Assembly (NCBI GenBank): GCA_944381205.1
Contig: CALWKG010000004.1
Location: 28,868-92,867 of the forward strand
Length of the DNA stretch: 64,000 bases
Source of the DNA: an uncultured Clostridia bacterium
GTDB taxonomy: Bacteria; Bacillota; Clostridia; Christensenellales; UBA1242
Reading direction: 5' to 3'
This document shows, one piece after another, positions 1 through 64,000 of this stretch. The notes beneath the pieces are model-generated. The model was not told the origin of the DNA. It searched no databases and saw only the letters and a list, made by a program, of their open reading frames with translations. A program made the position numbers and the translations under genes. The first letter of the stretch is position 1. The number at the start of each line of letters is the position of its first letter.

Positions 1-548
1 ATACTTTTGATTAAAATTATCCCCAAAATCACTACGATAATTACACTAAGATAAGGCAATAACGACTCCCACCACGAAGGACCTACAACAATTTGGTCGT
101 AGTCAATTTCGGTTAGTTTTTCTTCTTCTGTTTTTCCTTCGTTATAGACTTGGACGTACTCGTTGTACTCCTTAATCAAACCTTCCAATTCTTCTAAGTA
201 GGTGGAAGATATAAACTGAAAATTGTAGTCGCAAAACCCAGTGATGTTGTTCACACTGTATTTGCTATCTTTCAAAATTATATACCCGCCAGAAGACGTC
301 ACTCTGATGTAGGCAATTTTGTTTTTGCCTTTGCTAAAATCCCATTCCTTTTCTGGCGAAGTGTCCGCTGTGTTGTACTCGGCACCAATTAAAGACTGTA
401 CACTATTTTCACTGCCCAAAATTTTTATCCTTTGCCCCAAATCGCCACCCTGCGTAAGCCAAAGAAGTAAAACAATCGCTAAAATAGAGATAATTACAAT
501 GCCCCAACTTCTAAATTTTGCACCGTTGCTATTTTTACCTGTGTTCAA
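1..548 (-). CDS. Partial CDS (3' end lies beyond window start): predicted membrane protein with hydrophobic helices near both ends
   Basis: Not in ORF track (no stop in window). Manual minus-strand translation is open from TTG at 548-546 (GGAGGA 6 nt upstream) to base 1: LNTGKNSNGAKFRSWGIVIISILAIVLLLW...SWWESLLPYLSVIIVVILGIILIKS. No family recognised. Confidence 0.45.
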   Translation of the reverse strand, partial: MNTGKNSNGAKFRSWGIVIISILAIVLLLWLTQGGDLGQRIKILGSENSVQSLIGAEYNTADTSPEKEWDFSKGKNKIAYIRVTSSGGYIILKDSKYSVNNITGFCDYNFQFISSTYLEELEGLIKEYNEYVQVYNEGKTEEEKLTEIDYDQIVVGPSWWESLLPYLSVIIVVILGIILIKS

Positions 549-1592
549 ACGATTTTCCTCCAATTTAACGAAACTATATTACCATATAAATATTTATAAA
601 TCAATCAAAATAACACACTTGTGATTAAATATTTTTGACAAATATTTTATATTATTCCCAATTTCGTTTAAACTATAAAAAAACACATAATTCCCGGTTT
701 TATCTAAAATTTTATATCAAAACATATTTAAAGAATATAAAGTAGTTATCCGTCTGAGTATTTCAATCATTCCTATAAAGGCAATTAGGCTTGCCTTACA
801 AAAAAACCACCTTTATAATAAAATAATCTTTACGGGTTTTTTAACATATAAGTAATGCTTTCGACCATTAATTCGGCTTATAATATATAATATAATGCAG
901 TTTTTTTTAATAATTTAGTAAAAATCGAATATTTGGTCTAAAAAACATTCTCATTTTAATCTTCTAATTGTTTTTAAGTTCTATCTATAAAAAGATAGAG
1001 ATTATAACTATCTTATATCGGCTTTATAGATTATTTATGTCATACAAATACTTATTTCTATTTTAAAAATATATGTATGTTATTATTTTAATCGTATATG
1101 TTAGTTGTATATATAGAAGTATTATATATGTGGTGGTTTAGTCTTATGTTTTAATTGTATAAAACTAATATAAATGATAATTTTATAAATTTATAATTGT
1201 AAATTTACCTATAATTGTTTAATCGAATATATTATTTAATCATACTTGGTTATAATTTTACTTATACTTGTAAATCCTTAATTATTTGATAACCAATTAA
1301 TTTTTAATCATTTATATTTAGTTATGCAACTATAACTAATTTTGTTTTTATAACTAATTTTGTTTTATTTCATAATACTTATAATAATTCATCTACATAC
1401 TAGTAGTCCACTACCAACAATTAATTAAATTAATCTGATGGCATTAAGTTATAATTTTTTAATACAATTTTTATTATTTATAACTTATTTAAATACTATT
1501 TATTTCACATTATAATTATTAGTTTTTATTAACCTTATACACAACTACCATCTTGTTGTTAATGTTAAATTATTATAAATGTTATTTGCTAG

Positions 1593-1601
1593 TTATCCAC
1601 A
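1593..1601 (+). promoter_or_regulatory. Perfect DnaA box TTATCCACA; two degenerate boxes follow (TGTTGATAA 1615-1623, TTGTTCACA 1641-1649)
   Basis: Exact match to the 9-mer DnaA-box consensus read directly; neighbours have 1-2 mismatches. Confidence 0.5.
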
Positions 1602-1789
1602 TTTTTCTCATTTATGTTGATAACTTTTTATAAATAAAGATTGTTCACATATTGTTTATAACTTTTAAATAAAAAATACCAACATAAATTTGATATTTGA
1701 TTTATAAGTAAAAAGTATGCAATTAAAAACATAAGATTAAATATAAAGAACATCAATAAAAAAATCAAAGGGTTATTATAACTTAAATC

Positions 1790-2236
<447 letters not shown>

Positions 2237-2292
2237 AATATCTATTTGTTTACAAGGAACGCAAAATTGCATAACAACTAATATTCAGTAAA

Positions 2293-2308
2293 TGTTTCAC
2301 GTGGAACA
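2293..2308. promoter_or_regulatory. parS: parS centromere site (TGTTTCACGTGGAACA)
   Basis: Reverse complement is TGTTCCACGTGAAACA, the B. subtilis parS consensus 16-mer. Confidence 0.85.
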
Positions 2309-2692
2309 ATTTAAGTTGGTTGTTTTATTCGAATGTTATTATTTTCAACTTTTTTAAAAAATAAAAGACAAGATAAAAAAAATCACAAAAAATCTTATAA
2401 TATTTGGCAAAAAAATAACCATCTCTAAAACGTTCTCAGACAGAATAATAAAAAGTTATTAAGTATAAAATGTCATTAATTTTTGTTTTTTTAACCTTTT
2501 TATAATGTCCAAAAAAAATTGATTGTAAAAATCTATACTCAACAAATACTCGTTTAGTTTTTAAAAATGTGACGAAGTACAAAAATAATAAATATGCAAC
2601 ATAATTAACAATATTTTAAAAGTTATACAAAAAAAAATAAATCTACAACACATAATTTAAAAATTAATTATAATAAAGTATTTAGTCAAAAA

Positions 2693-2708
2693 TGTTTCAC
2701 GTGAAACA
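2693..2708. promoter_or_regulatory. parS: parS centromere site, perfect palindrome TGTTTCACGTGAAACA
   Basis: 16-bp perfect palindrome, one base from the B. subtilis consensus and within the conserved tGTTNCACGTGAAACa pattern. Confidence 0.85.
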
Positions 2709-2871
2709 TTTTAAAACTATTAAAGGATAAATCTTAATGTAAAAGAATTGGCATAGTAAAAAAATAGTAAACAAAAAAACATTGTGAAGCCATTAAACAA
2801 TAATGGAATTATTGTTGAGCAAAATAATAATTGTAAAAAAACATAAAACATATAATAAAATAAAACAAAAA

Positions 2872-2887
2872 TGTTTCACGTGGAACA
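2872..2887. promoter_or_regulatory. parS: parS centromere site (TGTTTCACGTGGAACA)
   Basis: Exact copy of the 2293 site; heads the second ~175-bp repeat unit. Confidence 0.85.
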
Positions 2888-3042
2888 ATTTAAAAATATT
2901 AAAAGATAAATTTTAATGTAAAAGAATTGGCATAGTAAATAAATAGTAATACAAAAACATTGTGAAGCCGTTAAACAATAATAAAATTATTATTACGCAG
3001 AATAATAATTGTAAAATATCATATAATAAAATAAAACAAAAA

Positions 3043-3058
3043 TGTTTCACGTGGAACA
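3043..3058. promoter_or_regulatory. parS: parS centromere site (TGTTTCACGTGGAACA)
   Basis: Exact copy; heads a third, truncated repeat unit. Confidence 0.85.
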
Positions 3059-3298
3059 TTTTACATTAAACGAATTAGTTTATTTATATGGGTTTTAATA
3101 ATTAAATATTGATTTTAAAATATAATGTTTCGACATAAATAATATAAAGTATTTGAATATTGTTTGCAGGAGAATTATAAAAAAATTAATATAAGTAAGG
3201 TTTATTTAGAAAAATAGAAACAAAATATATAATTTGTTTAAATTGAAAAACATTTATTATATAAAATAAAATCATATCTTTTATAATTGCTATACCAA

Positions 3299-3525
3299 GA
3301 TAAAAACATTTGTTTTGTAATTATAATAATGTGATAAATAATTTGTTATGTAATTAAAATAATAAAATAAGACATTTATTTCGTAATTAGTACAATGAGA
3401 TAAAAAAATGGTTATGTAATTAATACAACGAGATAAAAAATTTGTTATGCAATTATTGTAATGCAATAAAAAATTTTGGTATATAGTTAATATAATGAGA
3501 TAAAAACATTTGTTTTGTAATTGCC
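3299..3525. repeat. Array of about seven degenerate ~33-bp direct repeats (GATAAAAACATTTGTTTTGTAATT-type)
   Basis: First and last units share an identical 24-mer GATAAAAACATTTGTTTTGTAATT (3299-3322 and 3499-3522) exactly 200 bp apart. Five degenerate units (GATAAATAATTTGTTATGTAATT, GATAAAAAAATGGTTATGTAATT, GATAAAAAATTTGTTATGCAATT and others) lie between. Confidence 0.75.
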
Positions 3526-3558
3526 ATTAAAAATAGGTATAAAAACAACGTCAAAAAA

Positions 3559-3583
3559 TAAAAAAACAATCTAATTAAGATTG
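3559..3583 (-). terminator. Possible weak intrinsic terminator after parB
   Basis: CAATCT-AATTA-AGATTG hairpin followed, on the minus strand, by a T7 run. The stem is short and AT-rich. Confidence 0.3.
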
Positions 3584-3656
3584 CTTTTTATATGGGTTAA
3601 AACTCTTATTTATAAGTTTATACTAATATTATCTCTCTAATTTATATATACAAATA

Positions 3657-4550
3657 TTATCTTTCTAATTTATCTAAGAAAGAACAAATTCTATCCAAAT
3701 CGTCTTGGTTAAAGTAAGCAATAGAAATTTTACCTTTATTATCGTCACCAACAATTTTAACTTTTGTTCTAAATAATCTTTGTAGGCGGTGTCCAAGTTC
3801 TTTAAGTTCTATACTTTGGATAACTTTTTCTCTTACAGAAGGGGTTCTTTGCCCTGGCTTTTCATTTCTAATTAGGTTTTCTAAATCACGAACTGTTAAC
3901 CTGTTTTCTATTACAAGTTTAGCAAGTTCCACTTGCTTATGTTTATCTTCTACTGCGACAAGACATTTCCCGTGCCCAGCAGAAATTTTATTTTGTTCTA
4001 TCATTTCTATTACTTCTGGTGACAAGGAAAGCAATCTAAGGGTATTTGCTACTAGTGGTCTACTTTTGCCAATTCTGTCTGCGACTGTTTCTTGTGTAAA
4101 GTTATATTCGGTCATTAACTCACGGATTGCCTTTGCGGCTTCAATAGGGTTAAGGTCTTCTCTTTGAAGGTTTTCAACAAGAGAAACTTCCTTTATTTGT
4201 CGTTCTGAGTATTTTCTCACAATGGCAGGGATTGTTTTAAGCCCCGCATTAATTGATGCCCTAAACCTTCTCTCGCCCGCGATAATAGTATATCTGCCAT
4301 TTTTTTCTTCATTTACTATAATTGGCTGAATTATACCGTGTTGTTTAATAGATTCGGTTAATTCCTTTAAACTATTTGCGTCAAATCTCTTTCTAGGCTG
4401 GTTTTTATTAGGGTCAATCTTCCTAATATCTATTTCGTTAACACCTACGGCATTGTCGCTTTGCTGTGTGCTATTAACTTTTTGCTCCTTTTCTTCGTCT
4501 TCATAAATAGAAAACAATGCGTCTAAACCTTTTCCTAATCCTCTTTTCAT
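3657..4550 (-). CDS. parB: Chromosome partitioning protein ParB/Spo0J
   Basis: ORF track 3657..4565. Has KRGLGKGLDALF N-terminus, the GERRFRA ParB box and an HTH region, and lies downstream of parA. I prefer the ATG at 4550 (GGAG 9 nt upstream) over 4565. Confidence 0.93.
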   Translation of the reverse strand: MKRGLGKGLDALFSIYEDEEKEQKVNSTQQSDNAVGVNEIDIRKIDPNKNQPRKRFDANSLKELTESIKQHGIIQPIIVNEEKNGRYTIIAGERRFRASINAGLKTIPAIVRKYSERQIKEVSLVENLQREDLNPIEAAKAIRELMTEYNFTQETVADRIGKSRPLVANTLRLLSLSPEVIEMIEQNKISAGHGKCLVAVEDKHKQVELAKLVIENRLTVRDLENLIRNEKPGQRTPSVREKVIQSIELKELGHRLQRLFRTKVKIVGDDNKGKISIAYFNQDDLDRICSFLDKLER

Positions 4551-4630
4551 AATTTTTTTCTCCATTTTTTACCGACCGACTGTATTTTTAAAATATCTTT
4601 AAGTTATAAATATACTATTTATAAACATAT

Positions 4631-4639
4631 TGTGGATAA
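4631..4639 (-). promoter_or_regulatory. Perfect DnaA box (TGTGGATAA on plus strand) in the parA-parB spacer
   Basis: Exact reverse complement of TTATCCACA. Confidence 0.45.
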
Positions 4640-4655
4640 AACCGATTGTTCGAAA

Positions 4656-5447
4656 TTAAAACTTGGTTATGTTTTTATAACTATCTTTATTTCTATTTAA
4701 AAATTCTTTTGCCAAATCAAAATATGCAACCCCGCCCTTGCTTTTTGCGTCATAGGTCATAATAGGTTTGCCGTGGCTAGGGGCTTCTGCCAATCTAATA
4801 CTGCGTGGGATAGACGTTTCGTACACCTTTTTGCCAAAAAATCTTTTAATTTCCTGCGAAACTTCTTGAATTAAGTTAGAGCGGTTATCTTTCATAGTCA
4901 AAATAACCCCTTCTACGTCGATTTCTTCGTTTAGGTGTTTTTTTACAAGTTTGATTGTGTTCATAAGTTGGGTTAAACCTTCTAGCGCAAAAAATTCGCA
5001 CTGGATAGGTATTACAACCGAATTGCTTGTTGTAAGCGCATTAATGGTAAGTAGCCCAAGTGAAGGCGGGCAGTCAATTAAAATGTAATTGTAGTTATCC
5101 CTGACTTTATCTAGCAGTTTTTTTACAACCTTTTCTCTACCCTTCATACTTACAAGTTCTACTTCTGCGCCGGCAAGGTCAACCGTGGCGGGAATAATAT
5201 CTAGATTACTAATGCTAGTAGGTCTAATGACGTCTAAAATGTCCTTATCCCCATCTATTGCGTCATACAACGTGATAATTTTTTGATTTTTTGTAATCCC
5301 CAAACCGCTTGTAGCATTACCCTGCGGGTCCATATCAACTACCAAAACTTTTTTACCCAACGCGGACAAATAAGAAGCCAAGTTTATACAAGTAGTCGTC
5401 TTACCAACACCGCCTTTTTGATTTGCAAATGAAACAATTTTTCCCAT
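4656..5447 (-). CDS. parA: Chromosome partitioning ATPase ParA/Soj
   Basis: Deviant Walker A (QKGGVGKTTT), full-length ParA-like translation, GAGGGA RBS. Confidence 0.93.
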   Translation of the reverse strand: MGKIVSFANQKGGVGKTTTCINLASYLSALGKKVLVVDMDPQGNATSGLGITKNQKIITLYDAIDGDKDILDVIRPTSISNLDIIPATVDLAGAEVELVSMKGREKVVKKLLDKVRDNYNYILIDCPPSLGLLTINALTTSNSVVIPIQCEFFALEGLTQLMNTIKLVKKHLNEEIDVEGVILTMKDNRSNLIQEVSQEIKRFFGKKVYETSIPRSIRLAEAPSHGKPIMTYDAKSKGGVAYFDLAKEFLNRNKDSYKNITKF

Positions 5448-5715
5448 ACTATCCCTCTTATGAACATTATAGCAAAGATTTAAAAAAAACCTAACAAAAT
5501 TATTAACTTTTTATAAACAAAATATTTTTGTGTAAAATTTTTATAACTTTGTTTGTATTTATTAACTTAAAAAACAATACTTAGTACTTTTAAATATTTT
5601 TTAGAATTTTTGGCTACATTAAATAAAATTCTCTCATTTAAGACTATTTTTTAAGTTTTTATTATGAAAAATAAGGTTTTATAAGAAAATTTCGTTAGTT
5701 ATGTAAATATAACTA

Positions 5716-6417
5716 TTACAGTGGGGCGGTTCTTGGCTTATTGTTTTTTCTTGGATAGGTGCTACTAGTCGCGGACAGTTTGTTGATTACTAAGATTTTT
5801 CTTACCATATTTTCAAAATCGCAATCGACTATTTTTTCTATCTTTCCGCCAAGGGTATTAATTGCGTTTTTGGAAAGTTGTATTTCCTGCTCGATATCTT
5901 CTGACTTATATGCCAAAAATTTTCCGTTTTGCTTTAAAAAGGGAAGGGCATACTCGCACAGAGTGTTTAACTTTGCAACTGCCCTTGCAAGCACAAAGTC
6001 AAAACTTTCCCTATAATTTATTTGGTGCGCCAAATCTTCTATGCGGGAGTGAATGGCGCGAATGTTTTTAAGGTTTAACTTGTCAATGACTTCGTTTAAA
6101 AAGGTAACTTTTTTATTAACACTGTCAACCAAAGTTATATCTAAACTGGGATTTAAAATTTTTAGCGGAATACTTGGAAATCCCGCCCCTGCACCGATGT
6201 CGATAATTTTTGAATTGTCATTTATTAAAGCCAAACCTTTTAGGCTATCCAAAAAGTGCTTTATAATGACATCTTTTTTATCTGTAATGGCGGTTAAATT
6301 AAATTTTTGGTTCCAAATAAGCAAAAGTTGGTAGTAGTCTTCAAACTGCTTTATTTGGTCGGAATTAATAAAAATGTTGTTTCTTTCAAAAATCTGTTTT
6401 ATTTCTTCCATAGTCAT
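5716..6417 (-). CDS. rsmG: 16S rRNA (guanine527-N7)-methyltransferase RsmG (GidB)
   Basis: SAM motif DIGAGAGFP. Its start overlaps the mnmG stop (TAATG). Canonical mnmG-rsmG synteny. Confidence 0.9.
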   Translation of the reverse strand: MTMEEIKQIFERNNIFINSDQIKQFEDYYQLLLIWNQKFNLTAITDKKDVIIKHFLDSLKGLALINDNSKIIDIGAGAGFPSIPLKILNPSLDITLVDSVNKKVTFLNEVIDKLNLKNIRAIHSRIEDLAHQINYRESFDFVLARAVAKLNTLCEYALPFLKQNGKFLAYKSEDIEQEIQLSKNAINTLGGKIEKIVDCDFENMVRKILVINKLSATSSTYPRKNNKPRTAPL

Positions 6418-8285
6418 TAACTCCTTTTTGATTTTCTTTTATTTAAAGATAAATAAACAGTTAAAACCGAAATATCCGCCGGGGAAACCCCACTAATTCT
6501 GCTCGCTTGTCCAAGGGTTAGCGGTTTGTGTAAATTCAACTTTTGCCTTGCTTCTAGCCTAAGTCCTTTTATTTTGGAGTAGTCGAAATCCTGATTAAGT
6601 TTAATTTCTTCATTTTTTTTCATCTGGTTTATTAAAATCTCTTGTCTTTTAAGGTATCCTTCGTACTTAATTTCGGTTTCGACATACTTTAAAATATTTT
6701 TATCTATACCCTTAAACAAATTAAACTTTTGGTCTATATCAAAGATGCTAACTGAGTTTCTCTTTAAAAGTTCTCGTGCTGTTTGGGGTAAAATTTGGGT
6801 ACTTTCTTGCTTTTGTTGTAGCAAGTTTCTGACGTCACTTGCCCTTAATTTTTGTGATAAAATTTTATAAACCTTATCAATTTTTTTTAGTTTGTTGCAA
6901 AACTTTTTGTACCTGTAATCGTCCACCAAGCCGACATCTCTGCCTATTTGTGTAAGCCTAATATCCGCGTTGTCCTGCCTTAATAAAAGTCTGTATTCGG
7001 CACGGCTAGTCATCATACGGTAAGGCTCATTTGTTCCTTTGGTTACAAGGTCGTCTATCAAAACCCCGATATAAGCCTGGTCCCTACGCAAAATCAAAGG
7101 CTCCTTGTTTTTTAACTTGTTATTGGCATTAATTCCCGCTATTAGCCCCTGCGCCGCGGCTTCTTCGTAACCACTTGTGCCGTTTATTTGCCCTGCGAAA
7201 AATAGGTTTTGTACCTTTTTTGATTCTAGTGTAGGCAAAAGGTCTAGGGAAGATATACAGTCGTATTCTATTGCGTACGCGTTTCGCAAAATCTTAACGT
7301 TTTCAAAGCCGTCAACACTTTTGTACATTTCTTCCTGAACGTCCCTTGGCATAGAAGAACTAAACCCCTGAACGTAAATTTCGTTGCCGTACTTGTCTTC
7401 TGGCTCTAAAAAAATCTGGTGCCTTGTCTTATCCGCAAATCTAACCACTTTGTCTTCTATGGAAGGGCAATACCTAGGCCCCACACCCTTAATCATTCCG
7501 CTAAACATAGGCGCACGGTCAAGGTTGTTCCTTATGATTTGGTGGGTCTTTTCGTTAGTGTAACCTAGGTAGCAAACCGCGACATTTTTTGGTTGCTTTT
7601 TGGTTAAAAAGGAAAAGGTTTGTATCCCGTCGTCGCCCTTTTGGCACTCAAACTTTGAGTAGTCTATCGACGACTTTAAAACCCGCGCAGGAGTGCCGGT
7701 TTTAAACCTGAGTATGTCAAATCCAAGGTCGCGAAGGGAAGAAGACAACCCGTGCGAATTGACAAACCCGTTAGGGCCTTGGTCTTTGGTGTATTCGCCA
7801 ATTATTATTTTGCTTTCAAGGTAAACCCCCGTGCAGACGACCACCGCCTTTGCCAAAATTTCTTCTCCAAAAGCGGTTTTTATACCTTTAACCTTTCCGT
7901 CGCAAGCCAAAATTTCTACCACTTCGCACTGCATTATGTCTAGGTTTTTTTGGTTTTCTAAAACGCTTTTCATATCGCTGTGATACGCGTGCTTGTCCAC
8001 CTGCGCCCTAAGACTCTGAACCGCCACACCTTTGCCGGTGTTTAGTAGCCTTAGTTGCAAAATATTCCTATCCGACACTTTGCCCATTTCACCGCCTAGG
8101 GCATCTATTTCGCTAACAAGTTGCCCCTTTGCCGTTCCGCCAATGGACGGATTGCAGGCAAGAAAACTAATACTGTCTAGGTTTAACGTGGTAAGCAAAG
8201 TGCTGTTGTTTAGCCTTGCCAATGCTAGCGCGCTTTCGACCCCCGCGTGCCCACTACCTACTACTATTACGTCGTACTCTTTCAT
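6417..8285 (-). CDS. mnmG: tRNA uridine 5-carboxymethylaminomethyl modification enzyme MnmG (GidA)
   Basis: N-terminal FAD motif YDVIVVGSGHAGVESA, 622 aa, conserved throughout by recall of the family. Confidence 0.95.
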   Translation of the reverse strand: MKEYDVIVVGSGHAGVESALALARLNNSTLLTTLNLDSISFLACNPSIGGTAKGQLVSEIDALGGEMGKVSDRNILQLRLLNTGKGVAVQSLRAQVDKHAYHSDMKSVLENQKNLDIMQCEVVEILACDGKVKGIKTAFGEEILAKAVVVCTGVYLESKIIIGEYTKDQGPNGFVNSHGLSSSLRDLGFDILRFKTGTPARVLKSSIDYSKFECQKGDDGIQTFSFLTKKQPKNVAVCYLGYTNEKTHQIIRNNLDRAPMFSGMIKGVGPRYCPSIEDKVVRFADKTRHQIFLEPEDKYGNEIYVQGFSSSMPRDVQEEMYKSVDGFENVKILRNAYAIEYDCISSLDLLPTLESKKVQNLFFAGQINGTSGYEEAAAQGLIAGINANNKLKNKEPLILRRDQAYIGVLIDDLVTKGTNEPYRMMTSRAEYRLLLRQDNADIRLTQIGRDVGLVDDYRYKKFCNKLKKIDKVYKILSQKLRASDVRNLLQQKQESTQILPQTARELLKRNSVSIFDIDQKFNLFKGIDKNILKYVETEIKYEGYLKRQEILINQMKKNEEIKLNQDFDYSKIKGLRLEARQKLNLHKPLTLGQASRISGVSPADISVLTVYLSLNKRKSKRS

Positions 8286-8289
8286 CTTT

Positions 8290-9627
8290 TTATTTCCCCA
8301 AACAAAACTTAGAAAAAATTTTGTCTATGACTTTTTCGTTTGTCGTTTCGCCCGTTATTTCTCCCAACTTTTCGTACACTTGCCTTATGTCTAGCGATAC
8401 CAAATCTAGCGAATTATCCATAATTGTTTTTAGAGTGGCTTCAATCAAAATTTTTGCTTCTTTAAGTATTTCCACGTGGCGAGTGTTGGTTAAAATTATA
8501 CTGCTATTTGTAACGCAACCGTCCAAAGACAAATCGTATATTTTCTTCTTCAAATCTTCTATGTTTATGTTTTGCTTCGCGCTGATTTTTATTATTTCAC
8601 CGCTTAAATTTACCTTTTGTTTAAGGTCAATTTTGTTTAAAACTACTATGCGTTTTTTGTTTTTGGTTATCTCCAAATTTTCCTTGTCCTGCTCGTCCAA
8701 ATCCTTGCTTGCGTCTATTACAAGTAGCACAATGTCGCTTTCGTTTAAAGCCTGCTTTGCCTTTTGAATTCCTATGTTTTCTACCTTGTCGTCGGTTTTT
8801 CTTATCCCCGCTGTGTCTAAAAAATTAAACCTTATCCCGCTATATTCGGTAGTGCCAATTACTATGTCCCTAGTGGTGCCTTCTATGTCCGTAACGATGG
8901 CTTGCTCACTGCCAATTAGGGCATTTAGTAAACTACTTTTGCCGACATTCGTCTTGCCAATAATGGCTATATTTATCCCGTTTTTTATTAACCGTCCTTG
9001 CTTTTGCGTGCTTAGTAAATCGGTTATTTTTTGGTAAATTTTTTCGGTTTCTGCTTTAATTTTTTCCTTTGTGGCATACTCAATGTCGTGTTCTGGATAG
9101 TCCAAATTTACTTCTATCTCGCTCATTAAATCGGTTAGTTTTTCCTGCAATTCCTGTACGGTTTTTGTCAAAATACCTTTTTGCAAACTACTGCTTGCCC
9201 GCAGTTCGCTCTCGCTTTCGGCATTTATGGTGTCTATAACTCCTTCGGCTTGGTCTAGGCTCATTTTTCCGTTTAAAAATGCCCGCTTGGAAAACTCTCC
9301 CGGATTAGCCAGTTTTGCCCCAAGCGAAATTGCTTTTTCAACAATTTTTTGGGTGACAACTATCCCCCCGTGACATTGAAATTCCACCGTGTCTTCACCC
9401 GTGTAGGAGTGCGGTTCTTTAAAATAAACCATAAACCCAAGGTCGCTTGCATCACCCAAATTAACCCTACCCAAAACCAAACAATTAGGTGCAAATTCCG
9501 CATCTTTTTTAAGTGGGGAAAACATCTTTTTCCCAATCTTTAAACTATCTTTTCCGCTAATTCTAACCACCCCAATTCCGCTTTTTCCGTACGGGGTAGA
9601 AATAGCAACAATCGTATCTTCTAACAT
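8290..9627 (-). CDS. mnmE: tRNA modification GTPase MnmE (TrmE)
   Basis: G-domain GKTNVGKSSLLN, DTAGIR, and the C-terminal CLGK motif typical of MnmE. Confidence 0.95.
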   Translation of the reverse strand: MLEDTIVAISTPYGKSGIGVVRISGKDSLKIGKKMFSPLKKDAEFAPNCLVLGRVNLGDASDLGFMVYFKEPHSYTGEDTVEFQCHGGIVVTQKIVEKAISLGAKLANPGEFSKRAFLNGKMSLDQAEGVIDTINAESESELRASSSLQKGILTKTVQELQEKLTDLMSEIEVNLDYPEHDIEYATKEKIKAETEKIYQKITDLLSTQKQGRLIKNGINIAIIGKTNVGKSSLLNALIGSEQAIVTDIEGTTRDIVIGTTEYSGIRFNFLDTAGIRKTDDKVENIGIQKAKQALNESDIVLLVIDASKDLDEQDKENLEITKNKKRIVVLNKIDLKQKVNLSGEIIKISAKQNINIEDLKKKIYDLSLDGCVTNSSIILTNTRHVEILKEAKILIEATLKTIMDNSLDLVSLDIRQVYEKLGEITGETTNEKVIDKIFSKFCLGK

Positions 9628-10083
9628 AACACAAGTATTATATCACACAAATTTTTCACTTTCTACTATTTTTAGAAAATTAGTTTTATTTGTCCATAAA
9701 CTATTTTTAAACTTTTAAAATTTATTTGTTTTTTACAAAAAATTTTTGTCATTTACAAAGGTTTTAAAAAAATTATTAAGTTTTTTTGTTATAAAAATTA
9801 TTGCAATCATTTTTAAAATTAAGTATAAATTTTTGTGAAAAAATTGCGAAAAATTTTCTATATTTTTTTAAAATATATTGTGAATTTTTTGTGAAAAACT
9901 TTTAATTTTTTATATAATTTTTATTTGCTTTTTTATTAGGTTTTAACTTAGGATTATTAGATTAAAAGTTGCAAAAATATTTATACTTTTATTACAAAAA
10001 ATACACCATATTTTTTGATGTATTTTTTTAATTTTAGTATTAATATTTTTTTATTTTTATGTCTTATGCCCTAAATAATTTTT

Positions 10084-10824
10084 TTACTTTTTTGGGATAA
10101 CAATTATCCTTCTGTGTGGCTCTTTGCCTTCGCTTTGAGTTATAACCCCGTCGTAGTCTTGCAGGGCAGTGTGGACGACCTTTCTGTCATAAGAATTCAT
10201 TGGCTCTAATCTTATAGGCTTGCCAATCCTAAGTGCTTTTTTTGCGGTCCTTTTGGCTAATTCTATAAGTGTGGTTTCTCTTATGTCCTTATATTTGCCG
10301 GCACTAAAATAAACCTTTTGAGTATAGCCGTTATTTCTCACATAATTTTTAAGAACTTCCTGTATTGCGTTCATAGTTTCGCCACGACAACCAATAATTT
10401 TGCTCAACTTTTCGCCCTGTGCTACAAAAAAATACTCGTCGTCTTTAATCTCGCAGTTTATTTCTACCTTAACCTCAAAAAGTTCAAAAAGTTTACTTAA
10501 AAACTCGCCCGCAAACTCTTTTAAATCGCCATTATTACAAGTGGTTTCGTTTTTTGGTTTTTTATCGGCTTTAACTTTTTTGTCGTCAGTTAAATCTTCA
10601 ACCTTATCTTCAACTTTTTTAGCAGAGTTTTCATTTGTTTCTTCGCTAATTTTGTCGTCTATGACCTTGCTTTCGTCATAAAAAATCTCGACTTTTGCCT
10701 TCCTAAAAAGCCCGCCTTCGTCAATAATTTTTATATCAACGTCTTCTTGTTTTAGGTTTAATTCTTTAAGCGCGTTATCAATCGCCTTTTGAACATTTCT
10801 TGCACTTACTTTTATACTTTTCAT
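10084..10824 (-). CDS. jag: Jag/KhpB-type RNA-binding protein (Jag_N, KH, R3H)
   Basis: Lies immediately downstream of yidC. C-terminal R3H-like region (MNSYDRKVVHTAL) and an acidic/lysine-rich linker. Confidence 0.8.
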   Translation of the reverse strand: MKSIKVSARNVQKAIDNALKELNLKQEDVDIKIIDEGGLFRKAKVEIFYDESKVIDDKISEETNENSAKKVEDKVEDLTDDKKVKADKKPKNETTCNNGDLKEFAGEFLSKLFELFEVKVEINCEIKDDEYFFVAQGEKLSKIIGCRGETMNAIQEVLKNYVRNNGYTQKVYFSAGKYKDIRETTLIELAKRTAKKALRIGKPIRLEPMNSYDRKVVHTALQDYDGVITQSEGKEPHRRIIVIPKK

Positions 10825-10838
10825 AGTCTTTATCCCTT

Positions 10839-11966
10839 TTAATATCTTCTATAATCCACTTTTGTTTTTTCTTGTTCTTTCTTTTCTCTCCTACTTTCAA
10901 TCGCGTTACAAATAGCGGTAATTACTGGTATAAGCAGGGTAGAGATAATCGAGTTAAATAAAATATAAATAGAAAATATTGCGCTAGAATTTAACGTAAA
11001 TATCAACATAATCACCGGCAACAAAAACATCATAATTTTTGTCATACCCGGCTGGCTTTGTGGGCTTTGCCCTTTTGGAGTGGACATCTTTCGAGAAATC
11101 CACTGAGAAAGAAACGACACCACCAAAACTAAAATCGAAAGAATGTAGTACCCGTTCACCCCATTTGTGCCATTTTCGCCGTCTAGCAGTTTTTGGATAA
11201 CAAGGTTGTAGTCGCTCTCTCTAATGCTTTTATCTCCCGTTAGGCTAACGTAGGAATTATACTGCAAAATTTCGCTCGCCGTCGCCTTGTCTGCTATCCA
11301 AATGTTTTTTATCCAAAGCCAACTATCTTTTATCTCTAAGTACCTTTTTACAACTTCGTCTTGCGACAAACTGATAATCTCGTCTTTGGTCTGCTTTACA
11401 GTTTCTAGCCCGTCAATCGCTATTTTTTGGTTTTCCAAAACTACAATATAGTTGTGCTTTTCGTTGTCAGTTTCAAAGGCATTTAACGTGTCATAATCAA
11501 CACCTAAATAGTCGTAGTATTCAACTTCATAAACACTGTTATAGGTGGCTTGCAAGTCTTCAAATTGGTTTTTAATTTTAAACCCCGCAATGTACTGTAT
11601 GGACGTGTACAGGGTTATAAACACCGTCAACGTCACCGCCATATATATTAGCATCACTATGCACGAGCCTTTCATACTAAACCCAGACTTTTTGTACAAC
11701 TCGTTTTGCTTTTGGTACAGCAAATTTTGGTTTTGCCCGTACTGCCTTTGCAGTTTCATTAACTGCGGTTGCAACTTTTGCTGAGCGCGCATAGTCTTAT
11801 TTGTATAAAATCTTTGCAAAAAGTCCAGTGGCGACAAAATCAACTTTAAAACCAAAGTAAACAAAATGATTGTCCAGGCATAACTCCCAACGTCAAACAA
11901 CTTTATAAGTGTCGCCCAAAAATTATCCGCAGGCCACGCTGAACAAAACAGATTTATAATATCCAT
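10839..11966 (-). CDS. yidC: Membrane protein insertase YidC/Oxa1 family (unusually long, 375 aa)
   Basis: Has the LQPQLMKLQRQYG...LYKK motif region and multiple TM segments. Sits in the rnpA-yidD-yidC-jag order. Confidence 0.85.
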   Translation of the reverse strand: MDIINLFCSAWPADNFWATLIKLFDVGSYAWTIILFTLVLKLILSPLDFLQRFYTNKTMRAQQKLQPQLMKLQRQYGQNQNLLYQKQNELYKKSGFSMKGSCIVMLIYMAVTLTVFITLYTSIQYIAGFKIKNQFEDLQATYNSVYEVEYYDYLGVDYDTLNAFETDNEKHNYIVVLENQKIAIDGLETVKQTKDEIISLSQDEVVKRYLEIKDSWLWIKNIWIADKATASEILQYNSYVSLTGDKSIRESDYNLVIQKLLDGENGTNGVNGYYILSILVLVVSFLSQWISRKMSTPKGQSPQSQPGMTKIMMFLLPVIMLIFTLNSSAIFSIYILFNSIISTLLIPVITAICNAIESRREKKEQEKTKVDYRRY

Positions 11967-12241
11967 TTTACTTTTCCTTTAATGTTAGGTTTTACCATAT
12001 CAACCCCGCCTTTTGACCACGGGTTGCATCTAAAAATTCTCTTTAACCCAAAAAAACTACCAACAATAACCCCGTATTCGTCAACAGATTGCAAAAAATA
12101 AGTCGAACAACTAGGGGTAAACCTACACTGATTGGGGAAAAGTGGTGAAATACAAAATTTGTAAAAATATATAAGACCTTTGATAATTAAGCGAAAGGGA
12201 AGGGAGATTATATATAAAGCCAAGTGCAAAAATTTTTTCAT
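11954..12241 (-). CDS. yidD: Membrane protein insertion efficiency factor YidD
   Basis: CRFTPSCSTY motif; overlaps rnpA and yidC. Confidence 0.85.
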   Translation of the reverse strand: MKKFLHLALYIISLPFRLIIKGLIYFYKFCISPLFPNQCRFTPSCSTYFLQSVDEYGVIVGSFFGLKRIFRCNPWSKGGVDMVKPNIKGKVKWIL

Positions 12242-12567
12242 TCCTTAACCTTGCTTAAAATAATTTCTACTTCCTGTTGCAGTTGTGCAAAGGATAACTC
12301 ATCAATGTTTTGCTTTGCGACAAAAACATAATTTTTTACCGGCAACTCGTTAATTTTAAGCCGGATAATCTCGCTAAGCCTTCGTTTTACCTTGTGCCTT
12401 ACAACACTGTTGCCTATTTTGTTGCTAATGCTAAACCCAAATTTAGACTCCTTCCACTTAGTACTCACAACATAAAGGGTCAAAAACTTTGTAAAATACA
12501 CCTTTCCTTTTTTGTAGATATAGTTAAATTCTTTCTTTTTTCTAAGCCTATTTTTTAAACTAAGCAT
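12238..12567 (-). CDS. rnpA: Ribonuclease P protein component
   Basis: 109-aa basic protein directly downstream of rpmH, with RNR-like motif VVRHKVKRRL. Confidence 0.85.
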   Translation of the reverse strand: MLSLKNRLRKKKEFNYIYKKGKVYFTKFLTLYVVSTKWKESKFGFSISNKIGNSVVRHKVKRRLSEIIRLKINELPVKNYVFVAKQNIDELSFAQLQQEVEIILSKVKE

Positions 12568-12579
12568 AACACTTTTCTT

Positions 12580-12717
12580 TTAAGCAGAAAGAACTTTTCT
12601 TCCTCGATTTCTGCGTCTTTTTAAAACTTTTCTTCCGTTTTTAGTAGACATTCTCTTTCTAAAACCGTGGACTTTTTTTCTTCTGTGTTTATTTGGCTGA
12701 TATGTCCCCTTTTCCAT
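12580..12717 (-). CDS. rpmH: 50S ribosomal protein L34
   Basis: Too short for the ORF track. Manual translation: [45 protein letters not shown] (45 aa), classic L34. GGAGGAAAAA precedes the ATG. Confidence 0.9.
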
Positions 12718-12979
12718 TTTTTCCTCCTAAAAGTTTGTTACAAGTCTGTCTACTTTTACCTTCCGAACAACTGGTCATCTATTTTAAACTTGCGTAAACC
12801 AGTGTAAATTATTTTTTTTTACTTGTCAATAACTTTTTTAAAAAATTTTTTTAATTCGAATTATCAGTCAAATCTACAATAAAATTTTTTTGTATTTTAC
12901 TATAATCTCCTTTATTTATGCGGGTTTTAGGCTTTTTGATATTGATTTTTTATCCGACTAATTTGTCTATTTTTGGCTT

Positions 12980-13684
12980 TTAAAATTCAAAGTCCTTCCT
13001 GTAACAACTCTTATTATCTTCTTCCTTAAAATATTCTTCAAATTCCGGAAAATACGGGGTTTCGCTATTTTTTTTGTTTTCCGACTCTGCTTTTTGCCTT
13101 TTTATTTCTTCAAATTTGGCAATTTCTTTTTTCATTTCAACGTTGTGCCTGCCAAAGTCAAAAAACTTTTCGTCGCCCACCATATCGACGTTTTTTGGGT
13201 CGAAATTTTTCTTTTCGCAAAAATCTTCATAGTTGTTTAAAAGGGTGTTGTAAATGTTATATTCAAAGTTTTCGTTAAAAACCTTTTTGTCTTCTTCTGT
13301 TTTTTGGGGTTTGCCGGAAAATTCAACGTTTCTGTCAAAAATTTCCATATCGTATTCCGACACATAAAAACTAGCGGTGTCTATCAAACCAAGACTCACG
13401 TTGTTGCGGGTTCTTGTCAGTATTTTGTTTTGAAAGTTAAAATACGAAAATAAGTCTTCCTTGGATAAACTATCTACCCAATCTCTTTTGCACTTGTCTT
13501 CATAAATTTGAAGGGCACATTCGTCAAATCTTAAAAAGTTCTCCGCAATAGTCTTATAAATTTCCTGCAAATCTTCGATGGTCGACTTAGAGGTAAGGGC
13601 AAACTCTCTAATTTTTATATTATTCTCTTTTATAAGCCTTCTAAGAACAAGCCACTCTTGGTAAGGGGTTAAAGTATAAAACAT
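12980..13684 (-). CDS. Hypothetical acidic protein (234 aa), no family recognised
   Basis: Long ORF with AAGGAGAAG RBS; sits between rpmH and the repeat-rich region. Confidence 0.6.
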   Translation of the reverse strand: MFYTLTPYQEWLVLRRLIKENNIKIREFALTSKSTIEDLQEIYKTIAENFLRFDECALQIYEDKCKRDWVDSLSKEDLFSYFNFQNKILTRTRNNVSLGLIDTASFYVSEYDMEIFDRNVEFSGKPQKTEEDKKVFNENFEYNIYNTLLNNYEDFCEKKNFDPKNVDMVGDEKFFDFGRHNVEMKKEIAKFEEIKRQKAESENKKNSETPYFPEFEEYFKEEDNKSCYRKDFEF

Positions 13685-13710
13685 CTTAACTTCTCCTTAT
13701 GTGTAGATTT

Positions 13711-14075
13711 TTATCCATCAGTGCGGGCAATTTTTTTTATTCAAAGCAGGTCGCTTAAATTTTTTTCAGCGCAGGTTATTTATTTCTTGTAGTTTTTCCA
13801 TCAACAAAGGTTTTTATTTTGTGTAAATAAAAATTTTTTAATCTTTGCTTTTTTCTATCAACTAAGGTATTTAATTTTTTGCAAACTATCAAATTTTTGT
13901 TTTTATCAATGCGTTTTTTGTAGTTTATGCGGATATTTTATTTTTGTAGTTTTTTAAAACAAAGTTCTTTTTTTATCTATCAACGCAAACTATCAAAGTT
14001 TTTTATCTATCAACAAAGACTGTTTTACTGTATTGTATTAACGCGGACTATCTAATTTTTTTTTATCAATGCAGG
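13711..14075. repeat. Iteron-like array: T-tract followed by a (T)TATC(A/C)A(A/T)C/G core, at least 9 copies
   Basis: TTATCCATCAGTGCGGG 13711, TCCATCAACAAAGG 13797, TCTATCAACTAAGG 13854, TTATCAATGCG 13903, TCTATCAACGCAAACTATCAAAG 13976, TCTATCAACAAAGAC 14006, TTATCAATGCAGG 14063 and others. The core resembles a degenerate DnaA box (TTATCAACA). Confidence 0.7.
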
Positions 14076-14159
14076 CTTCTTAACCTTTGACAATTTTATT
14101 ATAACATACAATTTTTAAAATTTAAAGACCTACTGCCAAATTTTTTTATATTTTTCAAA

Positions 14160-15400
14160 AAAGTTTTTTATTCCTTCGATTAGGGGACTCTTCGTCAGTC
14201 CGTCACAGTAGGCAACTCTCAGGGTGACGTGTCATTCTGAGATGGGTAAACTTGTTCGGCTTTCGAAGAATCCCCTATCTCAACGACGTACACTTGTACT
14301 ATTGCATACCTTCGCTTAGGGGATATTTCGTCAGCCCATCAATGTAAGCAGGCTCAATATGACACACAAAACCGTCATTCAGTGTTCTTATGTCATTTTA
14401 AGTATCTCTAAGTGTTTGTTTTCCGTATTTTTGCGACCCACGCTCATACGTGATTGTAAGTTGCAACGCAAATATTAACTTATTTGCATACGCAACACGG
14501 ACAATCACTATTCGCTTTATCCCAAAAATCTAACGATTTTCGGGAGCCCTATTTAATTTAACGATTTTCGGGAACCCTGTTTTCCCGTCATTCTGAGAGC
14601 CGACCTGCAACGACCGACTCCCGAAGAATCCCCTATCTCGAAGATGGATAATTTGCTTAAATATCTCTAAGTGTTTGTTTTCCGTATTTTTGCGACCCAT
14701 GCTCGCACGTGATTTTTTGTCACCGCTCCCATTTTATCAAATGTGAGTAATTATCAATCACTACTCGCTACGTCACAACTTGCGATGCTTAGCATTTTGC
14801 TACCGCAAACTTGCCACTTGCACGCAACTTGTTCCTTATTCCCAAAAATCTAACGATTTTCGGGAGCCCTGTTATTTTTTTTAATTTGCGGGAGCCCTGT
14901 CATTCAAACCGTGTGAGCCACGTTTTTATTTACCATAATCCATACTACCCCAAAACTTATCTCAAAAAAAACCACAAACCCATAAGTAAACCCCAAGGAA
15001 AACAAATATCTTAGAGATATAAAGTACACTTATACTGTTTTCTCCCACCTATTATGAGATTCTTCGCAAGCCGGTCAAGTATGCCCATCTCAGAATGACG
15101 GCGCTCATACGTGATTGTAAGTTGCAACGCAAATATTAACATATTTTCTTACACAACACATACAATCACTATTCGCTTTTTCCCAAAAAATTTGCAATTT
15201 TTTGGGAGCCCTCTACGTCTTTAAAATTTGAGACCCTTCGTCAGCCTATCACAGTAGGCAACTCTCAGGGTGACGGAAAAAACGGGTGATATTCCATCAA
15301 CCCATTAAAGCAGGTATTTCTCCGGGTGACGAGAAGTACGGGGTTTAAAAATTTCTAACTATTTTAGAAAACCCTGTTTAGATATACTCACAACTAAAAC
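14160..15400. repeat. Mosaic repeat cluster R1 (modules A, B, C, D, E in several copies and orientations)
   Basis: Copies read by eye:
- B-A palindrome at 14181-14288.
- C (TATCTCTAAGTGTTTGTTTTCCGTATTTTTGCGACCC) at 14403 and 14662.
- D hairpin at 14441-14516 and 15102-15177.
- E hairpins at 14521, 14841 and 15182.
- A-C composite at 14584-14698, with a reversed copy at 15003-15102. Confidence 0.85.
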
Positions 15401-15498
15401 ATATTATTTATCTGCTTTTTTTGCTACTGTACTCGTCTTTTGTTAAAAGCAAGTTTTTAAATTACTCGTATTTATGTTTCTCTTTTTTGCGCGCGGGT

Positions 15499-15551
15499 GA
15501 AAGTGAGTTCTTCTCACTTTCTTTTACTCTCGTTAGAGAGTTTTCTTTTTT
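15499..15551 (+). terminator. Two tandem intrinsic-terminator-like hairpins with T-runs, with no upstream plus-strand gene
   Basis: GAAAGTGAG-TTCTT-CTCACTTTC then TTTT (15499-15525). CTCTC-GTTA-GAGAG then TTTTCTTTTTT (15527-15551). Confidence 0.5.
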
Positions 15552-15596
15552 ATCACACAAATATAAATCTTCATAATAATAATCATAATCATAAAG

Positions 15597-15675
15597 GTTG
15601 TTTTCGCTTGTTTTGGGTTGTTTTGGGTTGTTTTAGGTTGTTTTAGGTTATGTTTAGGTTATCTTTTGATTATCT
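15597..15675. repeat. 10-11-bp tandem repeats (GGTTGTTTTG / GGTTATGTTTA type), about 8 units; a second short array lies at about 15811-15853
   Basis: Read directly: GGTTGTTTTC GCTTGTTTTG GGTTGTTTTG GGTTGTTTTA GGTTGTTTTA GGTTATGTTTA GGTTATCTTTT. Confidence 0.8.
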
Positions 15676-15960
15676 TTAACTACTTTTTTTATTGATTTCT
15701 AAACTACATCTCGCTTTTTTTATTGATTTTTTTTAACAACCTTTAAATTAAATCTTTAATTTTTTTGTTTACCTTAGTTTATATCTAAGTTGTCATTGGT
15801 TTATTTTTTAGTTATCTTTGGGTTATGTCTAGGTTATCTTAGGTTATGTTTTAATTATGACTTTTTACTTTTTTTTCCTATATTTTAATTGCTTATTGAT
15901 TACTTTTTTTAAAAAATTTTTTTCACTTATTTTTTTGATTATAATTTTTTATTAATTGTT

Positions 15961-16007
15961 AAAAAAAACACCTTAAATTTAGGTATGTCCAAAATTATTT
16001 AAGGTGT
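15961..16007 (-). terminator. Intrinsic terminator downstream of dnaN
   Basis: ACACCTTAAAT...ATTTAAGGTGT 11-bp stem (15968-16007), followed on the minus strand by a T8 run (15961-15968). Confidence 0.7.
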
Positions 16008-16073
16008 ATTTTTTACTAAATTTTAATATACGGTAAAATTTTTTACTAAAAATCAAAACATTTACTAAGTTTT

Positions 16074-17183
16074 TTAATTTTGATTAATTATTCTAACCGG
16101 CAAAATTAAAAACAAATACTCATCAGAGTCGCTAGGTGTAACAATGCAAGGGCTAGACGGAGTATTAAAGCAAATTTTAATTGCTTCGTCGCTAATAGTT
16201 CTAAGACATTCCGAAAAATACCTAGAATTAAACGCGACCGTTAAATCATTCCCTTTAAGTGAAATTCCAATATTTTCCTTAATATTACCAATATCGGAAT
16301 TAGACGAAAGAGTTAAAACTTTGTCCTTAATATCAAATCTTACCAAATTATTTTTATCAACGCGGGATAAAACGGAAGTTCTCTCGATAGCCTCTTCAAA
16401 AACGGTTTTATTTATAAACAGGGTAGTGGTAAAATCCTTTGGAATAATCTGATTGTAATTTATAAAATCGCCTTCAATTAGCCTTGTAATAATTTTTGTG
16501 CTATCTACATCTACTGTTAAAAAGTTTTTTTGTATGTAAACTTTTATGACTTCGTCACTGTCCTCTAAAAACTTCCAAATTTCGTTAAGGCTCTTTGCCG
16601 GAACAACAATACTTGTTTCGATATTGCTAGAAACCAAAGGCTTTGTGACATAAGCCAACCTGTAACCATCTAGCGCAATAGAGTTAATTTTTTCTTTACC
16701 TATTTCAAAACAGCACCCTTTTAGTATTGGTCTAGTGTCGTCCACAGCGGTAGAAAAAATAGTTCTATTAATCAGTATTTTAAAGTCTTTTTGAGTAATT
16801 TCAAAATAGTTGCCTTCGCTGTCAATTCTCAAATTAGGAAATTCCATAGAGTTGTAACACTGTATCAAACTTTCGCTGTCTGTATAGACCATTTTTAGTT
16901 GATTTTTATCATTTGTTTCTAGGGTAATCTTTTCGTTAGTAAGTTTTCTTATAAAATCCGAAAAGAATTTCCCCGGGATAACGACTTCGCCTTCTTCTTT
17001 TACGTCAGCCCTAATATTCTTTTCAATCGCAAGTTCCAAATCAGTTGCAGATAACTTTATGCTGTCGCCTTCGGTTACTATTTTTATTCCTTCCAAAATA
17101 GGATTAGTTGTCTTATTAGAAATTGCCTTTATGACTTGACTTGTTGCAACACTCAAATCTAGCCCGTCACACACTACCTTCAT
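16074..17183 (-). CDS. dnaN: DNA polymerase III beta sliding clamp
   Basis: 369 aa, typical DnaN N-terminus (MKVVCDGLDL..., ILEGIKI), adjacent to dnaA. Confidence 0.93.
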   Translation of the reverse strand: MKVVCDGLDLSVATSQVIKAISNKTTNPILEGIKIVTEGDSIKLSATDLELAIEKNIRADVKEEGEVVIPGKFFSDFIRKLTNEKITLETNDKNQLKMVYTDSESLIQCYNSMEFPNLRIDSEGNYFEITQKDFKILINRTIFSTAVDDTRPILKGCCFEIGKEKINSIALDGYRLAYVTKPLVSSNIETSIVVPAKSLNEIWKFLEDSDEVIKVYIQKNFLTVDVDSTKIITRLIEGDFINYNQIIPKDFTTTLFINKTVFEEAIERTSVLSRVDKNNLVRFDIKDKVLTLSSNSDIGNIKENIGISLKGNDLTVAFNSRYFSECLRTISDEAIKICFNTPSSPCIVTPSDSDEYLFLILPVRIINQN

Positions 17184-17560
17184 CTTTTATTCTCCTTTTT
17201 TAAATTCACTATTAATAATAATAGTCTGTGGATATGTGAAAATCTTTTCTCGCTAACTATTTTACCGCTATTTATCATATTTGTACAGACTTTTTTTTAA
17301 AATTTTCAAAATATTTTTTATTGACACTTATCAACAATTTGTGAATAACTTTTTCTTTCCCGACCGAATATTCTTGCGGTACTATATAACTAATTAATTA
17401 ATAATACACTTTTTAAGTTAATATTTTTAGGCAATGTTAATTTGTGAATAACTTTTTTAACATACAATATATGCGGTCGTTTTTAGTTTAAAATAAAAAT
17501 TACCACTATATTTAGTGATAATTTTTTCACACAAAAAGTTTATAACTTAGTTTTATTGAC
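17184..17560. other. oriC: Candidate oriC segment (dnaA-dnaN spacer) with DnaA-box-like 9-mers
   Basis: TGTGGATAT 17227-17235. Convergent pair TTATCAACA 17328-17336 and TGTGAATAA 17340-17348. TGTGAATAA 17443-17451. Each is 1 mismatch from consensus. The spacer is AT-rich and in the position typical of Firmicute oriC. Confidence 0.55.
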
Positions 17561-18919
17561 CTAATTTTCGGACCTTATCATAGCAATTAGGTCCTCAACA
17601 TCGGTCCTTAGTGACTTATTAGTCAACATTAATTTAGAAATTTTATCCCTTGCGTGTATAACTGACGAGTGGTCCTTTCCCCCAAAGGCTTTGCCAATGG
17701 TTATTAAAGGTAAATCCAATAATTCGGTTATTGCGTACATACAAATATGCCTTGGGATAACAATCTCCTTGTTTTTCTTTTTGCCTATAAGGTCATCTCG
17801 TTTTATGTTAAAATACTTGCAAACAACGTCTATTATCTTTTCTATCGTAAGATTTTGTTTTTGGGTTAATTCTATGTCTTTTAGGGCTTCTTCCGCCTCT
17901 ACCATAGTTGCCTTTGGCTTTCCTATAAGGCTAGATAAGGATATAACTTTATTTAAACTGCCTTCCAACTCCCTTATGTTAGTGTCGATTTTTTCAGCCA
18001 AAAAGGTAAGTACTTCACTGTCAATGTTGTAATTTTCCGCTTCTACCTTTTTTTGCAAAATGGCAAGCCTTGTTTCAAAGTCGGGTTTTTGTATGTCTTG
18101 TATTAATCCGCCTGTAAACCTAGACTTTAACCTTTCTTCCAAAGTTTCCATATTCCTTGGGTGTTTGTCGCTGGTTATAACAATCTGCTTGTCTAGTTGG
18201 TACAAATCGTTAAAGGTGTGAAAAAACTCCTCCTGCGTGCTAGTTTTATTAGAAATAAACTGTATGTCGTCTATCATCAAAATGTCAACTTCGCGGTACT
18301 TGTCCCTAAATGCCTTGTTTGCGTTTTCCTTTTTGTCCGCTTTTAGCGCCTGTATGTAGTCGTTGGTAAACTGTTCACTAGTTACGTACAAAATCCGCAT
18401 TTCCGGGTAGTTTTTTCTAATATAATTGCCTATCGCGTGCAAAATATGGGTCTTTCCTAAACCAACACCGCCGTAAATAAACAGTGGATTATACTTTTTA
18501 CCGGGATTTTCGGCAACACTCCTTGCCGCCGCGTATACAAATTGATTGCTCTTTCCAACAACAAAACTTTCAAATGTGTACTTTTCGTTTAACTTGTTTT
18601 TGTCATTTAAAACCTGTTGAGTTTCGATTTCTTCTTCGGCTCTTTTAATGTCTTCAAAGTATTTTTCTCTTTCACTTGGTTCTAAGATTATTATGTCGTC
18701 AACGTTTTCAAAATGCTCTTTTACACTGCTAAGTAACTTGTCTTTGTGTAGTTTTAATAATTGGTTTTTGTTAGTTAGGGTAGACGCAAAAAGTATTAAC
18801 TTATTTTTTTCCACCTTTATAGGTTCTAGTGTTTCTATGTATAGGTCATAACTTACGGCTGTAACCTGATTACTCATATCCTTTAAAACTTCATTCCAGT
18901 TGTGTAAAATTGTGTTCAT
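17561..18919 (-). CDS. dnaA: Chromosomal replication initiator protein DnaA
   Basis: Walker A GGVGLGKTH, AAA+ and a C-terminal DNA-binding domain (HSSVIHARDKI). The ORF track starts at GTG 18931; I prefer ATG 18919 (GAGG 6 nt upstream). Confidence 0.95.
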   Translation of the reverse strand: MNTILHNWNEVLKDMSNQVTAVSYDLYIETLEPIKVEKNKLILFASTLTNKNQLLKLHKDKLLSSVKEHFENVDDIIILEPSEREKYFEDIKRAEEEIETQQVLNDKNKLNEKYTFESFVVGKSNQFVYAAARSVAENPGKKYNPLFIYGGVGLGKTHILHAIGNYIRKNYPEMRILYVTSEQFTNDYIQALKADKKENANKAFRDKYREVDILMIDDIQFISNKTSTQEEFFHTFNDLYQLDKQIVITSDKHPRNMETLEERLKSRFTGGLIQDIQKPDFETRLAILQKKVEAENYNIDSEVLTFLAEKIDTNIRELEGSLNKVISLSSLIGKPKATMVEAEEALKDIELTQKQNLTIEKIIDVVCKYFNIKRDDLIGKKKNKEIVIPRHICMYAITELLDLPLITIGKAFGGKDHSSVIHARDKISKLMLTNKSLRTDVEDLIAMIRSEN

Positions 18920-19185
18920 AAAGTACCTCACAATAAATTAAATTTAATAAGCAAAAATCAATAATTTATAACCACCCCATAATTAAATACTATAATATTG
19001 TCTTAATTATATTTTGTCAATGATTAAACAAAAAAAATCAAATAAAAATTTTTTTATTTTTGTGCAACCTATACAAACTTTTATTTTTTTTAAAACCCAA
19101 AATTAAAACCTAAAAATTAGTAAAAATAAAAAAATAATGCCATCTTTTTAACGTAACAATCCTTGTGCCTTTAATCTAATTTTAA

Positions 19186-19600
19186 GCCTGCGGTGACTTT
19201 TCTAAGCGGTTTTTTAAGTTAAGCAGTGTGGTTGTAGTATGAGTGTACATCTTTGAGATAGGGGATATTTCGATTGCCCGTCGTTGCTGGTCGGGGCTCA
19301 ATATGACGTAAAAAAAGGTGAAATGACGGGTTGCACATTGTTGAGATATGAAACCCTTCGTTAGCCTATCAAAGCAGGCACTTCTCAGGGTGACGTGTCA
19401 TTCTGAGTATAATCCCCTAGGGTTACTACGTCATTCTGAACCCGCTTACCTGACTGACTCTCGAATAATCCCCTAGGGTTATTCCGTCATTCTGATATGG
19501 ACAAACCTTGACTGGCTAACGAAGAATCCCCTATCTCAAAGACGGATAATTTGTTTAAAGTATCTCTAAGTTTTTGTTTTCCGTATTTTTGCGACCCGAA
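19186..19600. repeat. Mosaic repeat cluster R2 (modules G, B x2, A x3, C)
   Basis: G (GCGGTGACTTTTCTAAGCGG...) at 19190. B-type units at 19261 and 19351. Three direct A units at 19396, 19429 and 19485. A-C composite at 19484-19598. Confidence 0.85.
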
Positions 19601-19784
19601 GCCTGTTTGTAAATCGTGCAACTATATACTTTAATTAATTAACATAACAATACAATATTTTTACAAGCAAACCGAAAGAAAAATAACTACCTTAAATTGT
19701 ATTTTTATAACTTTTTAGCCTGTTTTTTGTGTAAAAACTATATTTTTCTTCCAAAAAAACGGCTTTTGTGCTAACATATTATAT

Positions 19785-20897
19785 ATGTATATTAAGAGCA
19801 TAAAGTTACAAAATTTTAGAAATTATGCGAGTTGTGACGTAAATTTATACCCACATCTTAATGTTTTTGTTGGCTCAAATGCTCAGGGTAAAACTAATTT
19901 TTTGGAAAGTATATATTTGTCTAGCATTGGTAAGTCGCCTAAAACAAATAGAGAAAAAGACTTAATTAAGTGGGGCGAAAGCCATTCTAATATAAAAGTT
20001 ACGGTAAAAAAAGAGTTTTTTGAAGAAGAAATCGAAATTTTTTTGCGAAATGACAACAAAAAAGCGGTTAAAATTAATTCTATTGCCATAAAAAAAATAG
20101 GGGATTTAATAGGTGAAATGCCCGTTGTGTATTTTGCCCCTGACGAAATAGGACTGATAAAAGACGGGCCTAGTTATAGACGCAGGTTTATGGATATTGA
20201 CATAAGCCAACTTAACAAAACATATTTTTATCTACTTTGCAAGTACGAAAAGTTGCTTAACGAACGCAATAAACTGTTAAAACAAACAAAATCTTTTGAC
20301 GTTTTACAGCAAACTATCGACCTTTGGGATACGCAACTTTGCGACACGGCTAGCAAAATTATACTTTTTAGGCTTAATTTTATAGAAAAAATCAAAATTC
20401 CAGCCAAAGAAACCCATTTTAGAATTACCAACCAAAAGGAAGAACTTAACATAAGTTATCAGGGGATAAACAATTTTTCGCTTAATGAAATAAAGTTAAA
20501 ACTCCAAAAAATGTATAAGGAAAAACTAAAATCAGACTTTGATTTAGGTTTTACGTCGGTTGGCCCACACAGAGATGACATAGAAATTAAAATAAACAAC
20601 ATAGATATTCGCAATTTCGGCTCGCAGGGACAACAAAGGTTAGCCACATTAAGCCTAAAAATTGCCGAATTAAATTTATTTGAGGCCGAACTTAAAGAAA
20701 AACCTATTTTGCTATTAGATGACGTTTTAAGCGAGTTGGACCAAACTAGGTGTAAAAACTTTTTAAACGAAATCAAAAATTACCAAACTATCCTAACCAC
20801 CACTAAGTTTAACAAAAAGTTAGATAGCGAAAGTGCAATCTTTAACGTTAAAAATGCAGTTATAACCTTGCATAAAGATTTTAGGGAACAAAACTAA
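19785..20897 (+). CDS. recF: DNA replication and repair protein RecF
   Basis: MYIKSIKLQNFRNY start, Walker A GSNAQGKTN, and an ABC signature-like SQGQQR. Confidence 0.9.
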   Translation: MYIKSIKLQNFRNYASCDVNLYPHLNVFVGSNAQGKTNFLESIYLSSIGKSPKTNREKDLIKWGESHSNIKVTVKKEFFEEEIEIFLRNDNKKAVKINSIAIKKIGDLIGEMPVVYFAPDEIGLIKDGPSYRRRFMDIDISQLNKTYFYLLCKYEKLLNERNKLLKQTKSFDVLQQTIDLWDTQLCDTASKIILFRLNFIEKIKIPAKETHFRITNQKEELNISYQGINNFSLNEIKLKLQKMYKEKLKSDFDLGFTSVGPHRDDIEIKINNIDIRNFGSQGQQRLATLSLKIAELNLFEAELKEKPILLLDDVLSELDQTRCKNFLNEIKNYQTILTTTKFNKKLDSESAIFNVKNAVITLHKDFREQN

Positions 20898-21242
20898 AAA
20901 GGTTAGTTGTTTAATTAAAAAAATTATAAAAATTTTAACTAATATCTAATTTTAAAAATTTTTTTTGCTTTATAAAGATTTAAGGGAGTAAAATTATCAC
21001 TTTAAAGTTAAATCTTGTACTAATTAAAAATTTTGTTTAAAAAAAATGTTTGTTGCGTAAAAAGTTTTATTTTATACTTAACTTTTAAAAAGCATAACTT
21101 TATTTTATAAAAATTTTTATAGAATAAACCTAAAAAGCCGTTGTTTTTTATATTCTTATATGATATATTATATATATAATTATATTACTTATATAATATA
21201 CTTAATATAATTATATAATTATATAATATATATAGGGAGTAA

Positions 21243-23213
<1,971 letters not shown>

Positions 23214-23218
23214 GGTAA

Positions 23219-25807
23219 ATGGGGAAGATTATGAAAAAACAAGACTATTCTAAACAATTAGACGAAATCGTCGACAATACAAAATATATAAAGGTTCCTT
23301 TAAATGAAGAAATGAAAAAGTCCTTTATATCCTATGCTATGGCGGTTAACGTCAGCAGGGCTATCCCAGACGTAAGGGACGGTTTGAAGCCCGTTCACCG
23401 TAGAATTTTATTCGCAATGGGCGAACTTGGGCTCACTAACGACAAGCCTTACAGAAAATGCGCCCGTATCGTAGGTGACGTTTTGGGTAAATTTCACCCG
23501 CACGGCGATTCCGCAGTTTACGAAGCACTCGTTAGGCTCGCGCAAGACTTTTCTATTAACGAACCGCTTGTTGCAGGGCAGGGGAACTTCGGCAGTGTAG
23601 ACGGCGACCCACCCGCAGCCCAAAGGTATACCGAAGCCAAACTCTCTAAAATCGCCAGCGAAATGCTACGAGATATCGATAAGGAAACGGTAGATTTTTA
23701 CCCTAACTTTGATGGAACGTTACAACAGCCATCGGTTTTACCGGCTAGGTTTCCCAATTTGCTAGTTAACGGCTCTGACGGTATCGCGGTTGGTATGGCA
23801 ACAAACATTCCGCCACACAATTTGGGTGAAGTTATCGACGGGGTAATCGCCCTTATTGACAACCCAGCAATAGAAATAGACGATTTAATAAAAATTATCC
23901 CAGCCCCAGACTTTCCAACAAGGGCAATTTTACTAGGAGTAGGCGGTGCGAGAAAAGCCTACAAAACCGGCAGGGGTACAGTTGTTTTAAGGGCAAAAAC
24001 AGATATTGAAGAAAACGATAAACATAGCAGGATTATTATTACCGAACTACCTTATCAGGTCAATAAAGCAAAATTAATAGAGCAAATCGCCAATCTTGTG
24101 AAAGAAAAAAAGGTAGAAGGCATTAGCGATATTAAAGAAGAGTCCGACAGACAGGGTATGCGTATAGTAGTTGACGTAAAAAGGGATTACAACGCACAGG
24201 TTGTGTTAAATCACCTGTATAAACACACTCCACTACAAACCAACTTTGGCATAATCTTTTTGGCTCTTGTAAACGGCGAACCTAAAATCCTTAACCTTAA
24301 AGAAATGCTCTATTATTACCTAGAACACCAAAAAGAAGTCATCGTTCGTAGGACAAAATTTGATTTGGAAAAAGCCCTAGAAAAAGAACATATCTTAGAA
24401 GGACTTGTCATAGCACTTAACAACGTTGACGAAGTCATAAGAATAATTAAGGGTAGCGAAGATAAAAACGAAGCCAACTTAAAGTTGTGCGAAAGATTTG
24501 AACTTAGCGAAAGACAAGCCAATGCAATTTTGGAAATGCGCTTACAGCGACTAACCAGTCTTGAAGTGTATAAAATCGAAGAAGACTTACAAAATGTTCG
24601 CGCTTTAATAGCGGAATATAAGGCTATTCTAGATAGCGACCAACGGGTCTTAGATATTGTAAAATCCGAACTTTTGCAAGTAAAACAAACCTATGCCACT
24701 CCGCGTAAAACAGAAATTAGCATAGATTATAACGACCTTGATATAGAAGATTTTATAGAAAAGGAAGACGTGGTTGTGTCTTTAACTCACTTTGGATACA
24801 TTAAAAGACAACCTGTCAGCGAGTACAAGTTGCAAAACAGGGGCGGGGTTGGCGTTTCCGGGCATAAGACTAAGGAAGACGACTTTGTAGAAAAAATGTT
24901 TGTTTGCAACACGCACGACAATTTGCTTTTCTTTACCAATATGGGTAGGGTTTATTGCAAAAAGGCATATACTATTCCAGAGGCTCAAAAGAACGCAAAG
25001 GGTAGGGCTATGGTTAACCTTTTGCAAATTTCGCCTAGTGAACTCGTTACCGAAATCATTAAATTAGACGAAAACGAGTCAGGAAACTTGATTATGGCAA
25101 CAAAAAATGGGTTGATTAAAAAGACGACGATTGACGAGTTTAGGCACATTAATAAAAACGGTAAAATCGCCATTAAGTTGCTAGAAAATGATAAACTCAT
25201 AAGTGTAGAAGTTACTAACGGCACCGACGAAATTATTTTGGCTACTCACGAAGGCAAGTGTATTAGGTTTAGCGAAAAGGATATAAGACGTCTTGGTAGA
25301 AATTCGCAAGGGGTTAGGAGTATTAAACTTTCCCAAGACGATTACGTGGTTGATATGTCCGTTTTAAAAGACGGGTATGACATTTTAACTATTTCCGAAC
25401 ACGGCTACGGCAAACGCAGTGATAAAGCCGATTACCGTATCCAAAGCCGTGGCGGTAAGGGTATTAAGGCGGGTGTGTTTAACGAAAAAACCGGTAAATT
25501 AGTCAATTTAAAACAGGTTAATGACGAGCAAGACGTTATTTTGATTTCCGATAACGGTACAATTATTCGTATAAAGGCTAGCCAAATCAGTAAAATTAGC
25601 AGAAATACCAAAGGTGTAAAAATTATGAGATTAAAGGACAGCCACTATAAAGTAGTCTGCGCGTCCGTCACCGCCCATCAGGAAGAAGAATCTAATTTTA
25701 CCGAAGAAGAAATCCAAAACGACCTTCAAAAGCAAGAAGACAGTATCATTATGCTTAACGAAGACGCGACCGAAACCACCACCGATAACTATTCAACCGA
25801 AGATTAA
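23219..25807 (+). CDS. gyrA: DNA gyrase subunit A
   Basis: [17 protein letters not shown], the active-site region [10 protein letters not shown], beta-pinwheel repeats and an acidic C-terminal tail. Confidence 0.97.
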
Positions 25808-26610
25808 TCACCGCTTATTTCTCTTCGTCATTCTATTTTTCTTCGTCATTCTGAGCCTCGACCCGCAAACGACGGACCTCCGAAGAATCCCCCATCTCAG
25901 CGACGAACACCTGTCATTCTATTTTTCTTTGTCATTTTATTTTTCTTCGTCATTATATTTTTCTATGTCATTTTCCTTCGTCATTCTGAGCGAAGCGAAG
26001 AAACCCATATCTCGAAGACGCAAAATTAGTACTATTACTGTTGCATACCGCTACTTAGGGAACCCTTCGTCAGTCTATCATAGTAGGCAATTCTCAGGGT
26101 GACGTGTCATTCTGAGCCTCGACCCGCAACGACGGACTCCCGAAGAATCCCCGTCGCTCAGCCACAACCTTTTAGGTGCTTGCTCAAAATTAATTTAAAG
26201 GCACAATGATTTTTTTACAAAAATCAAAACGTGCCACTATCAATTAATTTTTCGCCCTATCCCAAAAATCTGACGATTTTCGGGAACCCTATGCACAAAA
26301 GTGAGTAACGCACCACTTTCGGTCGGGCTTTCGCTTCTCACCGCCAAACGAAAATTTTGTTTGACAATGTCAAAAAAATTTTGCGGTGACTTTCTAATAG
26401 GTTAGATTAAGTTTAGTAGTATACGTTGTGTTACATGTATATCTCTTCGCTTATGAGATTCTTCGTAAGCCGGTCAAGTCTGCCCATCTCAGAATGACGA
26501 CTAAGAACAAGTTGCATATCTTCGCTACTTTTTTCCGTCATTCTGAGCCTCGACCCGCAACGACGGACTCCCGAAGAATCCCCTATCTCAAAGACGTCAC
26601 ACTCACATTG
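25808..26610. repeat. Mosaic repeat cluster R3 (18-bp CGTCATT tandem units; modules A, B, F, E, G)
   Basis: Starts at the base after the gyrA stop. A units at 25846, 25980, 26106 and 26536. B at 26058. F at 26157-26235. E at 26261-26284. G at 26384. Reversed A at 26452-26499. Confidence 0.85.
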
Positions 26611-26702
26611 TCTTAATTAAAAAATTATAACCAAAACAGTTTTTTGAATAAAGTTTTATTAATTTTCATATATTTTATTACATTTGTTTTAGGAGTTTTT
26701 AT

Positions 26703-26990
26703 ATGGAAATTAGTAATTTAAAAAAAGAACAAGAAGCAACTTTCACTTCCAGCGAATTAAAACTTGCGAATAGAAAACTTTTAAATATTTCTGGGGTGGA
26801 AAAGGTTTACGAGTCTAACGGTCAAAAATTTCAATTAAAAGTTGCCGGGGCTAATATGTGTATTTTGGGCGAAAATTTAACAATTATAAAACTAGACGTG
26901 CAGTCGGGTATTATAGAAGTGGGTGGCACCATTAACGAGATTAAATATTTAGACTCAAAACAAAATTTTTTAAAGAAGATTTTTAAATGA
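26703..26990 (+). CDS. yabP: Sporulation protein YabP
   Basis: Aligns by eye with B. subtilis YabP (…ISGV..V.S…F.L…G.L.I.G.NL….LDV..GI…G….I.YLD…F..K.FK). AGGAG RBS; overlaps the next gene. Confidence 0.8.
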   Translation: MEISNLKKEQEATFTSSELKLANRKLLNISGVEKVYESNGQKFQLKVAGANMCILGENLTIIKLDVQSGIIEVGGTINEIKYLDSKQNFLKKIFK

Positions 26991-27682
26991 TTTTGTTTTC
27001 TACGTCTAGTCAAATTTATGTTTTAATTTTGTTTTGTTATCTTGGCTTTGCAGGCGGGTGCATAGTGTTTTTTTTGACTAAAATTTCTTCTTTTATTCAA
27101 AATTTTATATCCGTTAAATTGCAAAAATTTTTAACCGCCCGTAAGATGTTTTCATCTAACGATTTAGAAAGCCCAAAGACTAAAAATTTAGATAATTCTA
27201 AGTCTAAAAAAATAGATAATTTTAGCACTAATAAAACGGTTGATTTTTCACCCCAAAAATTAGATAGTTTTGTATCTAAAAAAACAGATAGTTATAATTC
27301 TCAAAAAGCGAGTAGTAAAGCCGAGAAAAGCGGTTTAAAATTTAAAAATTTATGTGCAAAAATTAAAGAAAAACTTAACGCAAAAAACAATAAAAATCTT
27401 GATAAAAAAAATGAAAAAAAATTAAAGAAAAATGATAAAAAAAATCGTGAAAAAATTAACAAAAATTTTATGAAAAATCTCAATATTTTTTTTATAGTTT
27501 TTAACAATTTTTTTCTTATTTTTTTGATGTTATTTGTGTTAAGTTTTAGTTTTTATATTAACTTACAGTATAATTATGGCGAGTTAGACTTTGTTTGCAT
27601 TATTGCTTTTATTGTGTTTTTTATTTTGTCCCGCCATTTTGTTAAATTAATAAGTTCGTTATTTGTAAAATTTAAACATTAA
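26987..27682 (+). CDS. yabQ: Probable spore cortex protein YabQ-like membrane protein with a Lys/Asn-rich insert
   Basis: Assigned by synteny (4-nt overlap with yabP) and terminal TM segments. The central region is low-complexity (KKNEKKLKKNDKKNREK). Confidence 0.5.
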   Translation: MILFSTSSQIYVLILFCYLGFAGGCIVFFLTKISSFIQNFISVKLQKFLTARKMFSSNDLESPKTKNLDNSKSKKIDNFSTNKTVDFSPQKLDSFVSKKTDSYNSQKASSKAEKSGLKFKNLCAKIKEKLNAKNNKNLDKKNEKKLKKNDKKNREKINKNFMKNLNIFFIVFNNFFLIFLMLFVLSFSFYINLQYNYGELDFVCIIAFIVFFILSRHFVKLISSLFVKFKH

Positions 27683-27932
27683 AATTTTAGTGTACATTTT
27701 TTGTTTTGTCCTATATAATAAGTAAACTGTTTAAAACATATCCTAATTTTTTAAATTTAACAAGCAAAGTTTAAAATTTTGAGTAAAGAAAAAATAATTT
27801 AAAAAAGGTAGTTTAATAAATTTTTAATTTAATAAAAAATGTTTAATAAAATAGGTAAAGATAAAAATAATCAAAAGTTAGTGGTTAAGTTTTAACCTTA
27901 AAGCGAAAAATTTTTGCAAAAGGGGTGCAAAA

Positions 27933-28133
27933 ATGGAAGATAAAAATAATAGAAAAACAAAATTAATTTTGGGTATGATTATTGCAATCATTATTATTTT
28001 ACTAGTGGGTATTGTATATCAATTTGTATGTATAAAAAGACTTCAATCCCAAATTGACCAATTAACCAATGCGCAAATTTTAGAAACATCTGATAAATAC
28101 ACTACCATTAATTTTTACGATTATTTACCATAA
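27933..28133 (+). CDS. Possible septum formation initiator (DivIC/FtsB-like) small bitopic protein
   Basis: 66 aa with one TM helix then a short coiled-coil-like segment (LQSQIDQLTNAQ). AAGGGG RBS. Its position after yabP-yabQ matches the B. subtilis order. Confidence 0.4.
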   Translation: MEDKNNRKTKLILGMIIAIIIILLVGIVYQFVCIKRLQSQIDQLTNAQILETSDKYTTINFYDYLP

Positions 28134-28230
28134 ATAAAATTATGATTTTTTGCGTAAAATAATAATAAATATTTGACTTTTGTCTAACAAAAAATTAAAA
28201 TGTAAATGATTATTAAAAAGGGGGCGTAAA

Positions 28231-28563
28231 ATGGCAAATACTAAAAAGAGTTCTAGCAGTTCTAAATCTTCAAGTTCTTCATCTAGCAGGTCGTCTAGGT
28301 CAAGTTGGGGACTAAACAAGGTTTCTTTTTGGACTATTGTTGCAGTTACATTTTTGTATGCCGTGTCACTTGTTTTATCCGCTTGCGGTGTAAATGCAAA
28401 GGTCGTATCGGCACTTCAAGGGCTAGCAACGGCGGTTATGATTTGTATTGTGGCAATCCTTGCGTGGAGATATGTAAAATCAAAGCCAATGGTTTGGATA
28501 GTTTTGTACGTTATTTGCTTGCTTATCGTTATAGCAGGTATAATTGTTCCATTAGTTATATAA
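28231..28563 (+). CDS. Small membrane protein with Ser-rich N-terminus
   Basis: AGGGGG RBS, three predicted TM helices, and a terminator immediately downstream. Confidence 0.55.
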   Translation: MANTKKSSSSSKSSSSSSSRSSRSSWGLNKVSFWTIVAVTFLYAVSLVLSACGVNAKVVSALQGLATAVMICIVAILAWRYVKSKPMVWIVLYVICLLIVIAGIIVPLVI

Positions 28564-28588
28564 TTCAAGTCAAAATAACCAGTTAATT

Positions 28589-28624
28589 AAACCTTAACCA
28601 TAAATGCGGTTAAGGTTTTTTTAA
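28589..28624 (+). terminator. Intrinsic terminator
   Basis: AACCTTAACC-N8-GGTTAAGGTT followed by a T-run. Confidence 0.7.
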
Positions 28625-28866
28625 CTTTTTACGGAAAAGGTTTTTAAATATTTTTAAGTAGAGTTTTACATATTAAATGTTTTCATTAATTAAATAAAAA
28701 TGTAAAACATACTTTAAATTTTTTTGTTTTGTTTAGTTTAAAAATTATAAAAATTTTAGTCACATTTTGTTTGTATTTTAAAAAAGGTTAAAGGGGTCTA
28801 TTTTACTGATTTATGTTAATTACATAAAAAAAAGACCCCTATTTAGAGAAGTCTTTTTAAGTAAAA

Positions 28867-29088
28867 TTAAATGTTAAGTAATCTTAATATGTGCTTTGAT
28901 ACAATCATTAAAATTAGGTCAAGAAGCCAAACAATGTTAAACCCAAAAATTAACCTAATAAGTCCAGCAACCCAGCACCCTTCTTGGAATCTTGTGATAG
29001 CGCCACAAATCCAAGCAGTAACAGGAATAATTGCAAGAATAAGGCTTACAATATATCCTAATCCAAAATAATCACCCTTTTTTGCCAT
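28867..29088 (-). CDS. Small hydrophobic membrane protein (73 aa)
   Basis: ORF with two TM segments; no family recognised. Confidence 0.45.
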   Translation of the reverse strand: MAKKGDYFGLGYIVSLILAIIPVTAWICGAITRFQEGCWVAGLIRLIFGFNIVWLLDLILMIVSKHILRLLNI

Positions 29089-29267
29089 AATTAAATCACT
29101 CCTTTCTATAAATATACGTAGGTATTATACAATTATTCCTTTTTTTTGTCAAAGTTATTTATTAAATTTAATTTTAAATGTCATTTGACTATTAAAAAGA
29201 TAAATCAAACAAAAAAAAGTTTTTTTGGGGGTTATTTCTCATACTCAACAAATATAAAATTGAATTT

Positions 29268-29645
29268 AAGCCAGCGGTGACTTTCTAATAAGTCAGATTA
29301 AGTTAAGCAGTATGGTTGTGATATGGATTGTACGTCTACGAGATATGGGATTATGCTCAGAATGACGGAAAAAGTGGCGAAGATATGCAACTTGTCCTTA
29401 GTCGTCATTCTGAGATGGGCAGACTTGACCGGCTTACGAAGAATCTCATAAGCGAAGAGATAAAATTAGTAACAATACAGGTTGTCAGTCTTTGAGATAG
29501 GGTTACACTCAGCCACGACCTTTTAGGTGCTTGCTCAAATTTAATTTACCGGCACAATGATTTTTTATAAAATCAAAATGTGTAACTATCAGTTATTTTT
29601 TTCGCCCTATCCCAAAAATTTGACGTTTTTTTTGCGAGCCCTGTT
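29268..29645. repeat. Mosaic repeat cluster R4 (modules G, reversed A, A, F, E)
   Basis: G at 29275. Reversed A ending at about 29368. A at 29403-29450. F at 29508-29583. Degenerate E at 29611-29640. Confidence 0.85.
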
Positions 29646-29731
29646 AATTTTTTTCACTTTGCGGGATTTTTTAAAACTAGCATTTTATTAGGTATTTTAT
29701 TTGTACTTAATACAAGCAAAAATTAAAAATC

Positions 29732-30289
29732 CTATTTATTTTCTAGCGAGAATTTACAACCGCAATAGTTTTGCCTATAAAGGTTATATTCTTTTGAAAT
29801 TTTTATGCTTTTTAAGAAGCCGTCTTGTTTTTTAAAGTCAGCAACTAGATATTTTATGTCGTATTTTTTTGATAGGCTTTCGCCAATTTGATTTATAACT
29901 TTCGCATCTTTGTGTGGGCTTACAGTTAAAGTAGTCGCAAAAATATCAAATCCATTTTGTTTTGCGTATTTTGCCGTTTTATCAAGCCTTAAAGCAAAAC
30001 ACTTATTACATCTAGCGCCACCTTCTTTTTCATTTTCTAGCCCCTTATATTCTTCATAAAAAAACTGGTTATCGTCGTATGTTCCGTCAATAACAACAAT
30101 GTTTAAATTTGACTCCAAAACATAACGTTTTTGTTCGTTTAGCCTGTGCAAATATTCTTCCTTGGGATAAATGCACGGATTGTAGTAAAAAATTGTCAAA
30201 TCGTATTCGTCTTTTAGCCTATCTATCACAGCGGTGGAACACGGACCGCAACAACTGTGCAACAGCATTTTTAGTTTTTTCATACTCAA
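29732..30289 (-). CDS. queH: Epoxyqueuosine reductase QueH (DUF208)
   Basis: LLHSCCGPCS..., YNPCIYP, RCNKCF and CGCKFS cysteine motifs characteristic of QueH. Confidence 0.85.
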   Translation of the reverse strand: MSMKKLKMLLHSCCGPCSTAVIDRLKDEYDLTIFYYNPCIYPKEEYLHRLNEQKRYVLESNLNIVVIDGTYDDNQFFYEEYKGLENEKEGGARCNKCFALRLDKTAKYAKQNGFDIFATTLTVSPHKDAKVINQIGESLSKKYDIKYLVADFKKQDGFLKSIKISKEYNLYRQNYCGCKFSLENK

Positions 30290-30318
30290 CTCGCCTTTTA
30301 ATACTTTTTTAATTCGTA

Positions 30319-32733
30319 TTATTTTATCGTTTCAGTTTTTTCTTTTGAGTGTTTTTGTTTATACTCTTTGGTCTTTTTTACTGTAAAGTTAAATATTTTT
30401 TCAAAGACCCATTTTAGTAGCGGGTATATTAGGCAAATGCAAACTGCACTTATAGATATAAACAATATGTCCCAGTTAGATACAACTTCGTATTCAAACA
30501 AACTCAAAGGCAAAATAAGCAGTGCTAAAAAGCAAAGAAGCAACATACCCGCGCACATTAAACCTTTGTACCAGTCTAGCGGTAGGCATAGGTTAAGCAG
30601 TATAAAGAAAGCACCAAAAATAGTAACGCAGGAAATCAGTGTAGGAAGCATATTTGTTTCGCCAGTTAACTCGCAGTACACATAGCAAGCCACCGCTCCT
30701 AAAAATTGAACCAAAGCCCCCGGCAAAGCCTTTGACGCAAGACTAGCAAGGAAGGAACCTTCCGCTCGATTGTGGTTAGGTTGCAGTGCCAAGAAAAAAG
30801 CCGGAATACCTAAAAATAGACTTTCCCACAACAAAATATGAGTGGTCTTTAACGGGTAGTGATAACGTGCAGATACTAGGGTGAAAAGAGTTAAAAACAT
30901 AATGAAAAACGTCTTTGTTAAAAATAGGGAAGAGGACTTAGAAATGTTGTTTATTACTCGCCTGCCTTCTGCCACAATGCTAGGCATTGCAGAAAAGTTG
31001 TTTTCTAGCATTACAAGGTTGCTGGCACTTCGGGTGGCTTCGCTACCGCTAGCCATAGCAATGGAGCAGTCGGATTCTTTAAGCGCTAAAATATCGTTTA
31101 CCCCGTCGCCTGTCATAGCAACTTTGTGCCCTTCCTTTTTTAGCGCCTTCACAAGCAAACTTTTTTGCTCTGGGGTAACTCTGCCAAAAATACTGTACTT
31201 GTTAGCGCAGGCAATAACTTCTTCGTCAGTCATATTTTCCAAACTAATTGCCTTGTCGTAATTTTTAACACCCACCTTTCTGCTAATGTTGCTAACTGTG
31301 TCCACATTGTCGCCCGAAATTATTTTTATTTCTACGTCATTATTGTTAAACCATTCTATCGTGTCCTTTGCGTCTGGTCTAATATTGTCTTCTATTACGA
31401 TAATTCCTATTGGGGTGTTTTGCTTAGAAATTTTTTCGTCTATATTTTTTTGCTTGCTTTGGCACAAAAGTATAACCCTAAAACCATCTTGGGTAGAATC
31501 TTTAATTGTGCTTAAAATGTCCTTTTTTAGATTTGATTTTTCGGTCACAAATTCAGGGGCGCCTAGCATATACGTACCAAATTTTCCGCCAAATTCTACG
31601 GCAGAAAACTTTCTTTCGCTACTAAACTCTATTACTTTTTTTATGTCAACTTTGCCGTCTTCTGACTTAAAGTATTTATCTAGTGCCAGCGATGTCGCAT
31701 TTTGTGACTTTGTGGCAAAGGTGTAATTTTTCATAATGTCATTTAGTTTTTCTAGTGATATTCCTATTGGAATAACTTTTTTTATAGACATTGTACCATC
31801 GGTTAAAGTACCCGTTTTGTCTAGGCACAAGACGTCTGTCCTTGCAAGCATTTCTATGCTATACAGGTCTTGCACAAGGGTTTTCTTTTTGGCTAGGTTT
31901 ATAACCCCCACCACCAAAGACACACTGGTTAGCAAAAACATACCCACAGGCAACATACCTATTATTGCGCCCGACGTGCCTTCTATTGTTTCGTTAATGG
32001 AAAACGCGCTTTTTAAATCAAAAAACGTGAGTATCCCAAGCGGAACAATTATTATCCCCAACGTTCGTACAATAAAGTTTAAAGTCTTTAAAATGTCGCT
32101 TTGATTTGTTTTTAGTTGTTTTGCCTTTTTTATTAGGGTAGAACTGTACGTTTCTAACCCGACCTTTGTAGTTATGGCTTTGCAAGCCCCACTAACAATG
32201 TAACTGCCACCTAAAAGGTTGTCGCCCTTTACTTTTCGTATGGGTTTGCTTTCGCCGGTTAGCAAACTCTCGTTTACTTCGATTTCCCCGTCTAAAAGTA
32301 TGCAGTCGGCGCAAATTTGGTCACCGTTTTTCATAAAAACAATGTCGTCTTTTACAACTTTGTCTATGTCAACGTTGGTTTTGTTCCCATCACGCAAGAC
32401 TTCAACTTTTGCCTTGGTCACAATGGTAATGCTGTCCACTACTTTTTTTGCGCGAATTTCCTGTATAATGCCTATAAGCAAATTGCACATAAAGATTACA
32501 ACAAATAAAACATTGTTGTAACTTTCTATCGCAATTAAAACCCCCGCTACTACAAAGCACACTATATTAAGCCAAGTAAATAGGTTGCTAAAAATTATCC
32601 TAGCATAAGACTTAGATGTCTTTGTAAGGGTGGTGTTTATTTGCTTGTTTAAAACCCTTTCTTCCACCTGCGAAGATGTAAGCCCAGACTCTATGTCAAT
32701 GCTACTGTCTATGTTAATTTTACTTTCTGTCAT
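30319..32733 (-). CDS. Cation-transporting P-type ATPase (HAD-IC family)
   Basis: DKTGTLT phosphorylation motif, TGES, the MTGDGVNDILALKESD hinge; 804 aa with about 10 TM helices. Confidence 0.9.
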   Translation of the reverse strand: MTESKINIDSSIDIESGLTSSQVEERVLNKQINTTLTKTSKSYARIIFSNLFTWLNIVCFVVAGVLIAIESYNNVLFVVIFMCNLLIGIIQEIRAKKVVDSITIVTKAKVEVLRDGNKTNVDIDKVVKDDIVFMKNGDQICADCILLDGEIEVNESLLTGESKPIRKVKGDNLLGGSYIVSGACKAITTKVGLETYSSTLIKKAKQLKTNQSDILKTLNFIVRTLGIIIVPLGILTFFDLKSAFSINETIEGTSGAIIGMLPVGMFLLTSVSLVVGVINLAKKKTLVQDLYSIEMLARTDVLCLDKTGTLTDGTMSIKKVIPIGISLEKLNDIMKNYTFATKSQNATSLALDKYFKSEDGKVDIKKVIEFSSERKFSAVEFGGKFGTYMLGAPEFVTEKSNLKKDILSTIKDSTQDGFRVILLCQSKQKNIDEKISKQNTPIGIIVIEDNIRPDAKDTIEWFNNNDVEIKIISGDNVDTVSNISRKVGVKNYDKAISLENMTDEEVIACANKYSIFGRVTPEQKSLLVKALKKEGHKVAMTGDGVNDILALKESDCSIAMASGSEATRSASNLVMLENNFSAMPSIVAEGRRVINNISKSSSLFLTKTFFIMFLTLFTLVSARYHYPLKTTHILLWESLFLGIPAFFLALQPNHNRAEGSFLASLASKALPGALVQFLGAVACYVYCELTGETNMLPTLISCVTIFGAFFILLNLCLPLDWYKGLMCAGMLLLCFLALLILPLSLFEYEVVSNWDILFISISAVCICLIYPLLKWVFEKIFNFTVKKTKEYKQKHSKEKTETIK

Positions 32734-32835
32734 TATAAACCCCTAACAAGTTTTATTGCTCAAATTTTTGTTAAGTATCGCATTATTATTTATCCACTCA
32801 ATAACTTTTGAGTAATTTACAAAAACCCTGCGTTA

Positions 32836-33423
32836 TTAATTTAATTGCTTTACTACACAAGAGCACAAATCTTCAATAAACTTTTTTGCTTCTTCGCTAT
32901 CTAAATCATATTCGCTGTCAATTTCTTCGGTAAGGCTACAAATAATTCCGTTAAAGGCAAAATTGACGTTGTTTTCTTCTATCTTATACAAAGGTCCTTC
33001 TTCTTCACCCTTTTGGCAAATACGGGTAAATAAAGTCATAATGACTTCTTTGCACTTGTAAAGCATTTCCGTAATGGTGTCTGAGTTTTCTTCTGTTAAA
33101 AATGGGGCATAGTTGTCTAAAAACGTCCACGGCATAACCATCCAGTAGTTTGCCTTCATAGTAATGGCAACTGCTTTAATAAAAACTTTTAGGCTGACAC
33201 GGAAAGTCGAGATTTTAAAATTGTTAGAAAAAAACTTAATCATTTGGTTTAAATAGTAAATTATGCTGTTAAAAACCATCTCGTCCTTACTTGTAAAATA
33301 CTCGTAAATTGTACTTTTGCCCATATTGCATCTTTTTGCCACTTCGGATAGAGTAATCGACTTGTAGTCCACTCGGTCGTTAAGCATAGATAAAACTTCT
33401 TCATATATTAATTCTTTCTTCAT
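32836..33423 (-). CDS. TetR/AcrR family transcriptional regulator
   Basis: N-terminal HTH (ITLSEVAKRCNMGKSTIYEYFTSKDEMV). Lies upstream of and co-oriented with the ATPase. Confidence 0.85.
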   Translation of the reverse strand: MKKELIYEEVLSMLNDRVDYKSITLSEVAKRCNMGKSTIYEYFTSKDEMVFNSIIYYLNQMIKFFSNNFKISTFRVSLKVFIKAVAITMKANYWMVMPWTFLDNYAPFLTEENSDTITEMLYKCKEVIMTLFTRICQKGEEEGPLYKIEENNVNFAFNGIICSLTEEIDSEYDLDSEEAKKFIEDLCSCVVKQLN

Positions 33424-33585
33424 TTTTTATCTCGTCCCCTTGGTTTTATGTAGATATTATAGCAAGCAAATTTTGTTTTGTAAATTAATTTAAAAAACTT
33501 AGTGGTCAAAAATAAAAAAATAATTGTTTTTGCTAGATAAAATTTAGAAATGAGTATATAATATCCATAATTAAGGAGATTTTTT

Positions 33586-34998
33586 ATGAGAAAAACAAAA
33601 ATTGTCTGCACACTAGGGCCGTCGACCGATAAGTACGAAAGTATTTTAAAACTTTTAAAGTGCGGTATGAATGTAGCCCGTCTTAATATGAGTCACGGGG
33701 ATTTAGTGGGACACCAAAACACACTAGACCTTGTTATTAGGGCAAGGGAGCAATTATCTGTTCCTTGTGCAATTATGGTAGACACCTGCGGACCAGAACT
33801 TAGAATAGGTGTTTTTAAAAACCAAAAAGTTTTGCTTAAAAAGGGCGGTAGTTTTACCTTTACGACAAATGACGTCTTGGGTGACGAAAGTGTTGTTTCG
33901 CTTAACTATCCAGAGTTGCTTAAAACATTAAAAAAAGGTCAAAAAATGTATGCCAACAACGGCTTATTGGAGTTTAAGATACAACAGATTACGCGCAGTG
34001 ATATTGTCTGTACCGTTACAGTGGGTGGGGAATTGAGCAACCACAAAAGTGTTTCAATCCCGCACGTTAGATTGCCTTTGCCGTTTATCAGTGAAAAGGA
34101 CGAAAAAAATATAGAGTTTGCCGTAAAAAATAACGTAGAATATATTTCCGCTTCTTTTGTAAGTAGTAAGGAAGACGTTTTGCAAATGCGCGAGTGCATA
34201 AAAAAGTATGGCGGTAGTCAGGAAATTATTTCTAAGATTGAAAGTTTAGAAGGCATTAAAAATTTGGATAGCATTATTGAAGTGAGTGACGGCATTATGG
34301 TCGCCCGCGGAGATATGGGCACGGAGATTCCAATAGAGCAAATTCCCGCAGTGCAAAAGACTATGATTCAAAAGTGTATTTCCAGCGGTAAAAAGGTTAT
34401 TGTCGCTACCGAAATGCTAGAAAGTATGATTTACAAACGTAGACCAACCAGGGCGGAAACCACCGACGTCGCCCAAGCCATTTACGACAAGTCCGGCTCT
34501 ACTATGCTTTCCGGCGAAACGGCCTCGGGGAATTATCCTTTTGACGCGGTTAGCACTATGTCAAAAATAGCCACCGCTACTGAAAGGGTGGTAAACTACG
34601 ACAGCGAAGTCACTACAAACTACAAGCCAGTGCACAAAAATCTTAATGCTATTGCGTATTCCGCCAGTGCTACCGCAAGGGCAATAGGGGCAAAGGCGAT
34701 TGTGTGCTACACCGATAAGGGGAAAACCGCGAATATGATTTCTCGTTTTAGACCAAAGGCACCAATAGTCGCGATAACTCACGATAGACTAACATATAAT
34801 AAACTATCACTAACTTGGGGTGTCGTGCCTGTAATGGTGAGCGAGCAACAAACAATAGACGATATGTTACAAACGGCAAGTAAAATTGTAAAGTCAAATA
34901 AACTTGCAAACACGGGTGATAAAATAATTGTAACCTTAGGTATCCCAACCAACGAAAAGGGCACCACCAACGCAGTCCATATTTATGAAGTGGTTTAA
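33586..34998 (+). CDS. pyk: Pyruvate kinase
   Basis: MRKTKIVCTLGPS start, MVARGDMG, TEMLESM; 470 aa. Confidence 0.95.
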   Translation: MRKTKIVCTLGPSTDKYESILKLLKCGMNVARLNMSHGDLVGHQNTLDLVIRAREQLSVPCAIMVDTCGPELRIGVFKNQKVLLKKGGSFTFTTNDVLGDESVVSLNYPELLKTLKKGQKMYANNGLLEFKIQQITRSDIVCTVTVGGELSNHKSVSIPHVRLPLPFISEKDEKNIEFAVKNNVEYISASFVSSKEDVLQMRECIKKYGGSQEIISKIESLEGIKNLDSIIEVSDGIMVARGDMGTEIPIEQIPAVQKTMIQKCISSGKKVIVATEMLESMIYKRRPTRAETTDVAQAIYDKSGSTMLSGETASGNYPFDAVSTMSKIATATERVVNYDSEVTTNYKPVHKNLNAIAYSASATARAIGAKAIVCYTDKGKTANMISRFRPKAPIVAITHDRLTYNKLSLTWGVVPVMVSEQQTIDDMLQTASKIVKSNKLANTGDKIIVTLGIPTNEKGTTNAVHIYEVV

Positions 34999-35282
34999 AC
35001 TATTTTTTCACTAAAAAGGTTTTAGTTTATAATCTTTTGTTTTTATCTGTCTCACTTTTTTCAAAATTAAATTTATGTATACTTTTGTACTGTGTATTAA
35101 TGGTATTTATTCTTTTTTATTTTTTTAAATTACACGCATAGTATAGAAACAAGAAATAGAAAATTTTTGTACTTTTTACCATTTCGCCTATACATAGTTT
35201 TTTGTTTGCAGTTATCACTTTTTTTTTACGTTATTTTTACGTTTTTTGTTATTTTAGGGAATCCACTATTATTCAGTTTTAT

Positions 35283-35490
35283 TCGTCATTCTGAGCAAAG
35301 CGAAGAATCCCCGGGGTTGCTTCGTCATTCTGAGAGTAGACCAGCAGCGATGGACAATCGAAGAATCCCCTGTCGCTCAGCCACGACCTTTTAGGTGCTG
35401 GCTCAAAATTAATTTAAAGGCACAATGATTTTTTTACAAAAATCAAAAAGTGCTAATAACAAATAACTTTTCGCTCTATTTAAAAATTTG
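35283..35490. repeat. Mosaic repeat cluster R5 (A x2, F, degenerate E)
   Basis: A at 35284 and 35323; F at 35376-35450. Confidence 0.85.
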
Positions 35491-35640
35491 TCAGATTAAA
35501 TAAAAACTTACACAAATTTTAATTTATAAAAAAACAGCAAGTTGAGCACAAAAGGTGAATTGTTTATTTATTTCAAAAAATATAAATTTCCTTTGATAGA
35601 CTTGTCTTTATTTCTGCCTTTTTCATACTTACAAAGATAA

Positions 35641-35669
35641 TTGACAAATTTCTCAATTTTACATATAAT
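35641..35669 (+). promoter_or_regulatory. Consensus sigma-A type promoter (TTGACA-17 nt-TATAAT)
   Basis: TTGACA 35641-35646, exact 17-nt spacer, TATAAT 35664-35669, about 30 nt before the ATG at 35700. Confidence 0.65.
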
Positions 35670-35699
35670 ACTTTCGAAGAATATTTACAGGGGGTTTTT

Positions 35700-36464
35700 A
35701 TGTTTTTACCGGGTTCTATATTATCATCTATTAGTTGGTCTGCAATATTTTTGTTTTTAGTGATAGGTTTGCTTGGACTTTGGGTGGCATATAGTTTTCT
35801 TAACAAAAACGGATTGTTTTTATTTGCTATCCTTGCGGTTATGCTATCATTTTTCTTGCCGGCAACTAATTTCTTTAATTATGCCGTTCCTATGTCTGCG
35901 GTGTTTATGCCACTAGTGTTTTTCTGCTTTCTTGTGTTGTACGAAAAATTTGGCAAGTTAGAAGCACGAAGGCTATTTGTATACATACTTTGTGAACTAT
36001 GTACCCTTTGCGTTTGCTTGTTCTTTGTCTTTGCCTATATAGCGGCAATGGGCAGTGGTATGGGGCAGGCTTTATCTTGGCAAATGTTAGGCGGATTTAT
36101 TAGCCAACTTATAAGTTTTGTGGTGGTTATGTTTTTATCCAACTTTATTGTTGAAAAATTTCCGCTTAAACAACATAAGTACCTTAGAAGGTCTATTTTA
36201 GGAACAATAGCCAGTGTGCTTAATATCCTTATTATTACCTTTGTTGGCAACGCGGGTGTGATTTCGTTTGTAGATATGCTTGTGATTTTTGCAATAGGGG
36301 TTGTGTTTGCAGCGGGTGTAAGTTTTGCCGTTTGCTATTTAAGAAAGTTTTTAAATAGAGAACCAATCCAAAAGCAAGAAGAACAACAAGAGCCGGAAAA
36401 GGCTGATAACGAAGGCGAAACAGAACCTTCTGACGAAGAAGATACAACAGATTTGCAAAATTAA
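35700..36464 (+). CDS. Integral membrane protein with acidic C-terminal tail; weak resemblance to the VUT/YhhQ (DUF165) transporter family
   Basis: About 6 TM helices. The segment LYEKFGKLEARRLF recalls the YhhQ-family FG..ARR region. The family assignment is tentative. Confidence 0.6.
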   Translation: MFLPGSILSSISWSAIFLFLVIGLLGLWVAYSFLNKNGLFLFAILAVMLSFFLPATNFFNYAVPMSAVFMPLVFFCFLVLYEKFGKLEARRLFVYILCELCTLCVCLFFVFAYIAAMGSGMGQALSWQMLGGFISQLISFVVVMFLSNFIVEKFPLKQHKYLRRSILGTIASVLNILIITFVGNAGVISFVDMLVIFAIGVVFAAGVSFAVCYLRKFLNREPIQKQEEQQEPEKADNEGETEPSDEEDTTDLQN

Positions 36465-36540
36465 CTTGCAAAGTATAATTGTTTTGTATTATAATGCTTG
36501 TATTAAAAATATCGCATAACTAGTGCAAAACAATTTTTGC

Positions 36541-36616
36541 GGGCACTTAACTCAGTTGGTAGAGTGTCACCTTGACGTGGTGAAAGTCAGGGGTTCGAGT
36601 CCCTTAGTGCCCACCA
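36541..36616 (+). tRNA. tRNA-Val (anticodon GAC)
   Basis: Manual cloverleaf: acceptor GGGCACT/AGTGCCC, anticodon loop TTGACGT, T-loop TTCGAGT, encoded CCA. Confidence 0.9.
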
Positions 36617-36635
36617 ATAAAATTGCAACCATTAA

Positions 36636-36670
36636 ATACCCCACAATATTTTGTTGTGGGGTATATTTTT
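36636..36670 (+). terminator. Intrinsic terminator after tRNA-Val
   Basis: ATACCCCACAA-N7-TTGTGGGGTAT followed by ATTTTT. Confidence 0.75.
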
Positions 36671-36720
36671 AGACTAATTTTTTACTCACCTTTACACAAA
36701 AATGTTTTAAACTATCGGTT

Positions 36721-37005
36721 ATATCGAAGATGTATTTTTCCCGTTATTTTATTTTATTCGTCATTCTGAGTACATTTCGTCATTCTGAGCGAAGCGAAGA
36801 ATCCCCCGGGTTGCTTCGTCATTCTGAGAAGGACCCACCTGACTGGCTTTCGAAGAATCCCCTGTCTCGAAGACGTATAACCATACTGTTGCATACCTTC
36901 CATTAGGGGATATTTCGCTAGCCCATCTTTGCGGGTCGACACTCAATATGACGTTTCCCGTCATTCTGAGCGACAGCGAAGAATCCCCCATCTCGAAGAT
37001 GTATA
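36721..37005. repeat. Mosaic repeat cluster R6 (A x4, B x1)
   Basis: A units at 36768 (truncated), 36778, 36817 and 36959. B at 36903-36953. TCGAAGATGTAT occurs at both ends (36724 and 36992). Confidence 0.85.
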
Positions 37006-37054
37006 ACTCATATAATAACGACTTTTTTTTTATCCATTTCACCCTATTAATAAC

Positions 37055-37082
37055 TTGCCATAAAACAAGGTATGAGTATAAT
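37055..37082 (+). promoter_or_regulatory. Probable greA promoter (TTGCCA-16 nt-TATAAT)
   Basis: Hexamers read directly at 37055-37060 and 37077-37082. Confidence 0.45.
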
Positions 37083-37103
37083 ATCCTAAAAGGGACAAAG
37101 ATT

Positions 37104-37604
37104 ATGTATAACGAACTTACCGAAGGTGATATAAAAAAAATGCAGGAAGAAATTGACTATCGTATGACGGTTTTAAGACCAAGGATAACAAAGGACATTG
37201 TGGAAGCCAAAGCCCACGGCGATTTAAGTGAAAATGCCGAGTACCGTGCATCAAAGAGAGAAAACGGTCAAAACGAGGGAAGAATAGAGTATTTGCAGGC
37301 TATGATACGAACTGCCAAAATAATTAAACCAAACAATGACCCAAACCTAGTTGGCATTTTTGATAAAGTCACCGTTGTTTTTGAAGAAGATAACAGCGAA
37401 GAAACTTTTCAAATCTCAACCACAATGCAAAACGACACTACAAAGGGAATAATTAGTAAAGATTCTCCTTTTGGTCGTGCTGTATTTGGTAAAAAAATAG
37501 GGGATAAAGTACTTGTAAAGGTTAACCCAGAGTACAGTTACTATGTGACAATTAAAAAAATTGAAAAAGCAACAGGAAACAATGTAGATTTACCTATAAG
37601 TTAA
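37104..37604 (+). CDS. greA: Transcription elongation factor GreA
   Basis: AKAHGDLSENAEYRASKRENGQNEGRIEYL matches the GreA coiled-coil signature. The true start is taken as ATG 37104 (MYNELTEGD), because the track's upstream extension runs through repeat DNA. Confidence 0.9.
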   Translation: MYNELTEGDIKKMQEEIDYRMTVLRPRITKDIVEAKAHGDLSENAEYRASKRENGQNEGRIEYLQAMIRTAKIIKPNNDPNLVGIFDKVTVVFEEDNSEETFQISTTMQNDTTKGIISKDSPFGRAVFGKKIGDKVLVKVNPEYSYYVTIKKIEKATGNNVDLPIS

Positions 37605-37610
37605 GGTTAT

Positions 37611-37650
37611 AAAAAACTAGCAATATACAAAACTTTTGCTAGTTTTTTTT
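37611..37650 (+). terminator. Intrinsic terminator after greA
   Basis: CTAGCAA-N12-TTGCTAG followed by T8. Confidence 0.7.
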
Positions 37651-37759
37651 ATGTTAAAGTTTCAAGATGCAAATATTTAAAATTAAAAGTTGTAGTTTTT
37701 AAAATAAAGAGTGCATTTTATTTAAAAAGTAAAAATTTGAATTTTTGATAAGTAAAATT

Positions 37760-38230
37760 TTAAATGTCGTATGCTTCCATTAAACAATCGGCGCCACATT
37801 TTGGACAATAATCATCATTTTTCTTAATGTTTGCACCACATTCTGGACAATGTCCACTTGCAATTGCACGTCTTGCATCGCGTATTTTTTTCTTATATTC
37901 TTTAAATTCTAGGTCAGATTGTTCACTTAATTTTACTACTTCTAAGTTGTCTTGAAGTATATTGCTAAGAGCCGATAACTCTTCGTCGTTTAAGATTCCC
38001 GTGTTTTCTTTTTTTATTTGATTTGCGAATTTTACTATATCAAACATGTTATTTAAATTTTTTGCATGAAGCTTAAGATTTGTACTAATATTTTCAACGT
38101 CATTAAATGCATTTACTATATTATCTTGACTCGCTTCTTCATTTTTAGTTCCGCAATAAGGACAAAATTTACTATCAACTTTTGCCCCACAATTTTTACA
38201 TGTGGACACTTTTGTTATTACTCCTTTCAA
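37760..38230 (-). CDS. Double zinc-ribbon protein (CxxC-N-CxxC at both termini)
   Basis: CKNCGAKVDSKFCPYCG at the N-terminus and CPECGANIKKNDDYCPKCG at the C-terminus. The start is uncertain (TTG 38230 or GTG 38209). Confidence 0.55.
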   Translation of the reverse strand: MKGVITKVSTCKNCGAKVDSKFCPYCGTKNEEASQDNIVNAFNDVENISTNLKLHAKNLNNMFDIVKFANQIKKENTGILNDEELSALSNILQDNLEVVKLSEQSDLEFKEYKKKIRDARRAIASGHCPECGANIKKNDDYCPKCGADCLMEAYDI

Positions 38231-38433
38231 TAATTTTTGATTATTTAACCATATATAATGAAGGCAAAAAAGTCAAACTTATTAAAATTAAACCTTATAT
38301 TTTTATTAAAATTAGGTAAACGAAAACTTAATTTTAAAAAAGTTTTTATCCTTTTTGTCAGTGTTATACGCTATTTAATTTGATTTATTTACTTTTAAAA
38401 ATTGTTTTTTTGGGCTTAATTTTTATTTTTTTA

Positions 38434-38485
38434 ATAAAAAACATAGTAATGTTTTAACCCTATGGGTTAGTTTACTATGTTTTTT
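38434..38485 (-). terminator. Intrinsic terminator after tRNA-Arg
   Basis: ACATAGTAA...TTACTATGT stem with nested TAACCC/GGGTTA, followed by a T-run on the minus strand. Confidence 0.65.
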
Positions 38486-38562
38486 TGGTGTTCCCGGTGC
38501 GATTCGAACGCGCGACCTTCCCCTTAGGAGGGGGACGCTCTATCCAACTGAGCTACGGAAAC
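38486..38562 (-). tRNA. tRNA-Arg (anticodon CCT)
   Basis: Manual cloverleaf on the minus strand: acceptor GTTTCCG/CGGGAAC, anticodon loop CTCCTAA, T-loop TTCGAAT, encoded CCA. There is one C-A mismatch in the T stem. Confidence 0.85.
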
Positions 38563-38697
38563 AAGTTTTTTATTTGCGGTAGTAGTATACCACAAAAATA
38601 AACTTTTGCAAATAAAAAATTTTAATAAAGTTTTCAAATCATTAGACAAAATTATTTTTTTTGGAATATATTAGGTACATAAAAAGGAAATCTATTT

Positions 38698-39306
38698 ATG
38701 GAAGAAAATATTTTTATTGAAAGCACTGTCAAACTTGGCAAAAATGTCAAAATTTACCCATTTAATGTGCTTATGGGTAGTTGCGTCATAGGGGACAACT
38801 GCGTGCTATACCCATATAATTTTATAAAAGACAGCGAAATTGGCAATGATTGCGAGATATCGTCTAGCAATATAGTAAATTCTACCATTGGGGCAAACAG
38901 CATTGTAGGACCCTTTGCGAGAATTAGACCCGATAGTAAAATTGGGGATAACTGCAAAATTGGCAATTTTGTCGAAGTAAAAAATTCCACGTTGCAAAGC
39001 GGTACAAAGGCTAGCCACTTGGCTTACATTGGCGATGCCGAAGTTGGCGAAAACACAAACATTGGCTGTGGGGCGATTTTTGTAAATTACAACGGAAAAA
39101 TTAAAAACAAAATAAGGGTGGGTAAAGGTTGCTTTGTAGGTAGCAATGTCAATTTGATTGCCCCTTTAAATGTCGCCGATAATACATATATTTGCGCGGG
39201 AACAACTCTAACTAAAAACACCGATAAATACGATTTTGTCATTGGCAGAACACCGCAAATGGTAAAACCTGATTTGGCAAAAAAATATTTAAAGGGGGAA
39301 GATTAA
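38698..39306 (+). CDS. Stand-alone left-handed beta-helix acetyltransferase equivalent to the C-terminal (GlcN-1-P N-acetyltransferase) domain of GlmU
   Basis: GPFARIRPDSKIGDNCKIGNFVEVKNS...KASHLAYIGDAEVGENTNIGCGAIFVNYNGKIKNK...VGSNVNLIAPLNV aligns by eye with the B. subtilis GlmU C-terminal half. There is no nucleotidyltransferase domain. glmM follows immediately. Confidence 0.8.
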   Translation: MEENIFIESTVKLGKNVKIYPFNVLMGSCVIGDNCVLYPYNFIKDSEIGNDCEISSSNIVNSTIGANSIVGPFARIRPDSKIGDNCKIGNFVEVKNSTLQSGTKASHLAYIGDAEVGENTNIGCGAIFVNYNGKIKNKIRVGKGCFVGSNVNLIAPLNVADNTYICAGTTLTKNTDKYDFVIGRTPQMVKPDLAKKYLKGED

Positions 39307-40605
39307 TTGAAATATTTTGGCACAGACGGTATACGTGGGGAAGTTACAAAAGATATTACTCATAATTTGGCTTTTGATTGCGGAAATGCTTTGTGTGCTA
39401 TAAAAAAAACTCCTAAAATTGTCATTGGCAAAGATAGTCGCCTAAGCAAAGATTATTTGTCGCTGGCATTTTCGCTAGGGGTAATCTATGGCGGTGGCAG
39501 TGTAGATGACGTGGGTGTTTGTACTAGTGGCGGGGTGGCTTACCTTGCCAAAGACTATGACTATGGGGTAATGATTAGTGCTTCTCACAATCCACCTAAC
39601 CATAATGGCATCAAAATCTTTTTGCCCAGTAGCGAAAAGTTTGGAGAAGAAAACGAAGAAATTTTAGAAAGTATTTTAGGTAAGCATATTGTTGGAAATC
39701 CGTTTGGGCAATACAAGCAAATGGGAAAACTCGCCTACGAAAAATTTTTAGAAAATTCGCCAAGTTTAGACGGATTAAAAATCGTTTTGGACTGTTGCTA
39801 CGGGGCTAGTTGTAAAATTGCTCCAAAGGTTTTTAAAAATTTGGGCGCCACTATAAAGGTTATAAACAAACATTTTAACGGCAACAAAATTAACGTTAAT
39901 TGCGGGGCAACTAATGTTTTGGGGCTAAAAGAAAATGTCCTAAATTTCGGGGCAGACTTAGGGCTTGCCTTTGATGGTGATGGGGATAGAGTAATCGCCG
40001 TTGACGAACTGGGAAACATTGTAGACGGGGATAAAATTTTGTACGTTTTAGCAAAGGATTTGAAAATTCAAAATAGACTAGAAAACAACTTAGTTGTTGG
40101 CACAATACTAACAAACCGTGGCATAAGCAGTAGTCTAGATAAAGACGATATAACTTTAATAGAAGCAAACGTCGGGGACAAATACGTTTATAAAAAAATG
40201 AAAGATTTAGGGGCGAGCATCGGCGGAGAAAAGGCGGGGCATATTATTTTAAAAGATAAACTCAAAACAGGCGATGGTATCTTAACAGGGTTGGCGCTTG
40301 CAGGTGTGATAAAAAAAAGTAAGTTAAAGTTGTCGCAACTATCAGACGTAGAACTTTTTTGTCAGTGCGAAGCAAATATAAAAACAGATAAAAAAAATGA
40401 AATTCTAGCAAATAAACAGTTGTGTGATTTTGTAGAAGATTTAAAGAAATCCAATTCTCAAACTAAAATCATATTGCGAAAGTCTGGTACCGAAAACCTA
40501 ATTCGCGTTATGGTAGAAGATAAAGACAAATTAAGTGCGCAAAAGATAGCAAATTTGATAAGTGAAAAAATAAAAAAATTATTAGGTGGTATATGTGCGG
40601 AATAG
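39307..40605 (+). CDS. glmM: Phosphoglucosamine mutase
   Basis: KYFGTDGIRG and the active-site SASHNPPNHNGIK. TTG start abuts the previous stop. Confidence 0.93.
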   Translation: MKYFGTDGIRGEVTKDITHNLAFDCGNALCAIKKTPKIVIGKDSRLSKDYLSLAFSLGVIYGGGSVDDVGVCTSGGVAYLAKDYDYGVMISASHNPPNHNGIKIFLPSSEKFGEENEEILESILGKHIVGNPFGQYKQMGKLAYEKFLENSPSLDGLKIVLDCCYGASCKIAPKVFKNLGATIKVINKHFNGNKINVNCGATNVLGLKENVLNFGADLGLAFDGDGDRVIAVDELGNIVDGDKILYVLAKDLKIQNRLENNLVVGTILTNRGISSSLDKDDITLIEANVGDKYVYKKMKDLGASIGGEKAGHIILKDKLKTGDGILTGLALAGVIKKSKLKLSQLSDVELFCQCEANIKTDKKNEILANKQLCDFVEDLKKSNSQTKIILRKSGTENLIRVMVEDKDKLSAQKIANLISEKIKKLLGGICAE

Positions 40606-42356
40606 TTGGCATAATCACTAAAAAACAAGTCCCGATTTGTTCGTCGCTTGTGCAAAAGTTAAAGTTGCTAGAATATCGCGGATACGATTCGTCAGGTTTG
40701 GCTTTTTTAAATAAAAAAAACATAAAAGTGTGTAAGTCAAAGGGAGAAATAAAAAATTTAGAGCAAAAAATTTCTGCCAAAGATATGGGTAATATTGGCA
40801 TAGCACATACTAGGTGGGCTACACACGGCAAGCCAAGTGTTTTAAATGCTCACCCGTTTTTAAGCGATGACAAAAATTGGGCTATTGTTCATAACGGAAT
40901 TGTAGAAAACTATTTGGAACTTAAATCTAGTTTGGCAAACGTTAATTTTTGCTCGCAAACGGATAGCGAAGTCATAGCGAAGTTGTTGCAAACAAACGCA
41001 CCACACATTTTAGCGCTTATAGACGTTTGCAATAAGATAAAGGGGTCGTTTGCCATAGTTGCAATTAATAAGTTGGATAATAATACACTATTTGTTGCTA
41101 AGAGAAAAAGTCCCATTTATGTAATGCAATCTAGTGACGAAGTTATTGTCGCTAGCGATACCATTTGCTTTGAAAACACAGGCAAGGACTATTATACTTT
41201 ACTCGATGACGAGTTTTGCGAAGTGTCACTAGATAAAATAATCTTTTATGATAAAACAGGTAAAGTTATCAAAAAGTCAAAAACTTTACTAAAAAAATCA
41301 CAAAATAAATTTTCAAAAGACAACTTGCCACACTTTATGTTAAAGGAAATTTTAGAAGAAAAGGTTGCCATAAAAAATATAATTGATTATTGCCAAAATA
41401 ACGGATTAAAAAAAATAAACAAATCCTTAGTGCGCAAGATAAAGCAAATAATTTTTATCGGCTGTGGCAGTGCGTACCATGCGGGTTTAATAGGGGCAAA
41501 ATTAATTGAAAGATATGCTAAAATTCCATCAACTTGCCACATTGCCAGCGAGTTTAGGTACGCAGAAACAGACATAAAACCGGGGACAGTTTTTGTTTTT
41601 ATTAGCCAAAGCGGAGAAACCGCCGATACTCTGGCAAATTTAGAATTGGCAAAAGGCTTTATCACAATAGGGGTAACAAACAATATGCACAGTACTTTGT
41701 CTAGGGCAGTTAGTATTTGCCTAGACATTATGGCGGGTAAGGAAATTGCCGTGGCTTCTACTAAGGCATATTTAGCACAGGTGCTAATGCTTTATGTCTT
41801 ATCTAGACATTTGCAAAACTTAAAATTTAATACAAAGGTAGATTATTTATCTCACGTTTTAGATTTATTAAATGTTTTTGAAGATATAGACTTTAAAAAA
41901 TTGGACGACATTGCCAAATTTGTGGCAAACAAAAGCGAAGTTATTTTTATAGGCAGAGATTTAGATTATTATTTAGCGCTAGAAGCAAGTTTAAAATTAA
42001 AGGAAGTTAGTTATATCCCGTCTTTTGCAGTGCCTAGCGGGGAGTTAAAGCACGGGTATTTAGCGCAAGTGGATAATCGCACCTGCGTTGTAGGCATAAC
42101 TACACAAAAAAACCTGCACTCAAAGACTTTGTCAAATGTTAGCGAAGCCCATTCTCGCGGGGGTAACATAGTGGTTTGTTCGCCCTTTGATATAGAGCAA
42201 AAATATCTCAAAATTGATGTCCCAAACATAGACAATGACCTAATTTGCCTTTTAGTTGCTCAAAGGTTGCAATATTTGGCATATAGGGTTAGTGTAATTA
42301 AGGGCTTTAACCCCGACAAACCTAGAAATTTGGCAAAAAGCGTCACCGTAGAATAA
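40593..42356 (+). CDS. glmS: Glutamine--fructose-6-phosphate aminotransferase
   Basis: MCGIVG Ntn start, two SIS domains, C-terminal KSVTVE. Overlaps glmM by 13 nt. Confidence 0.95.
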   Translation: MCGIVGIITKKQVPICSSLVQKLKLLEYRGYDSSGLAFLNKKNIKVCKSKGEIKNLEQKISAKDMGNIGIAHTRWATHGKPSVLNAHPFLSDDKNWAIVHNGIVENYLELKSSLANVNFCSQTDSEVIAKLLQTNAPHILALIDVCNKIKGSFAIVAINKLDNNTLFVAKRKSPIYVMQSSDEVIVASDTICFENTGKDYYTLLDDEFCEVSLDKIIFYDKTGKVIKKSKTLLKKSQNKFSKDNLPHFMLKEILEEKVAIKNIIDYCQNNGLKKINKSLVRKIKQIIFIGCGSAYHAGLIGAKLIERYAKIPSTCHIASEFRYAETDIKPGTVFVFISQSGETADTLANLELAKGFITIGVTNNMHSTLSRAVSICLDIMAGKEIAVASTKAYLAQVLMLYVLSRHLQNLKFNTKVDYLSHVLDLLNVFEDIDFKKLDDIAKFVANKSEVIFIGRDLDYYLALEASLKLKEVSYIPSFAVPSGELKHGYLAQVDNRTCVVGITTQKNLHSKTLSNVSEAHSRGGNIVVCSPFDIEQKYLKIDVPNIDNDLICLLVAQRLQYLAYRVSVIKGFNPDKPRNLAKSVTVE

Positions 42357-42403
42357 TTACATTTTAGTTTGTATTTATTTTAATTTTTTGCTATTATATT
42401 TAT

Positions 42404-43297
42404 ATGGAAAATTCAGATAAAACAAATGTGCAAATTTGCGATACTTGTTGCCTGTGCTATGGGGCAAAAAGAGCCTTAGAAGGTGCAATTAACGCAAAAA
42501 AGCAAGGTAAAAATGTGGTTTTGTTTAAGGAAATTTTGCATAACAAACGCGCGGTACAAACTTTAACCAGTTTGGGTATTTTGGTAAAGGATAATTTGAG
42601 CGAGTTTTCAACAAGCGACTATGTTATCTTGCGTGCCCACGGCGAAGGCAAGGATACATATAAGTATTTGCAAGAAAATAACATTTCCTATCTAGACCTT
42701 ACCTGTCCCAATGTTTTAAATATCAATAAGTTGGTAGAAAAAATGGATAATTTGGGCTATAAAATTATCCTTGTTGGTAAATATGGTTACAAAACCGGTA
42801 AAATGCACCCCGAAGTTTTGGGTACGTCTAAGTGGTGCAACAACCCTATTTTTATAGAAGATTTGGAAGAAGTTTTGTCTATCCCGCTAGATTATGATAA
42901 GTATTTTTTGGTAGTTCAAACAACCTTTAATCAAACTAAGGCTTTAAAGATAATAGACGGGGTAAAAAATAGACTAAAAGATAAGGTCTTTGAATACAAA
43001 AACACCACTTGTTCTGCCCAAAGGCTAATTAACGAAAAATCACAATTACTAGCCCAAAAGGTAGATAAAATGATAGTTGTGGGCGGTAAAAATTCCAGTA
43101 ATTCTAAGGAACTTTTTAACAATTTGCAAACCATAGTTACAACTTATTTTGCAGAAGATTTGTCAGAAGTAAAAGCCCTTGTAAAAGAAAATAAATTAGT
43201 CTGCGGGGATAAAATAGGGCTAACCGGCGGGGCTTCTACTTTAATAGACGAGTTGCAAGAAATCAAAGATTATCTTTTAGGGGCTTTATATGAATAA
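42404..43297 (+). CDS. ispH: 4-hydroxy-3-methylbut-2-enyl diphosphate reductase (IspH/LytB)
   Basis: Three cluster cysteines in the expected contexts (CYGAKRA, DLTCPNV, NTTCSAQ) and VVGGKNSSNS. Confidence 0.9.
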   Translation: MENSDKTNVQICDTCCLCYGAKRALEGAINAKKQGKNVVLFKEILHNKRAVQTLTSLGILVKDNLSEFSTSDYVILRAHGEGKDTYKYLQENNISYLDLTCPNVLNINKLVEKMDNLGYKIILVGKYGYKTGKMHPEVLGTSKWCNNPIFIEDLEEVLSIPLDYDKYFLVVQTTFNQTKALKIIDGVKNRLKDKVFEYKNTTCSAQRLINEKSQLLAQKVDKMIVVGGKNSSNSKELFNNLQTIVTTYFAEDLSEVKALVKENKLVCGDKIGLTGGASTLIDELQEIKDYLLGALYE

Positions 43298-44108
43298 CTA
43301 TCAGTTTGCGGTTGGCGAAAACGTAAAATTGTTTAAATTTTTAATAGAAAAAGGTTTAAAATATGGCGAAATTAAGCAAATTTTAAAGCAAAACAATATA
43401 AGGGTCAACAATAGCCGAGTAAAATCAAATGTTGATTTGATAGCGGGCGATAAGGTGGAAATTTTTTGTTTACGGAGTTTAAGTAACCATACACAAGATT
43501 TAAAATTTGTTTATCAGGATAAAAATTTGTGCGTTGTTGTAAAGCCCAAAGGAATTTTAACCACAGGTGATTACGGGTTAGAAGGGTTAACCGGTCTTTT
43601 GGCTGTTCATAGACTAGATAGAGATACCGAAGGGCTGGTAATTTTGGCAAAAAGTGATAATATAAAGCAGGCATTAAAGCAGATTTTTAAAGACGGGCTT
43701 ATAAAAAAATATTATATATGCGAGGTAGCGGGCAAAACAAATTTTAACGGACAAACATATACCGCGTATTTGTTTAAGGACGCAAAATTATCTAAGGTGT
43801 TTGTTTCCAGTAACAAAACACCCGGGGCAAAGCAAATAAAAACAAAATTTTTGACCGTACAAAATAATCCCCATTCTAGTATTGTAAAGTGCGAACTCAT
43901 TACCGGTCGCACACATCAAATACGAGCACATTTAAGATTTTTGGGATTTAGCATAATAGGTGACAAAAAGTATGGTAGCAATACCATAAATAAGCAGTTT
44001 AACGAAAACTCTCAAAGATTGGTGTGTTATAAGTTGAAATTTTTAAATTTAACAGAAGAATTGCAGTATTTAAGTAATAGGGAATTTGTGTATAATAAGG
44101 AGTTTTAA
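43290..44108 (+). CDS. RluA-family pseudouridine synthase with N-terminal S4-like domain
   Basis: HRLDRDTEGLVILAKS catalytic motif and GRTHQIRAHL. Confidence 0.85.
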   Translation: MNNYQFAVGENVKLFKFLIEKGLKYGEIKQILKQNNIRVNNSRVKSNVDLIAGDKVEIFCLRSLSNHTQDLKFVYQDKNLCVVVKPKGILTTGDYGLEGLTGLLAVHRLDRDTEGLVILAKSDNIKQALKQIFKDGLIKKYYICEVAGKTNFNGQTYTAYLFKDAKLSKVFVSSNKTPGAKQIKTKFLTVQNNPHSSIVKCELITGRTHQIRAHLRFLGFSIIGDKKYGSNTINKQFNENSQRLVCYKLKFLNLTEELQYLSNREFVYNKEF

Positions 44109-44110
44109 AA

Positions 44111-44269
44111 ATGGATAAACTAAAACTTTTAAAACTTGCACAGGAGCAAGATTGTGAAGCATACGATAACGAAGATTTGCAAAAACAGGACGATGATTTT
44201 AAACAAAAATATAACGATTTTTATAATGACATAAAGCAAAAAAACAAGTATATAAAAGAAGATTGGTAA
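44111..44269 (+). CDS. Possible small acidic protein (52 aa)
   Basis: Manual ORF MDKLKLLKLAQEQDCEAYDNEDLQKQDDDF...KEDW begins 3 nt after the previous stop and is followed by a terminator. No homology recognised. Confidence 0.3.
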   Translation: MDKLKLLKLAQEQDCEAYDNEDLQKQDDDFKQKYNDFYNDIKQKNKYIKEDW

Positions 44270-44278
44270 ATTTGTAGT

Positions 44279-44320
44279 AAAATAACTTTGTTAAAATAGC
44301 CAAAGTTATTTTTTATTTTT
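44279..44320 (+). terminator. Intrinsic terminator
   Basis: AATAACTTTG-N10-CAAAGTTATT followed by a T-run. Confidence 0.65.
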
Positions 44321-44388
44321 AATAAAACATTGAACAAATCTCATTTATTTGTTAAAATGTTTTTGTTTTAAATATTATGGGGGAAAAA

Positions 44389-45849
44389 ATGGCTTTTTGT
44401 AAATATTCTAGTTCGCTTATTAATTCAGAAACAATTATGATAGACGCAAAGTTTTTAAATGATTACTTGCCAACAGCCCCAAACGAGTGTATGAAGGTAT
44501 ATTTGTTTGGTTTATTAAAGTGCCAAAATAGCGCTTCCTGGGATAACACTATTGATAATTTTGAAAATGTTTTGGGTCTTTCAAAGCAAGATGTCATTAA
44601 TTGTTTTTTGTATTGGCAGGAGCAAAATCTAGTTCAGATTTTAGACAATAACGGCGAGTACGAAATTAGATATTTGCCTGTAAAGGACAACATAAAAACC
44701 CTTAAAAAGATAGAAAGTAAAAAGTATGCCAGTTTTATCCAAGAGTTGCAGGATATCATTACCGGCAGGCAAATTACACCTAACGAGTTTTATAAATATA
44801 TTGATTTTGTGGAAACATACAAAGTTAATCCTTGCGACTTTAATATGATTGTTAAGTTTTGTGTAGAAAAAAAAGGCAACAACATAAATAGTAACTACAT
44901 TTTAACCGTGGCAAAAACTTGGGCAGAAGAAGGTGTCCGCACGGCAGAAAAGATAGAACAACGCATAGAAGATTTAACCCTTGCTACCAGCGATTTAAAC
45001 TCGGTTGCTAAGGCGTTAAAGTTTAAAGGAAATTTATCCATAGAACATCAGCAAATGTACGAAAAATGGGTCAAAACCTTTGGCTTTAACTTAAATAATA
45101 TTGTGCTAATTGCAAAAAAAGTTTCTAGCAAGACTAAAAATTATAGTTTTGAAATGCTAGATAAAAGGCTTACCAAATACTACGAGTTAAAATTGTTTAG
45201 TTTTGGTGAGATAGAACAATACGAAGCCAACAAGTCTAGCCTTATTTCTCTTGCAAAAGAGATTAATAAACTGCTGGGGGTTTATTACGAGTCTGTCGAT
45301 AACGAGATTGACACATACGTTGTGCCTTGGCAAAATAGGGGATTTAGCCCAGACACCTTAACTAGAATTGCCAGATACTGTTTTTCTAGCAACGTACGTA
45401 GTTTGTCCGGTATGGACGAGGTTGTGCAAAAGTTCTACAAACTAGGACTAACTTCTATTGTAAGCATTAACGAGTATTTGGGCGAAGTTTTGGAAGTCGA
45501 TAAAAAGATTAAAGACATCTTAACTAAACTTAACATAGATAGGCGGGTTAATACGTATGATAGGTCTTTTTATAGGACGTGGACGTATACTTATAAATTT
45601 GGTGACGACATAATAGATTACGCGCTAGAACTTGCTAAAAACAAGGTCAATTCTATGCAATATGCCAACGCAATTTTAAGCGATTGGCACGACAAAAAAT
45701 TAACAACTTTGGACGAAATTAAAAAGCAAAAAATAGACCTAACTCCACAAGAAAAACCTAAAATGAACACTACATCTTTTAGACAACGCGAGTTTACTGA
45801 CGAAGAACTCTCCGCACTGTTTGACAACCTTGACGAAATCGATTTGTAA
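44389..45849 (+). CDS. dnaB: Replication initiation/membrane attachment protein, Firmicute DnaB-type (DnaD-like domains)
   Basis: Two DnaD-C-like segments (ILTVAKTWAEEGVRTAEKIE; ANAILSDWHDKKLTTLDEIKK). Lies directly upstream of dnaI. The ORF track starts at 44377; I prefer ATG 44389 (GGGGG 6 nt upstream). Confidence 0.7.
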   Translation: MAFCKYSSSLINSETIMIDAKFLNDYLPTAPNECMKVYLFGLLKCQNSASWDNTIDNFENVLGLSKQDVINCFLYWQEQNLVQILDNNGEYEIRYLPVKDNIKTLKKIESKKYASFIQELQDIITGRQITPNEFYKYIDFVETYKVNPCDFNMIVKFCVEKKGNNINSNYILTVAKTWAEEGVRTAEKIEQRIEDLTLATSDLNSVAKALKFKGNLSIEHQQMYEKWVKTFGFNLNNIVLIAKKVSSKTKNYSFEMLDKRLTKYYELKLFSFGEIEQYEANKSSLISLAKEINKLLGVYYESVDNEIDTYVVPWQNRGFSPDTLTRIARYCFSSNVRSLSGMDEVVQKFYKLGLTSIVSINEYLGEVLEVDKKIKDILTKLNIDRRVNTYDRSFYRTWTYTYKFGDDIIDYALELAKNKVNSMQYANAILSDWHDKKLTTLDEIKKQKIDLTPQEKPKMNTTSFRQREFTDEELSALFDNLDEIDL

Positions 45850-45903
45850 ATATTTGATAAATATAATCTTAATGTTAAAAAATTTTTAAAAAGGAAGCAC
45901 CCT

Positions 45904-46839
45904 ATGAACGTAAAACAAAAAGTTTTAAGGCAAATACAGGACTTAAAGACCAATGCCGAAAGTGTCGCACAGCAAAATTTAGACAGGGCACTTAGCGATA
46001 AGGAATTTAAACAAGCATACCTAAAAATAAAGTCGCTAAACTATGATATTGCAAAGTTGGAATTTTTTAATAAACCTAGCAACCAAAAACGTCTAGCGCT
46101 AAAAAAGGTTCAAAGTTTTGCCAGCCTTATATTAAAAAGATTAGGGTTAAGTTTTGACGATTTTAAGCCAAAATACAACTGCAAATATTGTAACGACACT
46201 GGCTTTGTAAACGGCAAATATTGTAAGTGTTACTATGACAAACTTAACACAATTATTTTGAACAATATTAACGTAGATATAGATAAAACTCACACCTTTA
46301 AAAACTGCGATTTTAGTATTTTTGATAATCCAGAAAAAATAAAAAACGATTACAAAAAAATACAAAATTGGGTAGAAGATATAGAAAATTCTAAGTATAA
46401 AAATTTGCTTATTAGCGGTCAAACAGGGGTAGGAAAAACTTATTTGGTAGAATGTATCTGTAATACCCTTTTACAAAAGGGTAAATCCATTAGTTTTTTT
46501 ACCGCCTTTGCTCTCAATAATATGTTTTTAAAGTACCATACCACTTTTGACGACAACAAGGGTGCGATTTTGGATAGCATTATAGATTGTGACTTTTTAA
46601 TTGTAGATGACCTTGGCAGTGAACCTATTTTTAAAAAGGTTAACGAAGATTATCTCTATCTTGTACTAAACGAAAGACTTTTAAGGCACAAAACAACCAT
46701 TGTCACCACCAATCTAACTTTAAGGGGTATACTAGATAGATATGGGGATAGGACTTTTAGCCGAATTTGCAACAAGGCAAATACCATTACTATTAATATT
46801 GAAAATGATGATTTAAGGCTAAGGAGAAATAAAAATTAG
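45904..46839 (+). CDS. dnaI: Primosomal helicase loader DnaI (DnaC/IstB-like AAA+)
   Basis: N-terminal zinc motif CKYCNDTGF..CKC, Walker A GQTGVGKTY, Walker B LIVDDLGSE. Confidence 0.8.
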   Translation: MNVKQKVLRQIQDLKTNAESVAQQNLDRALSDKEFKQAYLKIKSLNYDIAKLEFFNKPSNQKRLALKKVQSFASLILKRLGLSFDDFKPKYNCKYCNDTGFVNGKYCKCYYDKLNTIILNNINVDIDKTHTFKNCDFSIFDNPEKIKNDYKKIQNWVEDIENSKYKNLLISGQTGVGKTYLVECICNTLLQKGKSISFFTAFALNNMFLKYHTTFDDNKGAILDSIIDCDFLIVDDLGSEPIFKKVNEDYLYLVLNERLLRHKTTIVTTNLTLRGILDRYGDRTFSRICNKANTITINIENDDLRLRRNKN

Positions 46840-46989
46840 CATATTACATATAATAATAAAATGTTACACGATAATTTTTAGTTATATTTTGCTCAAATTT
46901 AAAAATACGTGTGATTATGATTTAGATTGCTATTTTTTTAAGTTTTTTAACTAAATAGTTTGCAAAATTAAACAAATCTTGCAATTTTG

Positions 46990-47019
46990 TTGACAAATAA
47001 CCAATTTTTTGGCTACAAT
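46990..47019 (+). promoter_or_regulatory. Probable sigma-A promoter (TTGACA-18 nt-TACAAT)
   Basis: Hexamers at 46990-46995 and 47014-47019, upstream of the TM2-domain gene. Confidence 0.45.
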
Positions 47020-47072
47020 AAAATATTATAAAGGTAATTTTTTTAGTTTTGTAAAAAAGGAAGGTTTAATTA

Positions 47073-47495
47073 ATGAAAATTATAAAAGTAACAGACGACG
47101 AAGTCCTAATTGGTATTAGCGAGCAGGACGTCGTAAAAATCCCAAAGTCAAGCATTGATTTTGAAGCCAAAGTCGGTATGGAAGTAGAAAGGTATACTTC
47201 AAACGGAGAAACATTTTTTGTTCCAAAGCAAAGCATTATTACCCCGTCCGACACAGCACAAAATGCCGATAATGTCGCACAAGAGGGCAGGAAGGTAAAT
47301 AAAATTTTGTATATTTTAATGGCTTTTTTCTTCGGCGGTATAGGTGTTCACAAGTTTTTAATAGGTCGTGTGGGAACGGGTATTTTGTTTATAATTTTTT
47401 CGTGGACGGGAATTCCCTCTATAATTGCATTTGTAGATTTTATAATAGGCTGTTGCAAACAACCGGATAAAAATGGGGATATTTATTTTGCCTAA
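47073..47495 (+). CDS. TM2 domain-containing membrane protein
   Basis: FFFGGIGVHKFLIGRVGTGILFIIFSWTGIPSIIAFVDFI matches the TM2 domain pattern. Confidence 0.8.
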   Translation: MKIIKVTDDEVLIGISEQDVVKIPKSSIDFEAKVGMEVERYTSNGETFFVPKQSIITPSDTAQNADNVAQEGRKVNKILYILMAFFFGGIGVHKFLIGRVGTGILFIIFSWTGIPSIIAFVDFIIGCCKQPDKNGDIYFA

Positions 47496-47767
47496 AACAC
47501 TTTAATTTTGTTTTAAGATAAAAGACAATGCTTTAAAATTTTTTATCAAAGCGACTTTAACTTATAAATTTAACATACAAAAAAACATCTATAAAACGTT
47601 TTAAGCAAAATTAACAAAAATGGCTTTTAATACTAAAAATCAAAATAAAAAATATTTTAAAAACATTTTAGGCTTTTAAAACATATCAAAAAAGTGTATA
47701 TAAAAATAAATAGACCTAAAAGATATATTCATACAAAAAGGAAAATATAAAAATAATTTAAGACAAT

Positions 47768-47809
47768 AAAAAAAAGGAACTTTACAAAAACGGTTAAGTT
47801 CCTTTTTTT
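47768..47809 (-). terminator. Intrinsic (bidirectional) terminator
   Basis: GGAACTT-N13-AAGTTCC flanked by A-runs and T-runs, 2 nt from the stop of the 47811 gene. Confidence 0.65.
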
Positions 47810-47810
47810 G

Positions 47811-48161
47811 TTATCTTTCCAACTCTTTGGTTGATTGCAAGTTCTTACTCATCGCACAAACATCATTTTTACTCATTTTGATTTGTTCATTATAAAGCCC
47901 CACAATTTCGCCGGTTTTATCGTCGTTTATAGTGTGATAAATTTGTGGATTAAGGCTAAACATCTGGTTAAAAGTCGCTCCCTGTATATTTTCCGCTTCC
48001 GTCAAATATTTTTTGGCATTGTAAAGAGTCATTGCCGAGGTGTCAAAGTTCATTTTGGCACGTTTTTCGTTGTGTTTAAACAAGTTAAATCTTAATTTGT
48101 AAAAGCCTTTTATTTTGGTAGGTATGTAGCCTACATTTGATATGTAAACTCGCTCACTCAT
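47811..48161 (-). CDS. Hypothetical protein
   Basis: The ORF track starts at TTG 48182; I prefer ATG 48161 (GAGGGG RBS). No family recognised. Confidence 0.5.
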   Translation of the reverse strand: MSERVYISNVGYIPTKIKGFYKLRFNLFKHNEKRAKMNFDTSAMTLYNAKKYLTEAENIQGATFNQMFSLNPQIYHTINDDKTGEIVGLYNEQIKMSKNDVCAMSKNLQSTKELER

Positions 48162-48291
48162 AAATCCCCTCACATTATTCAATTATAGTTTACTAAAAAT
48201 TTTAAAAAAATCAAAGAAAATACATAAAATTTTACTAAGTTTTGTGTTGTTTTAACAAAAAAAAGGCATTTTTTTATAAAAATATTTTAGT

Positions 48292-48300
48292 TTATCCACA
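48292..48300 (+). promoter_or_regulatory. Isolated perfect DnaA box TTATCCACA
   Basis: Exact 9-mer in the intergenic region upstream of the collagen-like gene. Confidence 0.3.
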
Positions 48301-48480
48301 AATTCTTATTATTTTGTGAAAATCTAGCCCGTTTGTTTTGTCAATTTATTAGATTGTATAAAAAAATAAAGGGCACCATATAGTAAAAAAGAATTAAAAA
48401 TTAATGGCAAATAAACTTTATTTTAGGTAAAAGTTAGCAACATTGACAAAGACTTTTTTGTAATTTAACATAAATTTTTA

Positions 48481-49696
<1,216 letters not shown>

Positions 49697-49716
49697 TATC
49701 TAAAAATTGCTAAAAA

Positions 49717-49750
49717 AGGGAACAGTGCTTTAAGCATTGCTCCTTTTTTA
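49717..49750. terminator. Bidirectional intrinsic terminator between the collagen-like gene and tsaC
   Basis: GGGAACAGTGC-TTTAA-GCATTGCTCC flanked by A6 and T6 runs. Confidence 0.65.
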
Positions 49751-49861
49751 TGGCTAAAAATCTTTAAATTGTTCTTGTGTTCAAAAAAGGTTAATTTTAA
49801 TACATACAAATAAATAGGACATATTTGTAAATTTTTATTACAGTTTTATAAGTGTACAATT

Positions 49862-50881
49862 TTATAATTTTATAATTTTAAATCCAGAGGCTCGTATTAA
49901 TCTGTTGTATACTGCAAGCCCAACCCCTGTTTTTTTAGGACATCTAGCATAGACCTTTTTTGCGTTTAAATCGTCTAATTTACGCAAACTATTAAATAAA
50001 TAATGCGCCTGTGATTTGTCGTCTTTTATGCTACCATAACTTATTGCGGGTATGGGCATAAGGGGAAGTTCTTCAATAAAGCAAAGTGCGAAAGTATTTG
50101 GAGTGTAGTTGTTTTTTACGTATTCTATAAATTTGTCAATGTCACCGTCCAAAATAGTCACTTCTGCCTTTGGAGAGTAGTGTTTGTACTTCATACCCGG
50201 AGACAAAACTTTTTCGTCAACTTTTATTTCTTGTGACACTCCGCGTGCAATTTGGACTTCCTTGTTAAGAACTTTCTCCATATCTTCTTTGGTAATAATC
50301 CCCGGTCTTAGTATGACAGGACTATCCCCTAAAACAGATACAACAGTGCTTTCTACCCCCGCATCACATTCACCCCCGTCTATAATTAGCGGAATTTTAC
50401 CCTGCATATCTTGGTATACACTTTGGGCATTTGTAGGGCTTGGTAAACCGCTTATGTTCGCGCTCGGGGCGGAAAAGGGAGTATTTGATTTTTCTATAAT
50501 TTCACGTGCAATTTTGTTTGATGGAATTCTAACCCCCACACTGTCTAACCCCGCACAACTTTGCGCACAAACCCCTTTTCCCCTTGGCAAAATTATGGTA
50601 AGTGGACCCGGCCAAAATGCTTCTGCTAGTTTTTTTGCATCTTCCGGAACACTCTTTGCCACCATTTTTAGCATTTTCATATTGGATATGTGGCAAATAA
50701 GGGGATTGTCCATTGGGCGCCCCTTGGCTTCAAAAATCTTTTTTATTGCCTGCGGGTTAGAACTATCTCCTGCTAGCCCGTAAACCGTTTCAGTAGGCAC
50801 TCCTACAACTTCTCCTTGCTTAATAAGTTTGACGGCAAGGTTAATTGCTTCTTTGGTTGGTTTTAATAATTGAGTATCCAT
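49862..50881 (-). CDS. tsaC: L-threonylcarbamoyladenylate synthase (TsaC/Sua5, long form)
   Basis: VGVPTETVYGLAGD, SAPSANISG, and a C-terminal Sua5 domain. Confidence 0.9.
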   Translation of the reverse strand: MDTQLLKPTKEAINLAVKLIKQGEVVGVPTETVYGLAGDSSNPQAIKKIFEAKGRPMDNPLICHISNMKMLKMVAKSVPEDAKKLAEAFWPGPLTIILPRGKGVCAQSCAGLDSVGVRIPSNKIAREIIEKSNTPFSAPSANISGLPSPTNAQSVYQDMQGKIPLIIDGGECDAGVESTVVSVLGDSPVILRPGIITKEDMEKVLNKEVQIARGVSQEIKVDEKVLSPGMKYKHYSPKAEVTILDGDIDKFIEYVKNNYTPNTFALCFIEELPLMPIPAISYGSIKDDKSQAHYLFNSLRKLDDLNAKKVYARCPKKTGVGLAVYNRLIRASGFKIIKL

Positions 50882-51120
50882 AAATATAATCCTTTGTAAA
50901 TATGCTAAGTAAAAACCTTTTGTAAATTTTTATATAAATGACTTATAAAATTTTATTTAATTATTTTTTGCTTTTAGCAGTTGCAAAAAATATTGTAAAA
51001 AAATGTATGCTTTTAAAGTCTTAATAAAATTTGAGTCAAATTTACAAAATGTGTTTTTTGTCACAAAAAGTAGCGACATACACTAACCATATTTTATCAC
51101 AAAAGAGCCTAAAATGTTTA

Positions 51121-52410
51121 CTATTTTATCATTTCTTCTATAAAATCATTAGGTTTTGTCGGGTCTTGTATAGTTTTCCCGTTAGCGAGTAAAATTGTAT
51201 AGAAATTTAGGTCTTGCGTCAAATGGCTATTTGGGGCAAAAGTGCAATTATTTCCTATCTCCAACCCACTATTAATTTTTATATTGTCTATTACACATAC
51301 TTCGCCAAAAATTCCATTATAATCACGAAGGTGTCTATTTTGTTTTTCAAGTTCGTGCCCGATACCTGCAAAGGTCACATTGTTACCAATTTTAACGTTA
51401 TTTCCTATTGTTATATTCCCCGCGAAAAATGAATTATCTCCTATTTTAACGTTATTTCCAACTTTTGCTATCCCTAAAATATCTACAAAAAGTCCCCTTC
51501 CTACACTAAAATTTTTGCCTTGTATAGGGAACAAAATATCCAAAATTTCTTTACGTCTTTGTTCTGTTATTAATGGGTTGTTGTATTCGTAAGATAGTTC
51601 GTGTGAAAATTGTGTAACTTCACTAACCGTCTTTGAAAAACAATTAAAGTTTTCCCCATTTAACAACCTTATAAATTCGTCATCAACTTTTATTCCTAGC
51701 AAGTTTATGTGGTTTACAATAAAATCTATTTCTTCCTTGCTTCGCGGTTGTTCCTTTTCCTTAGTAGGTTGGTTTTTATTAATTGTATATTTGGTTGTGG
51801 CGGGATTTCCTACGGATAGGGAATTTTCTTGTGTGGTGCCATTTGGTCTAACCACAGCCCCAATAGCAAGAACCGTGCCATCTTTTATTCTAGCCCCACT
51901 ACCTATAACGCAATTAGAACAAATCCAAGTATCCTTTTCTAGTACAATTTGTTTGTTTTCAGGAACATTGCAATCAAAGTACCTGTTGCCAAAGTTCACA
52001 TTTTCGCCAATCAAAGCATAGTCTTCTAATCTTAACAATGTGTAATCTCCCAAAGTGACGTTTTTATTAATGCTAGTTATGAAATTTTTTTCGTGGTCTA
52101 TTGCTCCCACCGTTGCATAAAAACCATCACAAAGATTTGCAATTATTCCGTGGTCAGGTATGGCAATGTTTATTAAATTTTCTATGCGTTTATCTAAAAA
52201 ACTACGTTCAGTACTACTTTTAGCACGACTTAAATTTTGCAAGGTATTAGAATATTCTTTCCAAAGAGAATGAGAAAACCTAATCAACTCTTTTACGTTT
52301 CTATCATTTTTATCAAAAGGTTTTTGGTTGTAAAAATTTTCAATCTGGCTCATATCCCCGTCAAATCCCAAAGATTTTAAGTGTGCTATTTTTTGCTCCG
52401 TTGTCAACAT
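51121..52410 (-). CDS. Tandem (duplicated) hexapeptide-repeat O-acetyltransferase
   Basis: Two successive modules of a Mac-like helical leader followed by LbH repeats (aa about 1-210 and 225-429). The second shows VGNNVKIGDNSFFAGNITIGNNVKIGNNV. Confidence 0.75.
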   Translation of the reverse strand: MLTTEQKIAHLKSLGFDGDMSQIENFYNQKPFDKNDRNVKELIRFSHSLWKEYSNTLQNLSRAKSSTERSFLDKRIENLINIAIPDHGIIANLCDGFYATVGAIDHEKNFITSINKNVTLGDYTLLRLEDYALIGENVNFGNRYFDCNVPENKQIVLEKDTWICSNCVIGSGARIKDGTVLAIGAVVRPNGTTQENSLSVGNPATTKYTINKNQPTKEKEQPRSKEEIDFIVNHINLLGIKVDDEFIRLLNGENFNCFSKTVSEVTQFSHELSYEYNNPLITEQRRKEILDILFPIQGKNFSVGRGLFVDILGIAKVGNNVKIGDNSFFAGNITIGNNVKIGNNVTFAGIGHELEKQNRHLRDYNGIFGEVCVIDNIKINSGLEIGNNCTFAPNSHLTQDLNFYTILLANGKTIQDPTKPNDFIEEMIK

Positions 52411-52735
52411 TTTATTTTCCCCCTAATTATTGTGATTATATCACAGCACATATTTTTTTTCAATAAGCGAACTCAAAATAAGGATAAAAGTCTCCTTTAA
52501 AAATAAAAAATTTAGACGAGGTTTAATTTTTTTTAACTAGCAAATAAAAATTTAGGAGTTCTAACTTTATTAAAACCCTTTTTGTAAATTGTTTTAAAAT
52601 AATAAGATAAATAGAGTTCTTTTAAAATTTCTTGCAATTTTATAAGAGATTTTTTACTTATTTTCTTTAAAGGTCAATATTGACAACGGTGACCTTTTGC
52701 GGTAAAGTTATAATAACAAAAGGGGAAGGGATACG

Positions 52736-54001
52736 ATGGCATCTTCAAGAAACAGTAGGGGTAAAGGCGCAAGGGGAGTAGATAAAAGACCTAAAAAGAA
52801 GGGCGCAAAAAATCACTGCACAGGTAGAGTTGCTAAGCAATATTTTTACGATAAACAAAAGGAACAACAAAGCGACCCATACGACCCTTCGCTAGTAAAA
52901 ACAATAAAAACACTTTATCAAGAAACCGTTACCACTAGTAGAAAAAAGGTCTTAAAATTAAAAATATTTGGGGATAACAAAAATACTGCAAATATCCCTA
53001 ATAAATATGCGTTTGATATCTCGGTATATCAGTGGCTTGCTAGTCCAGTTAATAAGGGGTATTTGTTATCCGAAAATGAAAAATTTTTAACTGAACAATT
53101 TGGAGAAAATGCTTTAACAGATTATTCAGTCCCGTCAAAGATGAGAGTTGCCACAGCCCCAAAATCAATCCCATCACGAGAGTTCGAACATTATATTTTT
53201 ATTCACGACGATAACTTTTACGAAGCAATGGTAAATGCTCCTAAAATACCGGTAGAAGATTGGAAAAGGGTAGAAAATAAACACGGTGGCAACAGATATG
53301 CTAGACGTGTTGTAATGAATATAGACGGAAAAATTTTGTTAGGCGAAATGATAAAGTTTGAAACTAACCAGCCAACATTTATTTGCCCAGATAAAAAAAG
53401 TGGCAGTTCGCTAGCATTTAATGTGTTTTTTAGGGGTATCCAAGATGCAAAATTTAATGTAGAACGTTGGGATTATAAGCCTTTTAGCATACACAGGAAC
53501 AAACTTGACGCAAAGGGTAGATTTAGTGTTTATGGTAATATACCAAATAACACAACGTATAGCCATAGACATATGTTTACCTTAAAGCAACGTTTGATTT
53601 TTGGTAAAAACAACTCAGCAGATGTAAAGCCTTTGCCTATTAATATGAGTAGAAAGAAAGAGTATGTTTACCGAAGTTTTGACGAGTTTTATGACGACTT
53701 TAATAAAAGAACAAATTTTGTAGAAGCCAAAGTTAAATTGTATGAGTTAGAACACGATAGTTTAACCCAAATAGGAGAAAAATATTGCCCTAGATATAAT
53801 TCTGTTGAAAAAAGGGTAGAACATATTCCACAAGGCTTTTATAACGTCGCAGCGGAAGCAATTGCTAACAAAAAGATAGATATAAAAGAGTGGAAAGATA
53901 AAAAGACAACCAAGTCCACTAAAAGGCCTACAACTACAACAACTACTCAGGTAAAACCTAGCGAAAATCTAGAACTAAAAAGTGAGGAGAAACAGCAATG
54001 A
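52736..54001 (+). CDS. Hypothetical protein with strongly basic N-terminus and Thr-rich C-terminus (421 aa)
   Basis: GGGGAAGGG RBS; long ORF; no family recognised. Confidence 0.6.
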   Translation: MASSRNSRGKGARGVDKRPKKKGAKNHCTGRVAKQYFYDKQKEQQSDPYDPSLVKTIKTLYQETVTTSRKKVLKLKIFGDNKNTANIPNKYAFDISVYQWLASPVNKGYLLSENEKFLTEQFGENALTDYSVPSKMRVATAPKSIPSREFEHYIFIHDDNFYEAMVNAPKIPVEDWKRVENKHGGNRYARRVVMNIDGKILLGEMIKFETNQPTFICPDKKSGSSLAFNVFFRGIQDAKFNVERWDYKPFSIHRNKLDAKGRFSVYGNIPNNTTYSHRHMFTLKQRLIFGKNNSADVKPLPINMSRKKEYVYRSFDEFYDDFNKRTNFVEAKVKLYELEHDSLTQIGEKYCPRYNSVEKRVEHIPQGFYNVAAEAIANKKIDIKEWKDKKTTKSTKRPTTTTTTQVKPSENLELKSEEKQQ

Positions 54002-54366
54002 AAAATTTCCTTGAAAAAACACTTAAAGATATGTTTGTGGTAAATGATTACGATAACGGTGTGTGTGTTATAAATAGTAATCTGTTTTCACCAAAAGACG
54101 ACGATGATTATGCTATTGGGGTAAAAAAATCTAATGACAAGTATATTTTGTCCGATATGGCTTTAACATATAACAGGTTAGAGCAACGCAACGGGCTTTT
54201 AAATGATAATATTTCTAGTAAGGTTGATAGGGTTATAAAGGAATACAACCTACATTGCGATAAAGACACTCACGAGTTAATGCTTTTTGCTAGCGAAGAA
54301 GACTTTTTAATGGCATACTCCAACTTATTGCAGGCGTTAATAGTTTTGAATAATTTAGACATTTAA
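53998..54366 (+). CDS. Hypothetical acidic protein (122 aa), translationally coupled to the upstream gene
   Basis: ATGA overlap with the preceding stop; no family recognised. Confidence 0.55.
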   Translation: MKNFLEKTLKDMFVVNDYDNGVCVINSNLFSPKDDDDYAIGVKKSNDKYILSDMALTYNRLEQRNGLLNDNISSKVDRVIKEYNLHCDKDTHELMLFASEEDFLMAYSNLLQALIVLNNLDI

Positions 54367-54425
54367 TTTTTGTAGTTTAAAATTTCTCTTTTTGTTCACA
54401 ATCTTAACAAAAGGAGATTTTTTTT

Positions 54426-55673
54426 ATGAACCCACTTAAAGTTGAAACAAAAGACATAAATAGTTATAACCTTTCATTAGACAAAATGTATCCTAAACCA
54501 TACAACAAAAAAACTGCCAGCCCTTATACAAAAACGCGAGTAATTTTAATGAACGGCACAGAATACGAAAGTGTATGGTTTATGCACCAGTTTGCACGAC
54601 ATACGGATAATGACGAAATAAAGTCCTACCTTGCAATTATCCGCGCGCAAGAGCAAATGCAACAAAAACGCCTTGCGTGTTTAAAGCCTATTAACGAAAG
54701 TATTTTGGAAACCACTATCGCCTACGAGCAACTTGCCATTGATTTAACAGCCACCCTTGCCCAAAACGATAAGGATAAGGCAAATATTGAAGCACTTAAC
54801 TTTGCCTTGCTAGAAGACTTTGACCATCTGTATAGATTTAGCAATTTAATGATTTTGGATAAGCAAAAGTCCGACCCAAAATTTCTAGTTGGCGGGTTTA
54901 CCGAGATTACTCCCGCGCGTCCCACTTTGGCACACCATAGATACGCAGTAGATAATGTAAAGCAGGCAATGTGTGCTAAAAAAAGCAACTTGTATTCTAA
55001 ACTTGTCGCTAGCATAATAACCGCCGCCGAACAGCAAACGATGAACTATTATATGAATATTTCGCAGTGGTATAAAAACGACCTTGGCAGACAGTTGTAT
55101 TCCGAAATTGCTATGGTGGAAGAAGAACACGTAACTCAGTACGAAAGTTTAAAGGACCCCACTTGTACCTTTTTGCAACAATGGGTTTTGCACGAGTATA
55201 CCGAAGCATATTTGTATTATAGTGCTTCTTGCGAAGAAACTGACGAGAATATAAAACGCATTTATGACGAGCATTTTTTAATGGAATGTGCCCACCTTAA
55301 AGTTGCTTGCTATCTGTACCAAAAGTACGAAAACGGAAATGTTCGCGACGTTATAGGAGATGGTGAATTTCCAACCCTGTTAAAATTAGGTACTAATAAG
55401 GAGTATATAAGAAAAGTTATCGCAAAAACCATAACCTTAACGGGAGATAAAAAGGGATATATTGACGTTATGAAATTAGATAATAACGCGCCTTTCTTTT
55501 TGTATCAGGACGAGTTTGTCGGTGACGAAAAAAATCGTGCTAGTCATATAGTTATACAACGGGTGATAAAAAATTTGGGCAAAGATTATAGATACGAAGA
55601 TAGTAAAAATGTAGTCCCTGAACTCCAAAATAGAAAAAAGGACAATACAATTCTTGCTCGCAAAAAGTGCTGA
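54426..55673 (+). CDS. Putative ferritin-like di-iron carboxylate protein (415 aa)
   Basis: Spacing consistent with E...(D/E)xxH twice (YEQ...EDFDH; AAEQ...VEEEH). The assignment is tentative. Confidence 0.5.
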   Translation: MNPLKVETKDINSYNLSLDKMYPKPYNKKTASPYTKTRVILMNGTEYESVWFMHQFARHTDNDEIKSYLAIIRAQEQMQQKRLACLKPINESILETTIAYEQLAIDLTATLAQNDKDKANIEALNFALLEDFDHLYRFSNLMILDKQKSDPKFLVGGFTEITPARPTLAHHRYAVDNVKQAMCAKKSNLYSKLVASIITAAEQQTMNYYMNISQWYKNDLGRQLYSEIAMVEEEHVTQYESLKDPTCTFLQQWVLHEYTEAYLYYSASCEETDENIKRIYDEHFLMECAHLKVACYLYQKYENGNVRDVIGDGEFPTLLKLGTNKEYIRKVIAKTITLTGDKKGYIDVMKLDNNAPFFLYQDEFVGDEKNRASHIVIQRVIKNLGKDYRYEDSKNVVPELQNRKKDNTILARKKC

Positions 55674-55784
55674 ATTTTGTTTTGAAAAAATCAAAATTAG
55701 TGGTATTATAATGTGCAGTTTGTGATAAGCCTAAAATTTTGGTTTAAAACAAAAATAGTTTAAAAAAGGAGATAAAATAAACAA

Positions 55785-56324
55785 ATGAAAAAGTATGTAT
55801 GTCCTGTATGCGGGTATGTTTACGAAGGAGATAACCCACCAGATAAATGCCCACTATGCGGTGCAAAGTTGGAACTTGTAGAAGATGACGAACAGGTTTG
55901 GGCTTCCGAGCACGTGGTAGGGGATAGTTCTAAATTACCAAAGGAAATTACAGAAGGACTTAGAATGAATTTTAATGCAGAGTGTAGTGAAGTTGGTATG
56001 TATCTAGCAATGGCAAGGGTTGCCCATAGAGAAGGCTACCCAGAGATTGGCTTGTACTACGAACGCGCCGCTTTTGAAGAAGCCGAACACGCGGCAAAAT
56101 TTGCAGAACTTTTAGGCGAAGTTGTAACCCCTTCTACCAAAAAGAATTTGGAAATGAGAGTAGAAGCCGAACGCGGTGCAACAGACGGGAAGACCAAACT
56201 TGCTAAGTTGGCAAAAGAACTTAACTTAGATGCCGTTCACGATACCGTACACGAAATGGCAAGGGACGAAGCCAGACACGGCAGAGCCTTTGAAGGTTTG
56301 CTTAATAGATATTTTAAAAAGTAA
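55785..56324 (+). CDS. rbr: Reverse rubrerythrin (N-terminal rubredoxin domain plus C-terminal di-iron ferritin-like domain)
   Basis: CPVCGY...CPLCGA at the N-terminus, then the EEAEH and DEARH di-iron motifs. Confidence 0.9.
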
Positions 56325-56335
56325 TTTTAATATAA

Positions 56336-56364
56336 AAGCCCAAACAATTGTTGGGCTTTTTTTC
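56336..56364 (+). terminator. Intrinsic terminator after rubrerythrin
   Basis: AGCCCAA-ACAATTG-TTGGGCT followed by T7. Confidence 0.8.
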
Positions 56365-56550
56365 TGCAAACTTTTATTAAAAATATGTATAGAAAGCCAA
56401 TCTTTAACTTTTTTGTAGCAAAAAGTCTATTTCGTTTAAATGTAATATTATGTTTATTTATGTGCTAATCTTTTTGTTTTAATGGAGTTTTATTTGTTTG
56501 TAAATTTATTTTTTGTGTGATAAACTGCTAATTATTAAAAGGCGGTGCTT

Positions 56551-57456
56551 ATGAAATTTTTTATGCTTGCCAAAAATTTTGGTTTAGGTTTTGCAATAAA
56601 ATATTCGTGGCTAACGTTATTGTATAAGATTACAAAAAATAAAAAACACGTTCAAAAAAAGCACAATTTAATTAATAACTATTTAACAAAAAGATACTTG
56701 AACATTTTAACACCGGGTGGGGATATAACTCCGCTAGATAAGGACTATAAAGTTTGGGTGTTTTGGTACCAAGGGCAAGCACAAATGCCACAAGTGGTAA
56801 AAGTTTGTTATGCTAATATAAAAAAATATTTTGGGGATAAAGTTGTTTTAATTACCAAAGATAATTTTGCAGAGTATGTCGATATCCCGGATTATATTTT
56901 GCAAAAGGTAGATAAAAAGTTAATTACTATTACTTTTTTTTCTGACATTCTAAGGGCAAGTTTATTGTCTAAATATGGTGGTCTATGGATAGATTCCACC
57001 ATTTACCTTGTAGATGATATAAAAGAAGACATAGAAGGAAAACCCTTTTTTACTAACAAATTAAAAAAAATTGATGGAGACAGTAATATAAGTGGTGCTC
57101 GTTGGAGTGGCTTTTTTATGGCAGGAAATAAGGATAATCCGCTATTTGTAAATATGAGAAGGGTTTTTCTTGAATATCTAAAAACGCATAATTGTCTTAT
57201 AAGTTATTTCCTAATAGATTATACAATTAACTTCATTTACAACAACAACCCAAAAGTAAAACAAATGATGGACGATGTTCCGCCAAATAATCCAAACATT
57301 CATTTTTTTGCAAAAAAATTATTTAAACCTTACAATAAAACTAAATATGAAGAACTTTTAAAGGATACAAAGGTGTTTAAACTTACGTATAGGTTTAATG
57401 AAAAAAAGACCCAAATTCCAGATACATACTATGCAAATATTATAGGCAAAGTATAA
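56551..57456 (+). CDS. Glycosyltransferase, capsular-polysaccharide-synthesis / OCH1-like family
   Basis: FFSDILRASLLSKYGGLWIDSTIY motif typical of this GT group. The ORF track starts at GTG 56545; ATG 56551 is preferred. Confidence 0.7.
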   Translation: MKFFMLAKNFGLGFAIKYSWLTLLYKITKNKKHVQKKHNLINNYLTKRYLNILTPGGDITPLDKDYKVWVFWYQGQAQMPQVVKVCYANIKKYFGDKVVLITKDNFAEYVDIPDYILQKVDKKLITITFFSDILRASLLSKYGGLWIDSTIYLVDDIKEDIEGKPFFTNKLKKIDGDSNISGARWSGFFMAGNKDNPLFVNMRRVFLEYLKTHNCLISYFLIDYTINFIYNNNPKVKQMMDDVPPNNPNIHFFAKKLFKPYNKTKYEELLKDTKVFKLTYRFNEKKTQIPDTYYANIIGKV

Positions 57457-57486
57457 TTTTTATATATCTAGCAAAAAGGATTAAAA

Positions 57487-59052
57487 ATGGCAACACGCAA
57501 ACAAAAGTCTTTAAAAAACTTAATATTTGGGGTGCTGTACCAAATTATCAATTTGGTACTTAATTTTGTTTGTCGTACCTTTCTTATTTATAAACTTGGC
57601 TACGAAATTTTAGGTATAAACGGGCTTTATGCAAGCATTTTGTCCTTTTTAAGTTTGGCAGACCTTGGCATAGACACTATTTTTGTTTTTTCTCTTTATA
57701 AGGCAGTAGCAAAAGATGACAAAGAAAAAATCGCCGGTTATATGAACTATTACAAAAAAATCTACAATATAATAGCCTTGGCGGTATTGGTGGCGGGACT
57801 TTTAATCGCACCATTTTTAAACTTTTTAATCTCGCCAGAAATAACAATTTCCGATAAAGACCTATATATTTACTACTTTTTATTTTTGGCTAGTAGTGCG
57901 GTGTCTTATCTGTTAGGCTATAAGCAAACCATAATTAGTGCCTATCAGGAAATGTCAGTCATAAAAATTTTTAATATAGCAACCACTCTTTTAAGAACGG
58001 TGGCTAGGATAATTTTGTTACTTGTTATACCTAACTACAAAATTTATATTTTGGCAGAAATTATCACTAACTTTTTAAATAACTTTGCACTTTCTATTTA
58101 CGCAGAAAAAAAGTACCCGTTTATAAAAAACAAAAAGGCAAGATTGCAAGATGACGAAAAGGGAGACATAAAACAAAACATAAAAAATACCTTTTTGTAT
58201 AAACTGGGTGGTGTTGTCTTGTCTAACACCAGCAATATTATAATTTCAGTTATGGTTAGCACGGTAGTAGTGGGTTATGTTAGCAACTATAACACTATCA
58301 CGACGTCACTAGCCGGTTTTTTGGCTATTTTAAATAGTGCCGTTTTTGCAAGTGTTGGCAGTATTACACTAGAAAACAATAACGAAAAGTCCCTAAAAAT
58401 TTTTAGGACTTTAATGCTTATTTTTCACTATTTTACCGCATTTTGTACCATTGCTATGGCAATTACCTTCAACGACTTTATCTTTCTTTGGCTCGAAAAA
58501 CCAGAAGCCATACTCGATAACTATTCTGTACTTGCAATGTGTGGTTACTTTTATCTTCAAAACATCGCCATACCAGTTGTGTGTTTTAGGGAAAACTACG
58601 GGTTGTTTAAAAAGGTAAAAAATTATATCCTAATCACCGCAGTTTTAAATGTCGCTCTTGGCATATTGTTGACGTACTTTTTGGGTCTAGTGGGGGTATT
58701 TTTAGGTCTTATTTTAAGTAGGCTTTTAGTACTAGACATTATGGAACCAAGATACCTGTATCACGAAATCTTTAAAATTAGTTCCAAAGATTATTTTTTA
58801 AGACAACTAGGTATGTTTGTCTTAACCGCAGTGTCTTACGTGGCAAGTTACTTTTTGTGCTCTTTAATACAAGGAGTGTCCGCCATTAACTTTATTTATA
58901 AAGGGCTAATTTGCTTTGCCGTAACAACGATAATGTTTTTGATATTTACGTTTAGGTCTAGCGAGTTTAAATACCTAAAAGAGTTAACTCACAACATAGT
59001 GTGTGAATTTAAATCAAAAAAGGCACCTAAGGTAAAAGATAGTCCAAAATAG
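57487..59052 (+). CDS. Polysaccharide/oligosaccharide flippase (Wzx-like, MOP superfamily)
   Basis: 521 aa with about 12-14 TM helices, adjacent to the glycosyltransferase. Confidence 0.75.
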   Translation: MATRKQKSLKNLIFGVLYQIINLVLNFVCRTFLIYKLGYEILGINGLYASILSFLSLADLGIDTIFVFSLYKAVAKDDKEKIAGYMNYYKKIYNIIALAVLVAGLLIAPFLNFLISPEITISDKDLYIYYFLFLASSAVSYLLGYKQTIISAYQEMSVIKIFNIATTLLRTVARIILLLVIPNYKIYILAEIITNFLNNFALSIYAEKKYPFIKNKKARLQDDEKGDIKQNIKNTFLYKLGGVVLSNTSNIIISVMVSTVVVGYVSNYNTITTSLAGFLAILNSAVFASVGSITLENNNEKSLKIFRTLMLIFHYFTAFCTIAMAITFNDFIFLWLEKPEAILDNYSVLAMCGYFYLQNIAIPVVCFRENYGLFKKVKNYILITAVLNVALGILLTYFLGLVGVFLGLILSRLLVLDIMEPRYLYHEIFKISSKDYFLRQLGMFVLTAVSYVASYFLCSLIQGVSAINFIYKGLICFAVTTIMFLIFTFRSSEFKYLKELTHNIVCEFKSKKAPKVKDSPK

Positions 59053-59242
59053 TTTTTTAATATTTATATTATTGTGTAACCTTCCTATGTAGATATTTTT
59101 GTACTACTTTATACTCGTACCGGTCGGGATTTGTTTACCTATCATAACGTTCTTTTTAAGTCCTAGCAAGCGGGCTACTTTTTTGCATAAATTAAAAAAC
59201 TTAATAAAAAGTGGCTTTTTGTATAGGTTAAATTCTATTACT

Positions 59243-59475
59243 CTGTCATTTTACTTTTTTTAATTTTTATTATATTCTGTCACTCCTTTTTTCCGTCATT
59301 CTGAGTCTATTACGTTATTCTGAGTATATTAAGTCATTCTGAGCGATAGCGAAGAATCCCCCATCTAAGCGACGTTCAATTCGTCATTCTAAGATAGTCT
59401 ATCCGGCTCGACTTTCGAAAAATCCCCGCTTTAATGACGTTATTTGCGTAGTACAACCATATTGTTTAATTTGCT
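59243..59475. repeat. Mosaic repeat cluster R7 (A-type units x4 plus linker module)
   Basis: GTCATTCTGAG-type starts at 59294, 59313 (degenerate), 59332 and 59383. CGAAGAATCCCCCATCT at 59350. Confidence 0.8.
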
Positions 59476-59602
59476 TATAACATTTTTTCTTGTTTTAATA
59501 TTTCATTTTAACAAATATTTTTCTCAAACCGCAATTTTTGTTTTGAAAAAGAGATATTTAAGTTTATAATCAAATTAATAGTTTAAACAAAGGGAGAAAT
59601 TT

Positions 59603-60874
59603 ATGAAATTAACTAAGGAAGAACAGCAAATTTTGCAGGGTAGCGAAGGTCAAACCAAAGCAAAAATAATGCAAACCCTAGTAGAATTTGGAGATTTGTT
59701 CGGGGCAGAAGAATTTGTTAAAGTGACCGCCCCGTCACATTTTGTTACGTCTTTTGGTATAGGACTTTTAAAACCCGTTTATCGCATTATGGACGAGATT
59801 ATATCTTCTGGGCTAAAAACCCCATATCCATTTACAATGGACCCACGACCAATAGACTATAAAAACGTCAAATGCGGGCTTTTAAACAAACTCATTTTTA
59901 GCAAAATTATGTATTCAAAGCAAAGTTTGTACGAAGAGCAACTAGCCAAAGTTGGCTTAAAGGATAAAAATGCCTTTACTTGTACCTGTTACTTAAACGA
60001 AGTGGGCAATATTCCTAAAAAAGGCGACATTTTATCTTGGGCGGAAAGTAGCGCCGTGGTTTTTGCCAACTCTGTACTGGGCGCTAGATGTAACAGAAAT
60101 AGCGGTATGCTAGATTTGTTTGGGGCAATTTTAGGCAAAGTGCCAAAGTTTGGCTTGCTTACTGACGAAGGTAGGGAGGCAAATTGGATTATTGAACTAA
60201 AAACTACTAAATTGCCAGAGGCACAAATCTTGGGCAGTGCTATTGGTATGAAGGTTATGGAAGACGTCCCATACGTAAAAGGTCTTGATAAATTTTTGGG
60301 CACAGAACTTACTGACGACGTTGTGTCCTACCTTAAAGATTTTGGCGCGGCAACTGCTAGTAACGGGGCAGTTGGGCTATACCATATAGAAAACTTAACC
60401 CCAGAAGCCAAAGAGTTAAAAGAAAAACTAATTAACAAAGACGCAAAGATTTATGTTATAGACGATGCCGAACTTGATAGAGTTTATCAAAGTTATCCTG
60501 TGATGTGGAAAAATAAAGACTCAAAACCATCTCTTTGCTTTATAGGTTGTCCACATCTTAGTTATAATCAACTAGTTAGTTGGGCTAATAAAATAGGGCA
60601 ACAGTTATCTCAGTCTGGGAACAAAAAGGTCAAAGTTAGGACAATTATGACTAGCGCGCCAGATGTGGTAGAAAAATTTTCTAAAACACCAGAGTATACC
60701 AAACTTAAAAGTTTTGGGGTAAACATATCTTCTATTTGTCCGTTAATGTACACCAACAACCCAATTGCGGGTAGTAAGCCTATTATCACTAATAGTAACA
60801 AACTTAGGACATATTCTAAGGCAAGGTATTACAAAGACGATGACATTTTAAAAATAATTTGTGGGGGTAAATAA
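59603..60874 (+). CDS. Aconitase X catalytic (large) subunit, DUF521
   Basis: N-terminus MKLTKEEQQILQGSEGQTKAKIMQTLVEFGDLFGAE..V..HFV is typical of AcnX. Followed by a DUF126 partner. Confidence 0.8.
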   Translation: MKLTKEEQQILQGSEGQTKAKIMQTLVEFGDLFGAEEFVKVTAPSHFVTSFGIGLLKPVYRIMDEIISSGLKTPYPFTMDPRPIDYKNVKCGLLNKLIFSKIMYSKQSLYEEQLAKVGLKDKNAFTCTCYLNEVGNIPKKGDILSWAESSAVVFANSVLGARCNRNSGMLDLFGAILGKVPKFGLLTDEGREANWIIELKTTKLPEAQILGSAIGMKVMEDVPYVKGLDKFLGTELTDDVVSYLKDFGAATASNGAVGLYHIENLTPEAKELKEKLINKDAKIYVIDDAELDRVYQSYPVMWKNKDSKPSLCFIGCPHLSYNQLVSWANKIGQQLSQSGNKKVKVRTIMTSAPDVVEKFSKTPEYTKLKSFGVNISSICPLMYTNNPIAGSKPIITNSNKLRTYSKARYYKDDDILKIICGGK

Positions 60875-60876
60875 AT

Positions 60877-61323
60877 ATGGCAAAGGAGTTTAAAGGTAGG
60901 GTTATTTGTAAAGGCAATTATACGGGCGAATGTGTAGTTAGTCGTCAGGGGTTAAATACCCTTGCAACATTTCAAAAATCCGCATTAAAAAACGCAAAAA
61001 AAATTATCGGTTCCGACCAAAACAATCCAGATGTTTATGGTAAAAACCTAACGGGAGTTGCCCTAATTTTACCACAAACAATAGGTTCTACAACTGGGGG
61101 GTTGGTTATTCAAACGGTATGTCAAATGGGTATTAACCCAGCCGCCTTGCTTTTTAGTGAGGAGATTGACTCTCTCGCTGCTAGCGGTGTTATTTTGGCA
61201 AAAAATTGGGAAAACTCTAATATAATTGCAATAGATAAATTGGGTAGCGATATTTTAACGCAAATAAAAACGGGGGATATTATATCTATTAGCGAAGATG
61301 GTACCGTAAGTTTGGTTAATTAG
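60877..61323 (+). CDS. Aconitase X swivel (small) subunit, DUF126
   Basis: 148 aa with the G..I..G...GE..VS...L pattern and LPQTIGSTTGG; 2-nt gap from the large subunit. Confidence 0.8.
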   Translation: MAKEFKGRVICKGNYTGECVVSRQGLNTLATFQKSALKNAKKIIGSDQNNPDVYGKNLTGVALILPQTIGSTTGGLVIQTVCQMGINPAALLFSEEIDSLAASGVILAKNWENSNIIAIDKLGSDILTQIKTGDIISISEDGTVSLVN

Positions 61324-61437
61324 ACTAAGCCATATAATTAGAGTTTTAGTTATAGTAGTTTTTTTAATCTACAAGTTTAAATGTTTTAATTCCTTAAATT
61401 GTCCTTATGAATTAATATTTTATGGTAAAATACAAAT

Positions 61438-62268
61438 GTGAAATATAAAAGACTAATAATTTTATTAATTTTTCTCTTTATACCATTTTTTACTAGTTGT
61501 ACAAACGATACCCCCAACGACCAACAGGTTTTTGGTGTGTGGTGGTGGGATAGTAGTCTTGGTGACGAATATTTAACCTTTGCCAAAAATAATGGAGTAA
61601 ACGAAATTTATTATTGTGAAAACAATTTAGACGAAAAATCGTCTAGGTTTATTGAAAGTGCAAACAAATTAGATATAAAAGTTTATTGGCTTATAGGTGA
61701 TGTAGATTGGTTGCATAATTACAATCTTTTGTATGACGAAATTGAAAGGTATATAGAATATAACAAAAATAACTCATCAAATCAGTATAGCGGGGTTCAC
61801 CTTGATATTGAACCGCACCAAGATGACAACTTTGATAATGATAGGTATATGCTAATATATAATTTGATTGAGATTGCAAATAATTTGCAAATTAAATACC
61901 CAAATATTAAATTTGACTACGATATCCCTTTCTGGCTGGAAGATGAGATAGATTTCAATGGTGTTAAAAAAAGTGCGTATAAGCATCTGTTTGATATTTC
62001 TAATCGGATTTTTTTAATGAGTTATAGAGATAGTTGCGAAGGAATGTTAGACGTATCCAAAGAAGAAATTTCTTATGCAACTGAAATAAATAAAACAGTT
62101 GTCTTAGGGGCAGAAACCGCTAAAAGTAGTGAAGGAGATAACATTACATACTATGAAGAAGGCTTCTCCTACTTAAAATCTCAAATTAATTTGTTAAAGA
62201 GTAAATTGCCAAAAAATTCTGGGGTTTCAATTCATCATATTTTAAGTTGGTATCAATTAAAGCCATAA
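61438..62268 (+). CDS. Putative lipoprotein, possibly a TIM-barrel glycoside-hydrolase-like fold
   Basis: Signal peptide with lipobox-like FFTSC. GTG start. The family call is weak. Confidence 0.55.
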   Translation: MKYKRLIILLIFLFIPFFTSCTNDTPNDQQVFGVWWWDSSLGDEYLTFAKNNGVNEIYYCENNLDEKSSRFIESANKLDIKVYWLIGDVDWLHNYNLLYDEIERYIEYNKNNSSNQYSGVHLDIEPHQDDNFDNDRYMLIYNLIEIANNLQIKYPNIKFDYDIPFWLEDEIDFNGVKKSAYKHLFDISNRIFLMSYRDSCEGMLDVSKEEISYATEINKTVVLGAETAKSSEGDNITYYEEGFSYLKSQINLLKSKLPKNSGVSIHHILSWYQLKP

Positions 62269-62362
62269 AAATGATAAAAACTTGTAGATTATTTTTAAAT
62301 TATTTGATATTCTGTTTTTCAGATAAAAATTTTATTTTTCTTAATAGGTAAGTTAACACAAA

Positions 62363-63151
62363 ATGGATAAAGGTATTAGTTTTTATTTTGGATTTGAGTC
62401 CGACCCCTTTTTACGTGCAAAAAAAATTAAAGATGTCGGCTTTGATTGTATTATTACTAATGCAGATAAAAAGTTCAATAGCCAAAACGGCTCAATTTCT
62501 ACGCAGGTAAAGGCGGCAAAACTAGCAGGATTAAAACTTTCTAGCCTGCATATGAGTTATAATGCAGACGAGTTGCATTATTTTTGGGAAAAGGGATTTA
62601 AAGGTTGGTTGTTAAAGAAAAAGTTAATTAAGGACGTAAAGATAGCCCATAAGTACGGCTTTAAGTGCGTGGTTGTTCATTTGCAAGGGGAATATTCTCC
62701 TGTGGGCGAAAAACGGCTCCGTCAGGTTTTAGACGTATGCGATAAGTTAAATGTCTGCCTTGCAATAGAAAATTTAAGACACTATGATGTTTTTTTTGAA
62801 ACTTTTAAAAATATAAAGCACAATAAACTTAGGTTTAATCTAGATACCGGGCATAATAATTGTTTTGACAGGGGTTTTGATTACTTTAAATCTTTTGGTG
62901 ATAAGTTAATTTCTTTGCATCTTCACGATAATGATGGAACTTTTGACCAACACACCCTAACTTGTTTTAGCGGAAATATTAATTGGGACAATATTGCAAA
63001 AAATTTGGCGAAGCACCCTAATATATCACTGGACTACGAAATCTTCTGTAAAAAGGCATATAATTTAACAGAAGATGAATACCTTAAACTTGCAATTGAA
63101 CAGGCAAGGGGATTTGAAAAATTAATTTCTAGTTATCAAAATAAAAATTGA
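62363..63151 (+). CDS. Sugar phosphate isomerase/epimerase (xylose isomerase-like TIM barrel)
   Basis: Metal-site pattern VVHLQG..., ENL, LDTGH, LHLHDNDGTFDQH. Confidence 0.75.
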   Translation: MDKGISFYFGFESDPFLRAKKIKDVGFDCIITNADKKFNSQNGSISTQVKAAKLAGLKLSSLHMSYNADELHYFWEKGFKGWLLKKKLIKDVKIAHKYGFKCVVVHLQGEYSPVGEKRLRQVLDVCDKLNVCLAIENLRHYDVFFETFKNIKHNKLRFNLDTGHNNCFDRGFDYFKSFGDKLISLHLHDNDGTFDQHTLTCFSGNINWDNIAKNLAKHPNISLDYEIFCKKAYNLTEDEYLKLAIEQARGFEKLISSYQNKN

Positions 63152-63295
63152 TAAAAAACTAGTAATAAATTAAATAATAGGATAAGAAAATTGTTAAAAT
63201 AGATATCAATTATTAACAAAAAAATATCTTATTATTTTTTTTATTTTACATATTTCAAAGAAGAAAAAAACATATAATGATTTTATCGTTCTATT

Positions 63296-63445
63296 TTGAG
63301 ATATTTCGCCTGCTTTTCTCTGTTGGTCGGCTATCAGAATGTCGCTCACACGTGATTGTAAGTTGCAACGAAAATACTAACTTATTTGCGTACGCAACAC
63401 GGACAATCACTATTCGCCATGTCACAACTTGTGATATTTAATTTT
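63296..63445. repeat. Mosaic repeat cluster R8 (reversed A remnant plus module D)
   Basis: D hairpin copy at 63343-63417, preceded by ...CTATCAGAATGTCG, the same junction as at 15085-15104. Confidence 0.8.
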
Positions 63446-63483
63446 ACTTATAGGTTTTTAATCCCTAGATTATTACAAATATT

Positions 63484-63999
63484 TTAAAATGCTATAATTT
63501 CAACTTGTGCTTCGATACTAATTTTTGCTTTTAATAAGTCTTTACTTATTCCGTCATAATAATTTTGGTATTTTGTTTCACAAGAATATACATAATCTTC
63601 TTTTAGTTTAATTAAATTAATCTCTGTTTTGTTGAGCAATTTTTGTGCCTTTTGCATTGATTTTTCTATCGCCATTGATAAAACTTCATCATATTTTGCG
63701 TCATATTCTTTTAGTTTGTAATTGATTGAATTTGTTTTTCCGCCGTTTTCTTGAATTATGTCTATAATTTCATATAAATTTTCTAGGTTATCAATATAAA
63801 TATTTAGGTTTGTACAAGTCCTTGTACCACATAAGTTATTGATAAAACCTTCACGAGTTAAATAGTTGTTAGAATACCCAATTTCAATATTATCTTTGCC
63901 TATCCCATTTTTTTCAAGGCTATCAACAATTTTGTTGACAATGTCCCTGTTTTTGTTGTTTGAAACAGCCTTATCTAAATCTAATGTATCCACCTGCAC
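63484..63999 (-). CDS. SIMPL/DUF541-like protein, probably N-terminally truncated by the window end
   Basis: C-terminal pattern (...AIEKSMQKAQKLL...ISIEAQVEIIAF) resembles SIMPL-domain proteins. The track start is a GTG at the window edge. Confidence 0.45.
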   Translation of the reverse strand: MQVDTLDLDKAVSNNKNRDIVNKIVDSLEKNGIGKDNIEIGYSNNYLTREGFINNLCGTRTCTNLNIYIDNLENLYEIIDIIQENGGKTNSINYKLKEYDAKYDEVLSMAIEKSMQKAQKLLNKTEINLIKLKEDYVYSCETKYQNYYDGISKDLLKAKISIEAQVEIIAF

Positions 64000-64000
64000 T

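Follow-up and report, generated by a model that had tools for sequence, protein, structure and literature searches.

What are the short hairpin-forming repeats that recur, in varying combinations and orientations, between the genes of an uncultured Clostridia bacterium, and how might they have spread? We examined a contig stretch of 64,000 nucleotides (the window), for which a preliminary description had listed eight intergenic regions with modular repeats, had likened their architecture to REP/BIME elements and had implied that the family was new.

Anatomy and placement of the repeat units

The modular repeats are present in the eight regions as first described, and their parts occur far more often than expected by chance. 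The head CGTCATTCTGAG, with up to one mismatch allowed, has 23 matches in the window versus 0.05 expected, and the tail CGAAGAATCCCC has 15 versus 0.06. A relaxed scan yielded about 27 genuine units, all inside the eight intergenic clusters, where they are mixed with other hairpin modules; about ten of them are followed by the 3' extension ATCTCRAAGACG.

The units share the plan 5'-(C/T)GTC, A-N4, GA-G, insert, C-GA, N4'-T, C(C/T)-3'. The GTC tag is unpaired and adjoins the hairpin on its 5' side, and a single C adjoins it on the 3' side. The lower stem comprises 5 bp and covaries, its sequence being free while pairing is kept; above it lie a tandem G.A/A.G, a G-C pair and an upper part with an insert of 5-45 nt. 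Three stem types occur (ATTCT/AGAAT, ACCCT/AGGGT and ATATT/AATAT), the first two stem positions being A-T paired in ATTCT/AGAAT and ATATT/AATAT, and the first position only in ACCCT/AGGGT. The 3' tails read CCCC, CTCA or CCCA, and CCA in a related Novosphingobium unit.

Units are found singly, as head-to-head dimers (14185/14231, 19351/19397 and 26060/26106), or in NIME/BIME-like mosaics with species-specific hairpin modules. What had been called module B, a diverged reverse complement of module A, is a unit in reverse orientation with a different, compensated stem (ACCCT/AGGGT). The variable-core subfamilies of module A remain as originally given. Other repeated hairpin modules exist as well, one of 100 and one of 119 nt, with three copies each. 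The clusters and their contents are as follows.

14160-15400: cluster 1, in the spacer that separates dnaN from a 234-aa gene, with six CGTC units and other hairpin modules
14185-14228, minus strand: CGTC unit (module B), stem ACCCT/AGAGT, head-to-head partner of 14231-14273
14231-14273, plus strand: TGTC unit (module A), stem ATTCT/AGAAT, 22-nt core
14321-14363, minus strand: TGTC unit, compensated stem ATATT/AATAT
14441-14540, plus strand: 100-nt hairpin module (family D12), copies also at 15102-15201 and 63343-63442, 80-88% identity
14587-14631, plus strand: CGTC unit, stem ATTCT/AGAAT, 24-nt core
15057-15099, minus strand: CGTC unit, stem ATTCT/AGAAT
15231-15274, minus strand: CGTC unit, stem ACCCT/AGGGT
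19186-19600: cluster 2, dnaA-recF spacer
19263-19307 and 19351-19394, minus strand; 19397-19426 (truncated), 19430-19471 and 19486-19529, plus strand: units of cluster 2
25808-26610: cluster 3, downstream of gyrA, with head-only partial repeats at 25820-25990
25845-25890, 25980-26005, 26106-26150 and 26537-26581, plus strand; 26060-26103 and 26456-26498, minus strand: units of cluster 3
26149-26267, plus strand: 119-nt hairpin module (family D10), copies also at 29500-29618 and 35368-35486
29268-29645: cluster 4, with units at 29325-29366 (minus strand, degenerate) and 29404-29446 (plus strand)
35283-35490: cluster 5, downstream of pyk, with units at 35285-35310 and 35324-35368 (both plus strand)
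36721-37005: cluster 6, between tRNA-Val and greA, with a head-only repeat at 36760
36779-36804, 36818-36860 and 36960-36986, plus strand; 36908-36952, minus strand, stem ATATT/AATAT: units of cluster 6
59243-59475: cluster 7, with tandem partial repeats of the head alone at 59295 and 59314
59333-59359 and 59383-59425, plus strand: units of cluster 7
63296-63445: cluster 8, where a copy of the 100-nt hairpin module adjoins a degenerate unit in reverse orientation (63296-63343)

Strictly intergenic placement, also part of the preliminary description, holds for all units. The ORF at 36948 is the sole apparent overlap, and it is over-extended, because GreA domains begin at its residue 57. The units should be masked in annotation, since they create spurious ORFs and over-extended gene starts (for example, that of greA). 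No transposase is encoded in the window, again as stated before. The GC content of the clusters is 41%, versus 33% for the window, and the figure of about 50% originally given for the modules was too high.

Folding is strongest for the dimers. The pairs of modules B and A, described earlier as imperfect palindromes, are 97-nt hairpins with z-scores of -5.5/-6.5 and -2.5/-4.8 on the two strands; the first of these values belong to the dimer at 14181-14277, which folds at -43 kcal/mol (z = -5.5 on the plus and -6.5 on the minus strand). Single units with long cores have no significant fold alone (z -0.65 to +1.3), short single units fold weakly (z about -1.8), and as DNA single units form weak hairpins of -2 to -3 kcal/mol (z about -1). 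The DNA folds of the 100-nt and 119-nt modules, with three copies each, have z = -4.2 and z = -3.7, respectively.

The structure is conserved across copies, with compensatory changes in the stem. Lower-stem cells are paired in 81.5% of cases versus 64.1% in shuffles, and changes on both sides of the stem were seen in 94 cells versus 21.8 expected, a number reached by 0 of 500 shuffles; slid registers of the lower stem are all at most 52% paired. Among loose matches with a stem other than ATTCT, 41 of 230 are fully complementary (3.4 expected). Lower-stem mismatches showed no excess of G.T over A.C (3 versus 5), and this count is uninformative as to whether a single strand is functional. The stem covaries, but the GTC tag, the tandem GA and the 3' C stay the same from phylum to phylum, a pattern that points to protein recognition.

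Two known RNA structures were considered and rejected: a hammerhead or other self-cleaving ribozyme (the core does not have the CUGAUGA...GAAA register) and a K-turn (the sequence has no 3-nt bulge). Rfam was silent on both.

Distribution across genomes and turnover between strains

The repeats are dispersed rather than confined to the window. The exact motif was found in no fewer than 117 stretches, which belong to many phyla, among them Chloroflexota, Acidobacteriota, Patescibacteria, Melainabacteria and Omnitrophota, nearly always intergenic and without a recurrent neighbouring gene. When only the stems were fixed, the 5' flank read CGTC 260 times and TGTC 69 times. All-against-all clustering of the ORFs around units gave no recurrent family, and a Pfam search of 106 flanking ORFs returned 171 families, none of them more than three times. 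There were no matches to the motif in 2.9 million viral contigs, and it is therefore not phage-borne. Searches for the window-specific 3' extension in JGI metagenomes and for the whole 1.2-kb cluster in plasmids (by BLAST) returned nothing, and a literature search by sequence strings found only unrelated primer matches.

Outside the window, the GA-type variant of the unit is associated with genes for Ssn proteins, small GIY-YIG nucleases that bind and cut NTS/SRM motifs as ssDNA (Chenal et al., 2025, Nat Commun 16:2388; PMC11893778). It is found in the flanks of Ssn-clade GIY-YIG genes at each of the four other loci examined, one on a Planktothrix plasmid and three on metagenome contigs (one with 63% GC). 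In three of the four cases, the ssn gene lies inside a restriction-modification or defence operon. Two peculiarities of the window recur at these loci: inserts are long in the 63% GC contig, and the Planktothrix plasmid has tandem partial repeats made of heads only. Searches of the window, of about 45 kb from conspecific loci and of the 117 motif loci detected no Ssn homolog (E > 0.8), and with the Planktothrix Ssn as the query, a homolog search brought up cyanobacterial relatives only.

By its GyrA homologs, the organism is an uncultured Clostridia, 79% identical to a 'MAG: Clostridia bacterium' and 75% to Christensenellaceae. In conspecific strains (97-98.5% identity), the clusters are rearranged. 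In one of them, window positions 14148-15290 (cluster 1) are replaced by an unrelated arrangement of 417 nt; unit copy number differs in cluster 2; cluster 3 is rearranged, inversion included; and positions 29179-29536 (cluster 4), bounded by the 11-nt direct repeat AAATTTAATTT, are missing from a conspecific strain. The spacer of cluster 7 measures 551 nt in the window, versus lengths of 610, 848 and 849 nt for three conspecific strains, and this length difference corresponds to whole modules between repeated heads. Within 22.5 kb of synteny, units are absent from relatives whose GyrA is 87-90% identical, and the expansion is therefore recent.

At the boundaries of the strain differences lie repeated heads or the 11-nt direct repeat. 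For these, plain recombination or slippage could suffice, with no nuclease needed.

Candidate mechanisms of spread

Two published classes of repeats are relevant here and overlap with each other: the NTS/SRM motifs cut by Ssn, and the CGTC-tagged REP superfamily, which includes dRS3 of Neisseria and RPE-4/-6 of Rickettsia (Di Nocera, De Gregorio & Rocco, 2013, BMC Genomics 14:522; PMC3733652). We consider it rather probable that the units are CGTC-tagged REPs of the NTS/SRM kind, nicked by an Ssn-family nuclease from elsewhere in the genome. Because the window yielded no Ssn gene, we infer a cognate nuclease in this organism, and with it the cleavage of the units. When DNA becomes single-stranded, the tagged strand would fold, and a small Ssn-family nuclease with a single GIY-YIG domain would bind the folded unit and nick just upstream of the tag. 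Replication, repair or the uptake of foreign DNA could provide the occasions for cutting. Modules would then be gained, lost, inverted and shuffled through cleavage with its repair and through homologous recombination between repeated heads. Among the roles suggested in the preliminary description, a protein binding site or non-autonomous element comes closest to this best-supported mechanism, and an RNA role found no specific support.

A further, tentative possibility is that the GA-type unit, GTC-A-N4-GAG...CGA-N4'-T-C, represents a distinct and uncatalogued Ssn/SRM specificity class that spans ten or more phyla, Gram-positive Clostridia and Patescibacteria among them, with a recent burst in the present organism. 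The published SRM pattern, HGTCWYN(0-2)YYVSBRHN(0-5)WNVSBRGN(0-2)RNCYNB (PMC11893778), had no matches in the window and the Planktothrix ssn flanks, and did match a canonical NTS control. The Ssn-linked motif class appears wider than the published search pattern and reaches Clostridia and several candidate phyla. If the GA-type unit is such a class, the Ssn system would be a broadly distributed ssDNA-targeting module of genome dynamics or defence, and not a trait of transformation in Neisseria and other Pseudomonadati.

The units could instead be relict or passively spreading CGTC REPs without a dedicated enzyme, neutral or mildly selfish and shuffled only by homologous recombination, slippage and gene conversion between the repeated heads. 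No transposase has been tied to CGTC REPs, and loss of such an enzyme has been proposed (PMC3733652). Near the units, neither Ssn nor RAYT nor another recurrent gene turned up, and the junctions of every strain difference are repeat-bounded. Recombination alone, however, seeds no new intergenic sites, of which eight are occupied here and none in the relatives at 87-90% GyrA identity. Protein recognition, as suggested by the conserved GTC tag, tandem GA and 3' C with their covarying stem, and the same variant flanking ssn genes in other genomes further argue against passive spread, which we regard as rather doubtful.

A role mainly at the RNA level, with hairpins in 3' UTRs that stabilise upstream mRNA, attenuate read-through or insulate genes, seems unlikely. 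Such mRNA-level roles have been proposed for the REPs of E. coli. They would suit the head-to-head dimers, which are very stable on either strand, as well as the preference for convergent over divergent spacers across genomes (30 versus 10) and the orientation of units in tandem spacers of the window, where 11 of 14 point like the genes. Yet units in other genomes showed no orientation bias with respect to transcription (19 co-oriented versus 22 anti; 15 versus 19), no unit coincides with a T-tail or terminator-like site, and an excess of G.U over A.C is absent. Over the whole window, only two tRNAs reached the Rfam gathering score, the clusters being empty at E <= 1, and the segment 14100-15450 gave nothing at E <= 10. 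Di Nocera et al. argued that many REPs are transcribed (PMC3733652), a point in favour of an RNA role. Against it, NTS in the form of RNA is not bound by SsnA (PMC11893778).

Mobilisation of REPs or REPINs by a RAYT or an IS200/IS605-type Y1 (HUH) transposase is very unlikely, although a hairpin with a 5' tetranucleotide tag and inverted dimers fits the general architecture. The tagged strand is on the presumed lagging-strand template in 21 of 27 units, a bias that is confounded with gene orientation and the clustering of units. The tag is CGTC instead of GTAG, a phmmer search with E. coli RayT and IS200 TnpA found no homolog at E <= 10 among 5253 ORFs, taken from all six frames of about 1 Mb surrounding units, and in the literature no RAYT is flanked by CGTC units (PMC3733652). 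We consider it extremely improbable that the dimers of about 97-110 nt, whose ends are inverted, are classical MITEs, mobilised by a DDE transposase and ending in inverted repeats of 12 bp (GGGGANTCTTCG...CGAAGANTCCCC), given that the target-site duplication is inconsistent (TA/TA flanks at 14181-14277, absent at 26056-26152), many units are solitary or tandem, a transposase is neither present in the window nor recurrent near units elsewhere, and the conserved tag, GA and C are internal instead of terminal.

How CGTC repeats spread was left open by Di Nocera et al. (2013; PMC3733652). Conspecific gut strains that differ almost only at the clusters, together with near relatives that are without them, provide a natural system for the spread of such repeats.

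Comparison with known repeat systems

The modular, hairpin-forming, REP/BIME-like intergenic architecture first proposed is supported. The BOX elements of S. pneumoniae are also modular hairpin-forming intergenic repeats of a Firmicute, built from few module types, but have no sequence relationship to the units. To our knowledge, BOX does not share a core motif across phyla. REPINs of the REPIN-RAYT system (Bertels & Rainey, 2011) similarly consist of two inverted units that form a long hairpin, here a thermodynamically meaningful structure (z = -5.5); they differ by another tag, by the RAYT that was not found here, and by the solitary and tandem units that are common in the window. NIMEs and the BIMEs of E. 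coli share the short palindromes in alternating orientation, interleaved with other modules, and are likewise hot spots of strain variation. The interleaved modules here, in contrast, are species-specific and unrelated in sequence, and BIMEs have GTAG-tagged and RAYT-associated units.

NTS/SRM motifs and the units have several features in common. In both, GTC directly precedes and C directly follows an oriented hairpin, loop extensions are possible, and the repeats cluster around genes. SsnA depends on the 3 nt 5' of the palindrome for cleavage and on the C just 3' of it for binding (PMC11893778); these determinants, GTC and C, are the very parts that are conserved in the units, whereas stem sequence and insert are the free parts. 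SsnA is active on ssDNA alone and on just one of the two strands, and extensions of the loop are tolerated (PMC11893778). Most Ssn genes have been placed in Gram-negative bacteria (PMC11893778). The host here is a Gram-positive spore-former. We know of no link between this host and natural transformation.

In CGTC REPs, the CGTC tag (TGTC and CCTC being allowed) stands unpaired at one end of the palindrome, which has a perfect stem of 8-9 bp and a loop of 4-5 nt, followed by a 3' tail with the consensus CCA (PMC3733652). The units share with them the CGTC/TGTC tag, a stem opening with A-T, a predominance of head-to-head dimers (often heterodimers), an intergenic location with preference for gene 3' ends, strain-variable copy number and the lack of a flanking transposase. 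Their 3' tails are short and C-rich, and read CCCC, CTCA or CCCA beside the CCA consensus. They differ by a 5-bp stem with tandem G.A/A.G and a 5-45 nt insert, and by their host, a Clostridia MAG, the published families coming from five phyla without Firmicutes (PMC3733652).

The implied novelty therefore does not extend to the core of the family: module A has most features that are diagnostic for the CGTC-tagged REP superfamily (PMC3733652) and also resembles NTS/Ssn-related motifs (PMC11893778), and because of this match the family is in part an already described one. For specialists in repeats, one more lineage with CGTC-type REP mosaics will be mostly familiar. By its sequence features, module A with its reverse-oriented variants is a structural variant of the CGTC-tagged REP/NTS kind, a class of core unit that is already known.

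Repeat units in the replication-origin region

The window is the replication-origin region of a 33% GC bacterium, with the minimum of the cumulative GC skew at ~19-20 kb. Its GyrA shares 79% identity with a homolog from 'MAG: Clostridia bacterium' and 75% with one from Christensenellaceae, which assigns the organism to the uncultured Clostridia. The genes are arranged as follows.

Minus strand, in order: parB, parA, rsmG, mnmG, mnmE, jag, yidC, rnpA, then dnaN, dnaA
Plus strand: recF, gyrB, gyrA; then yabP, queH, P-type ATPase, pyk, greA, glmS, DnaD/DnaI-like loaders, BclA-like collagen protein, AcnX

The repeats in this region are genuine, structured and dynamic. A preliminary description had placed recurrent modules in at least eight intergenic regions, among them module A, a short unit whose ends form an imperfect inverted repeat, and module B, a diverged reverse complement of A. 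This was borne out, as the head CGTCATTCTGAG (at most one mismatch) occurs 23 times in the window versus 0.05 expected and the tail CGAAGAATCCCC 15 times versus 0.06. A relaxed scan yielded ~27 genuine units, every one inside the eight regions (clusters 1-8: 14160-15400, 19186-19600, 25808-26610, 29268-29645, 35283-35490, 36721-37005, 59243-59475 and 63296-63445). Repeat finding also recovered modules beyond A and B, as had been proposed, for example hairpin modules of 100 nt and 119 nt (three copies apiece; DNA-fold z -4.2 and -3.7). The proposed hairpin formation holds for head-to-head B-A pairs, which form 97-nt hairpins with z as low as -6.5, but not for single units with long cores, which lack a significant fold; short units fold weakly. 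The GC content suggested for the modules, ~50%, has to be revised, since the clusters measure 41%.

In 21 of the 27 units the tagged strand is the presumed lagging-strand template, a bias that is confounded with gene orientation and unit clustering. No terminator-like site in the window coincides with any unit. Spurious ORFs had been attributed to the repeats. The longest GreA ORF (36948-37604) begins within cluster 6 and its GreA domains only at residue 57, so the repeats create an over-extended greA ORF; the gene itself probably starts near 37105. The 64-kb window encodes no transposase, in agreement with the earlier reading. An IstB-like match (45904-46839) was rejected as a transposase, as it is a helicase loader adjoining a DnaD-domain gene.

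Other features of the window were recorded as well. DnaA-box-like sites form a cluster of four in the dnaA-dnaN spacer (17227-17451) and a group of three at 1535-1623; at one mismatch or fewer, none was found in the dnaA-recF spacer, which carries cluster 2. Downstream of parB there are two very AT-rich tandem arrays (1800-2250 and 3265-3520), one with a period of 8/12 nt (ATAGATAAATAT-like), the other with ~7 copies of a 33-nt period. The stretch between cluster 1 and dnaN holds a repeat with an 11-nt period (GGTTATGTTTA-like; 15620-15857). The gene at 48521-49696, which includes a long repeat with a 9-nt period, encodes a protein with a collagen triple helix and a BclA C-terminal domain; in combination with yabP, this gene is suggestive of a spore former. 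A Trp_leader Rfam match (56330-56405, minus strand) is below threshold (30.4 bits versus a gathering score of 41, E = 0.035) and probably due to chance.

Covariation and distribution of the unit

The unit reads 5'-(C/T)GTC / ATTCT / GA-G [core] C-GA / AGAAT / CC-3'. Its lower stem changes, yet remains paired: ATTCT/AGAAT, ACCCT/AGGGT and ATATT/AATAT occur in the window, and ATCCT/AGGAT, ATTCC/GGAAT, ATGCT/AGCAT, ATGTT/AACAT and others across genomes. We anchored an alignment on the conserved non-stem letters only, and then counted pairs. Lower-stem cells were paired in 81.5% of cases versus 64.1% in shuffles, and 94 cells had changed on both sides versus 21.8 expected, a number reached by none of 500 shuffles; the structure is thus conserved across copies. 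Slid registers all pair at 52% or less. Among loose matches without the dominant stem, 41 of 230 were fully complementary versus 3.4 expected. When the stems alone were fixed, the inner triplets were overwhelmingly GAG/CGA and the flanks CGTC/TGTC and CC.

The core unit also occurs outside this genome. Scanning one genome per species for the exact pattern gave at least 117 stretches in many hosts, as expected for a dispersed family rather than a local duplication. Hosts among the matches listed include 'Campylobacter sp. UBA1713' (dozens of copies), Clostridia MAGs, Saccharibacteria/Patescibacteria, Chloroflexota, Chitinophagales, Acidobacteriota, Melainabacteria, Omnitrophota, and gamma- and deltaproteobacterial MAGs. 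Unit variants are also carried by plasmids from cultured Granulicella, Calothrix, Planktothrix, Novosphingobium, Methylocystis and Methylosinus. The unit had no match in 2.9 million viral contigs. Across genomes the units are nearly all intergenic, prefer convergent over divergent spacers (30 versus 10) and are not biased in their orientation with respect to transcription. No neighbor gene recurs (106 flanking ORFs gave 171 Pfam families, each at most three times), and ORF clustering around the units gave no recurrent family. In 'Campylobacter sp. UBA1713' (L004-L117, DCIZ01 contigs), the unit CGTCATTCTGAG-GGAGGCGTAGCCGAC-CGAAGAATCCCC, very dense with dozens of copies in ~300 kb, lies inside a larger genome-specific repeat and has a second tandem GA in its upper stem.

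Turnover among strains

Comparison of the window with four conspecific loci, one of which (L118, 97-98.5% identical) was aligned in full, located the differences at the clusters.

14148-15290: replaced in L118 by an unrelated 417-nt arrangement
~19.47 kb: change in unit copy number
Downstream of gyrA: rearrangement with inversion
358-nt segment: present or absent between strains, bounded by an 11-nt direct repeat
59-kb cluster: lengths of 551, 610, 848 and 849 nt, differing by whole modules between repeated GTCATTCTGAG heads

Resolvable junctions are compatible with recombination or slippage. In two relatives, whose GyrA identities are 89% and 87%, synteny is conserved and the spacers are short, and 22.5 kb of each contained no unit of any stem type; the repeat expansion is therefore recent and lineage-specific.

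Ssn genes and published repeat families

CGTC-tagged REPs, defined by Di Nocera et al. 2013 (PMC3733652), have an unpaired CGTC (or TGTC) tag, A-T pairs opening the stem and a short CCA-like tail. They are mostly head-to-head dimers, lie between genes and preferentially at gene 3' ends, differ in copy number among strains and lack a dedicated transposase. The superfamily takes in Neisseria dRS3 and Rickettsia RPE-4/-6, and was reported from Proteobacteria, Chlorobi, Bacteroidetes, Spirochaetes and Thermotogae (PMC3733652). NTS, CGTCATTCCCGCGMAVGCGGGAATCYRG, is a longer oriented form of dRS3 (Chenal et al. 2025, PMC11893778). SsnA is a single-domain GIY-YIG protein of 94 aa whose binding and cutting of NTS require ssDNA and are confined to one strand; cleavage is governed by three nucleotides 5' of the palindrome and binding by the C just 3', replacement or extension of the loop is tolerated, and such motifs typically flank ssn genes (PMC11893778).

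Module A departs from the published REP dimensions (8-9 bp stem, 4-5 nt loop), and the published pattern for Ssn-related motifs (SRM) had no match in the window although the canonical NTS was matched as a control. The link to Ssn was therefore put to a direct test. Plasmids yielded Ssn-type genes in a GIY-YIG query, one of them on a Planktothrix plasmid with a module A match 240 nt upstream. This gene has TGTCATTCTGAG-TGAAA-CGAAGAATC units on both sides, plus inverted partners, and is also flanked by tandem partial repeats of the head-only type that the window has at 59295-59343 and 25820-25990. Three more Ssn-clade genes on metagenome contigs (one 63% GC) are flanked by GTCA-N4-GAG...CGA-N4-TC units, in one case with a 37-nt insert. 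Thus, the GA-type variant (tandem G.A/A.G above a 5-bp lower stem) is Ssn-associated in four of four loci examined, the four proteins having been chosen as close relatives and representing one clade.

In both the window and the Planktothrix locus (upstream and downstream of ssn), a stack of head-only partial repeats (GTCATTCTGAG plus ~8 nt, period ~19-23 nt) lies upstream of a complete unit; such stacks may have been left behind by recurrent rounds of cleavage and repair immediately 5' of the tag. Three of the four Ssn-type genes with flanking units lie inside restriction-modification or defense operons (MmeI and DISARM drmA at Planktothrix L128; HsdM, Uma2, PIN and HsdS at L130; HsdR and HsdM at L132).

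A search around the units found neither RAYT nor IS200 TnpA, and the window, the conspecific loci, the relatives and the 117 motif loci gave no Ssn homolog (E > 0.8). For this species, the search covered the 64-kb window and ~7 kb known from conspecific loci alone. A single-copy ssn gene could easily lie outside this DNA, and the step in which a cognate nuclease would act on the units in this species is therefore still an inference.

Module A conserves exactly the determinants of SsnA, and its variable parts are those that SsnA tolerates. The core unit is a member of a known superfamily, the mechanism of which was recently worked out. The novelty implied by the preliminary description, in which the family was not recognized, does not extend to this unit. 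New here are the GA-type architecture, missed by the published search pattern, its occurrence in Clostridia as well as several other phyla, and the turnover between strains.
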